Shown: in pieces, positions 1-64,000 of the stretch
Layout: each line of letters opens with the position of its first letter
How positions within the stretch are numbered: position 1 is the stretch's first letter
Source of the DNA: Calcarisporiella thermophila CBS 279.70
Lineage: Eukaryota; Fungi; Calcarisporiellomycota
Direction of reading: 5' to 3'
Assembly: GCF_041956535.1 (NCBI RefSeq)
Contig: NW_027192205.1
Location: forward strand, 665,936-729,935
Length of the DNA stretch: 64,000 bases
Made by a program: the position numbers and the translations under genes
The notes under the pieces: model-generated
What the model saw: the letters and a program-made list of their open reading frames with translations, nothing else
Databases searched by the model: none
What the model was told of the DNA's origin: nothing

Positions 1-16
1 CTCCGGCACCCGACTA

Positions 17-1339
17 TGTGGACGGCAAATTAGATCTCACCCAGAAATTCAACATTGAAGAAACGCTCTCTCTCCCCATAAACAACAACTCATATCTCAC
101 AATGGGTGGATGTCCTTTAAAATCGAAGGGCGAAAGTGAAGGACTGGTCAAACTAGGTGACTTCTTTAAACTCAACCGAAGGACTAATACATACAAACCG
201 ATGGTAGAACCAGAAGTACATGAATACGTGGCGAAAAATTCCGACCAATATTCCAGCCGATTTAGAGACAGCTACATAGTTCTTCAGTGGCACTAGAGGA
301 AACGAGAGATCCAACTGAATCCACAACTGGCTGATGCCCTGTTACAGAGTATACCACAGATTGAAGGACCATGTACGTTCCCGCTGGGTAAATGTGTGCT
401 AGCTGGCACAAAGATCAAGAACTTCCGTACAAAAATCGGGAGGCTCTACAAGACAAGCAAAGGAGAGAATATCACTCCGGAATGGAAAGAGACCTCAAGC
501 GATTCCATCAATTGGGAGGTAGCTTGGATGTACTGGAAAAAGCGGCCGAGCGAACCCAAGCATAGGACACTAAGATGGAGACTCTTGAAACACAGATTGG
601 TGACAAACATCATCACTAGTAAGTGGACAGGAGAATCTAATATTTGCAAGCGATGCAGAACCAACGCAGTGGAAACCATTAGCCATGCCTACCTGGAATG
701 CCCGGCCATAAATCAGTTATGGCAAACGGTAGACAACTTCGTGTGCCGCATTCTGGGAGTGAGAGCCCACGAGTCAACCAAGGAAGACAGACTATTTGGA
801 ACAGACTACAAAACCATGGGCTACCAACGGGAAGTAGTGTCAACGGTCCATGATGCAGCAATTTGGATCATCTATCGATCAAGATTATCGATAATAATGG
901 ATAACGCCCAACCAAGTGAAATAGCGCTCGCTGAACAACTAGGTCACGAAATGCAAAAAATCGTGAGATCCAAATGGTGGTCAGCGTCCATAAAGGATAA
1001 GAAAGAAGATTTCCAAGAGCTTTGGTGTAAGGGAAGTTGGATACAAGTCCAAGGAGACGAAATATCCTTCAACCAAAACACTTAGCTCCAATACGACCTT
1101 GCCGAATACCCTACCACCCGCATTCTAGTTTTCCTTTTTTTTTCTTTCTATATTAGTCCGTATTCTTTTCCTCTCTTGTATAATACCGTCCTTGAAAAAT
1201 AGGATGGTATTCATACGATCAACCACTACTTACATGTATTTCTCTTGACAATTTTTTTTTTGAGAGTATTTCTCCTGACAAGGTATTATACTAACTTAAA
1301 AGGATACTTTTCAATAAAGATCCATAAATCCCAAAAAAA
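17..1339 (+). mobile_element. 5'-truncated non-LTR (L1/Tx1-like) retrotransposon, family A copy 1
   Basis: Encodes an ORF2 C-terminus with the zf-RVT-type CCHC motif CKRC...ETISHAYLEC. The 3' UTR has AATAAA (1313-1318) and an A7 tail (1333-1339). A perfect 12-bp TSD GGCACCCGACTA lies at 5-16 and 1340-1351. Confidence 0.92.
18..1085 (+). pseudogene. Retrotransposon ORF2 C-terminal fragment (zf-RVT region), disrupted
   Basis: ORFs 18-296 and 396-1085 are in the same frame, separated only by one in-frame TAG at 294-296. No RT core is present (5' truncation). Confidence 0.85.
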
Positions 1340-1811
1340 GGCACCCGACTACGACGCAAGTGCAGCCACAAACAAGTATTAAGATTATATTAATTAGAAT
1401 TCCCGTTATTAGTTTATTTCATTGGTCATGCTTCACCCTATATAAAGGGATACTCTGAGAATATTGTAACAGTAGAATAATCATCCCCGGAGTACTATGA
1501 ATATATTCCTCTTCCTTGGTTTTCTGTAATAAATCCTCTATTCCCTTACCCCTGTCCCAATTATCCTAGATTATCTCTACCGAATTTATGTCATTAGTGT
1601 TTTGTGGAATTAGGGATTCGTGGTGAGAACAGTAAGCTCGCGTTCGAGTCCGAGGACGGAAAAGAAAAAAAAACTAATACTTTATTCTCCTTCCCTTTTT
1701 TTTTTGTGTGTTGGGAAAGATTCCTTATATATGAATGAAAAAAATAAGATAAAAACAATAAAGAATATTCATGTGGCCGCAATTTAAGCACTTAGTTGCA
1801 TTCGTTAAAAG

Positions 1812-1927
1812 AAAAATGGCTCGAAAAGATAGAAAATCTGACTAGAAATATTGACCAAGGTGATCGCAATAAGAGGAGTCCTCGAATGGCAAGGATCCTC
1901 GGCTCGATGGCCAACTCCTCATTGGTT
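1812..1927 (-). ncRNA. Candidate unannotated Pol III-type structured small RNA (speculative)
   Basis: 7-bp stem GAGGAGT/ACTCCTC (1873-1920) followed by tRNA-like T8-G-G-C-C; internal TTCGAG; outer ACCAA/TTGGT pairing; T4/T5 runs downstream. It sits at the same distance from a retroelement TSD as tRNA-Thr does. Confidence 0.25.
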
Positions 1928-2023
1928 AAAACTACCACACTTCACAACATTAGTATGTTTCATTTATTTATTTTTTAAATATTAAAAATAACAAACCGTT
2001 ACTTCCGCATACAACGAATTTTT

Positions 2024-2321
2024 AGAGCGGCTCTAGAACTGGACTGCCGCAGTAGCCCCTACTACTAGCCCTTCTCTTTCTTAATATCTCCCTTTCCATA
2101 TCACCTATCAAGTCGTTCCCTAATACCCACAGTTAGTTGAGTTTTATTTCTCATCTACCCATTTGAGGAGAAAATTTGTCATGATCAACTTACCCCGAAT
2201 TGCAATATCGCGTTAATTTCTAGCTTTTATCTCATTTTATTACTTTTAATAATGTAACGATTGTATTGTATCAAAAGCGAGTCTTATTAAACAATAAAGA
2301 CTCACTTTTGATCAAAAAAAA
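2024..2321 (+). mobile_element. 5'-truncated non-LTR retroelement (3' UTR only), family B copy 1
   Basis: Perfect 15-bp TSD ATACAACGAATTTTT at 2009-2023 and 2322-2336; AATAAA and A tail (2314-2321). The last ~75 nt recur at 28699-28767. Confidence 0.88.
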
Positions 2322-3830
2322 ATACAACGAATTTTTTTAACCAAAGAGGGGGTCGACTAGGCAAGCACGAGGAAGGCGAGAAATCGTACTACTTCAAAAT
2401 AAGTGGTGCATTTCATATATTGAATCGGTGAACTTCATTTAGGAAGGTTCCAGACATCAGATTGAAATCAAAATTATATGGGCCCTTTGATTTATTTCCT
2501 CTTACTCTTTTTTTTTTGTATTTCTTAAGGCTTTTGTTTTGTTCTTACGTAGTAAAAGTCTATAAATTTTAATGTCAATTCGCTTGGCATAATTTTTATA
2601 GATCAATTTCAAAAGCAAGTGGATTGGAAATGAGTAACGTATATTTTTTTACCAAATAATTATCTTCGAATTTGTTTTTCGATGTTGATTCAGATTTATT
2701 CGCTATATTATGTCGTATCGATTACACTTTTTTTCAAAATCAGAGCAGAATTGATAGAGTCTAAATACTGACAAAGCTTATAATATAACAGGCGTTACGG
2801 GATTAATCTCAGATGGCATGATATCTATGTCAACGTTTACACCGAACTCTTCGCATTAAGTTTGTGAATATTATATTGATTTTTTATTTTGACACCGCTT
2901 TTCAGTAATCGATGTTAATTTTAATTTTTTCGCCAGTCTATTGTAATTTTTTTAATTCTTTAATGAACTGTTAATTTTATCTAAAAAAAAACTAAAGGCG
3001 ATTGAAGGGTTAATGTTTTACCTATTGGCCAATACAAGTGCCTCTTATATCATAAGTTGACTTCTGTTGAGTTTCGTGATGTTGAATAGGCACTTTTCTC
3101 CGGTACTCAGTCACGGCATGAAAAAAATATTCAATTCCACCTTTGGTAGAATATAATCACTTGGCGGTAAACTTGGCATGCAAGGTTATGCCTTGCGAAA
3201 TGGACTTGTAACAAGTGGTTCCAATAAAAAAGCTCCCGGTAAGGATCCCCGAGCGGAACCGGGCTATTAACTCTCAAAAGCTCTTAATCAAATAAGCTAT
3301 TAAATTATCAACACGAGGCATTCTTTAAAATCGATACGAATGCATCCAATCAATCTTTTTACAACTAAAAACTCAGCTTATCGTGGGTTTCACTATAATA
3401 GCTGAAATACTGAGACGCAGCGCTATGAAAAATGGCCGGAAAATTAAAGGGCAAAGCTCGAGTAATGGGATATGACTAACTATCCAGGACGATATGTTGT
3501 AGGCCGATCAACCGCATTTCCTCAGACCACTCAAATCGGGTTGAGCAATTGTTTCTCCCTCAATCAGAGCCTGCATTTTCTAACTTAATTACCCGTTGGA
3601 TGAAAAAAGTGAGACATGAGCCAGGAGATAAGCGGGACCTTATTTTTTTTTTTCTAAAAATAACTAAGGAGAATTAAATTGGGATATTTTTCCTTAGGTT
3701 TATAATCCTTGAACCGTCGACATTTCCACGATTGCCTCTAATATTTTCTGGACTCATCTATTCCGCTGTTTCTTCGTCCACATCTGTATATAACGTTGCA
3801 TATACTCTCTTCTATATATCTGTATCTGTG

Positions 3831-5193
3831 ATGAGCAGACGTTGGCATTTCAATCGGCCATATATCTTTTGTTACTATGTGTCTGGTCATGGTAATGCAT
3901 TAGTAGCACTCTCGACTCTTAAAATATCGCACTCACTCTCTGATGCTTTGAATAGGATATGGACATGCAACTCGAGTAAACCAAATAATTACCGAGCTTC
4001 TCTCCCTACCACAACCGCACACTATCTATATCATCTCGGATGCCTCTGAGTTCATTTTTAGAGAGGTGGTAGGGATGGGTGCAATATATCGCCGCGCCCC
4101 AATTGATGCCGGGGTTATTCAACCGCTCCCATATGTGATTGATCGAAAGGCTACCATGTGCGGCGTAAGAGAATTCATGGCGAGAAGGGAAGATTGCGTA
4201 CGCACAGAAGCAGAATGGTTAAACAACGTAGGGTGTGATATGGTGCTGGCGGATGCCCCCTTTCTTCCATGTGTAGCTGCCAGAAACGCTGGTATACCAT
4301 GTGCTTTGATTACAAATTTCACTTTCGATGAAATATATTTAAAATTGCGTGAGAACGACGAGCTAGATAAGGAGATTGAGGCAGCCGTGCATCGCATCAC
4401 AGAGGATTATCGGCACTCTCAGCTGTTGGTCCGCTTACCTGGCCATATCAACATTCCGGCTTTTGAGGGGGTGAAGCCCGTAAGCCCCAGCGAGTTTTTT
4501 GCTCGTGGAACAGGGCTGAACAAGAGATGGGTCGTAGATGTTCCTCTCGTTGTACGCAAAGCTCACCGGACTCGTGACGAGGTTTTACGCTCTCTCGGTA
4601 TACCGCAAAGCATTGCAGCAACCCATAAGGTCCTGTTATTGTCGTTTGGTGGGCAGAAAGAGGGAAAAGAGGGCTGGGGTGATTGCTTGCCTCCTGGCTG
4701 GATTTGCATTGTATGCGGAGCAGGTACCTCTACTCTTCCTGATCGCTTCTACCGTGCTCCAAGAGACGCATATGTTCCAGATCTGAATGAAGCTGCCGAT
4801 GTTGTTCTAGGCAAGCTTGGCTACGGTGGGTGCTCAGAGGCAGTGGCTCATGCGCGCCCATTTATATACGTACCTCGTCCACAGTTTAAAGAGGAAGAAG
4901 GTCTATTACATCTGATGCGTTCTGAGGGAGGATGTGTTGAGATGCCGCAGGAGGATTTTGAGGCTGGAAAATGGAGCCAGTACATCAGAACAGCCGCAAC
5001 ATTACCTGGCCGAGCGCGCAACGCCGAATTGAGGGACAATGGAGGAGAGATTGTGGCACGCGTGTTGCTCGACTTTTTGCAAGAGACAAAGAAGGATGTG
5101 GGCGTATCTTCCCCTGCTTCATCTGTTGCATCCTCTTCCATTACAAACAGATTAGTGGTGCTGAGGAAGGGTGTGGTACTCTCTGCGCACTAG
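3831..5193 (+). CDS. GT-B fold glycosyltransferase-like protein, homologous to the N-terminal domain of plant L-arabinokinase (no GHMP kinase domain)
   Basis: Intron 3892-3955 joins the reading frame into YYVSGHGYGHATR; later NFTFDEIY and YVPDL...GKLGYG..SEA motifs are typical of this family. Confidence 0.8.
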
Positions 5194-5854
5194 ACATTTA
5201 TCACAATTCAACTTTTTTGCATTCCTCTTATCCTTCCCCCCTTCGTACACTCTTTTTCATCCCTCTTTATTGTACAAAATTTCATTGTTTTCCAATTGCA
5301 TGATTTCTTGGACAAACACCACTTTGCCAAATTTTTGTATCGTGTTATTTCCTATAAATACTCAATAGAAAAATGCTCTTAGCTTGAATCTTTCAAATGC
5401 ACTAAAACCTTCAACAATAGCCATTCATTTAAAAGTTATATCCTTCTGCTGGACTTCATTAAATTCTTTAGGATAAAACTGAAAGACATATTTTTTTTGG
5501 ATATAAAATTAATTTTTCTAGCAAAACCTATGCTATCATTTGCTTCTTCTCAAAAAAGCACATGGCTATTGGCGTGCACTAGAGGTAACTGAAAATAGTA
5601 TATCCGGGTGTTAAACGAGAAGTTGTTATTCTGGGGCACTTACTATGGAGATTTTTATGATGAGTGTGCCATACACCTCGAAACATTATCAATGATTCCC
5701 AGATACAGAGAGGAGTTCATTCAGTTGAGTGTACACTTAACCTAGTTTTTGATATACAATATCTTTTATATATAATCAACCCTCATCTCGCATCAGGCTT
5801 TAATAACAAAATAAAAAAGGATAGAAGAACATGCAAAAAAAATCTATTAGTCTA

Positions 5855-6351
5855 CTATTTCTCGCCTTCTGATGGGAACAGTATGAAACTTGAAGGGGCC
5901 GGCTTATGATGGTAGACACTCTTTCCAACTTCCCACCCTGGTACATCTTTCATTATTTCTTTCTCACGCTGCAATGAAGCCTGTTGGCGCCGATAAGTAT
6001 CGCGATCTGTTTCTGCCTGAAGCAGAGGAACTAAATAAATACGAGACCAGGTATTTTCGCGCTTGAGCTCCCTAGAAAAGAATGGGGTCATTTTAGCATC
6101 AAATCGCATCCATTATGATTAAGTGCATTGTGGATGTCACTTGACGACATCCCAGGTTGTGAAGTCAAATAAACTAACCTCTTCTCACTCATCCCCCTAG
6201 CATACTGCCAGAATCCAAATGTACACACCGCAGTCACACCCACAACCAGAGCAAGTCCTGAAGGGCCACGTTGCGGGAGATTTCGACGATAATGGACTTG
6301 TGGATACCCGCCGGCCGGGGGCATATCCTGCGTAAAACCGGGAGTGGACAT
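5855..6351 (-). CDS. NDUFA13: NADH dehydrogenase complex I subunit NDUFA13/GRIM-19
   Basis: QDMPPAGGY...YRRNLP.RGPSG, TM helix, WSRIYLVPLLQAETDR, MKDVPGWEVG; one intron 6072-6178. Confidence 0.95.
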
Positions 6352-6518
6352 CTTTTTTAGTTTTTGATAAATGCGATGGATGGAAGCTACTTCGAAGTGA
6401 AGGGTTGTTGAAGGAAAAAATCGTTGACGTCATATAATGACGTATTTTAATTGAATAAACGACAAATTTGAAGGCGCGTACGCGTTAGCATCTCTTGTAA
6501 AACTCATAGTTAAGTGTA
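6352..6518. promoter_or_regulatory. Short bidirectional promoter between NDUFA13 and DAD4
   Basis: 167-bp divergent intergenic region with a CRE palindrome TGACGTCA (6425-6432) and an MCB element ACGCGT (6480-6485), fitting a cell-cycle-regulated kinetochore gene. Confidence 0.5.
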
Positions 6519-6897
6519 ATGGAAAACCCATATGAAGAACAGCAAAACGCAATCCTAACGCGTATAGTTGCTAATGTTGTAAGTGTATAATTTCATAGAA
6601 TTTCATTGAGTTATTTTGGTATAATAACTAATATACTCTTTATATAATGGTGATTTTTATTAAAGGAAAAGTTGAATGATGTTCTTGATGAACTAAATGA
6701 ACAACTCGAGGTATGTCTTAACATATTGCCATTTAATCTATCGTAATGCCGATAACTCGACAACATATTTTTACTTGTAGGAGATGAATGGCCGTAATCA
6801 GGACATTGCAGTTGTGACGCAAATGTGGGCTAGTTACAGTAAATCCGCACTACTTATGCTGGAGAGTACAGGCAAACTTGCATCCCCACTCGGATAG
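6519..6897 (+). CDS. DAD4: DASH/Dam1 complex subunit Dad4 (73 aa, 3 exons; absent from the ORF track)
   Basis: Exons 6519-6578, 6666-6710, 6781-6897 give MENPYEEQQNAILTRIVANVEKLNDVLDELNEQLEEMNGRNQDIAVVTQMWASYSKSALLMLESTGKLASPLG. Confidence 0.93.
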
Positions 6898-7317
6898 AAT
6901 GACACGTGTAGCAGTTTAGCTTTGGATATTTTGTATTTTATTGTTCTGTATTGAAAATACGATTTATGGTAGATTGGGATTTAGTAATTCGAAATCCGGG
7001 CCCCGCCGGAAAATTTCATAGTCATTGAATTGACTTTGGCAAGAGGATTTGTCCCATTGACTCGAGGCGATCAACACTGCCGTAATTATATTTAGAATAA
7101 AAAAATTAGTTATCGCAAACAAAGTCAGGCCACACATATAAGATTGAATTTATTTTTCGATTAATCCACTATTCATCTCCTGTACTATTTAATTATATCG
7201 CCACATTATTTTCGTTTTTTCCCATCTAATCTTCTCATCCAAATCTACATACATCTCTGTTTTGCTTCCCTATCCCCCTCCGCTAAACATTGCCAAAAAC
7301 CCTTAATATAAACATAG

Positions 7318-8421
7318 ATGCAGCTCCAGAGAGTCACTTCTTCACAAGTTCGCAAGCACAATAATGCCAAGTCTTGCTGGATAATAATTCGAGGACGAGT
7401 TTATGATGTAACCTCTTTCATTCAAGATCATCCGGGTGGTGAAGACCTCATCCTCGATCGTGCTGGAGAGGATGTGACCTTGGTCATGGCCGATCCACTT
7501 GAACATGAGCATTCTGAATCTGCCTACGAAATGTTGGAGGAATATCTGATTGGTGAGCTCGTCAATGAAGACACTCCACCCGCTACACCTCCGCCTAGTG
7601 AAATTGGAACGGCAATTGCGACTACAAAACACAATACCGGGTCTAAAGCAAAGTTTTTAGACCTTACGCAACCGCTATTCCCACAAATGTGCCGTGCTAG
7701 GTTCACTAAAGATTTCTACATGGAGCAGGTTCACCTCCCAAAGCATATTAATGGCCCTGCACGAATCTTCCAAAGTGATGCAATGGAGTTGCTTACAAAA
7801 ACACCATGGTATGTCATTCCTACCATCTGGGTGCCCGTCTCGGGATTCTACTACTTTCTTTCACTTGGTTACTTGTCGGTGCCCACAGCAACATGCGTGT
7901 GGTTTACCGGGCTATTTCTTTGGACGTTGATTGAATATGTGCTGCACCGATTCTTATTCCACATTGACGACATTTTACCCGACAACCAGCTTGCTTTCAT
8001 CCTGCATTTCTTCATGCATGGTATTCACCACTATATTCCTATGGATCGGTAAATATTGAATGTCAGCCTATTTGGCGACTGTTTTCCATCCTAATGTTGA
8101 GCTTATTTCGATCTTTCGCCTCTTATTAGGCTAAGACTTGTCATGCCTCCTGCTCTCTTCATCATCCTCTCCACGCCCCTTATTCGACTCGCATACTTCC
8201 TCTTTCCTCGTGGCATTTCTGACGGAATTGTGTCGGGGGCTATTTTTGGATATGTGTGCTATGACTTGACGCACTATTATTTGCACCATGGGCGACCTCT
8301 ATTCGAGCACCTACGCCAAATGAAAACTTACCACCTCGATCACCATTACAAGAATGCTGAGGCTGGCTTTGGGGTGACTGTGAAGTTTTGGGATTATGTG
8401 TTTGGGACTCAACTGGCCTAA
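7318..8421 (+). CDS. SCS7: Sphingolipid fatty acid 2-hydroxylase (cytochrome b5 + hydroxylase domain)
   Basis: HPGG heme motif; His boxes EYVLHRFLFH, HFFMHGIHH, HYYLHH, HLDHHY; intron 8049-8129 restores PMDRLRLVMPP. Confidence 0.95.
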
Positions 8422-8875
8422 AGGACTTGTTGTCTAGTCTCGACCATTTATACTTGAAAACTACATACTATTCAACTACTTGTTTTGAGTTATTTTAAAG
8501 ATAAATTTATTCTTCCCCGCATCTTTCTATATTATCTTTTTTATCTTTTTTACCTTATGTATACTACATTATGTTATACAACCAAAAAGTACTACCTCTC
8601 TATAATGCTCTTTTTTCATGTTACTCCATTCATACTATGCTAGCCTAGGATTCTATTTTCTCCCACTTTAGGTTTTCTTGCTTTCTATGCTGAAGTTCTT
8701 AATAGTAATAATAATCAACTTAAAAAATATAAATATAACGAGTTTATTATACACAAACTAGAATATCAAAAAAACAATTCCAAAACATAAAGACAAGATA
8801 AACGGCGATTAGCGGGTTTTAGTTTCAACACTACTTTATCTTTAGCTCACTTCCTGCTCTCATTTAGGAGCTCAA

Positions 8876-10021
8876 CTATTTCTCTTCTGCAATCCCAAAC
8901 GTATGGTCGAGCTCCTCCTCTGGAGAGAGACGGGGAGCCATGAAGCCACCACGTTCCTCCGCCGAATATCTGCCAGCCAGTGGATACGGTTGACCGTGTG
9001 TATGGGATGAAAGAAGATGGGGCGGAAGTGACCATCTTGGCGATGGTTCTCCTGAACCGCCTGCCATATCTCCGTGGAGTTGGGTGGGTGTAGAAGAGTG
9101 CTGGCTCGCATTTGAGTCGCGGCGAGTAGGGATTCTATGCAGCAGCCCAAATCCGATTCCACATCCCAGCGCGCTCTCGCCTCCACCCCATTCTCGATTA
9201 GGTACGACTACCACTTCTCTGCTGCGCCCGGTTTCAGAGTTATACACGTACAGCTGTAAAGCACGACCAATGCTTTCCTCTATTAGCGAATAGAGATCTT
9301 CTTCATGGCGAAGAACGACTTGGGGGGTACCGATGATGTAGTCGGTATGGGGTGAGAGTCCAGCCATGGCTGCCGGGGAGTCTGGATGCACTTCAAGCAC
9401 ATGCCAAACAGTTGCAAGCGTGGGGGTGAAAGCACAAAAACGGATAGAGCAGCCGATGAGAGACGGATCGTTTTCAGAGGAATCTACTGGTATATGATGC
9501 CAGGAATAAGAGGGTATCAAAGTAGTTTCTACGTATTGGGATATAAACGAGGGAGGAAATTTGTTAGGATGAAATACCAGATAATTGAGAACTAATTGAT
9601 AAATAAAATTACCTCGTACTTTCTGCTCTTTTGTAGAGAACAACACGAGCGACACAGGTCGGTCTATATTTTCCTTTAAGGTGTTGGTAAGCACTTCGCT
9701 CCGTTGATCCTTATATGAATAAGTAGAAGAATAATTGAAAAAGTTTAGAATTCTGTCAGGATGATTAAGATATTGAACCACATGTAAAAGATGAGGCTCA
9801 CAAGCATCAGCCCATTTATTCCGATGATAAAGTCAAAAAATGGCTCAATTCCGGCTTTCTCGGCTGGTGAATTCTCCTTCACCTAACAATAAAAATGCAT
9901 AAATTCATCAGAAAATATAATCAAGAATTAAAATTCCATCGGGTAGAGAAATATATAAAATAATTACCCGCATCACATGATAACCATGCCTTGGACCCTC
10001 CGCACTTTGAGATGCACCCAT
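8876..10021 (-). CDS. GRH1: Golgi reassembly stacking protein GRASP55/65 family
   Basis: Spliced N-terminus MGASQS...[27 protein letters not shown]; second PDZ WHVLEVHPDSPA..AGL.P.TDYIIG; LGCGIGFGLLHRIP; 3 introns. Confidence 0.92.
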
Positions 10022-10267
10022 AATCTCCTGCTTATTATTGGAATCGGTTCTTAATTAATCGTCGCTAGCTAAATTCAATATTTTATTTCTCTTCGCGAAA
10101 TAGTGTCCCAAATTCATTCTCGAATAAAAGCCACTCATCTGCACGAATATATTTGGCCACCAAGTTTAATTCTAGTTTATTCTTTAATATAACATAATTG
10201 AAAAAATAAAAAAATACGAAATATATATTCACAAATAAACACAAACACCTTAATAAGCACAAAAGCA

Positions 10268-13043
10268 TTAGTTTATACTCTCACTAAAACTTATAGGCAT
10301 CCATACTGCGTTCAGAACATTCAAAATTCTCTCAACCCTCTCTTTTAATTTATTGTTATTACATTCTAACTCCATCTTCCTGAAATCAATCCTAGCCTCT
10401 ATGTCTTCCAAGCCTACAATCGCCATATATTCTTGGGAAAATTCCACTCGATCAAAATGATTTCCACAGAGTTTAATGAAACAATGCATGCGTGCTCCAG
10501 CTGATTTCTCAGTTTCAAATACACCCTCGCTCTTTGTGCTGAACCGAGATTTGGCTAATTTTGGAGGCGTCGAGAACTGTTCTAAAAACCAAGTGTCAAG
10601 CTGTCCCTGGTGTTCGTTCAACGATAATACAAGTGCCACTATCGAATCCCCAACCACATCTCCTAATGCCCCGCTGGCCCAAGATATTTCGACTTCCCCC
10701 ATGCTAGATTTTCTTAAATTGACTTGATCCATGATACGAATAATTTTCCCGTCAGAGTCTGTGGGTTCTGAATAAACATCATCTACTACCGTCCCTGCTC
10801 CGAAGGTAGCGCGCATCATTTCTACCAATACACTCCAATCGCATGGGATTTTGAGAGTTAGCCGATGAGCAATCTGTGTACTTGGAATATTAAACTGCTG
10901 CAATTCCTCGTGGGATGTGAGATAGAGGTCCCCACGGGATACGAGGATCCCATTCACCAGTTGATTCTCCTGCAAACTTCCCTCATACCAATTGTTTGTC
11001 GTCTTTACCATCTTCCTCTCATATTGCCCAGTATAGAATCTTACACACTCTCCATTTCCAGGTGCTCCTATCTGAACATTCTTCCCTAAGGTTTCCTTAA
11101 GTCTATTTTTGAAACGCTCTATTCTATTCGCTTCTCCATGGACAAGCACCACACAGCGTGCTTGAGTGTGTTGAATTAGAGAAAGATTTTGAGGGAAATC
11201 GACATGCTCCAAGAAGGAAACAGTATATACAGAACACCGGAGTGGGATTTGGTGGTGACCTTTTAGAGATTGAAAACTCGAGGGTGTGTCAAGGATATCC
11301 TGTAAGAAAAAACAACATATAATCCCAGTGTGAGAACTATGGTATATTAATGATTAAAAAAGACAGCTCACCCGCGCCAATGTGCCTTTTACACAAAACC
11401 CAGTAATGATGACCCCATTATTTGGATCGGAAGCCCATGCTTCAAAGATCTCGCGAGATATGCCATTCTATATAAATATCAATGAATATAATAATAACCG
11501 TTATACTCCAGCAATGATCCACCACTGGGCATTGGGTTACCTGCAGCATTGCCGGACTCGCAATTACGACGCAAGGTTCATTTGAAATTTCCTCCAACTT
11601 CCTCACCTCGAGAACGTTGGGAAGAGAGAGAAACTCCTTGCCTCGTGTCAGTTTCTTGGGGTCGACATAAGCTTCATAAAGTGTCTTCACGTAGCGCCCC
11701 ATTGGACATGCATAGTAAATACGGGTATTAGTAAATTTGGGATGTGTGGCAACAAGATAAAGGAGATCTTGCGCCTGCCCAAGAGAGGTCGCAGGAATTA
11801 GACAATTCCCACCACGTTGAATAAGATTCTCTACCAACTCTAAGAAAATTTGTTGCCATGTATTTAGCATTATTTATTCTGTTGCTTAACCGAGGATATA
11901 TTTACCAATAAATCGATACTCTGTTTCAACACGCGGATCGTGTGTCCGCACTCCAAAAGTTGATTCAGTAATTATTACATCAATGCGTTCGTTTGGAAAT
12001 TCTGCAGCCGCAAGAAATCGCCCCTCCTCACAGGAAAAATCTCCAGTGTAAAGAACCTAACCCCATACCGAGACTTACATGTTAACAGCTGAATAGCAAT
12101 CAGGTATATCAAAGTGCATTACCTTTACACCCTCAATCTCAACCAGAAACATCGCGGCGCCCAGCGCATGACCAGCATCCATAGCTTGGATACGAACACT
12201 CCCTATTTCATAATGCTCTCTGTATCTAATCGTCTCGATGCGATCGAAGCTGGAACTGACCTCTTGCATAGTAAAAAGTGTTGCTTCATTAGATACTGCA
12301 CTATTATTTAGAAATTTCGTTAAGTCAGACTACCAGAAATGTATTAAAAATAAAGGAGAGTACATACGAGATGCGCAAGTAATCGGCGAGGATAGTTTTG
12401 TAGAGCGATTTAGTTGGAGGAGTCATGAATACTCTCCCTTTGAAATCCGACTAGAAACGTTAAAGAGAGAGGAGAGAGGTTAAAACAAGCTGTAGGCGGC
12501 CGTATAGAATATAATCAATGTATATTACCTTCTCGGTCAGGAATGGCAATGACCCAATATGATCCAGATGAAAACTACAAAGATAAGATTCATATTAAGA
12601 TAGTACCTTAAATCAAATTCATAAAGATAATATTTTACTGGCTTATAAGGATAAGATCAACATTTACTAAATTGACATTGTCGTAGTAAGGTAAAGCATC
12701 CACACCACTCTGGGCAGGGTGTAAACCAGCATCAAGCTTGAGATGATCATGGGCAAGATTAAAGAAAAAAAAAAGAGAATTAGATTTGGCTGAGATAATT
12801 CACGTTTTGCAGCAAGGCATTAGAGAAGTGAAAGATAGAATTCAAATGGGAAAACACCACTTTATTTATTATATATAGACTACAGCCTTTCATAAAGAGG
12901 ATATTTTGAAAATGATTCATCAAATACTTTACCATGATCGTTTTTCCTGCGTATTCCACAAGAATACATGAGCGACCTACTTCTCTTCCGGCACCTAATG
13001 GAGTTATCTTTAGTTCTTGGGGATTTTCGATTGTACACTTCAT
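10268..13043 (-). CDS. CPSF73/Ysh1-like metallo-beta-lactamase/beta-CASP endonuclease (divergent, multi-exon)
   Basis: [16 protein letters not shown], spliced [42 protein letters not shown], plus a CPSF73-100 C-terminal-like W...DVVGDS. The start codon is approximate. Confidence 0.85.
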
Positions 13044-13443
13044 TATTGATGAAATACAAGGAAGAACAATTGTGTAATTGAATGCTGAATAATAAATAGC
13101 CTTGAGCAAAGGTGTGTTTCACTTATAAATCCAATGAGAAATACGCTGCCGAAACCATAAGCTATCAGACGTCTGAAAACATACAATTTGGCGAGATATT
13201 CACTTTGTGATCCATATTTAATCATCATCAGACAGCTTTGTAGAGTTGAGTAGTCTGCATCCCATCAGAAGGCTTTGAAAAATTCACCGTAATAAACTAT
13301 GGTTAAGATCCTACTCTGTACAGTTTATTAACATGAGAGTATTTTGGACTCGAGGCAGAATGAAAATATGACAATAAAAAAGGGAACATTGAGGAAAATA
13401 TAACCAAAAATAATGAAAATATATAAAAGAAATTCTACCCAGG

Positions 13444-14598
13444 TCAACTCTTGTCAGAAATTTCGAAAACTTCATCACCGCCATCTGCATCCTCATAAGA
13501 ATGGCCACTTCTAATTCGATATTGGTTGCGGCATGTCAAGTTTAGAACTCCCTGATCTTCAAAACACCGCTCAAGCGCAGTGCATTCTATAGAAATAATC
13601 AACTTAGTTAAAACGGGCCGGAAATACACTTACAAAAACGAAGTTAAAGTTTAAAAACATCCAAGTACATGTTATGCAACTATAAGGCTATAAGTTATAA
13701 GCACCTACCATATACTCCTGGATATTGGGCAGCAGGATACACAGTAAACTCATCAGAAATGGCTTCAGCAAGCACAGGAGAATTCTCCATGTCCACAATT
13801 CCACTCCTTAAAATCATACTGGCACCATGACTATTGTGTTCTACTGCCACAATATTTTGAAGTTGCTTACCTCAGATCGAAAAATCTGAATTTGAGACGA
13901 AAAGTACCCTCGGTTCGTACGCAGAGGTCCTGAAATATGAAAAAAATCCCAGGCTTATTGTCGAGATCGCGGAGACATAAGCCTGCCGTGACGTTAGAGC
14001 CCAAGAGATTGCGCGACAATGTGTACGGTTTTGTTTTGGAGGACTCGCGTTCGTCCGTGGCCATATCGTTCACCGCAGCATTATTGGGTAGATTCACTAC
14101 TAAATTCCGATGCATCTTCATGTTCGTTGACCATAAGTCGCACGTGGAAACGTAAAAAGCCATATTAACTTGACTATTTTATTAATAATGAAGTTATAAC
14201 TAAATCTTGCTGCGTCAAGAATTGGGAAGAAGAGAACAAGCATGGGGTGTGAACTGAAGATGGTTTAGACTTAAATGGCTACTAACCTGATGTCGACAGA
14301 TTTTCCGTCAGAATCATAGACAACAAGTCGCAATATTGGAGGTGGAGTTATTGGACAGCTACCCTAAAGTTGGAGAAAGAGAGGAGTAAGTGAATGTAAC
14401 GCAAAAATAAATAAATAAATTAGCATACGGAGAACGAAAATAGAAACGAATCTACACGAGCAGAAAACTCAAATAAAAATGCATGTGAAGACGATGACAG
14501 AATGGAAATTCAGCTGCACTTACGTTGCTGTCAAAACCGCACATTAGACCACACGAAGGTTGCTGGGCAACTAACAGCTCGTAGTCATAGCCAGCCAT
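13444..14598 (-). CDS. Velvet-domain protein (VelB-like, atypical N-terminal loop)
   Basis: Spliced YELLVAQQP...CGF...PITPPPILRL, RNLLGS, FFIFQDLCVRTEGTFRLKF, SDEFTVY....YPGV.ECTALERCFEDQG; 5 exons. Confidence 0.9.
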
Positions 14599-15584
14599 TG
14601 AATTCAAATTAGAGAATTGTCAAATACAGTTGAAAATAAGTGGGGTTAACTGATTGCTAGGGATCTTGCCATAGTAAAGCAACACCGACATTACTTTGAG
14701 CAGAAAGGCCCTGACGTCGTTTTATAAATTTAGTTATTTTATTAAATCAATTTTCCATGACATTCGGGAGCACAAGATTTGCCATTATTGGAGATCTTCT
14801 CAATGGACGAGGATAGAACATTGTCTATATTCCAAGCCAAATTTCGCTAACAATTCATGTGCACAACATTCTACATTGTTCTAGATAATCTGAAACACAA
14901 AACTACATGAAAGGAATACAATTTCTATCAATTTCCATCCGCCATTACGCCGGTGTGCGGAAGTGAGAAATGAAGCTAAACCGTCTATTAGTGCTTACCA
15001 TTCTAATAAAAGGATAGCGCCATTAAGAGATATTCATCCTTCTTTATTTCTCTTTACTCATATGGCGAACGTGATAAGCTTAATATGCTTGAGCGAACAC
15101 GGGCCGTGGCGATGTTGTCATTCTGTACTTTCTTTTGTAAAAATATAAGCACAATAACACCCTGCTCAACCAGTCTCTTTAAGATCTAGCGCCAGTTCAT
15201 ACTTCCAATGAGCTCTTGACGTCATCTAGCCTGGATCTCTGCATCCTTTTGAAGAGCCTAGTCCAATTTCAGGATTTTAGCAGCCAGTATTGAATTCAAA
15301 ACAGCCCAAAAAGCAGATCGATTATGAAGCAGTTCAACTTTTTGCAATGAAAGAGAAGCAAACCCAATTTATTGAGTCCGAGATCCTAATGATTGGGGAA
15401 GGCCCTGTACTCGTTTCAAAGCAGGGAGAAAGCAAAGCATTATTCCAATATTTATTTGGGTTTAAGATGGGCAAAATGGAATTATACAATGAACTCGAGC
15501 TTAGGTTAGCTTAGGTTAAAAGCTGAATTCTTCATAAACGAGATATCGTGAGAACGCTTTTTGACACGATTCATCTATCGAAAA

Positions 15585-16260
15585 ATGCTCCGCACCTTAT
15601 CTTCTCGCATCGTGAGTTCCTGGGCTCCGCAATACTCTAGGGTCGTTCGCGCCGCACCTCATGCAACATTCTTCCGTGGCTATGCCGGTTGGCTCTTTAA
15701 TTGATTGAACTTCAAACCTGCCGCTATAATTTTCCTTTTTTCGCATGCAGTAAAGAAATACACCAAAGACCATGAGTGGATCACTATTGAGGATAATGTT
15801 GGCACCATTGGAATAACTGATTACGCCCAAAAGGCGTTGGGCGATGTAGTATTTGTAGAAGTCCCGGAAGTTGGAACTTCTTTCGAAAGAGAAAGTAGAT
15901 AACCTTGTATATTGGGGTTGTTGTCGACCAAAGAATTTTACTCAAGTTTTGTGAATGATTGTTATATCCACAGGCCAAATCGGAGCCATCGAATCTGTCA
16001 AGGCCGCAAGTGATATCTTTGCCCCGGTGAGTGGCGAAGTTATCGAAGTTAATGAGGCATTGGCGACGGAGCCCAACCTTGTGAACAGGAGCCCAGAGCA
16101 AGACGGTGAGGATGCTATGCATAATTTTTTCATTTATTTTCGTTCATTATTGAATATATCCCAATGAATAGGTTGGCTCGCAAAGGTTAAAATGACAAAC
16201 TCTGAGGAAATCGACGAGTTGCTTGATGAGAATGAATATCGTCAACTGTGCGAGGAGTAA
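15585..16260 (+). CDS. GCV3: Glycine cleavage system H protein, mitochondrial
   Basis: Arg/Ser-rich presequence; [24 protein letters not shown], lipoyl-Lys motif IESVKAASD; 3 introns. Confidence 0.96.
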
Positions 16261-16621
16261 AGCACTTTTCTCTAGGGTCGTTATGATTATAGAGAAATAT
16301 ATGGAGCTTCTTTTGTATTTATACCTATTCATTGGTATTTTTAACCTTCAACAATGGCAACAACAACTAGGTATATTTGTTTCTCCTAGGTTATATTAGA
16401 CTATTTTGACTTTATGACAAGCGTTCACTTTGGTCATTCGTATCCCCAGTTGGGTCTTCTTAGTTACCCCAAGCAATTTGCAAATTTGGATAGAGGATTC
16501 CAATTAGAAGTCTTCGAGCTTTAAAGAACTCCTGCTGCGCCGCAAAATCAACAAATAGAAATAACGTGTCAACACTGGAAAATTTTTTTGTTTATGATTC
16601 TCCTAGCTTCTTCTATTATTA

Positions 16622-17345
16622 ATGGGTGCACCAACATCCTCCTCGCTTGCCTCTAAGTCGCTACCGCCTCACAGTTCACTTGGTGACATCACACCAAATA
16701 ATATCGGGCAGCTGCGTAAGCTGAATACGGTACTCTTCCCTGTTAAATATGATGAAAAATTCTACAAGGAGGTGTTAGAGGTTGGAGATTTTGCAAAGCT
16801 TGGTAAGTGATGCAATTCGAGATGATTGTGATGAGAGGGGGGGGGGGTTAAAAAGTGAAAGGGGAGGGGAGATGGTGATGAAATTGTTTGAAAATATAGC
16901 TCTAGAATTACCTTGAGCATTATTGCATTGATATGAAATCAAACATTCTGAATATGAAGTTTGACCTTTAGAATGAATATTTTTCGATGACACACTTGTT
17001 AATGGTACTTGCTATTTTTTGTTAGCCTACTACTATGACGTGTGTGTGGGCGCCATCTGTTGCCGAAAAGAATTAACCCACTCTCCCCCACGACTCTACA
17101 TAATGACCATTGGTGTTCTTGCACCCTACCGTAATCTCGGCATCGGCTCTGCTCTCCTTTCTTACGTCATCGAGCGTGCGCGGGCCGCCCATTACTCCGA
17201 GATCTATCTTCATCTCCAGGTATCCAACGAGGAAGCGCTTTCACTTTATACTCGGCACGGATTTGAAGTCCGGGAGTTGGTGAAGAACTATTATAAGCGG
17301 ATCGAGCCTGCCGATGCTCATCTGCTAGCATTAAAGCTTGAATAA
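16622..17345 (+). CDS. NAA50: N-alpha-acetyltransferase 50 (NatE/San-like GNAT)
   Basis: LGDITPNNIGQLRKLNTVLFPVKY, VGAICCR, LYIMTIGVLAPYRNLGIG, NYYKRIEPADA; intron 16803-17025. Confidence 0.93.
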
Positions 17346-18728
17346 TAAGTTCACTGCTACACTGTTATTCTTCATGTATAAATTCTCCTTGCATGTATAT
17401 AATATCTCTTTATATTATTAACTCTTAGAGAAGAGAGTGTGTGAGACAATAGAAATATATGCTTTCTGCACGGGTTTAGAGAGGAAAAACAAACATTGGA
17501 TGTCCATACTCGAGCCATGGATCTGTAGCTATATTGCTTTGGAGTGAAATTGCACTTTTGTGGAAGGGACGAGGTGCGCAGAAGGAAAATAATTCCGATT
17601 ATCCGGATAATTTGGGCAAAATATTGAACCGAACTTTAAACGAGAGGGGATAAGATTCCCAGGCTACTTATGCACAAATGTATACCTGATTTCAACAGAG
17701 GCAATTAAAAGAAAACATAATCTCCCTGCACAGATATCTCTTTTGATCCAAGGATAAGGGAAGTTGGGCGATAAAGCATGCAATGTAAGTTAGATCGAGA
17801 TTCGGCCACTGTAATACCGGAGGATCAACTTCAAAACCTCCTGTGGGGACGGCACTGAGTCAATGCAATCTTAGCACTTCACACGCTAATGGAAGACTTC
17901 CTCTGGGTAATTCGCACTTTACATTGTTCTCAGGAGATTTCAATAATATTTGACCGATACGTTTAGCAAAATAGAGTGTGTTTTTGATATTTCACGTGAC
18001 CTCTTCTGGGGTAAACCTTACCACTCTCTTTTATGAAGCCATGGTTATCGAACTTGACTCAAAGAAACTACCCTATAAATATATAAGAGTCATGGAGTTA
18101 GTCATTTGTTAGTTTGAATTGAGCTGATCTGATTGACTTGGATGACCATTACCGGAAATTGGCCGAATTTCAGCTAATATCAGCTGGAGAGATGGGGGTG
18201 GAACAAGTGAGAGATTCAATTGGATGGGTAAATGAAAGAAAACAGGCATGCAAATATCTGTAGATATCAATTTTGCCTGACCATCAAGCAGGATGGAAAA
18301 AAAGGGGACAGATTTTCTAGGTCATATCTCTGCATCCGTGCGATTTACGAGGAACAGGCGACTTAGGAGATCGTCGGGATTATTGGAGAAAATGAAAACC
18401 ACACGTGAGAGGAACAGGGCGCGAATGCAGGATGAAGCCGAAGATCCCTGCCTCTAATGCAGAAACCACAAGCTCATCATCTATCCGATTGCTGGCAGAA
18501 ATCATTATGGCATAGCCAATACTTAGTGCCAATTCGAAAATCTGTCCATCCAGCTCCCTCTGAAGAGGAACTAGCTCACATAAGCATAGAGTGGGAGAAA
18601 AAAAAGGCATTAATGGGGTATAAATATATCCCGCCCGTGCTTTGGAGGCAGAAGAAGGGAAAAAATTAAGAAAAAAAAATAAGTTTATAACTATGCTACG
18701 AATACGTCAAAGTTTTCAGAGATTAAGT

Positions 18729-19232
18729 ATGTTGTCTTCCTACACCCTCATCCTCCTTCTCCTAATCATCTCCTCTTGCACCACTGCATCCCCACTCTCT
18801 CCCCGACAGACATTGACAAGACATAAATCTTGTAAAAATGTATTACTTCATCTTTCTGTCTATCGCTCACCCAACTATCAGGACTGGGTAGACACGTACT
18901 ACTCCCTGGCTCAGAATGAGTGCTCGAATTTTCAGAATATGTTTACAAGGATTCAGTCCTACACGACAGTGAAGGACCTTCGCGTTAGGTTCTATTCGAG
19001 GTGGGACTGTTCGGGTAGAGAGGTGTATGAAAATGTGGGAAGCGTTGAGTCACTGAACATCACGGCAGCATCGTTTCGTGTTAATTGTAAGCAGGGAATT
19101 AGAGAAGAGGAGGAGGGGGAGGAGAATCAGCAGCAGCTGCAACTACAGCAGCAACAAGAGCCAGAAGAGGAGGCGGAGGAGGGAGAGGAGGAGGAGGAGA
19201 GAGAGGGGGAGGATACGAAGAAAGAAAAGTAG
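18729..19232 (+). CDS. Putative secreted protein with small Cys-containing domain and poly-Glu/Gln tail
   Basis: Hydrophobic signal ILLLLIISSCTTA-SPL; TATA-like TATAAATA near 18619; GAG/CAG-rich repeat tail. An alternative in-frame ATG lies at 18693. Confidence 0.65.
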   Translation: MLSSYTLILLLLIISSCTTASPLSPRQTLTRHKSCKNVLLHLSVYRSPNYQDWVDTYYSLAQNECSNFQNMFTRIQSYTTVKDLRVRFYSRWDCSGREVYENVGSVESLNITAASFRVNCKQGIREEEEGEENQQQLQLQQQQEPEEEAEEGEEEEEREGEDTKKEK

Positions 19233-20829
19233 CACTTTATTGTATTCTTGTACATTGCATATTCTCTCTTGATATTTGCGAAAACACCATAGCACTATAT
19301 AAGCTGTATCGCCAATGGCACCTCAATTAATCCCTAGCTTGTGTTTGTCGGCTTTGTGTTTTTCTTCTCTCGTTGGAATACTGTACCATACTCTTTTTTG
19401 TGGTGTATCATGGAATAAATTGCTGATCAATGATTACAGGCCATGGATCACATGTCCGCTTTCAGGTGTGAAGGGTATGTAGGCGGCGGCATAAGTCCTT
19501 TACCAAATGCGTTTTTCGGAGCTGGCCATTTATCCTACTATTTTGTTAATGTACACCTCTTCACATCACTTTTGAAACTGCAACAGCTAGGGCTAAAGGG
19601 AGAGTAAGAAGAGAGTTGATAGGAATATACGCAACTATCTGATTAAATCTAGCATTAGCCCTGGAAAGCCAAAGGGGCAATTGAATGCTCCTTTAAAGTA
19701 ACTACAGGATTTACAAATGCATTTTCACCATATTATTTATCCTGGCGCTTTCATCATGAACAATTTTGGAATCCATTATCTGATTAAACGGAAAAGGATT
19801 TTTTTTTGTTTAGGAGTGCGAGAGCTAGATCAAGGTGCATTTCGGACATATGAGAAGCCAAGAAGAGGATAGTGTTAATTGAAATGGAAGAGTGAACGGT
19901 TTGACCTATGGTAGAGGCTGCGAGGTTCACTTGAGCCATGCGGCTCTTGAACCCTTCAGTAAGACTTGGCAAGCATAAGAATCGTATTTCCTGTTTGCCA
20001 CCCAGGTTGGCGGCCGTTCTACTAGCGCCGAGGACATGCGCTTCCTAATTGTGGTGGGTACAGTGTTTATTTGCGTTAACCTTGCTGTATGTCCTACGGA
20101 ACACGGTGCTCTTGTGAGAGCAGATGAAGCTTGGGGAATCTTCTTTAGAGTTAACTCCAAGTGATTTACATCGATTCTAGTCTCAATCCTTCGTCTCTAG
20201 CTCATGTAGAATAAAAGGATCAAGATGCCACTCCTCTATTTCTCTTCCTTTATGCGGATAAACATAAACCCTTAAATGCGATCGCGATGCAAACGATGAA
20301 TCAATATGATCTTGAGTGTTTTTATTTTATCAAAAACATATTTGCCAATTAAAGAGATTGCTGCTCAAATCCTTGGAGGCGTGAACTGGAGGGTGAGGGC
20401 ATGAGACAAAGAAGCGTATATTGGCTTGTTTTTCTACCAATAGTCTGAATGCCATTACTCTAGTCAAAGCTCCCTGAGAGTGCATTTGGATGGGGAATTA
20501 ATACACCGTGCTTATTCCAATGATTAAAATTCTTTCCCGAATTAAACCCTAAAATCAGTCCATCCAGCCCAATCCAAGCCGTCTCTCAGATCTTTCCTCG
20601 ATGGTGTGACAGGCGATAAGACAGTAAATAAATGCTGTTTTTGCATTGATATTTTTTTTCTGCTTATTAATGTAGCCGTCTATGTTTTACTAGCTTCTCT
20701 TCTCTGTTCGATACTTCATATTTATATATATATATATCCATATATCTGTTGTAGGACATTCTTTAGGTTCCGTCGGCTCTTGTAGTTTTTAGACATTTTC
20801 TTTTTTAAATCGATTATTTCATCATCGAG

Positions 20830-22112
20830 ATGCTGCCTCCGGAAAAGATTGTAGAAGTATCTGCTAATCTTCTACGCAAGGAAGCCAACGCACTTATGGA
20901 TCTTGCCAATCGAGTAGAAAGCGCGGAAATGGGTGAGAATTATAGCCGCTCTATCTACCGATTGTTTAGAGCACTTGAACGGGGAGGGAAAATTGTGGTG
21001 ACTGGAGTGGGAAAAAGCGGACGAATTGGCGAAAAGCTGGTTGCGACTCTGCAGTCGACTGGTAACTAGCAACTTATTTGAAGGAAGTTTGCAGAACAAG
21101 ACTAGATGGCTCACTTTTGTTTGAACCTGGTCATTGTTGTATTGTAGGATCTTGCGCTGTCTTTCTTCATGCTGTAGAAGCTCTTCACGGCGATTTGGGA
21201 CTGATTCATTCTCACGACGTAGTGCTTGCTCTCTCCTACTCTGGCAATACAGATGAAATTCTCCGTCTACTTCCTTCTATCAAGCTTCGCGGTGTCACCA
21301 TCGTAGGGATGGGAGGAAACAGCAATTCCCTATTGGCACGTAGCAGTGATGCGTGGATCGACACCTACGTCGAATCCGAAGCATATCCTGACATTCCTGC
21401 CCCCACTTCTTCTGCAACTGCGATGCTAGCGATGGGCCATGCCGTTGCAATGACCTTAGCCCAGCTGCGGAATTTCTCGTCTCATCATTTTGCGATGAAT
21501 CACCCTGGTGGATCGCTCGGCCGTCGACTTCTTATGCGTGTAGAGGAAATAGCACTGAAAGAGGTTGCCATGGTTGAGACAGATGCCACAATGGATATGG
21601 TGATGCGAGAATTTACACGTGTACACCGCCCGGGATGTGTGCTCGTTATGGAGACGAATCCTCGATCTCGGTCCCACTCCCCATTTCTCCCTGCACTAAT
21701 TTCGTCCACTGATTTCACGCCCCCCACTACCCCTATACCTAAAGAAGATGATGATATGACTCCGGCTGAGGTGACAACGCCCAATCGCACTCTACCCTCG
21801 GAAACGACGGGCGAGCCTGCACCGCTGGGAGCGCGGCTCGCGGGCATCATTACGATGGGGGACGTGAGACGTGCCCTTGAGGGTCGGGAAAAAATGTTTC
21901 ATTTGCGTGCCTCCGACATCATGTCCTCGGATCCGATCATTTGTAGGGTGGATGATTTGGCATGCGAGGCCAAAAAGGTAATGGAGGAGAATGGGCTGGC
22001 TAGCAAGGGCAACCCAGAGCTTAAAAAGCCCTTGCCCTGTCTACCCGTGACGGATGATAAGAACCAGCTGGTGGGAGTGGTCACCCTAAAGGATTTATTA
22101 GAACTCTTTTAA
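20830..22112 (+). CDS. KpsF/GutQ-family sugar-phosphate isomerase (SIS + CBS domains; arabinose-5-phosphate isomerase-like)
   Basis: VTGVGKSGRIGEK, FLHAVEALHGDLG, SYSGNTDE, APTSS, HPGGSLG, GIITMGDVRR; intron 21062-21147. Confidence 0.9.
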
Positions 22113-22584
22113 ATTTTCAATCTCAATATCAACCCGTGCATCCATACATCTCTTTAGTTAAATAATTGCTTGTCTTTTTTATTTCCGCTGAGGCTTGTAT
22201 TTTTTACCGTTTATTGGATATCTTTGTTGTTATTTTCCAGTGTTCTATTTACCACCTTTTTTGTTCTTTCTATTCTATTTTGATCATAGCGTTCTTCTTG
22301 TTTATCTCCATATGTATCCAATTAAATTTGGATTATGTTGCTCCACTATCTCCCGCCCGGATTTCCTCCTTTATCCTCCCTATTTCATTGTATACTCGAT
22401 TCCTTCAATATAGATTGTCAATCTCAACTTTATAAAAGTCAGCAGCTCTGCGCTTAATAAAACAGCCATATATTGGATGTTGAACAGCGAAGATAGAAAT
22501 ACAGTTACAAAGGAGGAGGGCGGGGGAAGGAAGTGTATTAGAGTTTCTTTACGTCCAAGCGAGGCGAGTAGAGAGCACATAAAC

Positions 22585-23808
22585 TCATGAAATGGACACC
22601 GGGGTAGAATGGCAAAATGAGTGCGCCTCAGTGGAGCTTCCGGGAGGGCTGAAGTCCTCCGAGATCGGAGCCAGTCCATTTTGCAGTTTTTCCTCGGACC
22701 TGGAGGAGGCCAGACTCATGTTGAATAGAGTCGAGATGAACTCGCTAGGGCAAGAGTTGCTGCGGGTCAGCGGAACAGCCTGCATTTCTTGGTGCATGAC
22801 AGAGGGGTCGAAAGAGGCGGTCAATGGAGCGGTCAGCGGGGGGGCAGATGGAATTTCAAGCTTCTCGATGGGAGATGGGGTCGGAGGGCCGGGATATCCA
22901 GGGTAGGAGAGGTGGGTGTGCACATGGGTTGGAAAGGAAGCCCTGGACACGGACGAAGAAGCGTGGAATTCGTAATACATATCAAGGGGGGCGAGGCAGC
23001 CTGCTGTTGTGTCGATCCAACTGCAGGCCGGAGGAGGGGGTCGCGGGATGTCGCCCTCGTCGTTTCTGCCCGTCTCAATGGAAAGCGTGCGGCTGTCTAA
23101 TGGGTGTACCGACGGGTAGAGAGGAGGGGCCGAAGGAAGAGCATGCTGCGGCAAGGGCGGCTGCAATGGATAAGTCGGGGAGATGAGAGGCCGGTCCACG
23201 GGCAAGCTTGCCGAGTCTTGACTTTTGTCCGAATCCGAGGAGCTTCTCCTCGACACATCCTCTTGATACTCCTGGTCTGCCTCGTCACCCTCCGCGCTCG
23301 CTTCCTCCTCTCCAACCACCACATCGGACACCAGCCGGATATAGCCCACGTCTTCGGCCTTCAGTCCTCCTGCTCTCTCTCCCTGCAACTCGCCCGCCTT
23401 TCCGGCCGCCCCTTCCGCTCTTTTTTTCGCCTTGGCTCTCCGATTCTGGAACCAGATCTGCACGTTCCGGGGGGTCATGTTGAGCTTGCAGGCCAACTCG
23501 CGCCGGGTGGCATTGCTCGGCTTGGGGTTTTCCTTGAAGGCGCGCTCAAGGATCCGGAACTGGGATTTGCTTGTTCGTCTGCGGTGCTTGATTTCGAATG
23601 GATTGTAGAAAGTCGGCTTGAAGTCAACTTCTGGAGGGGCGGCGGGAGGTTTAGGCGAAATGCCCGCGCTGGTGGTGGCGAAGGCGGGGGCGGGTGTTAG
23701 GGTGCTTGTATTTACGTTTGACCAGTAGGTGAGCGGTGACGACTCGCTTGTCTGTGCGGCCGGCGGGCTGGATGCTGTTGCCGTTGTGTAGGGCAAAGCA
23801 AAGTTCAT
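22585..23808 (-). CDS. Homeodomain transcription factor
   Basis: FYNPFEIKHRRRTS...LERAF..NPKP...PRNVQIWFQNRRAK; intronless Pro/Ser-rich ORF. Confidence 0.93.
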   Translation of the reverse strand: MNFALPYTTATASSPPAAQTSESSPLTYWSNVNTSTLTPAPAFATTSAGISPKPPAAPPEVDFKPTFYNPFEIKHRRRTSKSQFRILERAFKENPKPSNATRRELACKLNMTPRNVQIWFQNRRAKAKKRAEGAAGKAGELQGERAGGLKAEDVGYIRLVSDVVVGEEEASAEGDEADQEYQEDVSRRSSSDSDKSQDSASLPVDRPLISPTYPLQPPLPQHALPSAPPLYPSVHPLDSRTLSIETGRNDEGDIPRPPPPACSWIDTTAGCLAPLDMYYEFHASSSVSRASFPTHVHTHLSYPGYPGPPTPSPIEKLEIPSAPPLTAPLTASFDPSVMHQEMQAVPLTRSNSCPSEFISTLFNMSLASSRSEEKLQNGLAPISEDFSPPGSSTEAHSFCHSTPVSIS

Positions 23809-26520
23809 GATTCAAGCAATAGGAAGTAGATTTACAAATAAAAAGACAATTCACATAAAATAAGACAAGCTATAAGCAAATTAAACGGATAAAGTGTAGG
23901 CTCGAGTGTGTGTCCGGCTCGAGGGATTGACGGAAATATAACCACTGAATATTGGCTTGGTAGATAGGTGGATAGATATATATATGAGTATGTATATGTA
24001 TCTATATGTAAAGCAATAGGCACGAAACTATTTTGCACTGAGTATTAAATAAGAGGGTTGACGAGGGCAAGACCAAAGAGAACAATGAGAATGATTATGA
24101 GATGCGAATGAGCAAAAGCGAGAAAAAACGGAAGACAGAAGTGAAAAGTGAAGTGGAGGAGACGGAGGAGGGTAGGAGAAGTGGAAAGAAGCAGCAGGTT
24201 GTAATAAGAAAAGATAACTTTGTCAAAAGAACCAGTATGAACAGAGAGGGAAAAAAAAAATCGAGAGAAGAGAAAGCTTAAGTCGTCTCCTTTATAAGAA
24301 AAACCTGCCAACTATCTCGTTCTTGTTTAATTTTTTTGGCAGTTTTGTAATGTATATAGTAAGCAAGAAAAGAAAAGAGGCGTCAGTTCTTACATTATTA
24401 TGATTTGCATGCAGGGAGGCGGGGTGGAGGAGGGGGTCGTCTCTTTTCTTAAAAAAGCAGGAACTCAAACAGGAACATGTAATGACTGCATAGAGGATTT
24501 CGGGAGTGTTATGTTTGTGCTTTTTTTGTTGACGTGATGCAATCCATCAACGAGAAGTTATATTATGGCCCACTCACCTTTGAATCGAGTGTCTCGGATC
24601 TAGGGTTCCAGGTAAAAATAAAGCGTCTCCGTGGTTAATTTGGTCGATCTCGACTATCCGCCAAGTCCCTCCAGTCGATCCGATGCTGAGAGCACCAGGC
24701 GCTAGGTCCCAGGCGCCATGCTGCGCTGCTTGGTTCGCGGCGATCCGCCCGCAACCGTGACGGCAGCGGCGGTGGTGGTGGTAGCAGTAGCGACATTCGC
24801 GGCGCTGCCAGTATTAGCGCTGGTAGAGGTATCCGCGAAAGAGACCCAGAACGGCATGTCTACGGAGAAGTGATGTTTCGTGGAACATTCGCGCCCGTTC
24901 TGTGATCTTCCTTGGTTGTACATCAGAATCACGGGGAAAATGCATCCTAGGCCAAAGGCCTATGATTCCACCTTTGTTTCTTATTTATTCTTCTCACACC
25001 ACTGCCACTCAGACCAAGCCAGAGCATACGCCCCGGTCCTCGTCCGTGGATTACACTTGGGCCAAGAGTGGCTAGTTTCATAGGCGGCGAGTTTGGCCTT
25101 CCGAGGGATGGAATGGATACTGCGGTTTGAGAGTTAAATTAAGAGGTCGAAAGTGGACGCGCCTTGTTCAATGGGAGAAGAAGGGGTTGCTGACGAGCCA
25201 AACCTGTCCAGCTGGGGCCGTGGGCCAAATGAATAACCGTCTCGGGCAGATATGCTTGGGAAGGCAATTGCGGAGGTTTTTCTCCCTCCTCTGAAATCGG
25301 TGGGAATCCGCATCCTCCTGGGTTTCCTTAATTGGCCATTGCTGATCGGTAAGACACTTTCTCATCGATTTAAGCTCTGGCTTAGCCATAGGAGGTTTGT
25401 TTGTGTTCGGTGGAGGTCGGAGAGGGCAGGATAGGACTTGCTGCTGGCCCGGAGCTGGACTGCGTCGAGGCTCGCGCTGATTCATTTCGGGGAATGGAAG
25501 CAGAAATCAAGGCCCTCGATGCGGCCCTTCCCCCTCCTCCTCCGAGCTTGGGCCAAACATTTCGGCTTTAATCCAGGCCGGCTACATAACGAGCATTAAA
25601 ACCGTGTCCGTTGATATGAAACGGTTCTACATGTGCTTTTTGTAGCATGGAAGAGGGCCAAATGAAACACCCGTTTTGAGCATTTGGGGAAGCAGAGAGC
25701 GTCTCTGCCCCGTAGCCACCCCAAGCATACGAGCTCATGCTGCCGGCCTGTTCGGTGCGAGAGTGCGCCCGGCCTCCTCTCTGGCTTGGCGACCGGGCCA
25801 AGGGGGCAAGCCCGGCCGTGATACGCACGTCGTCGAGTACGAGGCTCTTTTGCGTACATAGCCACATTTCCAAATCCTGCAAACTTAAGATTCGAGACAC
25901 GACGGGAAAACCATTGGCATTCGTCATCCGAAGAAACATTTGTTTGTATTTGGTATAGAGGAGCTGGACGGAGTGGGAGAGGGCGGGGAGCACTAGCAAT
26001 GGAGGGCGAGCACAAAAGCGTTGCACCGCTAGACAAAAGCAGTCATAGTTCTTCGTCTGAAGCAAAGCGTGTAGGACGAGTCTGCTGCGGACCCGAGCCT
26101 GGCTACCACAAACCATGCTTGCGCTGTCAACTTATTAACACAGAATCCGCCTGGACTGGGCAAAGAGGAATAAGCGTCTTGTTCAAACTCCATCCTGGCC
26201 ACTCAAGTGTGAAGAGATACAAAGTTCCCAAATAATTAAACATAAGAAAAAGAGAAGGCGAAAAGCAAAAAAAAAAGAAAGAGTAGAGGGAGGAAAGAGA
26301 ATATTACATCCGTTGTATGGGTAGAATAGCAAAGGAAAAAAGGAAAGACGGCATTATATGATTAGAAAAGAGAATGTTCAATAGCGGAATAAAGATAATA
26401 GTATAAAAGCATTTTCTAGAAAAAGTAAAACATATCTATGAATATAATTACAGTCTAGCAAAGGTTGAGTGTTTCTTTTTTTCCTGCGTCTTCGGGCTCG
26501 TGTTCGATGATTCGACTGGT

Positions 26521-27514
26521 CTAGTCGTCCTTGGCCGAGGTAAGCAGGCTTAGGATTTGCGCGCCCAGAGGATGGCTGGCCAGGGCCGAGGCATTAATGA
26601 GGTTGTTGATATGGCAGTGTTCGATGTGGTAACGCAGGCCATTCAAATTCTGAAACAAGAAAGAAAGCGTGTGAATCCCTCATGGAGAAGTAGGGGAGAG
26701 AAGCGGGCGGGGGAGGCAAGCAGGGGCTCATTATTACCTTATAGCGCTTGCCGCATTGGCCAAGCGTGCACCGATAGGGCTTCGACTCGCTTGCGTCATT
26801 CTCCTCTCCCGTGCAGTGGCCGTGCTGCTGATGGTATCGAAGGCCGTTGCTGTTTTTGTAGGTTTTGTCGCACCCCGGCATCCCGCACTTGTAGGGCTTG
26901 TCCTCCTCCTCGCCTCCTAGGCCGTACACGCCGGCCCCGCTCATGAAGCCGCCTTGCTTGAGCAAGTCTTCGAGGGCCTGGATGATCTGCGGCCACTCGC
27001 TCGTCACCGGCTCCTCCTCAGCGTCGAGCGACGGGAGCATTTCCAGAAGAATGCGCTTGGTGGGAGCGTGTTCACTCGCCTGCGAGTTGGCCCGCTTCCG
27101 CCCAATGCTGACCGCCTCGAACGTGGCCTCGGGCGCGCTGGGCTGCTCGGATTCGGCGAACGACGCGTGGTCGTCCTCGTAGCCAAAATCATCGTACCGC
27201 ACGCCGCCGTACTCGTCGTAGTGGCATTCCTCGTAGTGGAACAACAGATCATGCAAATCGTTGAGGGTGAGGCCGCAGCAGTGGAAATTGCGGCAGAACG
27301 AGGACTCGAGGTCGCGCGAATCACAGACATCCTCGGCATGCAGCGAGGTGGGGAAATCATTCCAGCTATAGGGGGGAGGGCAGAGGTGCCGCGTTAGCGC
27401 CATTGCAAATCATCCAGCATCCAGCTCCTCGACTTACTCGATGGGCCCGCTCAGCCCGCTGAAGAGAAGGCTGTTTCTCCTTGCGCTTGGATTATACTCG
27501 ACGGGAGCAGGCAT
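26521..27514 (-). CDS. SFP1: Sfp1-like split C2H2 zinc-finger transcription factor
   Basis: FCRNFHCCGLTLNDLHDLLFHYEECH; KPYKC...C.KTYKNSNGLRYH...GH; KPYRC...CGKRYK|NLNGLRYH after splicing; 2 introns. Confidence 0.88.
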
Positions 27515-28523
27515 GGTGGAAGGGCGGCGATGGGATGGGAGCTTGACAGAGGCTGAGGCTGAGCTCGCGCGGCTATGGGCGTTGGGGTATAGGGCGGATG
27601 GGAAGAGACTGGAAGGTAGAGGCCAGCACCCGAGGGGAAGAACAAGAGAGGGGGCAGCGCTAAGGAGCAAAGGAATATAATGGCGGAGGAGTTTGAACGC
27701 CCGGGCATTTGGAGCGGATCTAATTTTTGAGATGAAGTGGCCGTGATTGGTGACAGTGACATGCACTTGAGGAGCGGAATTTCTTCAGCACAGATGCCAC
27801 ACACCGGGCAGATCCACCAAAAAAAGCTCTGCGCATTCTGCGCTCCCCTCTGCTGCGCGCGGAAAAATCTCGCGAGCGCGGCGCAGCCATGGATGAATGC
27901 CGCGCAGCGCACTCTCGAAAACAAAGACGTGCCCTCCCCTCATGAGGGCGAGCCGCGCGTGCGTGGGAGGGATGCTTCAGGAAGAGTGCCGTCATAGTGC
28001 TTTGCAAATAACGAAAATAAACGACTGAAATCCTTGGGTTGCCATTTGAGTAAGGAAAAACTATGGAACACACGTCCTAAGCGGTGCAACCATCAGACAG
28101 CAACCCTATTCGAAAAAGAAAAAGGGAAAATGACTAAAATAAGACTTAGTAGGAAGCGCAAGAGCCGAACCGAGAACCATACACCATGGGGGACAGGGAC
28201 TAGAGGGCTTCGCACATGCCTCCAGTACCAAGCCGAGGGAAGTATCTTGACACTATAGCACTAGTCATATGGCAACTAAGCCAACAAAAACTGCCCTAAT
28301 TAGCCCTAAGAAAAAAAACTCGCAAAGCGGAATATTAGCGGCAAACTTTAGGCCGGTTAACCAGGAAAAAAAAATTGCTATACAGCATTTTAGGATGTAG
28401 TAATACACCGGACAAATACAAGCGGCAGAATATATTGGCTTACCTAAGTGAGGAATAGAGATGATCCTGGTAAACCAAAAAAAAAACATCGGGTACACAG
28501 TGAACTAAAAAGTTGAAAAGATC

Positions 28524-28596
28524 TGCTTCGACTGAGAATCGAACTCAGGACCTTCTGCTTACTAGGCAGACGCTCTGCCAGCTGAGCCATCGAAGC
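28524..28596 (-). tRNA. tRNA-Thr(AGT)
   Basis: GCTTCGA/TCGAAGC acceptor stem, TGGCTCAGCTGG A box, TCTGC-CT-AGT-AA-GCAGA anticodon arm, GTTCGATTC B box, T-runs downstream; 73 nt, no intron. Confidence 0.97.
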
Positions 28597-28693
28597 AATT
28601 TTTCTGGTCGTTTTCACGGACGGTGAGCTTCACTGATTTTATTTAAATAAATATATTTTAATATTTTGAGGATTTTTTTTTTCCCGCAATTGC

Positions 28694-28767
28694 AATAATT
28701 TTAATAATGTAACGATTATATTTTAGAGTCTTATCAAACAATAAAGACTCACTTTTGATCAAAAAAA
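28694..28767 (+). mobile_element. Severely 5'-truncated non-LTR retroelement, family B copy 2
   Basis: 28699-28767 matches 2244-2321 including the AATAAAGACTCACTTTTGATC-An end; flanked by TTTCCCGCAATTGC (28680-28693) and TTTTCCGCAATAGC (28769-28782). Confidence 0.8.
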
Positions 28768-28782
28768 TTTTTCCGCAATAGC

Positions 28783-29282
28783 AAAAAAAAAAAAATAAAA
28801 TATTGAAATTTAGTGATTTCGATTTTTGAAAAAAATGAATTACGCCCAAGCTCTCCAAAATGGAATCAACCATCGACAGCGCCCCTCCTTCGACCCGCCG
28901 ATCAAGAGGGCATACTCGGTGAAGAACGCAGTTATCTTCAACTTCACCGGAATCGCCAATCGCGAAGATGGTTTTGCCGCGGTCGCCGACAAATTCGGTG
29001 ACGCAATCATCGCTGTGGACGAAAATCTCCGGCGCGACATCGTGGAGATGGCGATCCAATTTAAAAAGGGTTTTGACTACCACGCTATTGTCGAGGAAGG
29101 TTTCGTGATTGGGGACAAGATTGTCCCCACACACCTGCTGTAAATTGTCAAAATCTAAGTTCCACCTTGCCACCTAACTATATCCCCACCCCTTTATTCC
29201 CCCTTTCTTTTTTCACTGTAATCATTAAACTCTTGTAAGCTACGGAAACTAATAAAAGTCTCCGTTGATTGATCAAAAAAAA
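28783..29282 (+). mobile_element. Short, probably internally deleted non-autonomous non-LTR element, family C
   Basis: A-rich leader, ORF1-like frame, pyrimidine-rich 3' UTR, AATAAA in a hairpin, TGATC-A8 end; flanked by TTTTCCGCAATAGC and TTTCCCGTAATAGC. Confidence 0.75.
28835..29143 (+). CDS. Truncated retrotransposon ORF1 (gag-like) N-terminal fragment, 102 aa
   Basis: Starts MNYAQAL (L1/Tx1 ORF1-type start); alternating beta/alpha pattern compatible with an RRM; lies inside a TSD-flanked element. Confidence 0.5.
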   Translation: MNYAQALQNGINHRQRPSFDPPIKRAYSVKNAVIFNFTGIANREDGFAAVADKFGDAIIAVDENLRRDIVEMAIQFKKGFDYHAIVEEGFVIGDKIVPTHLL

Positions 29283-29299
29283 TTTCCCGTAATAGCTTC

Positions 29300-29598
29300 T
29301 TCCAAGAGCTTTGGTATAAGGGAAGTTGGATACAAGTCCAAGGAGACGAAATATCCTTCAACCAATATACATAGCTCCAATACGACTATGCCGAATACCC
29401 TATCACTCATATTCCAAGTTTCCTTTTCTTATTTTCTTTTCCTTCCTTCTCTCGTATACCACCTTCCTTGGAAAATAGGATGGTATTCACCCTCTCTACC
29501 ATTTCTTACATGGATTTCTTGTTTCTGATGACTATCGAGTCCCTTTATTAAGAAACGAAAAAGGATACTTTTTAATAAAGATCCTCCTAACAAAAAAA
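29300..29598 (+). mobile_element. 5'-truncated non-LTR retrotransposon, family A copy 2
   Basis: Aligns to 1011-1339 (TTCCAAGAGCTTTGGT.TAAGGGAAGTTGGATACAAGTCCAAGGAGACGAAATATCC...); A7 tail 29592-29598; degenerate TSD CCGTAATAGCTTCTT / CTGCAATAGCTTCTT. Confidence 0.9.
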
Positions 29599-30465
29599 CT
29601 GCAATAGCTTCTTATGATGCCTTGCTCCTAATAATACTTAACTCTTCTTTAAAGCTTCATAGTAACATTAAGACACGTTAGCTATATTGTAATTAAAGTC
29701 TAAAGACGACTCAAGTGCACTTGGAATCCATTTTCTGTATCTCTTAATTGTTCTCACCTTCACTTGCTGCTTTGCTGAAGTAACTGGACAAGATGTCGGT
29801 ATGGGACGGTTATATTTAAGTTCGTGAAGGGCTGAAGCGGTGTATATAAGGTATGTAAACAGAAGTTTGCTCTTGCACTTTGCTCACGGATTAGTTTGGA
29901 CGTTGCAGCTAAAATGGGAGTAAGTGTAAGTGGTCACCCTTATAACACACTCGTCAAGCTATCCATTGAACATATATATTTATCACTTTATTTATGGGAA
30001 ATTTCTCAATAGCCTCTTCGTACACTCAAACTTTTAATAAAAAGGCTCGCTTACAGGCTAGGTGTCTGGAGAGTAAATGTTGAATTTATAGTGATAAATG
30101 ATGCTATCAATTCTTCTCACTCTAACCCAGTCTTTAAACAGAGGGCCGCATTAGGGAACGACCTCTAACGGTTTAGCTAACCATCCAATTCTGGGGTATA
30201 TTTGTTGCACCCTGTTCTTCTTTTGTTCAGTATAGGTCGACTTCTCATACGATCCAAAACTTGAAGTCATGAGCAACAAAGGCGACCACAGTTACATATG
30301 ACTTCAAGAGTGAATTACAGTTGGGTTTGAAAAATCCCGCTGTTTGGGGAAAAAATGGAGTGGATAGGAGGATAAACAGCCAGATAACCTCACTACCGAA
30401 GCAAAGATAGCCACAATAGTACATTTATTTATCATGAAGGAAGGGGTATAGCATCGATATTTATC

Positions 30466-32587
30466 TCAGCTGCTGGTTGCTGCCCTTTTTTTCCGCCAGT
30501 AGTTTGCCCAAAAGTTTTTTCCTTTCTTATTTGTCCATGGGTTTCTTTTCGCTGCGCGTTTTTCTGGACTCTTCTCGTCGCTGACACGATTGGACTTTCT
30601 CCGCCTGGATGGCTTGGTTTTCTTTACGGAAGCTCTGGATAAAGTGGAGGGAGAGGGTGGATCCGGTTCAAGGGGAAGAGCGGGGAATTCGTCCACTCCT
30701 TGGGTTGGGGGTGGAAGTGATTCGGGTGGTAAATTCGGAAATAGCTCTGTCTCTTCGTCTGGCTCCGAAGGGGCGTCATTTTTTCGCCGTCTCCGCTTTC
30801 TGGAGGGCTCAAATTGGAGGAAATATTTCGCGACAGAGGCATCTGCTTTATGATCGTTTAAGTTAAAGAAATCCTCCAGGGGTGACAAATATTCTTCTTC
30901 TCCTTCTCCTTCTTCATTGTCTTTAGAGCTCTCAATGTCTTCACACCCAAACTCCCTCTCATCCTCTGACACAAGTTCTAGGAATGTCCCGAGTTGGTAA
31001 TCGCTTATTTCAGTGGATAACGCGTTTGGCGGCTCGGCAGGCGCAGAATCATTAGGAGGGTGAGTAGATGGTTTAGGCGTGCCGTGTTCCTGAGTCTGAG
31101 TGAACTCGCGGATGCTCTCGGGAGAAGCGTTTTCCTGTGACAACGGATAGAAGTAGTCCGTGATGCTGGCTCCATGAATCCGCTGTCGCTCTACATTTGT
31201 CTCCGATTTGTCCGTCGGATCTGGGGATGGAGGGGGAAGCAGGTGGCGCGGGAGTGTAGGTACGGGTAGTAGGGTAAGAGCTCGCTGCTTTCCCTCCACC
31301 AGTAACGGTTTTCTCTTACTTTCAGCCAACCTGGGGGACTCTTCTTCAGAAATAGCATTCTGAGGCGATCTGGTCTGTTCGTTCGGTGTTACTGGAACCC
31401 AAGTGTGATATTGCCGCGGTAAGGGGGGTAGAGGCAAAAATTCGTCCGATTCATTTGCAAGAGTTTTAAGGTGATCACCCTCGCTGGGATTTTCCACACT
31501 TGGGTTAGTGGGAGACATAGTCTCCGCCTTATCTCTATCAGCTATACGTCTTTTGTTGTATATGGAATAGGTGGAGGGTTTGGTAGAGATGGATGGAAGT
31601 GAGGGCGCTACCTTCTTTTCTGGGCGTGTGCATTTAGAAGAACGCGTAGGGGATGTGGGAAGGGTATGCGAGGTTCGAATAGCCAGTGCTACTTGGAAGC
31701 ATAATGAACAGCGTTTCAACATTAAATATAGACTAGAGCCAATGTATATACGTACCTGATTTTGAACCATCTTCTTCTGTATCGCTGAAATCCGAAATGT
31801 CCTCTGTATTTGCCGTTAATTCTATCTTCATTGAGGGCCCACATGGCTGCATGGCACGAACTCGTGGTATCTTGGAGGTAGTTGCCGCGACTAAATTGTT
31901 TCTATTTGAGTGCAGCCCGTGAATTTCCTCTTCTTCATCCGATATTAAGGTCACCGCGATTCTGTGATTAGGCGGAGGGGTGAAATATTTATCCTTGAGT
32001 GTGCGTGAGAACCTATCAGTGGATTCTCCGGTGGATTGGCAAATCGGCAGGGAATGTTGGCGTAAGGGTTCTGATTCTGTATTCACGCATGTCTCACTTT
32101 CACTCAAGTGAATTGCCTGGATTGGTGGAGATTGCCCCGGGCAAGACGATGCATGGTTCTCGATCACATTGCGCGGGAAAAATTTAAAGCAAAGTGGACA
32201 CTCTACACTATCCATAGCTTCTACAATTTCTCCATTTTTTCCGTTCTTTGACTCGCTCTTCCTACCCTTCATTGGAGCCTTACGTTTGCCTGTCGAATTT
32301 TTCGATCCTGTACTTATTACACTTGGGGAAGATTCGCACGATGTGTGTTCCTTTGTTGTTAGCGCATTCTTATTATGAGTCTGTGGCTTCATTTCTCCTT
32401 TTCTAGTTCGTTTAGCGCGCGTTGCAACACTTGGAGACATGGTTTTAGGAATTTGGATTGATGTGATTGAACTCCTAGGATCTATAATCGGGACTAAATC
32501 ATCTTCCGAATCATAGCGAATGCTGCGCAAGGAGGTTGTTTGTGTCATATCCAATTGCTTGGATGAACCGGCGCGTGATCCGGTCAT
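30466..32587 (-). CDS. Largely disordered nuclear protein with a UBZ4/Rad18-type ubiquitin-binding zinc finger
   Basis: VECPLCFKFFPRNVIENHASSC; NLS-like RKRRRRK; an intron at ~31689-31756 joins the two long ORFs in frame. Confidence 0.75.
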
Positions 32588-33325
32588 TATCTGCTCATAC
32601 TACGGTACCTTGACTCGTTACAAGGGAGTACTTAATGTGTTTGGTGGCGAGTTTGGAATTTTATTTTCACTGTTCAAATTATACCTCAAATTTCTAGTTA
32701 GTGGATAAAATTTCACACTTGAAATAAATAAGTGCTCTTATTTTAACAATTCGACAACATTTGCTTCATTTATTCCACTCGCGCTCCTCTCCCTCCTTTC
32801 CTAATAGCCTCATATATGGAATTGTTTAATTATTTTATGTTAGTCGTTAGTTTAGCCTTCGTTATCAATATACATAATATGGTTGGCCCTCTTTCTCTCA
32901 CGGGTTGCTTTACTCATTTTGTGGTTGCAATAGGGGCAGCCTATTGAGACTCTAACATTCCTCAAGAGTTCCTCATATTTATTTAAATTGTGTATATTTC
33001 GCTCAGCTAACTTGCGACATATTATGATTTGGAGAGAGCGGCTTTTGGTACAGTTTATAACTATCAATTCTCACAATAAGAAGTGATCTGTTTAATGCAG
33101 ATAGTGAATACATTCATAAGTCTTTTAGTTCAGTTGTTGTCTCCTAAGCCCGGCTCATGCTATCTCTCCAATAATTGTCATTAAAATGAATATAGAGATA
33201 GCTTCGTTGGGGATGGCAAGATATAGAGTGAGAGCCGAGGTTTCCAATTCGAGTTCAGCTTTTGTGACTTTGAAATATTTCAATAACATGTCTAAATATG
33301 CAATTTATGAAAGGGTTCATTCGAG

Positions 33326-34727
33326 ATGAATTTTCGACGATGGGGATATTTGGCCCTCTCGCGGGTTACTTACTACCAATCGGTTGCATCATATACTCTT
33401 AAAATAAATAATTGTGTGAATTATGCCTCTCATGCTCGGAGCTTCTCTCAAAAGAGTAACAGGTAAAGAAATAGAATATCTCGTGTTTTCTAGGCAGAAA
33501 ATTTCAGAATAATGTTGGTTAATGTAAATAGACAGGATAAACATATAGATTACCTCTATGGGCACACAGTTGCAATTCCAGCGCTTGAACAGGGTCGGCG
33601 TGCTATTCATGAACTTCTCTTGTTTGAGGGGAAAGCTCATTTAAAGAAAGAAAAGTAAGTTGGTGTTAATTTCATAATGACATGCTTGAACATAGACCTG
33701 AATTATTGGTCTAGAAATATCATCGAGAAAATTGTCAATCTTGCCAAGGAGAAGGGGATACCCATTATTAAAACAGATAAAGGCGAGCTTAATAATCTTA
33801 CAAATAACCGCCCGCATCAAGTAGGATATTTTCCATGAAGAGTATAATATCAAGGTTTTAAGAGAGCGGGTATATTTCTTTTAGGGTGTTGTACTCAAAG
33901 CATCTCCTCTAAAGTCAACACCAATACAATTTCTTGGGAAAATAGAGAGGACAAAGTAAATATTCTCATCTCTCTTTCTGGTGTAAGGATGGCGGGCTAA
34001 ATTTGTGCATTTTTTTATTAGTTACATTACTCATGGTGTTGAGGAGCACGAGTTTACGATGCCAGAAGTAGGGCAGCCACTCTGGCTAGCGTTGGATGAG
34101 ATTCAGGACCCTCAAAACTTGGGTGCTATACTAAGGTGCGTGCATCTTTTCTAATGTTTAAATTGGGCTTTATACCTCCTCTTTTCGTCTCTTCTTTCTC
34201 ACTTTTATTTATTTTAGGACAGCACACTTTTTTGGAATAGACGGTATTGTGATATGTTCCAAAAACAGGTATGCACAACTCTATAAACTGGTTCATTATG
34301 GAGCAAGCACTTATTGCTGTGGATTTTTAGTGCACCACTGAGCCCAGTCGTTTCGAAAGCAAGTGCGGGGGCACTGGAGGTCATGTCACTCCATCATACG
34401 AAGAGCCTGCTTCAATTTCTGTCTCGCTCTGCCGAGCAAGGATGGACTATTGTTGGTGCCATGGCGCCGCCTGCCACTTTTCCAAACCAAAGTAATGCAG
34501 GATCTGATAAAAACCCGTTGCCTTTAAATCAGTTTAGTAAGAGTACCTCAAAGCCACTCATTCTTGTCATGGGCAACGAGGGAAAGGGGCTACGACCACT
34601 TGTAAGACGGCTTTGTTCGCAGCAAGTCTTTATTCCGCATTTAAACCCACGCTCTGAATCTTTAAATGTGAGCGTTGCCACGGGCATATTGATACATGGT
34701 CTATTGCAGGAGAGGTTGGGAAGCTAG
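33326..34727 (+). CDS. MRM1: Mitochondrial rRNA 2'-O-methyltransferase, SpoU/TrmH family
   Basis: Spliced YLYG, RPHQGVVL, LALDEIQDPQNLGAILR, SPVVSKASAGALE, VMGNEGKGLR, SLNVSVATGI; many introns; 5' exon approximate. Confidence 0.88.
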
Positions 34728-34990
34728 AGTGTCCACATTTTTTGTGAACTATTTTAAGATATTTCAAGTTTGTCTTTATAGATTTCATAAGCAACTTTGT
34801 TTATTTCAATTCTACAGATATTGGGATTAATGAGGGAAGGTTGTAGCGTAAGAGAAAGAGGCCGCAGCAAAAGGCAGAGAAAGATAAGAGGGAGGAAAAG
34901 AATGACGGAATAAAGTATGAAAGAAACACAATTCAACAAGTATATATATGTGAAAGAGGAATAAATAACCTTGAGCATATAAATATGACT

Positions 34991-35988
34991 TTATTTACCA
35001 CATCGTCTACCATCTCGCTCTTTGCACTCATCTACAAGACAGTAAGCGGGTGAGTATCCGCATGCCATCCCAGGGTTTCTTAGATCTGGATTCGGTTCCG
35101 TGTTGTCAGTACCGCCTAGTGAAGTATAGCCCAAGTCATAGAGTTTGCAGTATGGGACTCTGAGGGTAAGCAGGAACTCCCAAATTTGCTGATACTGCCA
35201 ATCGACTATGGGATGAACACGCATGCAGGAAGGCCAGTCTTCGTCGGTAGGAACGAAGGCTGTCAAGTGTTTACCATGGGGATCGTTTCGCCTGGTGCCA
35301 ACCAGCACAGCTTTAATACCCGGCCGAGCCTCAAAATATCGTTGCAGGGCTGGTTTCATTGGGCCGGGGATGCGCACCAGATCTAGGCCGTAGCGTTGCA
35401 CCGTTTCCTTCACAAAGGATTCAACCTCATCAAACTGATTTGGGTGGGTGACATAGAGACCATGTATGAACTCTATATTTGAGCCGTGTAAACGATATAG
35501 AACGGCGGCAAAAAGATGCAGGAGGACAGTGCAGTCCTTGCCACCGTTAAATGATATGATCAATCCATCCACCCTGCAAGAGCCAATTTCAGGTTAGTAG
35601 AGAAGAATACATTGTGCATATATAGGTGACAGACCCATAACGCCGTACTGCTTCTTCTATAATAAATAATGCCTCGCGGACTCGTCCAGCGATTGGCTTA
35701 TCTGATAATGCGAGGGCGTATACCTCCTCTTCCACTTTAGCAAGATCCAATAGTCGAGGGGCTTGTGCTACACAGGCTACACGGCCTTCTTTCTCATTAT
35801 TGAGTGAATGCCATCGTACTTCGCTATTCAAAGTCGGTGATTTATTTGAAGTACCGGAAATTGTCTTAAGCGTTGCGGGAAGAGAGATATCTGGAGGATG
35901 ATTTTGATTACTGAGAGGGTTGCAATAATCACAAATTGGTCAGTTCGCGAGACATGACAGCTGAGGGTTCAGTTGTGGACTTACCCAT
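34991..35988 (-). CDS. FAD1: FAD synthase (PAPS reductase family)
   Basis: SFNGGKDCTVLLHL, GTRRNDPH, MRVHPIVDW, LYDLGYTSLG, ERDGR; 4-nt first coding exon (ATGG|gtaagt); 2 introns. Confidence 0.94.
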
Positions 35989-36282
35989 TGTTTAGTGCCG
36001 AGTGGTGTTCTAATGTCATGATATAAATGTATTTTAAATAAAATAAAGTGGTAAGGGCACAATCACGGGGAAGAGTTTTGGAGAGGCTCTTGAGAGGGGA
36101 TGTGTAATATTATCATAAGATGAAGGGTTCGACTCTACCCCCTCATTGGAATTGCTGCGCCACTTACTACTAAACGATACGTGGAGTTAGTTGACTCGTG
36201 TCCACAATATTAAAAGCTTTATATTTCGCCTTGTGGAAAGATTAAAACCATCGGAGCTCATCATAACCCCATCACAACTCCA

Positions 36283-37357
36283 ATGGCACAACAACCAATA
36301 CACTCCGTACTTTTTGATAATCCCGACTATGACCAATCGCATGCAGCAGGGCAAGGTGTCGAAGATCTACAATTTTATCAGACAACTTATGCTGAGGGGA
36401 ACTATGGTTATGCCCCGCAGATGATGGCTTCAGGATATGAGGGCCAGCGGGAAGTAGGGGCAAGTTCGGGAAGTTTCTGGTCTGCATTTGGGACGGGTGG
36501 CTTTGCAGATGAGCCGCCGCTATTAGAGGGTAATCACAAAAAAAGCACCCGATCTATTACGTGCTTGTTAATATCTCAGTTAATATATAGAGCTTGGCAT
36601 CAATTTCAGTCATATCCAGGGCAAGGTAAGATTCATTTTATTCATGTATTCGTGATCCCTAGTTTTCGCATTCCTGCGATGTTTAATGCCCCTTTTTGGT
36701 CCCCTTCCAGAGTCTTGCGGTGCTGAATCCACTTCGTACTGTGGATAGACATATAATGGACGATGCGGACTTGGCAGGGCCTCTGCTCTTTTGTTTTCTA
36801 TACGGCATGTTCCTTCTATTGGTAAGATCCTTATGCAACTCCTTCGTAGTCAAAGTGACTAGCTAAAAGTTTCTCTTCTTGCCCGGCCACTGCCTTGTAT
36901 TATTTAGTCCGGAAAGCCCCATTTTGGTTATATCTATGGCGTGGCAATGCTCGGTTGTTTCTCACTCTACCTAATTCTTAATCTAATGAGCGAGATGCCC
37001 ATCGAAGGTTACCGAGTGGCGAGCGTGCTTGGATATTGCATGCTACCGATGGTGATTCTAAGCGGATTGGGAGTCATATTCCAACTTGAGTAAGTCGGAT
37101 ATTCCTCCGTATTTGGTGCAATTCTATTCATAAGATCAAAGCTATAACCTTAAAATATTTCTCTTGATATCAGCGGCAATCTGGGCTTCTGCTTCACGTT
37201 CGCGGCAGTGGCGTGGTGTACCTTTGCCGCAAGCGGCATGTTTGTCAGCGTGCAGCAGATGAGCGAGCAGCGAGGACTTGTAGCATATCCGGTTGGCCTC
37301 TTCTATACGTGCTTCGCACTGATGGCCATGTTCACAAACACACCGACGGTGAAATAG
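36283..37357 (+). CDS. YIP1: Yip1-family Golgi membrane protein
   Basis: SAFGTGGFADEPPLLE|ELGINF, IMDDADLAGPLLF, GKPHFGYIYG, VASVLGYCMLP, LVAYPVGLFY; multi-exon. Confidence 0.93.
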
Positions 37358-37837
37358 GGGAAGAGGGGCAACTTGATCTGGCGGTGGCTGTTGTTCCGAT
37401 TCCGTTGTATAATAAACTTATTAAATGTGAAAAACAAGGAAAAAACCCTCTCTATATAGCCCTTGTCTGTGTTCCGCTTTAAATTGAATCATAATGATTG
37501 CAGCTTCCGGCCATATGAACCTTGTTTAGGTTTTACGCACATCCGGCTGTCGTCACTGATCTGGAAAAGGCCCTTCCGATTTGTCGTGGAAAATCTAAAT
37601 GGCCGGACACTCGGGGCTGGCTGGGCCTTAATCAGATTACATTGAATAAGGAAACAGGTGATTTCTAAGATTCAATTGAAGAATGGGAATTTTATTTGGG
37701 GTGGTGGTGTTTGAGTGGTCCAAGAAATTTACATATTTTTGTTTCCTTCCCCTCTTCCTCAACTTGTCTCTTCGGCTTTTCAGCTGCCATTACATCTCAT
37801 CTGCTTCGTATTTGTTCTTCTTCCTGTGCGTGTGAAC

Positions 37838-40278
37838 ATGAGCGCTGAAGCAGTAGCTACTGGTACGTCAGCCGGCCTGCTCTCTCTCTTTATTTAGGCA
37901 TAAGTGATCTACGCACCGTCCTTGGCTAACGCTTTCCTCTTTGATTCCTGTAGCGACCCAATCTGGTATGATTGATGCTATGGATGTGATATTGCTGGGC
38001 ACTATTGGAGTGGGAACGCTTGTCTACTTCTTCCGTGATACGCTCTTCTCTTTTGTGCGTAAATCGGATGACTCTAAATCGCATTCTGCCAATGGTGTAT
38101 CCAAGCCAAACGGTGTCAATGGGGTGGATGCAGCAGCAAATATTGCCGCACGGAAAAAATCACGGGATTTCGTGGCCAAGATGCGGGAAATGGTGCGAAA
38201 ACATCCTTTGAAATCCTGTCCCCCTTGAATTTGCTTCTCATCTTGTTCACTTAATTGTTGCACCATGTAGGATCGCAACGTCATTTTGTTTTTTGGATCA
38301 CAAACTGGCACTGCAGAGGATTATGCCGCACGGCTCGCCAAGGAGGGGGCCCAAAAATACGGTCTCCGTACTATGACGGCCAATCTTGAGGATTATGACA
38401 TCACAAATCTTGATCAGCTTCCAGAGGGATCTCTAGCCTTTTTTGTGATGGCTACCTATGGTGAGGGCGAGCCCACGGATAATGCTTTAGACTTTTGGGA
38501 GTTAATTACGTCAGAGATGCCTGAATTTTCGCAAAGCGATGCCGCCGAGGATCCGGAAAAACCGCTTTCGGGTCTGCGCTATGTTGTCTTCGGACTTGGC
38601 AACCGCACTTACGAGCACTACAACGCGGTGGCGCGAACAGTGGATGCGCGTCTGGAACAATTGGGAGCGAAGCGTGTTGGCGAGCGTGGAGAGGGAGATG
38701 ACGATGGAAGTCTTGAGGAGGACTTTCTTGCTTGGAAGGAGGATATGTGGAAGGAGGTGTGCCAGGCGATGAACGTAAGCGAATTGGCCGCCGGGGAGCG
38801 CCAGGCATCCTACACGGTCACCGAGCTGACCACTGACGATATGGCGAATCAACACGTGTATGAGGGCGAATTGGCCGAAAAGTCTGCAGCCGCACCGGCT
38901 ACCAAGTGAGTCCAAATTTTATTTGATCATAATTTAGGTTGGTCATGGTTGCTGACACTCTTTTCATTGGATTAGGATATCGTACGATGCAAAGCATCCA
39001 TACGCTGCACCCATCTCCACGATGAATGTGTTTACTGAGACTGCTGATCGCCACTGCATTCATGGCGAGGTCGATATCCGGGGCTCTGGGCTCCGCTATG
39101 AAGCAGGCGACCATATCGCCGTGTGGCCCACCAACTCGGACGACGAAGTCGAGCGACTGGCTCGTGTGCTTGGCATGAGTGACAAGCTTGACACTGCCGT
39201 CATGGTCCGAAGCACCGACCCAACCACCACAAAACCTCACCCCTTCCCCGTTCCTGCCTCCTATCGCACTATCTTCCGCCACTACGTTGACATCTGCGGT
39301 CTTCCTTCGCGCCAGGCGCTGGCCAGTCTGGCGCCCTATGCTCCCAACGAGAAGGCCAAAGAAGATCTGGCCAAGATCGGCAACGATAAGGAAGAGTATG
39401 CTCGCCAAGTCAGTGACCGCGCCCTCACCCTCGGCGAGGTCCTTGAAATGATATCGCCGCAGGAGCCATTCAGCAGCATTCCTTTCGATCTTCTGATTGA
39501 AAATTTGCCGCGTCTGCAGTGTCGTTACTACTCCATCTCCTCGTCTCCTAAGGTGCATCCCGACCACATCCATCTTACAGCCGTAGTGCTGACTTACCAG
39601 CCGGAGCCCGAAGCAAAACGCACTGTGTATGGTGTCGCCACCAACTACCTCTTGGCGCTACACCGAACCACACTTCCCGACCAAGAGCTGGCGAACTCTA
39701 TTGCATGCCCTCGCTACCACGTCTCTGGCCCTCGCGGGGCTTATGCCGAGGGAGGACTACGGGTCCCGATTCACGTTCGCCGTTCCAACTTCAAGCTTCC
39801 GCGCAACCCCCGCCTCCCTGTGGTGATGATTGGGCCAGGAACTGGTGTGGCTCCCTTCCGTGGTTTTGTACAGGAGCGTGCTAAGATTGCGCAGCAAGGT
39901 CAGGAGGTGGGAGAGACCATTCTCTTCTATGGCTGTCGCCGATCCGACGAGGACTTCCTCTATCGGGATGAATGGCCCGGCTATTTTGAAGCTCTCGGCC
40001 CCAAGTCCAAGATGATTACTGCGTTTTCTCGCGAGGGTGCTCAGAAGGTCTACGTCCAACATCGTCTTAAGGAGCATGCGGAACAAGTGTGGGAATTGAT
40101 CTACAAAAAGCAAGGATACTTTTATGTGTGCGGTGATGCCAAAAACATGGCGCATGATGTACAACACACGCTGATCGCTATTGCCCAACAGTATGGAGGC
40201 ATGGACGAGGCACGGGCCACATCATGGGTGAAGGATTTGAGGAGCCGTGGCCGTTACCAGGAAGACGTTTGGAGTTAA
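37838..40278 (+). CDS. NCP1: NADPH-cytochrome P450 reductase
   Basis: N-terminal TM anchor; FFGSQTGTAEDYA, ATYGEGEPTDNA, RYYSISSS, MIGPGTGVAPFRGF, YVCGDAKNMA, terminal DVWS; 3 introns. Confidence 0.97.
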
Positions 40279-42743
40279 TTGAGGAGCTCGATTTTTCCTT
40301 TTGTTCCCCGTAGAGAGCAAGTATATCAACCATGGAGTAGGTGACGTGAACTTACATTCAACATACTTGATATTTATATCTTTTTTTTTTCCCTCATTTT
40401 CTCTTCTTTTCTTTGTCGCTTATATCAGTAAGTTTATCTTTATTTAAAGCTTAAAATACGTTTGGAGTATCTCAGGGTTGAAAAAATTATATACATTATG
40501 GTTAGACTCTTCCATTTAGATTTTTTTCTTTTTTTGTATATTCTACATATATTTTTGCCTTACCAATAAAGAGTCTAATAATTCTTAGGATGCTTTATCG
40601 GGGTTAGCTATGATCCTGCTTCCGGATAACCTAAAATATTATGGATATTGGGGTGAAGGATAGGGGATATTTTTCTCATATACCTGGTGCACTTGCTTAA
40701 TATAAAACTACTATGCAAGCGCTATGGTGCAGTGATGGGAACGGGGAGTGGAGAGCACACATATTATTTCAGTTCTCTGCCAGAGAGAACACTTGCTTGT
40801 TCCCAGCATCAACCAAGTGTTCCCCTATTGTATATATTATCATCCTATAATTCAATTTGTTCTGAGAGGAGAGTAAGCTCGGAAAACACTATTAAATGCA
40901 TGTAGGAACTTTCCTCCCTCTCATTTTTGAGAACGAAATGAGACGAATCCAAAACTCCCTAAAGACCATTTTAGCAATGTAATTCAAAGTGTTGGTGATA
41001 TTGCCAGGTTTGATCTTGTGACAATTCCAAGATCAAATTAATCACAAAAACATTTTTGAAATCTCCTACTTGCAAGTCGTAAGTATAAAACTCGCAAACG
41101 AGGGATTCACTCGAGATTTTCAAACAATCAATGTGTAGAACAACATGGGGAACGATTCTCAGGAGCAGCTATTTACTCCAGCATTGGAGTAAATAGGGAG
41201 CAACTGTCACTTTAACCCTATTGAATGAATGGGGCATTTAGGGTAAACGAGAGTGGAACGATTGGCAAGTGTGGAGAATTTCCAAGCCAAAGGTTGGTTC
41301 AATGTTGGGCGGATTTGCTGCCAGTCACTTAATACTTAACCCAGAATTTGCCCCACCTTAGTAAGTTGGAATTGAACTGAGTGGTCAAAGCTTAGCTCGG
41401 TTCAGACTCTGCTGAAGACGCAGCCATACCATTCGATATACAATTGTTGTGCTTGGTTCTTCTTTGGTATGACTTTGTGCATTCAATAAGCATCCTCGGT
41501 CCAAAAGCGCGGTATATCAGTGGTGTTTACTTGGCTCATGAGATTGAGGGCCTTGTGCTAACTTATCTTGACACTGCCTTGTACACTGTGCCAGATGGTC
41601 AGAGGTAACGCTCCACTCCTCTAGAAACTCTGGTAAAGGATACACTCCACAAATCTAGTAGCAAAATGTTATCTTTAAGGACAAATGACAATTTACGAAA
41701 TGAAGACTCATGATCCATATTTGTAGTCCAGTTCAGTGGGTAGTAACGGTAGTATTCTGTTCCAATGGTTGAGTGGTGGCTAATACTAAAAGTCGTGGTT
41801 GTGCTCTCAATTAGAATGCCGCCGTGTCAAGGAGAAAATAAGGTGAGGAGGATCCCATAGTTTTTGTGGTCAAGGTGTTATTTGTTTACTTTGACCATAC
41901 CATTCAATCCACCGTTGTGGTTGCCTCACAATATCCATTATGGTGAGTCCCATTAGGAATAGATTTTTCCAAGCATTCAAGATATCTCGTTAATAATACG
42001 ATTTCTCATGCTAAGTTCTATCTCGGTATAAATTCACATATACGATAATTGCCATTAATTATGTGTAAATTTCGTAATACCTTAGCGGCTCTACCGAGAG
42101 GACAAGCATATCCCGATTTACTAAGAAAATGTCATCTCATGGAACAGCGGGTGTTTCCGAAGTCCTACGGCGTAATACGATCGTCAAAGGTAGTAACATT
42201 CGATTGAAATCTCATACGCTCTGTTATCGTGATTACACACTTCTCCGGTTCATTTCAACCAGCAATGAGTGGAATCAGGGTGGTGTTTGTTTTCAGTACA
42301 AACGAATAGGTTGTCACACTACAAATTTTTAAATCTCCCTTATTGAAAATGCTGCAAAGCGTTTTCGAAGCTTCTCCCTCGGGATTGCCTACATCCCGAA
42401 AAAGAAGCTCCCTTTATTTATTTTTACCCATTAAAGCAAAATTTCTCAGATCATAAGCTTGTAGAGAAGACGACTCACGTGGTTGTTGGGAGAAAAGGTG
42501 CTTTGAAATGCCCATTGTCTTTCCAGAACAAACAATAGTGTAATTGGAGGAGACTCTACATCATGGCTGGTGCTCCCAGGGTGATGTCCTTAATTCGACT
42601 TCGACACTATTACTAGCCACCTAAAAGCAAATTTCCCCTCCAATCATTATATAAAGGGAGGGATTGAGCTGATTCTTTTGCTTAAACAAATTTTTACACA
42701 ATCATCTATCTATCTATTGCATCCGCTAATAAAGCTCCACGTT

Positions 42744-43628
42744 ATGGTTCGCGTATACAGTGTATTCGGACTAGTTGCCCTTGCTGGACTCGCTCTAGGT
42801 GATGGATTAAGCGAGGTGGCAGATGGAAAAAGGATTTTCTTCTTGGAGGTAGATACCCAATGCGCGCGGAGCTCCTTTAGCTGCACCACTCCAGTGCTAC
42901 TCAAGTCGAATACTAACCAACCTTCGGACGTCGATGTGGGGGTTGTCAAATACGGAGACGCAATGGCGTGGGACGCCTTCACGGGAGGAGGTAGCGGTTT
43001 GAGGTTCGATTATCTATCTCCCATTTGCCCGAAGAAGATGAACACGCGCTTCGACAAGCAGGAGCTACCGTTTTTGGAGAGCAAAAACCAGACCATTTCG
43101 ATTACGACATCCACCTGTCTTGATGGAATCGCCATTCCCGTCAAGTCCAACCAGAAGAGAAATTCAAAGCGAAATCTCTATCTGTACGTGGAAATGTCGT
43201 CCGCTTACATGGACACCTCCGGTCTTAAATTCCAAAGTGGAGGGCTTTTCGAAGCAACATGCTATCACATGAATGGCAAGACGGTGGAGATCCAACCTCT
43301 CGGCATTATCGACTGCTTGAATCAGAAGGAGGTTGGAATTTTAGACAACGAGAACGCATGCTTTAAGGAATTTGTGAGCATCAAGGACAATGGCCGGTTC
43401 AAGTCTCTGATGAAATCGCTTCACGAGAAAGAAAAGGACAGATATTACAAAGACAACCGATTCAACCAAGGTCCTCGAATCAACATCGCTACCCGAGGCA
43501 TCGCAGCAGAGAACTATTCTTGCCACAAGGGAGCCAAAAACTTTGTGAGTCAGCTGAAGGAGGCGTATGCTTTGGTTTCTGAAATTATCGGAGTGGTGAC
43601 TTCGATTCCTGGAGTCCCTGGACTTTAG
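42744..43628 (+). CDS. Orphan secreted protein with Kex2-type KR sites (preprotoxin-like architecture)
   Basis: Signal peptide MVRVYSVFGLVALAGLALG; TATA (TATATAAAG, ~42648); intronless 294-aa ORF with 8 Cys; no recognised domain. Confidence 0.75.
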   Translation: MVRVYSVFGLVALAGLALGDGLSEVADGKRIFFLEVDTQCARSSFSCTTPVLLKSNTNQPSDVDVGVVKYGDAMAWDAFTGGGSGLRFDYLSPICPKKMNTRFDKQELPFLESKNQTISITTSTCLDGIAIPVKSNQKRNSKRNLYLYVEMSSAYMDTSGLKFQSGGLFEATCYHMNGKTVEIQPLGIIDCLNQKEVGILDNENACFKEFVSIKDNGRFKSLMKSLHEKEKDRYYKDNRFNQGPRINIATRGIAAENYSCHKGAKNFVSQLKEAYALVSEIIGVVTSIPGVPGL

Positions 43629-45741
43629 GCTCCTATCCAGAAATTGAAAATGCAACATCGGTTCCGTAGGAGTCTTAGATGAGTCTCTTTCCAACTCGTT
43701 TGAGTTTAGCATTCGAAGTTTGTTGCTTAAAATACTTTATCCAACTCATATTCTGTTTCTTCCCTCTGCTGTTTCATCGATATAATTTTTGTATTTTTTG
43801 ACTCTTCAAAAGCTACACTTTATTATTTGTTAAGAGTAGTATATTTACCAAAATAGGCTCTCAGATTTGCTCAAATTTTATGAGTATAATCCAAGAGTCA
43901 TTTTATTTGCGTTCTAATTTTTCTCCCCTTCTTACTGTTTTTTGCTTTCTTCCTTTTAAACAAATAATTAAAATGCTAGAATTCAAAACACATTAGATAC
44001 ATCGGTATTAGGCAACCTATTGGAGACATATGCAAAACACGATAGCGAATTCCTAATACTTGAGATTGTTTCACTATCTTGAAGTAGATTTCTTGACAGG
44101 CGATTAATTCGGAGGGGTTTCTATTAATTTTAATTCTGTTAATACAATATCAAAGTTGAAAACATGAAATAGTCTCGTAGGGTATGCTAAACTAACGTTT
44201 TGCAATACTGCAGTGCCGCGAAAATGAGAGGATTTGGGAACCAATAACCTTGAGCGTAAATATCGCATGTTGCAAAGTAATTAGAGTAAAATCAAGATAT
44301 CCTCTAAGTTTGTCGTCTTCCAACTTTTAAAGTAAACATGAAAGCAATAAATATAAATTTTCAAGAGTTTTCTTTAAGAGAATGCGGGCATGGAGGCCGA
44401 TTTAAGAGTGTGACTTGGATATAATACTCGGAGTGAGATAACTAAAAAGCAAAAACGCGAAAAATCAAAAGTGAATAGCCCCTTAATCTTGTACATGAAC
44501 GTGCTTACCCATTTTCTTAGAAAGGTACATTTGCTGCGATACCCACTTACCTGATCAATGACATTAAACAATCTTAGAAAAAGTAATGTATTGCCGTTCT
44601 ATTTTACTATCATTTTATTTAATGTCAAATTGAAAGACTCCATTTCTTCTTTTTTGTGAATGAAGCGTTTTTGGAAGGATTTATGCAAAATGTAGTAAAA
44701 ATAGTGATTTGGAAAGCTTTGAGGCAGTTCAATTCTTATGAATATTTATCGTAAGTATGGTTGTATATAATATCGGCGGTTTGTCTTTTGAGTAACGAAG
44801 CTTGGAGTTTTGATTGCTCGTATAAATCACTGGACTTCCAAGGGAGTAAAAAATATCACATATGCTTGTGAAGGAAACATTATCAAAAGCGATACAAGGA
44901 TTGACATTACGAGCAAATGAAATAGCGAAAAACAATGTGATTGGTAGTATCAACTGTCTAATTTCGTTGTAGCTCGCTTGCTTTTGATTCCCGTTGTAAA
45001 ATAATTATATGGATGCATCGAAGGATGGGTGTGAATGCGATTCGAGGTTGGCTGTTTGATCCTCAGGCATAATACATGATTCCTATGATTGCTTTGAGCA
45101 GCTCCCAAAAGACTCCGATTGGAAGACATGTTCAAACTGAAAAAGGTATTTTTTTTTAACTAGGAGTTATGCCTTAGCAGCGAACAGCCGATTAACAGAA
45201 GCTCGTTATTGAGCTCATGGGATCAGAGCCAAGTACCATACATCACATAGGCTTATTTGTAGAATTCTGTAAACTACTTTAATTGAAACCTCATTTTCTA
45301 TGGTTATAATTATAATTGTATGAACAAATATAGCAAAATAGTAGGGGGTGCTAAGGTTTGAATGGAGGCGTAATGAATGCTAAGAAGCAGGGTAGGTTTA
45401 TCATAGAGAAAGCTTCCAATGTTCTCTCGAGAGCAGGAAGATAGTTTTGTAAAAATTAATATGAAAATTAATGCAAAAAAAAAGAGGGAGCGGGAGTTAG
45501 ACCATGAAGCCCTGTTCCTTACTTGGACAAGCTGTGTTACCAGTTTAGCTTGAACTCAGCAGGCACTAATTCGGTATCTAGTATTGAGATTTCTAGTGGA
45601 TGTATAGATTTGCCTAACTGTTTTAATACATTTTATTTTTACGGCACGTTCTCATCCCACTCTACCATCCTAAACGTAGAGTCTGCTTATACAATCTGAC
45701 TGTATCCTAATTTTGAAGATAGTGATTGGAATCAATAGATA

Positions 45742-47373
45742 ATGGCCCCATCTCTAATTATTGATGAGAATTGTACCGGATTTGAACACACAATTGCAAA
45801 AGAATTAAATCGAGTATCGGATAAGCTACGCGAAATTAGTCTCAAGGTTATATCAATTTTCAAATTATGAAATATACTAGTTTCTCAATTTGCTTCTCCA
45901 TCATTCAAGATTCACGATAATCCAGAACTTGCATGGAAAGAGACTTTGGCACACGATTTACTCACTAGCTTTCTTGAAAGCGAAGGGTTCCTCGTACAAA
46001 GACATGCTTTTGTTTCCACTGGTTTCAAGGCTACTTTCGAAAGAGGAAAAGGACCAACTGTAGCATTTTGTAGCGAGTATGATGCATTACCAGGGATTGG
46101 CCACGGATGCGGGCATAATCTAATTGCAATTTCTGGGCTTGCTTGTGCAATTGGCGTCAAGAAGATGCTACAAGAACAAGAAATTAATGGTAAAGTTGTA
46201 CTGCTCGGAACCCCAGCTGAAGGTAAACACAAGAATTATATGATTATAAGTGGGAGATTAATAGCAACCAATTCTATGTTTAGAATCCTCTGGTGGGAAA
46301 ATTGCCATGATAGATGCAGGGGCATTTCATGATATCGATTTTGGAATGATGTTGCATCCAGCGTATGTATTGAGCAGTAATCCAGAAAAATTTCATCCTA
46401 TTTTCATTGCCCCTTCAACTACTCTTTGCAAAATAGACATGTCGATCTAGTTTTCCCTACGATATTGGCAATACAGGGTTTGGATGTCGAATATTTTGGA
46501 CGCGCGGCTCACGCAGCAGGAATGCCTTGGGAGGGTGTGAATGCGCTCGATGCAGCAGTGCAGGCATATAATTCCATAAGTGCCTTAAGACAGCAAATAA
46601 TGCCTACTTGCCGTATTCATGGTATCTTCACCAATGGGGGAAGAGCGGTGAATAGTAAGATAAACGCAACAGATAATTCTATTGACAAATCCTAATAATC
46701 TGTATATCCACCGATGCCTTTGGGTACTATCGTGTAGTTATCCCAGACTATGCTTCATTGAAGTTTATCATTAGGGCGTGTGGGAAGGAAGAGCTCGAGG
46801 CTCTATGTGAACGGGTAGAAAAATGCTTCCGAGCAGCGGCAGTCGCAACTGGCTGTCGAGTCGAGATGCATAAAAGTGAATCCTATTCAAGTATGTCATA
46901 TTTGAGAGCAATTCTATAGATACACCTGTAGTTGAAATTTTGTATCCCTATTAGATTTGTTAGTGAACTCCGTTCTTGGCGAGCGGTTTACTTACCACAT
47001 GGGCCGGAATGGGATCAAATATCCTTCACAACAAGAACAAAGAAATTTTCCACCCGCAGGAAGCACAGACTTTGGGAATGTATCCCACGTCATCCCTGCA
47101 TTACACCCAGGGTAATATATTCTCTGGTAGTGCTGAAATACTATGCTTTCATGCTCTCAAACATTTTCAACCTTTAGTTTCTCCATTTATACCAAGTTCC
47201 CTCCTCATACTCCAGAGTTTAGGGAAGCTGCCAGAACACCAGCTGCTCATACTGCAACACTTCGAGCATCCAAGTGCCTTGCGTTGACGGCGGTGGATGT
47301 AATGAAAGATCCCAAACTACTCGATGCAATGAGGCGCGAATGGCAAGATACAGTTCGCTCTAAGACAATATAA
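45742..47373 (+). CDS. M20 family amidohydrolase (ACY1L2/PM20D2-like)
   Basis: IHDNPELAWKE, SEYDALPGIGHGCGHNLIA, LGTPAE|E, MMLHP, AAHAAGMPWEGVNALDA, GSTDFGNVS, PHTPEF; multi-exon. Confidence 0.92.
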
Positions 47374-48653
47374 AGTATCCATGTAAATGGAGGTGTGAGG
47401 ATTAAATTTAAGAGTAGCTCAGTGAAGGATATGCAGAAATAACTCAGGCATTTCCGTTCTTATTGTATTTTACTGATTGAAAGTCTTTTTTACTTCAAAG
47501 GTCTGTATACTTTTGAACAATAAATTAGTATTTATTTTTCCAATATGCTTTTTTGAGATATCTATAGAATATACAACTTAAAAGTGAAATAAAATTTAAT
47601 GAGCGCATTTTCCCCCCTAACTTCATCACAAAATGAGGTAATCGCTACAACGAATTATTGTTCACTGTCGTTTTTGTCAGTGTACTCTATGAACATTCTC
47701 CGTCCTTTTTACATGCTCCTATATGCTTTCTCCTTGCACATATTTTGTAGAGATATATGTATTACATACACAAGCCCCTCGCCAAAGTATCTATCTGTCT
47801 AACAAAACAGTTCTCATTCTATTTTTTGAAAACAGGTGGACCAAACACAATCTCTAGTTAAGTTTAACAATGAACTTATATCCTGAAATTATCCAAAAAA
47901 GATCAAATGATTTTGTCCAGCCACCGCCACGCAATCAATCCCATATCATGGCTGTGTTAGTCCTTTAAACATTTTCTCTACCAGTTAAAAGTGAAAATAG
48001 AGGTGATGGATACAACTTGTGAATCATTTCTATGCCATTAGCATGTTTCACAATCGAACGCAAGATTGATTGCTAACATAATTATTATTTTTATAGAAAA
48101 CGAATTTTATTACACACCGTTGTTAGAGGTTTGATATTGAGCAACATTATATAATATAATCCTATTGCAGGCTTCTTGTTTAATGAGTCATGCATTACAA
48201 TCTTGCAACAACTGATAATAGTAAAATCGAGATCAAATGTAATTTGTAACATCCTCTTTTACCTCAAAGTGATTACTGAAAGAAAAATAAAATGTACATG
48301 CAACGAGATCCTGGTCCACTTTCTTTACTACCTGAATGAAACAAGGAAGTGTAATCAACGAATACAGTTAAATGATTCATAGTTGTGTAACTTATATTTA
48401 TAGCCGAAGAAAAGGGTAGTTGAGTTTTAACTTAATCTCTCGTGTTGTGTATTGCAACTCAACACTTCTCAGATTTCAACAAGAAGACGTGTCCAATTTT
48501 TCTACTAAGCCCTTTCGAGGAGTTATAGTTAATTGGTTTTAGTCAGTTAAACCTACCACAGAATCCTATTTATAAAGGCAGATTCCCCTGAATATATTCA
48601 AGTTTTTTTTTTTTTTTTTCTATCAACCTCTCTTCCTCTACTTATCAAAAAGA

Positions 48654-49301
48654 ATGTGGTTTGCTTTTATCATTGCATTATCCTATCTCCCTCTTTTGAT
48701 CTATGCCGCCCTAGGAGTTGACGTTTCTTCATCGGTTTCGAAGGCTAACTGGCAATGCATTAAAAACGCTGGATATGATATTGCCGTTATTCGGGCGTAT
48801 CAATCGTTGGGTAAACCGGATCCTAATGCAGTGGCAACTATCAAGAATGCTCACGATGGGGGTATTGGAACTGTTGATGTGTACATGTTTCCTTGCCCGA
48901 AATGCGCGAAGAATGCTGTGGTTCAGGCATCTGAGTTGGTGGATAATTTGGATAAAGCCGGCGCCCGTTATCGTACTATTTGGATCGATGTTGAGGGAAC
49001 ACAATACTGGCATCCATCTCAAACTGATAACCGGGAATTTATTACCTCTGTAGCCAATACGCTAAAAGCCAGAGGCAAACGCGTTGGTGTTTATGCTTCT
49101 AAATCTCAATGGGATCCCATCGTTGGTAACTGGGACGGTATGAAATCTTATCCATTGTGGTATCCCCACTATGACAACGATAAATCATTCAATGATTTTA
49201 AGCCTTTCGGTGGCTGGACTAAACCATATATGAAGCAATTCAAAGGCACTACAACTCTTTGCTCATCGGGCGTTGATTTGAATTACTTGCCCAGTATTTA
49301 G
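48654..49301 (+). CDS. Secreted GH25 lysozyme/muramidase (Lys1/protist-type)
   Basis: Signal peptide; GVDVS, IRAYQSLG..D, DVYMFPC, IWIDVE (DxE), PLWYPHYD, FGGWTKP.MKQF; intronless. Confidence 0.92.
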   Translation: MWFAFIIALSYLPLLIYAALGVDVSSSVSKANWQCIKNAGYDIAVIRAYQSLGKPDPNAVATIKNAHDGGIGTVDVYMFPCPKCAKNAVVQASELVDNLDKAGARYRTIWIDVEGTQYWHPSQTDNREFITSVANTLKARGKRVGVYASKSQWDPIVGNWDGMKSYPLWYPHYDNDKSFNDFKPFGGWTKPYMKQFKGTTTLCSSGVDLNYLPSI

Positions 49302-49754
49302 AATTTTATTTATTTGCCTATTAAGATACTATTAATATTTATAAATAAACCAAGCTGAGCAGTTGTTTTAAAGGATGTCTAATACTAAACTTTATCGTGA
49401 ATATTATACATACGCTGATTAAAATATAAATATAATCATACACGAAGAGATAACTAAAGCAATACGATAAATTAACTAGCTGATTTTTATTAATAAATAA
49501 TGTGCACATGGAAAAATGAATGAAAAATCTATTGTCAAGGTTTTTGGAAGAAATTGAGTGATACTGGCATATTGGACTTTTTTTCAAGTATTTTCTCTCC
49601 GTATATATTTGATAATTATTAATGAAAGTGGTAGAAGTCTGAGTAACTTTTCATATATTACTTGCATTCAAAGTTCCCGACATTAACTAATTTTCTAATT
49701 TTGATACGCTACTAAATAGAATGGATGTACTAATTCAAGAATAGAAAAATATTT

Positions 49755-49982
49755 TCACTGTACAGCACCGTCAGGAATGCAAACATAATCAATGTTGGGA
49801 GACCAGGCGTTTCTTTCGCAGTGTTCACCATATCCACACAGCTCTCTTTGCAAGTTATTGTTCTTGCAGGTTAAAATAGCACTTCCATCAGAACTGCATC
49901 TTTTTTCACCGGGCTTGCAAACGGGACAAGCTTGAGCACAAGCTAGAAATATGCCAATCAGAGCGAACCTAATTAAAATCAT
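49755..49982 (-). CDS. Small secreted cysteine-rich protein (75 aa)
   Basis: Signal MILIRFALIGIFLACAQA; 7 Cys in the mature part with C.PG..RC...C...C...C spacing reminiscent of CBM19-like modules. Confidence 0.75.
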   Translation of the reverse strand: MILIRFALIGIFLACAQACPVCKPGEKRCSSDGSAILTCKNNNLQRELCGYGEHCERNAWSPNIDYVCIPDGAVQ

Positions 49983-50512
49983 TTCATCAATAAAGCTTAA
50001 TAAACTCTAGGTAGAATAAATTATGGAGATAAGAATGAGAGCTTCAGTTATTTAATCTTCTGAAAATTAGCTCTCGCTAATTATTTCTTTCAAAGCAAGG
50101 GTATATGGTTTTTGTTTGGCGTATAAAATTTTGGCGGAATATGCGATTATAAGTAATAGGTTCGATCTGTTATGATCCCAATGTGCCTGGTTTTGAATAA
50201 AACTATTATAAATAACGCATCTTCAACATCTTATTACCTTCAAGTGTATAAAATAGAAATGTGTTTTTTCAGATAAAAAATATCAACAAGAGGAAAAAAA
50301 AACGATATCAGATTGAATAATTGTTGGAATATGATATATATTGTTAACTTTTAAAATGAAAGGAGGAAGGGGGGGGGGGTAAATAAATAAAATAAAAAAT
50401 AAGCTGAAAATTACTTCTTCGAAAGTAGCCCATATATATTTCTATCAACTTGATATAGCATACTTACAAAAAGCAAAAATATATTAATCTACTCGTGTAA
50501 AAACATCAACAA

Positions 50513-51865
50513 TCACTTTAAAATGTATTTCGAAAACTCCTCGTCCTCTTCGAGCCTTTTTAAAGCTGTCGGGTTTAATGATATAAGAACATTCCACTCA
50601 CCCTCTGTCCAATGTGGAGGAGATGGCAAGATAATAAGTCTTCCTTCAATAGACCATGGTGGAAGCATTGCTCGCAGTGGTGAACCATAACCAAAATCAG
50701 CTTCATATACGGCAAATTTCGTCCAGCTACTATTCACTACTTCATTGCGTTGATTTATATTTATCGTCACCTTTGATTTATCTGGCTGCTTATCTATCCA
50801 TTCTAGGTTCTGACGCAAATATTCATTGTTGATTTGAATAAGTGAAGAGCGAATAGATTGGGCAACCAAACTCATTTGTTCTTCGTTAGATACTAATTCT
50901 GCTGGAAGTCTTGTAAGCTTACAAATAACCAATGACCCAAATGTATTAGCTGGCAGTGGGGGATCGAATTTGGCTCGGGTATCCACTGAAATTCCGCAGA
51001 TAACTTCTCGATCACCACCAATATTACGTGCTCGTGTAATTGCGCTCCAAGCATGGGCGACGAAAGCATCGTGGGTGGAAATACGCATCTCTTTGTCTTT
51101 GTTTTTACTCAAGACTGCATCTTTGAGTTTAGTCAATGCTTCTTTAGTAACTACAAAGCTCCGCACTTTGATATTCGGTGGGGGTGGGGGTGGTGCATTC
51201 CTATTGGAGGTCGCTATGAGTTTTGTATCAAGTGTTAAGTCTGGGGGATCGTCGAAAAACTTGAGATTTTCCTTGTTTGCAATACTACTGCGATCCCATG
51301 CCATTTTTTCAAACTCCGCGCCACGTGCGATGCGTCCCCAAGTGTTAACGAAATACGAAAGTGAGGAAAAATCGGCAATACTATGATGCATACTAATACC
51401 TAATGCTACAGATCCGCAAGGATAGCGAGTAAGGCGAGCAGCAAAGAGTATAGGCGAAGTTTTTTGTGCATAGGCAGACGTTGAAAACAGCTCTGTTTCT
51501 ACTTGATCCGGTTGGAAAACATCAGAGCCCGCGTCAGGAAAATTTGAAGTTGTTTGTGCAACAGAAAAATGTGCCCCCGGCATTGAGCCTCTTTCAAAAG
51601 AAACTTCCAAGCTCATGTCTTCAGCTTTGCGAAGACAGCCGCACACAATGGGAATAGCGTCGACAGTCAGTTTAAGTGATTCAAGTAAACAGGTATGAGG
51701 CATAAACGTTTCTTTTGAACTTAGTTCTGGCGGCTTCTTAAAATAATACACAACTCGAGTATATACTGGAGGCATCATATTCTCGAATCCAGAGAGCCGT
51801 AGAGGCTTGGCTGGTAGTATTGCATTGAGAGAAGGTTGGATGCAGAAGTTATCGAGAATATCCAT
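50513..51865 (-). CDS. CoA-dependent acyltransferase (BAHD/Tri101-like transferase family)
   Basis: HXXXD motif HSIAD and DFGYG motif; intronless, 450 aa. Confidence 0.92.
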   Translation of the reverse strand: MDILDNFCIQPSLNAILPAKPLRLSGFENMMPPVYTRVVYYFKKPPELSSKETFMPHTCLLESLKLTVDAIPIVCGCLRKAEDMSLEVSFERGSMPGAHFSVAQTTSNFPDAGSDVFQPDQVETELFSTSAYAQKTSPILFAARLTRYPCGSVALGISMHHSIADFSSLSYFVNTWGRIARGAEFEKMAWDRSSIANKENLKFFDDPPDLTLDTKLIATSNRNAPPPPPPNIKVRSFVVTKEALTKLKDAVLSKNKDKEMRISTHDAFVAHAWSAITRARNIGGDREVICGISVDTRAKFDPPLPANTFGSLVICKLTRLPAELVSNEEQMSLVAQSIRSSLIQINNEYLRQNLEWIDKQPDKSKVTININQRNEVVNSSWTKFAVYEADFGYGSPLRAMLPPWSIEGRLIILPSPPHWTEGEWNVLISLNPTALKRLEEDEEFSKYILK

Positions 51866-53212
51866 TTTCGCAGAAAATGCACAATGTGTTGTTGTGAAGC
51901 AATCTTCCTAAGAAAGTCTTCATATAATCAGACATGCGACGCTTCTCATTATTCTTTCTATTTATAACCTCTCTCCCCCCCCCCCCAAAGCTTGCCAACT
52001 TCATTCTCGCCACCGTTTGCCTTGCATGTGGGAAAAATAATCCAGATTCTTGCATAAGCATGGCGATCGTGATAATTAATAGTCTCCGCGATTTCGTTTC
52101 ATCCCCGTAAATCTACTAAGTAAAAAGTTAAATTTGCCACAAAAGAAGCCGGGGATTCCATCCCACTCTCTTGGCGGTCTCCTGTAGATTCCCTAACTAC
52201 CATTTTTTCGAAGCTTTATGTACATAATTTTCATACACAGGGGGTTGTATTTTTGGGAGAAATTCCTGGCATAGGATAGAGGTTCGGGAGCACCGGTTGG
52301 TAACCTCAAAGAAAATAGGTTCAATATGCTAACGAGCAAAACCTTTCTCCCTTTGAAGTTTCCTCCTTCTTTCAAACGCTGTTGCAAACTTTTCTAACCT
52401 ATTTTATAAAGTGCTAAGGGGTTTAAGAGCGGATAAAAACGCCGCTAGCACAACTAAGAATGTTATAGGGTTTCGAGCATGACTTATGGAGTGTATTATG
52501 GTAAGTGTCAGGTTATGCAATAATACAATTGTTAAATTGGATATCGAGGTAAATGTTAGGTTAAGTACTGGTATATTATTAGGGGAAGATTTAGGTTAGG
52601 TTAGAAAAAAAGAAAAACCTACTAGAGGAAGGGAAAGTTTTGATGGTGGTTTTTAGAAAGATAGTACAGGTGATTGTGTATCGATTGCACTAAAAATGAG
52701 AGCTCTAGGATGGATATTCGCAGAGTTATAAGCCCTCAAAGTTTTTGCTATAATACTAGAGATTTATATCTACAATGTAAATAGTGTAGTCATCATAAAT
52801 TTCATAATTCATATTTCTAAAACTGCGATTCTGTCTGATTTTTGTGGAAACTCTCTTAGGCTATTAACAATTCAACCCCCCAAAACCCCTTATGAACAAA
52901 ATGCTACTTCAACCTTAATTCACTAACCTACAATAGATGTCCCAACTATAAGATTTAGATGATAATATGATAAGATGCATTTGCTTCGATAATACATTTA
53001 TAATAATCAATAATTTGTGTATCTTCTTTATTTTAAGCATATGTATGTTGTCAAGTAGCAGCCAGGACACCAGAACGTGATATTAAGAGTGGCGGAGGTT
53101 TGTCTCCTGATTTATTTTATGGCTTGTGTTATAATGCCACATTGCCACATTATTTGCGAGGTTGAAAACAAAATGCGATATTAAATGAGTATACTCTCAC
53201 AACCCCATTAAG

Positions 53213-54499
53213 ATGGAATCTCAAAGAAATATTAGCCAGTATCATTCCAATGAAACAGCGCATAATGGAGAATCGCGAAGCCTCATTCCGAAAACTAATC
53301 GATTGAGCTCACTTTATTTTGTGCTGGCCTTTGGTGTAGTCAGCATGCTCTCTGACATTGTCTACGAGGGAGCACGTGCTATTACGGGTCCTTTTCTTGC
53401 GAAATTGGGGGCTAGTGGAGCGCTTGTTGGGATAATCACCGGTACAGGTGAAGCGGTAGCGCTTGTTCTACGTCTTTTCATAGGACGTTTATCGGATCGA
53501 ACTCGTAAGTATTGGACCCTCACCATTGCAGGATACGCAATCACAATTGTGTCTGTGCCGCTTCTCTCGGTGGCAAACACATTGTGGCAAGCCGTAATTC
53601 TTGTGATTGCCGAGCGATTTGGTAAAGCGGTACGTGCTCCTGCTCGGGACACAATGCTTGCTCATGCCGGAAGCCATCTTGGACTTGGGCGGGCATTTGC
53701 ATTTCACGAGGCTCTCGATGAATCGGGTGCACTCATTGGCCCATTGATTGTCGCAGGTATGATCGCTCTCTCCGGTTATAAATTGGCATTTGCAATTCTT
53801 GCTATACCAGGAATACTTGCGTTAATGATGCTGGCTTGGATTCGTAATGTGGTGCCTAATCCTTCTGCGTACGAGCATGAGCATGATACTCTTGAACATG
53901 ACCAACATCAACCATCTGACCCCCCATCATCGGCGACTTATTTTGTGTTCTCGAGTACATACTGGATCTATAGCTTGTTCACTGCGTTTTCCATGGCAGG
54001 TTTTGCCACATTTGGTCTTCTTTCTTTTCACTTAGAGACAAAAAGAGTTGTTGAACCTGTGCTAATTCCAGTGATATACTCCACGGTGATGGGAACCGCT
54101 GGTCTTTCTGCACTCTGTTCGGGTCGTCTCTATGACCGAATTGGAATGAGTGTGCTTGTGATTGCGCCATTACTTGGAATTGCAGCGCCGTTTTTATTTT
54201 TCGCTACTAACCCGACTCAAGCCTGGTTGGGCAATCTTTTATGGGGGGCCGCTACGGGTATTCACGGCTCAACCATGCGAGCTGCCGTCGCTGGCTTAGT
54301 CCCTTCTGTTTGTCGTGGCCAAGGATACGGTACTTTCACCGCGGTGTATGGGTTGGCGTGGCTAATGGGGGGATCCATCATTGGCATTCTATACGATCGT
54401 AATATCACCTGGGCGATTACATTCTCAGTGTCTCTCCAAGCTTTATCCTTTGTTGTACTTTCCTTTTTACTTGGCAGGCGTACAGACCATCGAACCTAA
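53213..54499 (+). CDS. MFS transporter, bacterial-type
   Basis: About 12 TM helices; GRLSDRTRK and GRLYDRIG motif A; ERFGKAVRAPARD; intronless. Confidence 0.92.
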   Translation: MESQRNISQYHSNETAHNGESRSLIPKTNRLSSLYFVLAFGVVSMLSDIVYEGARAITGPFLAKLGASGALVGIITGTGEAVALVLRLFIGRLSDRTRKYWTLTIAGYAITIVSVPLLSVANTLWQAVILVIAERFGKAVRAPARDTMLAHAGSHLGLGRAFAFHEALDESGALIGPLIVAGMIALSGYKLAFAILAIPGILALMMLAWIRNVVPNPSAYEHEHDTLEHDQHQPSDPPSSATYFVFSSTYWIYSLFTAFSMAGFATFGLLSFHLETKRVVEPVLIPVIYSTVMGTAGLSALCSGRLYDRIGMSVLVIAPLLGIAAPFLFFATNPTQAWLGNLLWGAATGIHGSTMRAAVAGLVPSVCRGQGYGTFTAVYGLAWLMGGSIIGILYDRNITWAITFSVSLQALSFVVLSFLLGRRTDHRT

Positions 54500-55743
54500 A
54501 ATCTACTCTAAGAGCATGCTAAAGCATAGAGAATGGAGCTTTGGCGCCTTATTTGTGATGGCTTCTTTATTTAAGTATTGAGTAGCCATGCAACTATCCC
54601 TTCTGCTCTACCATCACCCTCTACAAAATCACTTGAAAACCAATCCACTGCTTTTAATGAAAGTCAGACTTGTAGTTTCCAGTTCAGGGCGTGATAGAGG
54701 AGGAATATTTGCATTATGTAGATCTCCATGAAAATTCTCACTACACATCTAAATCCGAAGTTGATGATCTGGTGATGTTCTTTTAGTGTAACACTAGTGA
54801 TAGAAGCTTCACAGCCTACTTCTCTAATCTCATTTGCATATACGGATCTCAAACTTAGGTGAAAACTTTAGATTTTCACTTTAAATGCCGTCGATGAATT
54901 CAAAAACTCACATAAAAATTTAATTTTTTCTTTGGGAAAAAAGGTAATACTTATGAGCTAAATTGCAAATCTGAATACATTGAAAATTACATATGCAGAA
55001 ATGAAGTAAAGAAATACATTATATAGTATGTGATGCCTTTAATTTTTAATTGATGTGTTATAAAATAATAAACAATCCAGTCGAATTTCTATACTAATTG
55101 CATTTTCTAGAATGGCAGGTGATAACAGATTTGACTCGACAAATGAGCAGATAAGTAATCTCCCCAAAAACATAATAAGGAGTCGAATATCAATATATGG
55201 AATATTATTAAACGAAGAAATATTCTTCAAACACATGTATACGTGTAATTGCTAAAATAATACAAAAAATTACATATTAATTCTTACTTAAGCCTAGCGT
55301 ATGCGACGGCTTAAGGGAAATGGACAAGGCAAAGTCAGCAGTCTATTTTTTTTTATCTCCTTTAAAACTACTGTATATTTTGTAATTAAGTTTGAATTTG
55401 TGTGTTTACACTTATTAGTATCGACTACGGATATAATAAAAAAAACTCAAGGTTTGGACGTCACCTTAATGAATTTGAATTGCGTTTAGTTAAGGATCTT
55501 AAGGGCTTATTTCGAGCCACTATGCGCACCCGTATATAAAAGCAACTCCATTGATTTAGAATACAAATTTTGATAAAAAAATACCCAATAATGCGAGTTT
55601 GGATCGCATCAAACATATTAAACTCGAAAGATTCAACAAAATTTAAATATTCTCGTTTATTACTACGACAGTAGAACAAAGTTGTTCATTAAGTTGAGAA
55701 TATATTGAAAAATTCAATACGATATCCGCTCTTATAAATTAAA

Positions 55744-56007
55744 TTATTTTTTGCAGTATGAGTCTTTACCATCACCAACAATACAACCTTTTTTGCATAC
55801 TCCAAGATCCTTAGCAACTGCACCATAGCGGGAGCACTGGAAAATGTGGTCATTCAGATTGGTTCCACAACCCCCCTCGTAGGGAAGTTCAACTCCACAA
55901 TAGAGCCCTCGTCCTTGGCCCTTTTTACAATAACATTTGGCATCGGTGGAACCGATCAAGGCAAATACAGCGGAAGCAAGCGCAAAGGTATAAACAATAG
56001 CTTTCAT
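55744..56007 (-). CDS. Small secreted cationic cysteine-rich protein (87 aa)
   Basis: Signal MKAIVYTFALASAVFALIGSTDA; 8 Cys; Lys/Gly-rich; TATA (TATAAAAAGG on the minus strand) about 85 bp upstream. Confidence 0.8.
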   Translation of the reverse strand: MKAIVYTFALASAVFALIGSTDAKCYCKKGQGRGLYCGVELPYEGGCGTNLNDHIFQCSRYGAVAKDLGVCKKGCIVGDGKDSYCKK

Positions 56008-58119
56008 TTTAGATTGTCGATTGGTATGGTTATTAAGATATAGGATCGATATTCTTGGATTTACTGGTTATACCGGTAGAAAGTGGCCTTTTTATACCTT
56101 TGGTCTTTATTCAAAACTAGATTATACCTCGTTTAAAATAAAAAATAAGTTGGATGACTCAATACAAGAACCTAGACTTGAGTTTAGGGTAACATTTAAA
56201 CAATCAGTTTTCTATTCGGATTCATTTAAAGTGAAGTGACTTGTTACCATGATTCAGTAAAGAGATAAATTCGAACATACAAGTACCTTTTTGGTACATC
56301 CGTTGATATTAGAGTTGCCGTTGATGAACCTTCACTCATTTTTTGAATGCGAATCTGAAAACTATAATGGGTCATACCACTTTCCAAAGTGTATTTACAA
56401 GATGGCAAACCCACGCGCAAATATCCATGTTCTTTGGTGTGTTGATATAGTTACATAATGATTATATCAAAGGGTTGGCATTTACATTAGGTAATATTCT
56501 TTATCTCTCATTTAGTTTTTCAAAAGTAAATAACTAATTGAAAATCAAAGATTCGAAGCAAATAAGACTTTCATGCTCATCAAAACATAAACTATACTAT
56601 ACCATAAAAGTAAAAAAGTCTTATGGTCTCTGCATTTACTTCTCATGAAGTCAAATAAAGTATCCGAATATCATGTGTAGAGGTAACTCCCTACCTAATA
56701 AACTCTATTGTTTATACTTATATGCTAGTGACTAAGGTGTATATTTCTAATTAATAGCTTTTTGGGTATTTGAGTTTTAAAACGACTTGGTGTTAATAAA
56801 ATATTTTATAAAAAAGCACAATGGAGGGGCAATACTAATCAACTATGAATACCTGTGAGAGTAAGTAACTATATTTTACAATCCCAAAAAATATACATAC
56901 AATTAGAAAATACAATAGACAAGATCATATTTGGCGTGTCCATGGGACAATCCAAGAAATGTTTTGCCGAAGACTTGGGTGGAGATTTGAGAATAGTGGT
57001 GAGTCTAGTTACCCAATCTATATACGGTAATAAAAAGGACTGGTCACTTAACCCATCCCGCTCAAATGAACTTTATATTTCCTGTGAGTAATTATTTACC
57101 GATAATAAAATTCTCGACACTTGAGTCACTAATTGGAACTTTTATTCGTTAAGAGTATTTTTTTATTTATAATCTTTATATAATTTTCCGATTTTTGGAG
57201 TTTTGAGAGTCATGTACCCTTTACTATATTTATATTTTTTTCTTCTCGATATTTGCTCTACTATTGAGATGACCAGATTTGTCTTTACCCCAATAATATG
57301 TGTATTCAAGCAATTTATTCCCTTAGGACTATAGTTTCATTTAGGTAAATTTCAAAAAGCTTCAAAAAAAGAATAATATATTTCTGAAATAAACAATGAA
57401 GTGAAAGTGGAAATATGATAAGTAATATATTTGAGCTAAGCCATAGCTATCCTGAATTCAAGTAACATAAATGAATGACTGTTCTAAAAAATTTCTGTAA
57501 TTAGAAACTTTATACCGATCAAATCGGATTTGTGAATGGAAATAAAAATCAAATCAAATAATCCATGCAAATCACGATAGACTTAAGTCAAAAGTGAGCA
57601 AACTTGCTTCAATTTATTATAACCAATTACTATATATTATAATCTCAAAGAATAGGGCAAAATTCAAGGTTGAAGCATAGCAAGTTTTTAAGGAAATATG
57701 GCCTCTTGTAGTAGTTGTCTCTTTACAGCATTTAAATAATAATTCATTAAGAACCATTTTCCTAGATTCTTTATGAAAACTTCAGGTCATTTTTTAGGTC
57801 ACAAGATTGTAATATGATGTTGAGAATGAGCTGAGCATCTCAATAAAAAAACAGTCTAAATTTTGGGTCCGTGCCAAGGAGCATAATGGTCTTTTGTCAA
57901 TTTTTTACGGACTATTCTGCCGAGAATTCTTAGCAAGAAATCTAGAAATTTAAGTTGAAATTACTCGCAAGTGGCCAAATTACTCTATATGGTAACTCTT
58001 ACGAATATCCTTACGTCAAAACTACCTACTCTACTACGCCACTGATTGATTCGTATAAATATCGCCACTGTTTTTTCTATTCTCAGACAAACTGAATTAA
58101 GCGAAGTTAAAGGAAAACC

Positions 58120-59850
58120 ATGATAAAATACGTCGTTTTAGTTGTGTTTAGTCTCACCCTCTTACACACGGCCATAGCACGAAAATGCCTCTGCTTACCA
58201 AGTGATGACTGCTGGCCTAACCCTCAAGATTGGGCAAGCTTCAATGCATCCGTTGGAGGGCAACTTCTTATACCCACCCCGCCTGCACAGCCATGCCATT
58301 TGCCACACTATGACGAAGCTGCCTGCCATCAAGTGATGCAAAATTGGAACAATTCGTTCTGGCGAAGTGATCAAGTGGGTGCTATGCAGAATACTAACTG
58401 GGAAATGGATGGCGGTCAGGGGTGCCCTCTTGGAACGGATAAAAATGCGCCGTGTCTTCAAGGGTCGATACCAGCATATGCAGTCAACGTCAGCAGTATT
58501 TCTGATGTTCAGAAAACAATAAAATTTGCGACTGATCGAAAACTCCGCCTGGTGATCAAAAACTCAGGACATGATCATCTTGGCCGGAGTAGCGCACCGG
58601 GATCTCTTAGCCTTTGGACACATCATCTTAAAAACATCACGTTCCATGATAATTTCATGGCCGAAAATTGTGACTTGAGGGGAACGAGCCCTGCCGTTAC
58701 CGTGGGGGCTGGTGTTCATTGGGCGGAATTGTATCGGGAGGTCAAGAAACGAAACATCATAATTGTGGGTGGTTCGTCTGCCACCATTGGTGCCGCTGGT
58801 GGTTATGTTCAAGGGGGAGGACATAGCGCATTGTCACCTTTATATGGGTTGAGTGCTGATAACGTACTTGAGTTCAAAGTAGTTACTGCTGATGGTGAGC
58901 TGCGGACAGCCAATGCTTGCCAAAACAAAGATTTGTTTTGGGCCTTGCGGGGTGGTGGAGGCGGTACATTTGGAGTCGTTATATCCGCCACGCATAGGAC
59001 TTACAAGGAGCTTGATGGAGTTGTGGCGACATTTTACAGTATTGCCGCCAACAATTCTGATAGTAATCGGTTTATGGTGAAGGAGTTTATGAAGATACAC
59101 CCTTCTCTTTCGGATGCCGTGTTCTCTGGATATTTCTTCCTGTTCGACAAAAACCTGACTTTTGTTTATCTCTATCCAAGCGCCAATGAAACCCATGCTA
59201 ATATCACACTTGCTCCATTACTGACGTCTTTGCAGGGGCAGAAAGGATTAACTGTCATGGGGACTACACGTACTCTCCCTTCCTACATGAGTTGGCATCA
59301 ATTTATAAAATGTTCTGCTAATTCGCTCTGCACGGATCCTGTCGGTGATAATGCGATTATCGGATCAAGATTAATCCCAAGAGAGAACTTCGAAACGGAT
59401 CAAGGCTTGGATCAATTGACAGATGCCCTAATACAAGTCACGAAAGCTCCATTAACTGATCAGTGGATTCTTGGGATGTTTGTAGCGGGAGGGGCTGTTG
59501 CCCGTAACAACGGAAGCGAGACTTCAGTTAACCCGGCTTGGCGGAAGACGTTGGTTCATATGGAATTCACGACTACGTGGGCCAATAATGCGACTCAAGA
59601 GGAGATAAGTCGCCGTGCCGAAGCAGTAACACGCACTACTCAGCTACTCAAAGATATCACTCCTGGCTCTGGGGTTTATATCAATGAAGCGGACCCAAAT
59701 GACCCGGAGTGGCAACAGTCTTATTTTGGAGCAAATTATCCTCGTCTTAAAGCCATCAAAAGAACGATTGATCCACAAGGACTATTTAGGTGCCGAAAAT
59801 GCGTGGGAAGTGAAGATTGGACAGAGGATCTCAATTGCGAAAAGAGCTAA
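58120..59850 (+). CDS. Secreted FAD-linked oxidoreductase, berberine-bridge-enzyme/VAO family
   Basis: Signal peptide; CLPSDDCWP, KNSGHDHLGRS, GGYVQGGGH, DLFWALRGGGGGTFGVV, YINEAD...YFGANYPRL..IK...DP.GLF.C..CVGSE.W; intronless. Confidence 0.94.
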   Translation: MIKYVVLVVFSLTLLHTAIARKCLCLPSDDCWPNPQDWASFNASVGGQLLIPTPPAQPCHLPHYDEAACHQVMQNWNNSFWRSDQVGAMQNTNWEMDGGQGCPLGTDKNAPCLQGSIPAYAVNVSSISDVQKTIKFATDRKLRLVIKNSGHDHLGRSSAPGSLSLWTHHLKNITFHDNFMAENCDLRGTSPAVTVGAGVHWAELYREVKKRNIIIVGGSSATIGAAGGYVQGGGHSALSPLYGLSADNVLEFKVVTADGELRTANACQNKDLFWALRGGGGGTFGVVISATHRTYKELDGVVATFYSIAANNSDSNRFMVKEFMKIHPSLSDAVFSGYFFLFDKNLTFVYLYPSANETHANITLAPLLTSLQGQKGLTVMGTTRTLPSYMSWHQFIKCSANSLCTDPVGDNAIIGSRLIPRENFETDQGLDQLTDALIQVTKAPLTDQWILGMFVAGGAVARNNGSETSVNPAWRKTLVHMEFTTTWANNATQEEISRRAEAVTRTTQLLKDITPGSGVYINEADPNDPEWQQSYFGANYPRLKAIKRTIDPQGLFRCRKCVGSEDWTEDLNCEKS

Positions 59851-61686
59851 AGTAAATTCGAAAGAGTTATCTTTTTTATTCCTTTAATTATTTGGAGAAT
59901 TAGAATTTTTTTTGATATGTAATTTACTCGACAAAATATATATCAAATAAAATTTAATGTTCTTATTAATTCCATTCAAATTTATAAACCCGAATGACAT
60001 GATCGACGTAGATATACTTCAGTTCGGTTATAACGGTTGGTTTCAGTAATAAAATGCTTTATCTACTCGACTGCAAACCTGTCTGAGACAAACAAGACAC
60101 CTCAGGACATACATCGCAACCATTATATTCTGAAGGCGAGAGAGAAGAGTAAACACTTAGATCGTCAAGCTGGCAGAAATATTTCTGTTAATCAGTCTTA
60201 AGATAGATGATAATGGACAATACTGTATAGTATAGTCGTAATCATATTTCGACATTTTTAGATTTATCTTGCTTTTAATTTCTTACATTATAGAAATCCC
60301 CCCCTTTCCTAATGGATTTCCCTTACTTTTTCGTCTATCCCTATTCTGCTCACGGCATCAAATGTGGAATTAGTGCGTTGTAAAAACCATGGGGTATAGG
60401 ACTGAGCAGAATAACTTCTTGGAGGGAGAGTCAATTCCTGAACTGGGAAATTTGTGAGGTAATTGTGGAGGGAGTGAGAGTTTCTGGAGTTCGCGTAGAT
60501 ACCGGAGGGGGCAATCGACTGCTCATTGGCGTCCGTGATCGCCACCTCAACGGAATTTTAGGAGAGAATAAACCTCTGTACCAGGGCACCGAGTACTAGA
60601 TTAGAGTGGGAGTTCGCCAACCATTGCTGAGTGGAAAAAGGTGACTTCTCATGGACACAGTTAGCAGCGGTCTTGACCACCCGCTGTATAAAAGTATATG
60701 AACAGCACTCGCAGGAATGCACTGAGTGCTGCCTGACCCGTGCTGCTACCATGCAGCCCCATATTGTGCTAGCTCCACTTTCAAGTTCTAGGCGATCGGA
60801 TCAAGGGGAGACAGAGGATCTATAAGATTCAGAAGGATATTTATTTGATATGGCGGCAATCCGATAACTAGCGATGGTGCCTAGTGCCTAGTGCCTGGTT
60901 GAGATTCATGTCGAGCGGGTATGCTACCAATCTAGTTTATATACCGACCGTACGCGATGATGATCATGCTTATGTAGCCAATATCGATAGCAGCGGCATT
61001 AGCGTGTTCAGGTTAATGATAAAAAAACAAACGAGTTTTACACTATACTCAATATACTGCGATTTTCTGCGAGTTCTGTACATTGTTAATCAACACAATG
61101 TATGATCGCGGTCGTTACTAATCGTGTCTATGAGATGTTATCGTGTTCAGTCATATAGAGTTTATTTGAATACTTCGTCTTTTAGTTTTATTATAAAGAG
61201 CCAACTCTGATGCAGAGAGAGTTGAAATGAAAAGGGCGCGCGCTATCAAGTCGGAATAAGCCCTGAGATTTAGCTTGGTCTCAATAGTAGGTATCGCAGT
61301 GTGAAGCATTGGAAGGGGTAGGCAACCTTATTTCCACCGCATTATTGATACTCAATAGTAAATATTTCCCGAAATTACAGGAAACCTTAGTTTTAATAAA
61401 ATTGATTCTTTCTCCTGAAAATCACCATGGCCAATAAATATTTGTACCTAACCTAAATACTTAAATTTTCATATCATATACATCAAGAGCTGTGTTATCG
61501 CTCTTATTCAGTTAGGTCATTAATCCTTATTAAGTTAAAACTCTTTTATTGACATTAATTAAGCTTTATTAATTGAATTTTAATGAATCAACATTTTCAT
61601 GAATTTCTGACCTATATGCTGCGCCAATTTAATTTCTAAGAAGCGGTATATAAGAATAATCATTGATTCAAGAAAGAAATTTAACC

Positions 61687-64000
61687 ATGCCCCCCAAGAG
61701 AACTCGCTCTTCGGAAAAGGGAATAGGTACGCAATCCCATTTGAAAGCGTCTGTGTTAAATTTGAATAATTTATATTTTATTCTTAGAGGAGAGTACAAG
61801 CAACAATGTTAAAGGAGGAAAGAAAAGAGGAAAGAAATCAGTTAGTGTTCATGGGGATGAATCTATGTTCTCACCTGGTGAATCTTTTGCACAATTACCT
61901 CAAGCGAAACACCCCCCTGCGATATCTTCAGCATCTCCAACTTCTTTATCAATCGTAACTCCGATTCGACCCCAAAATCAGGATTATGGCTTGCCTAAGT
62001 TGGATGGGCGATATTATTCAAATAGAACTGTTAGAGCGCGTAAATATTAATTATTTTGCTAATAATTTCTTTCTAAAAACAATTCTATACCAATATTACA
62101 TAGCGCCTTTCAATGATGGAAAAATCTGGCAAGAATATGTTCGGCACATTACTGGGTGGCATTACCCTCATAGTAGTAATATTCCTGAGGATGAACTTGA
62201 CCAACAGTATGTATTGAATTGGCTTCCGAAACAGATATATTTGATTTTGATCATGCTATTAGATATTTCAAGGCAACCTTGACAATGGCATCAGAATACA
62301 TTTTCCGCCACAGTTTTATGAAACGTTGGCCTTCGGATTATATTCGTGATCAAAACTTGAAGGCAGCTGTGGAAGAATTCTGCACGGAAAATTCTAGTCG
62401 TTTTTCTTTCTCAAAAGATTACGACATGCTCAGCCTAGATTTTCGATACCTATTTCAATGGCTTATATGGGGAAATGAGGAAGAGAGCATATTGGCTATT
62501 TTCGAAGAGTATTTTCGGGTAGGTCTGGCAGAAAACCGCTCTTACTTATCTGGTCATTTACAATATATTTATATGCTACTTTTACATTTTAGTACCTCCC
62601 AGATAATGAAAAATGCGAAGCACTTGATAGCGAAAAAACAATATCGGTTGCAACTGCAGATAATTGGAAACAGTATATTGAAAAAATGGATCAATCCTCC
62701 AAGGTTGTCTCTCCACGTTTAGTCACAGCAGGACTTGAAGCTCTCGCAAATGTACGTAAAACTGTGGAGCCAGATTTTGGAGGATTAGTCCTTCAACCAC
62801 TTATTGGCGCGCCACTTCTTGCAGCAAAAATACCTAGTTTCTTTTCGCAGAGAGAATTTAGGTTTCCGGTGAACGAAGGTTGGGCTCCTATAATCGACTT
62901 TGCTTGTGGGGTGGATATAGCGGAAAAGAAAATTCCTGTATTAATCGTCGAAGTTGAGGCGTCGAAGATAGTTTCGAATTCTGCCCACAAAGATACCCGA
63001 AAAGTGGCTCAACTATTGCGTAGATCGCTAGAGTTGATGGCAAAGAAAGTACCTGACAATGCTATTGAAGAGCTCAGATCATATGGTCTCCTTCTTTCCT
63101 CGGATGGCAAATATGAATTTGTTGGAATGAAACCAATACGAGAACGCCGGAATATGAACGGGTCACACTTTAACTTCTGTCTCTTCGAGCAACTGCTTGT
63201 AGGAGAGCTAGATGTCAGCTTGATAACGTCACTTAATATAGACCATATTATCGAGATTAATAGCTTCCTTCTCGGACCCGTCAGAGAAGCAATGCTCAAA
63301 ACCCAAAATCTTACGGGTAGACGTGGCCCCAGGACAGAAGGTACAATAGGATTCCAATAATTATTTTTACTGGACATTTCATAGTTTAATTCACAAATAT
63401 TTCGGTTAAAGACCGCTTTCCTCCTCCCCAGATGCATTTGGAATCGCGTGCTGGAAGTTCGAAATATACTCCAAAGAAAGGAGAAGGAAAAAGAGGCGAT
63501 GAAAGAAGCGAGGAAGCGGAAGAGAGTGGTAGCGGAGGCGGTCATCAATGGATTACCAATGTATCAATGTCTATGTTATCTCTTATTGAGAAATACGGTT
63601 ACAAGTATATCAGTGCATTACACGAGGTAGGAATTTGATCTCTATGTTTTAGAGCTGTACCTGATTAATAATCTATCAAATACCTACGGAATTTCTCAAT
63701 AGAGTGATCATACCCAAGTTTTTCACGTAGCTCATGAAAATGATTCATTTGCATTTGTAGTGAAGCTTGGAGACGGGCGTGAAATTTCCTTACTACAAAA
63801 GCTCCAGGTATTTTGTATTTTTTTAACATTTTTTTGTACCACCTCATTGACTCGCGTTTTAGGGCTTGCCAAATATTGTGCAGCTATTCGACACTTTGTT
63901 GCTTCATGGTTGCTATGGCATGGTCTTGGATAAAGTGGATGTTTACGGCAGAGAATTTTACAAGGTACTCGATAAGCTTTCGGTCATTTAATTCTATTTT
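61687..64000 (+). CDS. Crinkler-like multi-exon protein: PD-(D/E)xK-like nuclease domain followed by a protein kinase N-lobe (3' partial)
   Basis: Hand-spliced frame from MPPKRTR; IIDF...LIVEVE...HKDTRK nuclease-like core (62686-63340); later exons encode FVVKLGDGREISLLQKLQ|GLPNIVQLFD...MVLD. Confidence 0.62.

What the first reader, a model, noticed from the sequence alone, without database searches (positions are those of the whole stretch)
28524..29613. Three different non-LTR retroelement families stacked at a fixed distance upstream of a tRNA gene: a probable tRNA-targeting retrotransposon system in a fungus
Seen: four copies of one target motif, TTTCCCGCAATTGC (28680-28693), TTTTCCGCAATAGC (28769-28782), TTTCCCGTAATAGCTTCTT (29283-29301) and CTGCAATAGCTTCTT (29599-29613), separate three poly(A)-tailed elements (B, C, A). 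All three are on + with their 5' ends facing the 5' end of the minus-strand tRNA-Thr (28596). Removing them collapses the locus to one empty site whose TSDs start 84-88 bp upstream of the tRNA. The same A and B families elsewhere in the window have unrelated TSDs (GGCACCCGACTA, ATACAACGAATTTTT), so the specificity looks positional rather than sequence-based. Established: Dictyostelium TRE5 non-LTR elements integrate head-to-head at a fixed distance upstream of tRNA genes via TFIIIB contacts, whereas the classic fungal tRNA targeters Ty1/Ty3 are LTR elements. Inference: an L1/Tx1-like clade here has evolved Pol III safe-harbour targeting, with each new insertion pushing older ones outward (A oldest, B youngest). 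I cannot confirm novelty without a literature or database search.
Basis: partly seen in the sequence, partly recalled or inferred. Interest (0 to 1): 0.92.

Follow-up and report, generated by a model that had tools for sequence, protein, structure and literature searches.

The report
tRNA-targeted LINE/SINE stack in a fungus
Three dead fragments of L1-like jumping genes sit one behind another at the same spot about 80 bases in front of a tRNA gene. Across this fungal genome the same elements and a dependent SINE land in the same narrow window and orientation upstream of many tRNA genes, a behaviour so far described for non-LTR elements only in social amoebae.

Summary
A tRNA-Thr(AGT) lies at 28523-28597 (-). 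Four copies of one target-site duplication (TSD) separate three poly(A) elements on +, with their 5' ends facing the tRNA 5' end.

I read 310 kb of this genome, very probably Calcarisporiella thermophila. The proximal TSD copy starts 60-82 nt upstream of tRNAs of at least 13 anticodon types. Distal copies follow poly(A): 22 pairs upstream against 4 low-complexity pairs downstream. Repeated DNA begins 74-120 nt upstream of 23 tRNAs. TSD sequences are unrelated, so the rule is positional.

The elements have the L1-type layout: ORF1, then APE, RT and zf-RVT. "Three families" is really two deep lineages, A versus B/C. A 340-bp tRNA-derived SINE uses the same site. Element C is an internally deleted copy with an intact 5' end.

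Targeting is not absolute: a B copy at 2024-2320 has no tRNA nearby. The TFIIIB contact is inferred, not tested. No paper describing a fungal non-LTR tRNA targeter was found.

At least eight other first-stage notes flagged the same phenomenon on other DNA of this genome.

A solo LTR 8-12 nt upstream of several tRNAs shows a second, Ty3-like targeting system.

The parts
28523..28597 (-). tRNA-Thr(AGT) gene, the presumed landmark for integration
   Evidence: ARAGORN.
28598..28679 (.). Unique 82-nt 5' flank between the tRNA and the first TSD copy
   Evidence: No repeat coverage until 99 nt upstream of the tRNA. Sequence.
28680..28693 (+). TSD copy 1 (TTTCCCGCAATTGC), the copy nearest the tRNA
   Evidence: proximal copy at 82-98 nt, paired with a copy 89 nt further out that follows poly(A).
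28694..28768 (+). Element B: the 75-nt 3' end of the B family (hairpin, AATAAA, A7). It is innermost, so youngest.
   Evidence: 40 scored genomic matches, best 96%. Aligns to the 3' end of the 297-bp B copy at 2024-2320. Hairpin z = -2.8.
28769..28782 (+). TSD copy 2 (TTTTCCGCAATAGC)
28783..29282 (+). Element C, an internally deleted LINE copy. It has a 53-nt A-rich leader (28783-28835) and ORF1 codons 1-102 (ATG at 28836, stop at 29143-29145). At about 29141 it is fused to a 142-nt 3' tail with poly(A).
   Evidence: Bases 50-359 match the ORF1 start of three LINE copies; bases 359-500 match more than 20 tails at 90-97%. The ORF1 homologue in L032 is followed by a CCHC ORF and then an APE domain. 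No other copy has this junction.
29283..29301 (+). TSD copy 3 (TTTCCCGTAATAGCTTCTT). It is the right copy for C and the left copy for A.
29302..29598 (+). Element A: the 297-nt 3' end of the A-lineage LINE. It is outermost, so oldest.
   Evidence: 48 genomic matches, best 85%. Homologous to the 3' end of the 1.3-kb A copy at 17-1338, which encodes a zf-RVT ORF2 C-terminus.
29599..29613 (+). TSD copy 4 (CTGCAATAGCTTCTT), the outer end of the stack
5..1350 (+). Second A-lineage copy (17-1338, 5'-truncated, carries the ORF2 C-terminus with zf-RVT). It is flanked by the TSD GGCACCCGACTA (5-16 and 1339-1350). Whether a tRNA lies nearby cannot be told, because the 5' flank lies outside the window and is masked.
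2009..2335 (+). Second B copy (2024-2320, 297 bp) flanked by the TSD ATACAACGAATTTTT. It is an off-target insertion: 670 nt of unique DNA lies 5' of it and holds no tRNA or other Rfam RNA.

Best explanation
The locus is a landing pad made by repeated target-primed reverse transcription at one position upstream of a tRNA gene.

This fungus is very probably Calcarisporiella thermophila. It carries L1-superfamily LINEs with ORF1 followed by an ORF2 containing an apurinic-type endonuclease, a reverse transcriptase and a zf-RVT domain. These LINEs fall into at least two deep lineages, A and B/C. A roughly 340-bp tRNA-derived SINE borrows a C-like 3' tail.

All of them nick the DNA about 61-82 nt upstream of the mature 5' end of a tRNA gene and again about 15-20 nt further out. 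The result is a TSD of about 12-22 bp. The element always points its 5' end at the tRNA.

The site is measured from the tRNA. Each new insertion therefore reuses the tRNA-proximal TSD copy and pushes older elements outward. Here A inserted first, then C, then B.

Shown: the position, the orientation, the reuse of the site, the independence from target sequence, the L1-type domain set, and the sharing of the site by both lineages and the SINE.

Inferred: the ribonucleoprotein is tethered by an element protein to the Pol III pre-initiation complex on the tRNA gene (TFIIIB/TFIIIC or Pol III itself). By analogy with TRE5-A the tethering protein would be ORF1p. The endonuclease would then cut wherever it is held, not at a preferred sequence.
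For: 1. Exact anatomy of the stack.
2. Enrichment. In 3-kb loci centred on genomic copies, about 45% hold a tRNA. Head-to-head is the main arrangement: 9 of 21 for A, 16 of 21 for C, and 13 of 25 for B among copies with a tRNA in reach.
3. Repeat onset. Repeated DNA starts 74-120 nt upstream of 23 tRNAs, and there is no such peak downstream.
4. TSD pairs. There are 22 pairs whose distal copy follows poly(A), upstream of 15 of 36 tRNAs. The proximal copy starts at 60-82 and ends at 77-98. Only 2 pairs are in the opposite orientation. The downstream control gives 4 low-complexity, scattered pairs.
5. Stacks. 26 TSD-resolved insertions chain back to 15 tRNAs, with stacks of up to 3-4 elements reusing one TSD.
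6. Target sequence. The TSD sequences are unrelated to each other and the tRNAs cover at least 13 anticodons.
7. Distance rule. Where a solo LTR lies between the tRNA and its native flank, new LINE/SINE copies insert inside the LTR at the same distance from the tRNA. Older stacks sit 55-70 nt beyond the LTR end.
8. Shared site. A, B, C-tail and SINE insertions all use the same window, although the ORF2 C-termini of A and B/C are only 27-31% identical.
9. Domains. RVT_1 and zf-RVT are present in ORF fragments. The best solved relative is human L1 ORF2p, at 129 bits against 81 for R2. APE and RT lie in one 1372-codon frame upstream of a B tail, and an APE domain follows the C-type ORF1.
Against: - Only about 1% of the genome was read. 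The loci were chosen by similarity to these elements, and 10% of them read N.
- About half of the copies show no tRNA in the 1.5-kb flank.
- Of 26 insertion sites with no tRNA link but a readable 5' flank, 5 have wholly unique flanks without a tRNA, including B at window 2024-2320. Targeting is therefore leaky.
- No Pol III gene other than tRNAs was seen next to elements, so generality for Pol III genes is unproven.
- SINE heads inside stacks do not visibly attract opposite-strand insertions.
- There is no evidence of current activity: no runs could be listed, and the three elements here are dead fragments.
- No protein contact was tested.
Confidence: 0.82

Rival explanations
1. Integration is guided by local chromatin or DNA shape rather than by a protein tether to the Pol III machinery. 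The guide could be the edge of the positioned -1 nucleosome, or DNA bent by TFIIIB upstream of active tRNA genes. The outcome would be the same, a fixed distance and orientation, by a different mechanism.
For: - The window (TSD about 61-98 nt upstream of the mature tRNA end) lies beyond the region TFIIIB is known to cover in yeast (established knowledge) and could coincide with a nucleosome border.
- Targeting is leaky.
- SINE heads in stacks are not obvious targets.
Against: - The strict strand orientation (22 pairs against 2) and the spread of about 20 nt are easier to explain by a directional protein contact.
- TRE5-A, the closest functional analogue, uses ORF1p-TFIIIB contacts (PMC5911963).
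- Nothing here separates the two models.
Confidence: 0.12
2. The endonuclease recognises a nucleotide motif that happens to occur upstream of tRNA genes. This would be sequence-specific targeting, as in many Tx1-, R2- or R1-type elements.
For: Some TSDs recur in different loci, for example GGCTTGGTTTTGGTGGC-like and TCGAGAG-containing ones.
Against: - The recurring TSDs are explained by a shared solo LTR, or by related flanks lying at the same distance from the tRNA.
- TSDs in native flanks share no motif, while their distance from the tRNA is constant.
- TSD starts are not A-rich, so not even the L1-type TTTT/A preference is visible.
Confidence: 0.03
3. Insertion is random. Selection then removes copies everywhere except in harmless tRNA-upstream DNA. 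Alternatively, the stack is a product of segmental duplication or misassembly.
For: The genome is compact and gene-dense. tRNA-upstream regions are classic safe havens.
Against: - Selection cannot produce a 20-nt window, a single orientation, or reuse of one TSD by successive elements.
- The three stacked elements differ in sequence and are separated by TSD copies in the pattern expected from serial insertion, not from duplication.
- The same architecture recurs on many contigs.
Confidence: 0.03

Closest known systems
TRE5 (TRE5-A/B/C) non-LTR retrotransposons of Dictyostelium discoideum
   Same: - L1-group, APE-type, two-ORF non-LTR elements.
- Integrate upstream of tRNA genes irrespective of anticodon.
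- The 5' end faces the tRNA.
- Targeting is positional rather than sequence-based.
- The site is reused.
   Different: - The host kingdom is Fungi, not Amoebozoa.
- The distance is greater: the TSD spans about 61-98 nt and the element 5' end lies 74-101 nt from the mature tRNA end, against 40-54 bp for TRE5 (PMC5911963).
- The C-type element has practically no 5' UTR, whereas TRE5-A has its A/B-module 5' UTR.
- A tRNA-derived SINE partner is present.
- The ORF1-TFIIIB contact is untested here.
- Sequence kinship to TRE5 could not be tested because no TRE sequence was available to the tools.
NLTR-B (Polysphondylium pallidum) and NLTR-A (D. purpureum)
   Same: L1-group non-LTR elements found at fixed distances upstream of tRNA genes. 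They show that the trait arose more than once within one group (PMC5006619, PMC5911963).
   Different: The distances are 39-64 bp for NLTR-B and 2-6 bp for NLTR-A. Both occur only in dictyostelids.
Ty3 and Ty3-like LTR elements (S. cerevisiae Ty3, Yarrowia Tyl3/Ylt1/Tyl6, S. japonicus Tj1, Rhizopus Ty3-like)
   Same: Fungal retroelements that use Pol III genes as safe havens. A solo LTR with TGTTG..CAACA ends and a 4-bp TSD lies 8-12 nt upstream of several tRNAs in this same genome.
   Different: They integrate by an integrase at or near the Pol III start site and have LTRs. The elements of this finding use target-primed reverse transcription about 70 nt upstream and end in poly(A).
Fungal L1-clade LINEs without known Pol III targeting (Zorro of Candida albicans, Ylli of Yarrowia lipolytica)
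   Same: APE-type L1-like LINEs in fungi with many 5'-truncated poly(A) copies.
   Different: No tRNA association is described for either, and Ylli is reported to lack recognisable TSDs (PMC5014426). Here the TSDs are long and the position is fixed.

Membership tests
L1-superfamily (APE-type) non-LTR retrotransposon | Reverse transcriptase of the LINE type, closest to L1 ORF2p | tested here: met
   RVT_1 hits at E = 5e-31 to 1e-21 in three ORF fragments from stacks. The best solved relatives are human L1 ORF2p (129 bits), against R2 (81 bits). The nearest library relative (46% identical) is a 1174-aa ORF2 with Exo_endo_phos, RVT_1 and zf-RVT.
L1-superfamily (APE-type) non-LTR retrotransposon | N-terminal apurinic/apyrimidinic-type endonuclease in ORF2 | tested here: met
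   Exo_endo_phos and RVT_1 matches lie in the same 1372-codon open frame on C3, 2.5 kb upstream of a B-type tail. An APE match follows the C-type ORF1 on C32. This rests on coordinates only; the DNA could not be fetched.
L1-superfamily (APE-type) non-LTR retrotransposon | C-terminal cysteine-rich zf-RVT domain, poly(A) tail, variable 5' truncation, TSDs | tested here: met
   zf-RVT (PF13966) is present in five ORF2 C-terminal fragments. Poly(A), TSDs of 12-22 nt and insert sizes of 148-1222 bp were seen.
   No named reference sequences were available. The top library hits are unnamed or come from a turtle, an alga and metagenomes.
tRNA-gene-targeted non-LTR retroelement (functional class of TRE5/NLTR) | Narrow integration window at a fixed distance upstream of tRNA genes of many anticodon types | tested here: met
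   TSD proximal copies start at 60-82 nt (n = 22 pairs, 15 tRNAs). The downstream control is flat. At least 13 anticodons are represented.
tRNA-gene-targeted non-LTR retroelement (functional class of TRE5/NLTR) | Fixed orientation relative to the tRNA (5' end facing it) | tested here: met
   22 poly(A)-distal pairs against 2 opposite. Head-to-head is the dominant arrangement.
tRNA-gene-targeted non-LTR retroelement (functional class of TRE5/NLTR) | Targeting depends on the Pol III transcription complex (B box/TFIIIC, TFIIIB contact of ORF1p) | not testable with these tools
   The only indirect support is that the distance is kept when an LTR replaces the native flank.
TRE5 family proper (Dictyostelium) | Sequence kinship of ORF1/ORF2 and modular A/B/C UTR structure | not tested
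   No TRE5 sequence was available. The C-type element starts 0-4 nt before its ORF1 ATG, unlike the long 5' UTR modules of TRE5-A (my own knowledge).

The most novel reading that the evidence does not exclude
An early-diverging, thermophilic fungus has evolved Pol III-directed target-primed reverse transcription independently of the dictyostelid TREs. The trait is shared by two LINE lineages whose ORF2 C-termini are only about 30% identical and by a dependent tRNA-derived SINE. It coexists at the same tRNA genes with a Ty3-like LTR element. At least one lineage has no 5' UTR of its own, so its transcription may depend on promoter activity in the tRNA-upstream flank. If so, the target site would be part of the element's life cycle and not only a safe harbour.
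Probability: 0.4. Interest if true: 0.88.

Novelty: new variant of a known kind. Interest (0 to 1): 0.78.

Why it matters
According to the reviews I could read, position-specific integration of non-LTR retrotransposons at Pol III genes is known only from social amoebae. In fungi the textbook tRNA targeters are LTR elements that use an integrase.

A fungal LINE/SINE system with a sharp, sequence-independent window would have several uses:
- It would be a second, probably convergent, natural experiment on how a TPRT machine is steered by a host transcription complex.
- It comes from a thermophile, whose proteins are often good for structural work.
- It offers two diverged LINE lineages for finding the shared targeting determinant.
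- It bears on the design of safe-harbour, LINE-based gene insertion tools.

The same loci also show how two unrelated retroelement classes partition the few tens of base pairs in front of a tRNA gene.

Tried and rejected
1. Fetching more genome. No full-length element, no TFIIIB genes and no unbiased set of tRNA flanks could be read, and I did not try another route.
2. Other Pol III genes. Rfam at gathering threshold found nothing on 40 loci without a tRNA. Only four 5S genes were found, none near a listed element.
3. A hidden Pol III gene. I first suspected that a roughly 350-bp repeat ('X'), with stacks starting 55-70 nt beyond its end, was a novel Pol III-transcribed gene or SINE acting as a target. 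Rfam and low-threshold ARAGORN gave nothing credible. Junction reading then showed it is the distal part of a solo LTR sitting next to the tRNA, so I rejected the idea.
4. Empty alleles or expression. The look-up of sequencing runs listed no run, and read laying was not used.
5. Naming the organism directly. The look-up of encoding contigs found no record for a window protein or for the closest RT fragment. The protein atlas gave no useful taxon.
6. The nearest named-source relative of the RT is on a 5.2-kb metagenome contig (L091). It shows no tRNA in its 458-nt 5' flank, and its ORF1 is unrelated to the C-type ORF1.
7. Downstream (TRE3-like) targeting. Some copies lie tail-to-tail with a tRNA, but there is no distance peak or TSD signal downstream.
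8. Complex prediction was not used, because no TFIIIB subunit sequence was in hand.
Full report
**The observation**

ARAGORN finds a single tRNA in the 64-kb window, tRNA-Thr(AGT) at 28523-28597 on the minus strand. On the plus strand, 83 nt upstream of its 5' end, lies the motif TTTCCCGCAATTGC (28680-28693). It recurs with one or two changes at 28769-28782, 29283-29301 and 29599-29613. Each recurrence comes immediately after an A-run.

The three enclosed segments are genuine dispersed repeats.
- A (29302-29598) has 48 scored matches in the genome, the best 85% identical.
- The last 142 nt of C (28783-29282) match more than 20 places at 90-97%. Its bases 50-359 match three places at 82-83%.
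- B (28694-28768) has 40 scored matches, the best 96%.

The nesting of the duplications is what serial insertion into the tRNA-proximal TSD copy predicts. The TSD of A is 19 nt; the TSDs of C and B use its first 14 nt. The divergence values agree with the order A first, then C, then B.

**What the elements are**

ORF fragments in the fetched loci carry RVT_1 and the zf-RVT domain. A reverse-transcriptase fragment from a stack is closest among solved structures to human L1 ORF2p, at 129 bits against 81 for R2. Its nearest relative in the 1.8-billion-protein library outside this genome is only 46% identical. That relative is a 1174-residue ORF2 with Exo_endo_phos, RVT_1 and zf-RVT.

In the genome itself an Exo_endo_phos match and an RVT_1 match share one 1372-codon open frame on contig C3, 2.5 kb upstream of a B-type tail.

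The 5' part of C is the start of a LINE ORF1. Its homologue on C32 continues into a CCHC-knuckle ORF and then an APE domain. C is therefore an internally deleted copy. It consists of a 53-nt A-rich leader, 102 codons of ORF1, and a direct junction to the 142-nt tail. No other copy has this junction.

The ORF2 C-termini that precede B-type and C-type tails are 69-76% identical. The A-type C-terminus is only 27-31% identical to either. The stack therefore holds two deep lineages, not three unrelated families.

All three tails share one design: a short hairpin with AAUAAA in or next to the loop, then about 10 nt, then poly(A).

**The genome-wide test**

The window is G000:C15:665936-729935. Ten per cent of their bases are withheld as N. 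Merged with the window they form 76 intervals totalling 310 kb.

About 45% of the 3-kb loci contain a tRNA, and head-to-head is the commonest arrangement. Seen from the tRNA side, repeated DNA begins 74-120 nt upstream of 23 tRNAs. Downstream there is no peak.

I then searched for 12-mers in the first 200 nt upstream that recur further out. This found 22 pairs whose distal copy directly follows poly(A), at 15 of 36 tRNAs.
- The proximal copy starts 60-82 nt from the tRNA and ends at 77-98 nt.
- Its length is 12-22 nt.
- Only two pairs had the opposite polarity.
- The same search downstream of 34 tRNAs gave four low-complexity pairs at scattered positions.

A generic search for 'A-run followed by a 13-mer that recurs upstream' gave 79 insertions. 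Of these, 26 chain back to 15 tRNAs, and the proximal TSD lies 61-82 nt out. Stacks of up to 3-4 insertions on one TSD occur at tRNA-Ile(AAT) and tRNA-Thr(TGT), and three distal copies at tRNA-Asp(GTC).

The TSD sequences have nothing in common, and the tRNAs cover at least 13 anticodons. A-lineage, B, C-tail and SINE insertions all use the same window. This locus, at 82-83 nt, lies at the far edge of the distribution.

**A SINE and an LTR explain the apparent exceptions**

The commonest first occupant of the site is a roughly 340-bp element. Its 5' end is tRNA-like, with A and B boxes and an RF00005 score of 20.5 bits, below threshold. Its 3' end resembles the C tail. It sits 79-101 nt upstream of at least 11 tRNAs. 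It is a tRNA-derived SINE mobilised by these LINEs.

Many insertions at first looked orphaned, with no tRNA nearby. Most have repeats right up to their TSD and so belong to stacks whose inner junctions my strict filter missed. In several loci, about 55-70 nt of unique DNA separates the TSD from the end of another repeat.

Reading the junctions shows that this repeat is the outer part of a 415-bp solo LTR. The LTR has TGTTG..CAACA ends and a 4-bp TSD (CGTG, CTCG). It is inserted 8-12 nt upstream of tRNA-Met (twice), tRNA-Leu(CAA) and tRNA-Gly(TCC).

Younger LINE/SINE copies lie inside the LTR at the usual distance from the tRNA. Older stacks lie beyond the LTR end, at the usual distance minus the few bases between the tRNA and the LTR. 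The distance rule therefore survives replacement of the native flank by foreign DNA. That is the strongest argument here for positional targeting rather than sequence targeting.

**Limits**

- Of 26 insertion sites with no tRNA link but a readable 5' flank, five have fully unique 5' flanks with no tRNA. One is the 297-bp B copy at window 2024-2320. Targeting is strong but not absolute.
- The A copy at window 17-1338 begins 12 nt after the window start. A tRNA at the expected place would lie outside the window, in DNA that reads N.
- About half of all copies had no tRNA within the 1.5-kb flank. This is expected for long elements and long stacks, but it could not be resolved.
- No other Pol III gene was found next to an element.
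- No sequencing run could be listed, so neither expression nor filled and empty alleles could be examined.

**Mechanism**

The geometry is shown. The polarity of TPRT implies that the first nick, on the strand that is the sense strand of the tRNA gene, lies at the tRNA-proximal edge of the TSD, about 61-82 nt upstream. The second nick lies 12-22 nt further out.

TSD starts are not A-rich. The endonuclease therefore appears to cut where it is held, not at an L1-like TTTT/A site.

A tether to the Pol III pre-initiation complex is inferred by analogy with TRE5-A, whose ORF1 protein contacts TFIIIB (PMC5911963). A chromatin-edge or DNA-shape model cannot be excluded.

One further observation may matter. 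In three other C-type copies the homology begins 0-4 nt before the ORF1 ATG, directly after the TSD, in one case after a run of extra G. This lineage therefore has essentially no 5' UTR and may rely on promoter activity in the flank.

**Host and literature**

A BBE-type oxidase in the window has its closest named relatives, evidently paralogues, in Calcarisporiella thermophila. One of them lies on a contig of 241,882 bp, which is exactly where contig C34 of this genome ends. The genome is therefore very probably C. thermophila (Calcarisporiellomycota), not a dikaryon.

The 2016 comparative study and the 2018 review of Pol III targeting list non-LTR tRNA targeters only in dictyostelids:
- TRE5, 40-54 bp upstream
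- NLTR-B, 39-64 bp upstream
- NLTR-A, 2-6 bp upstream
- TRE3, downstream

They name only LTR elements for fungi. Rhizopus Ty3-like elements co-localise with tRNA genes. Ylli of Yarrowia is not described as tRNA-associated.

Further full-text searches found no fungal case. The library covers open-access papers only, so an existing description cannot be excluded.

**Verdict**

The finding is real, and its interpretation is essentially right. It describes a new variant of a known kind of system: tRNA-gene-targeted non-LTR retrotransposition. It differs in host kingdom and in distance, it has a SINE partner, and it sits beside a Ty3-like LTR element.

The scan had already flagged the same phenomenon in at least eight other windows of this genome. 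My sample of other contigs tests the general claim those notes make.

Noticed in passing
L079/L009 region (G000:C40:39318-39732); also L044:614-1019, L084:297-368 and 878-1091, L087:942-1009: A 415-bp solo LTR with TGTTG..CAACA termini and a 4-bp TSD lies 8-12 nt upstream of tRNA-Met (twice), tRNA-Leu(CAA) and tRNA-Gly(TCC). This is a Ty3-like, start-site-proximal tRNA targeter in the same genome. LINE/SINE copies later inserted inside it.
   Followed up: partly
L038:2765-3105 (-), and at least 11 other loci (e.g. L059:764-1104, L040:555-894): A roughly 340-bp tRNA-derived SINE with A/B boxes in its head and a tail related to the C-type LINE tail. Copies are 90-96% identical. It is the most frequent first occupant of the site upstream of tRNAs. 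ARAGORN sometimes calls its head a tRNA.
   Followed up: partly
L033:1780-1830 (-), L032:1800-1830 (-), L034:1800-1830 (-); window 28783-28838: In C-type LINE copies the ORF1 ATG lies 0-4 nt from the 5' junction, in one case after a run of extra G. The element therefore has essentially no 5' UTR or internal promoter. The window copy instead carries a 53-nt A-rich leader of unknown origin, possibly a 5' transduction.
   Followed up: partly
window 2009-2335: A 297-bp B-family copy with a perfect 15-nt TSD lies in unique DNA, with no tRNA or other Rfam RNA within 670 nt on its 5' side. It is a clear off-target insertion.
   Followed up: yes
G000:C3:773405-777719 (-), not fetched: A 1372-codon open frame with APE and RT matches lies upstream of a B-type tail. 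It is a candidate intact, possibly active B-family LINE.
   Followed up: no
window 28712-28761, 29225-29274, 29542-29591: The tails of all three families end in a short hairpin that presents AAUAAA in or beside the loop, about 10 nt before the poly(A). Fold z-scores are -1.9 to -2.8. This is a possible shared 3' recognition signal that would let the SINE be mobilised.
   Followed up: partly
window 50513-59850: A BBE-type FAD oxidase, a BAHD-type acyltransferase and an MFS transporter lie side by side and look like a small secondary-metabolite cluster. The oxidase has many paralogues named from Calcarisporiella thermophila, which identifies the host.
   Followed up: partly
G000:C31:280129-280655: Only four 5S rRNA genes were scored in the genome. 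Two are in tandem 408 bp apart. Their flanks could not be read, so whether the LINEs also target 5S genes is open.
   Followed up: no
This limits tRNA detection next to long elements.
   Followed up: yes
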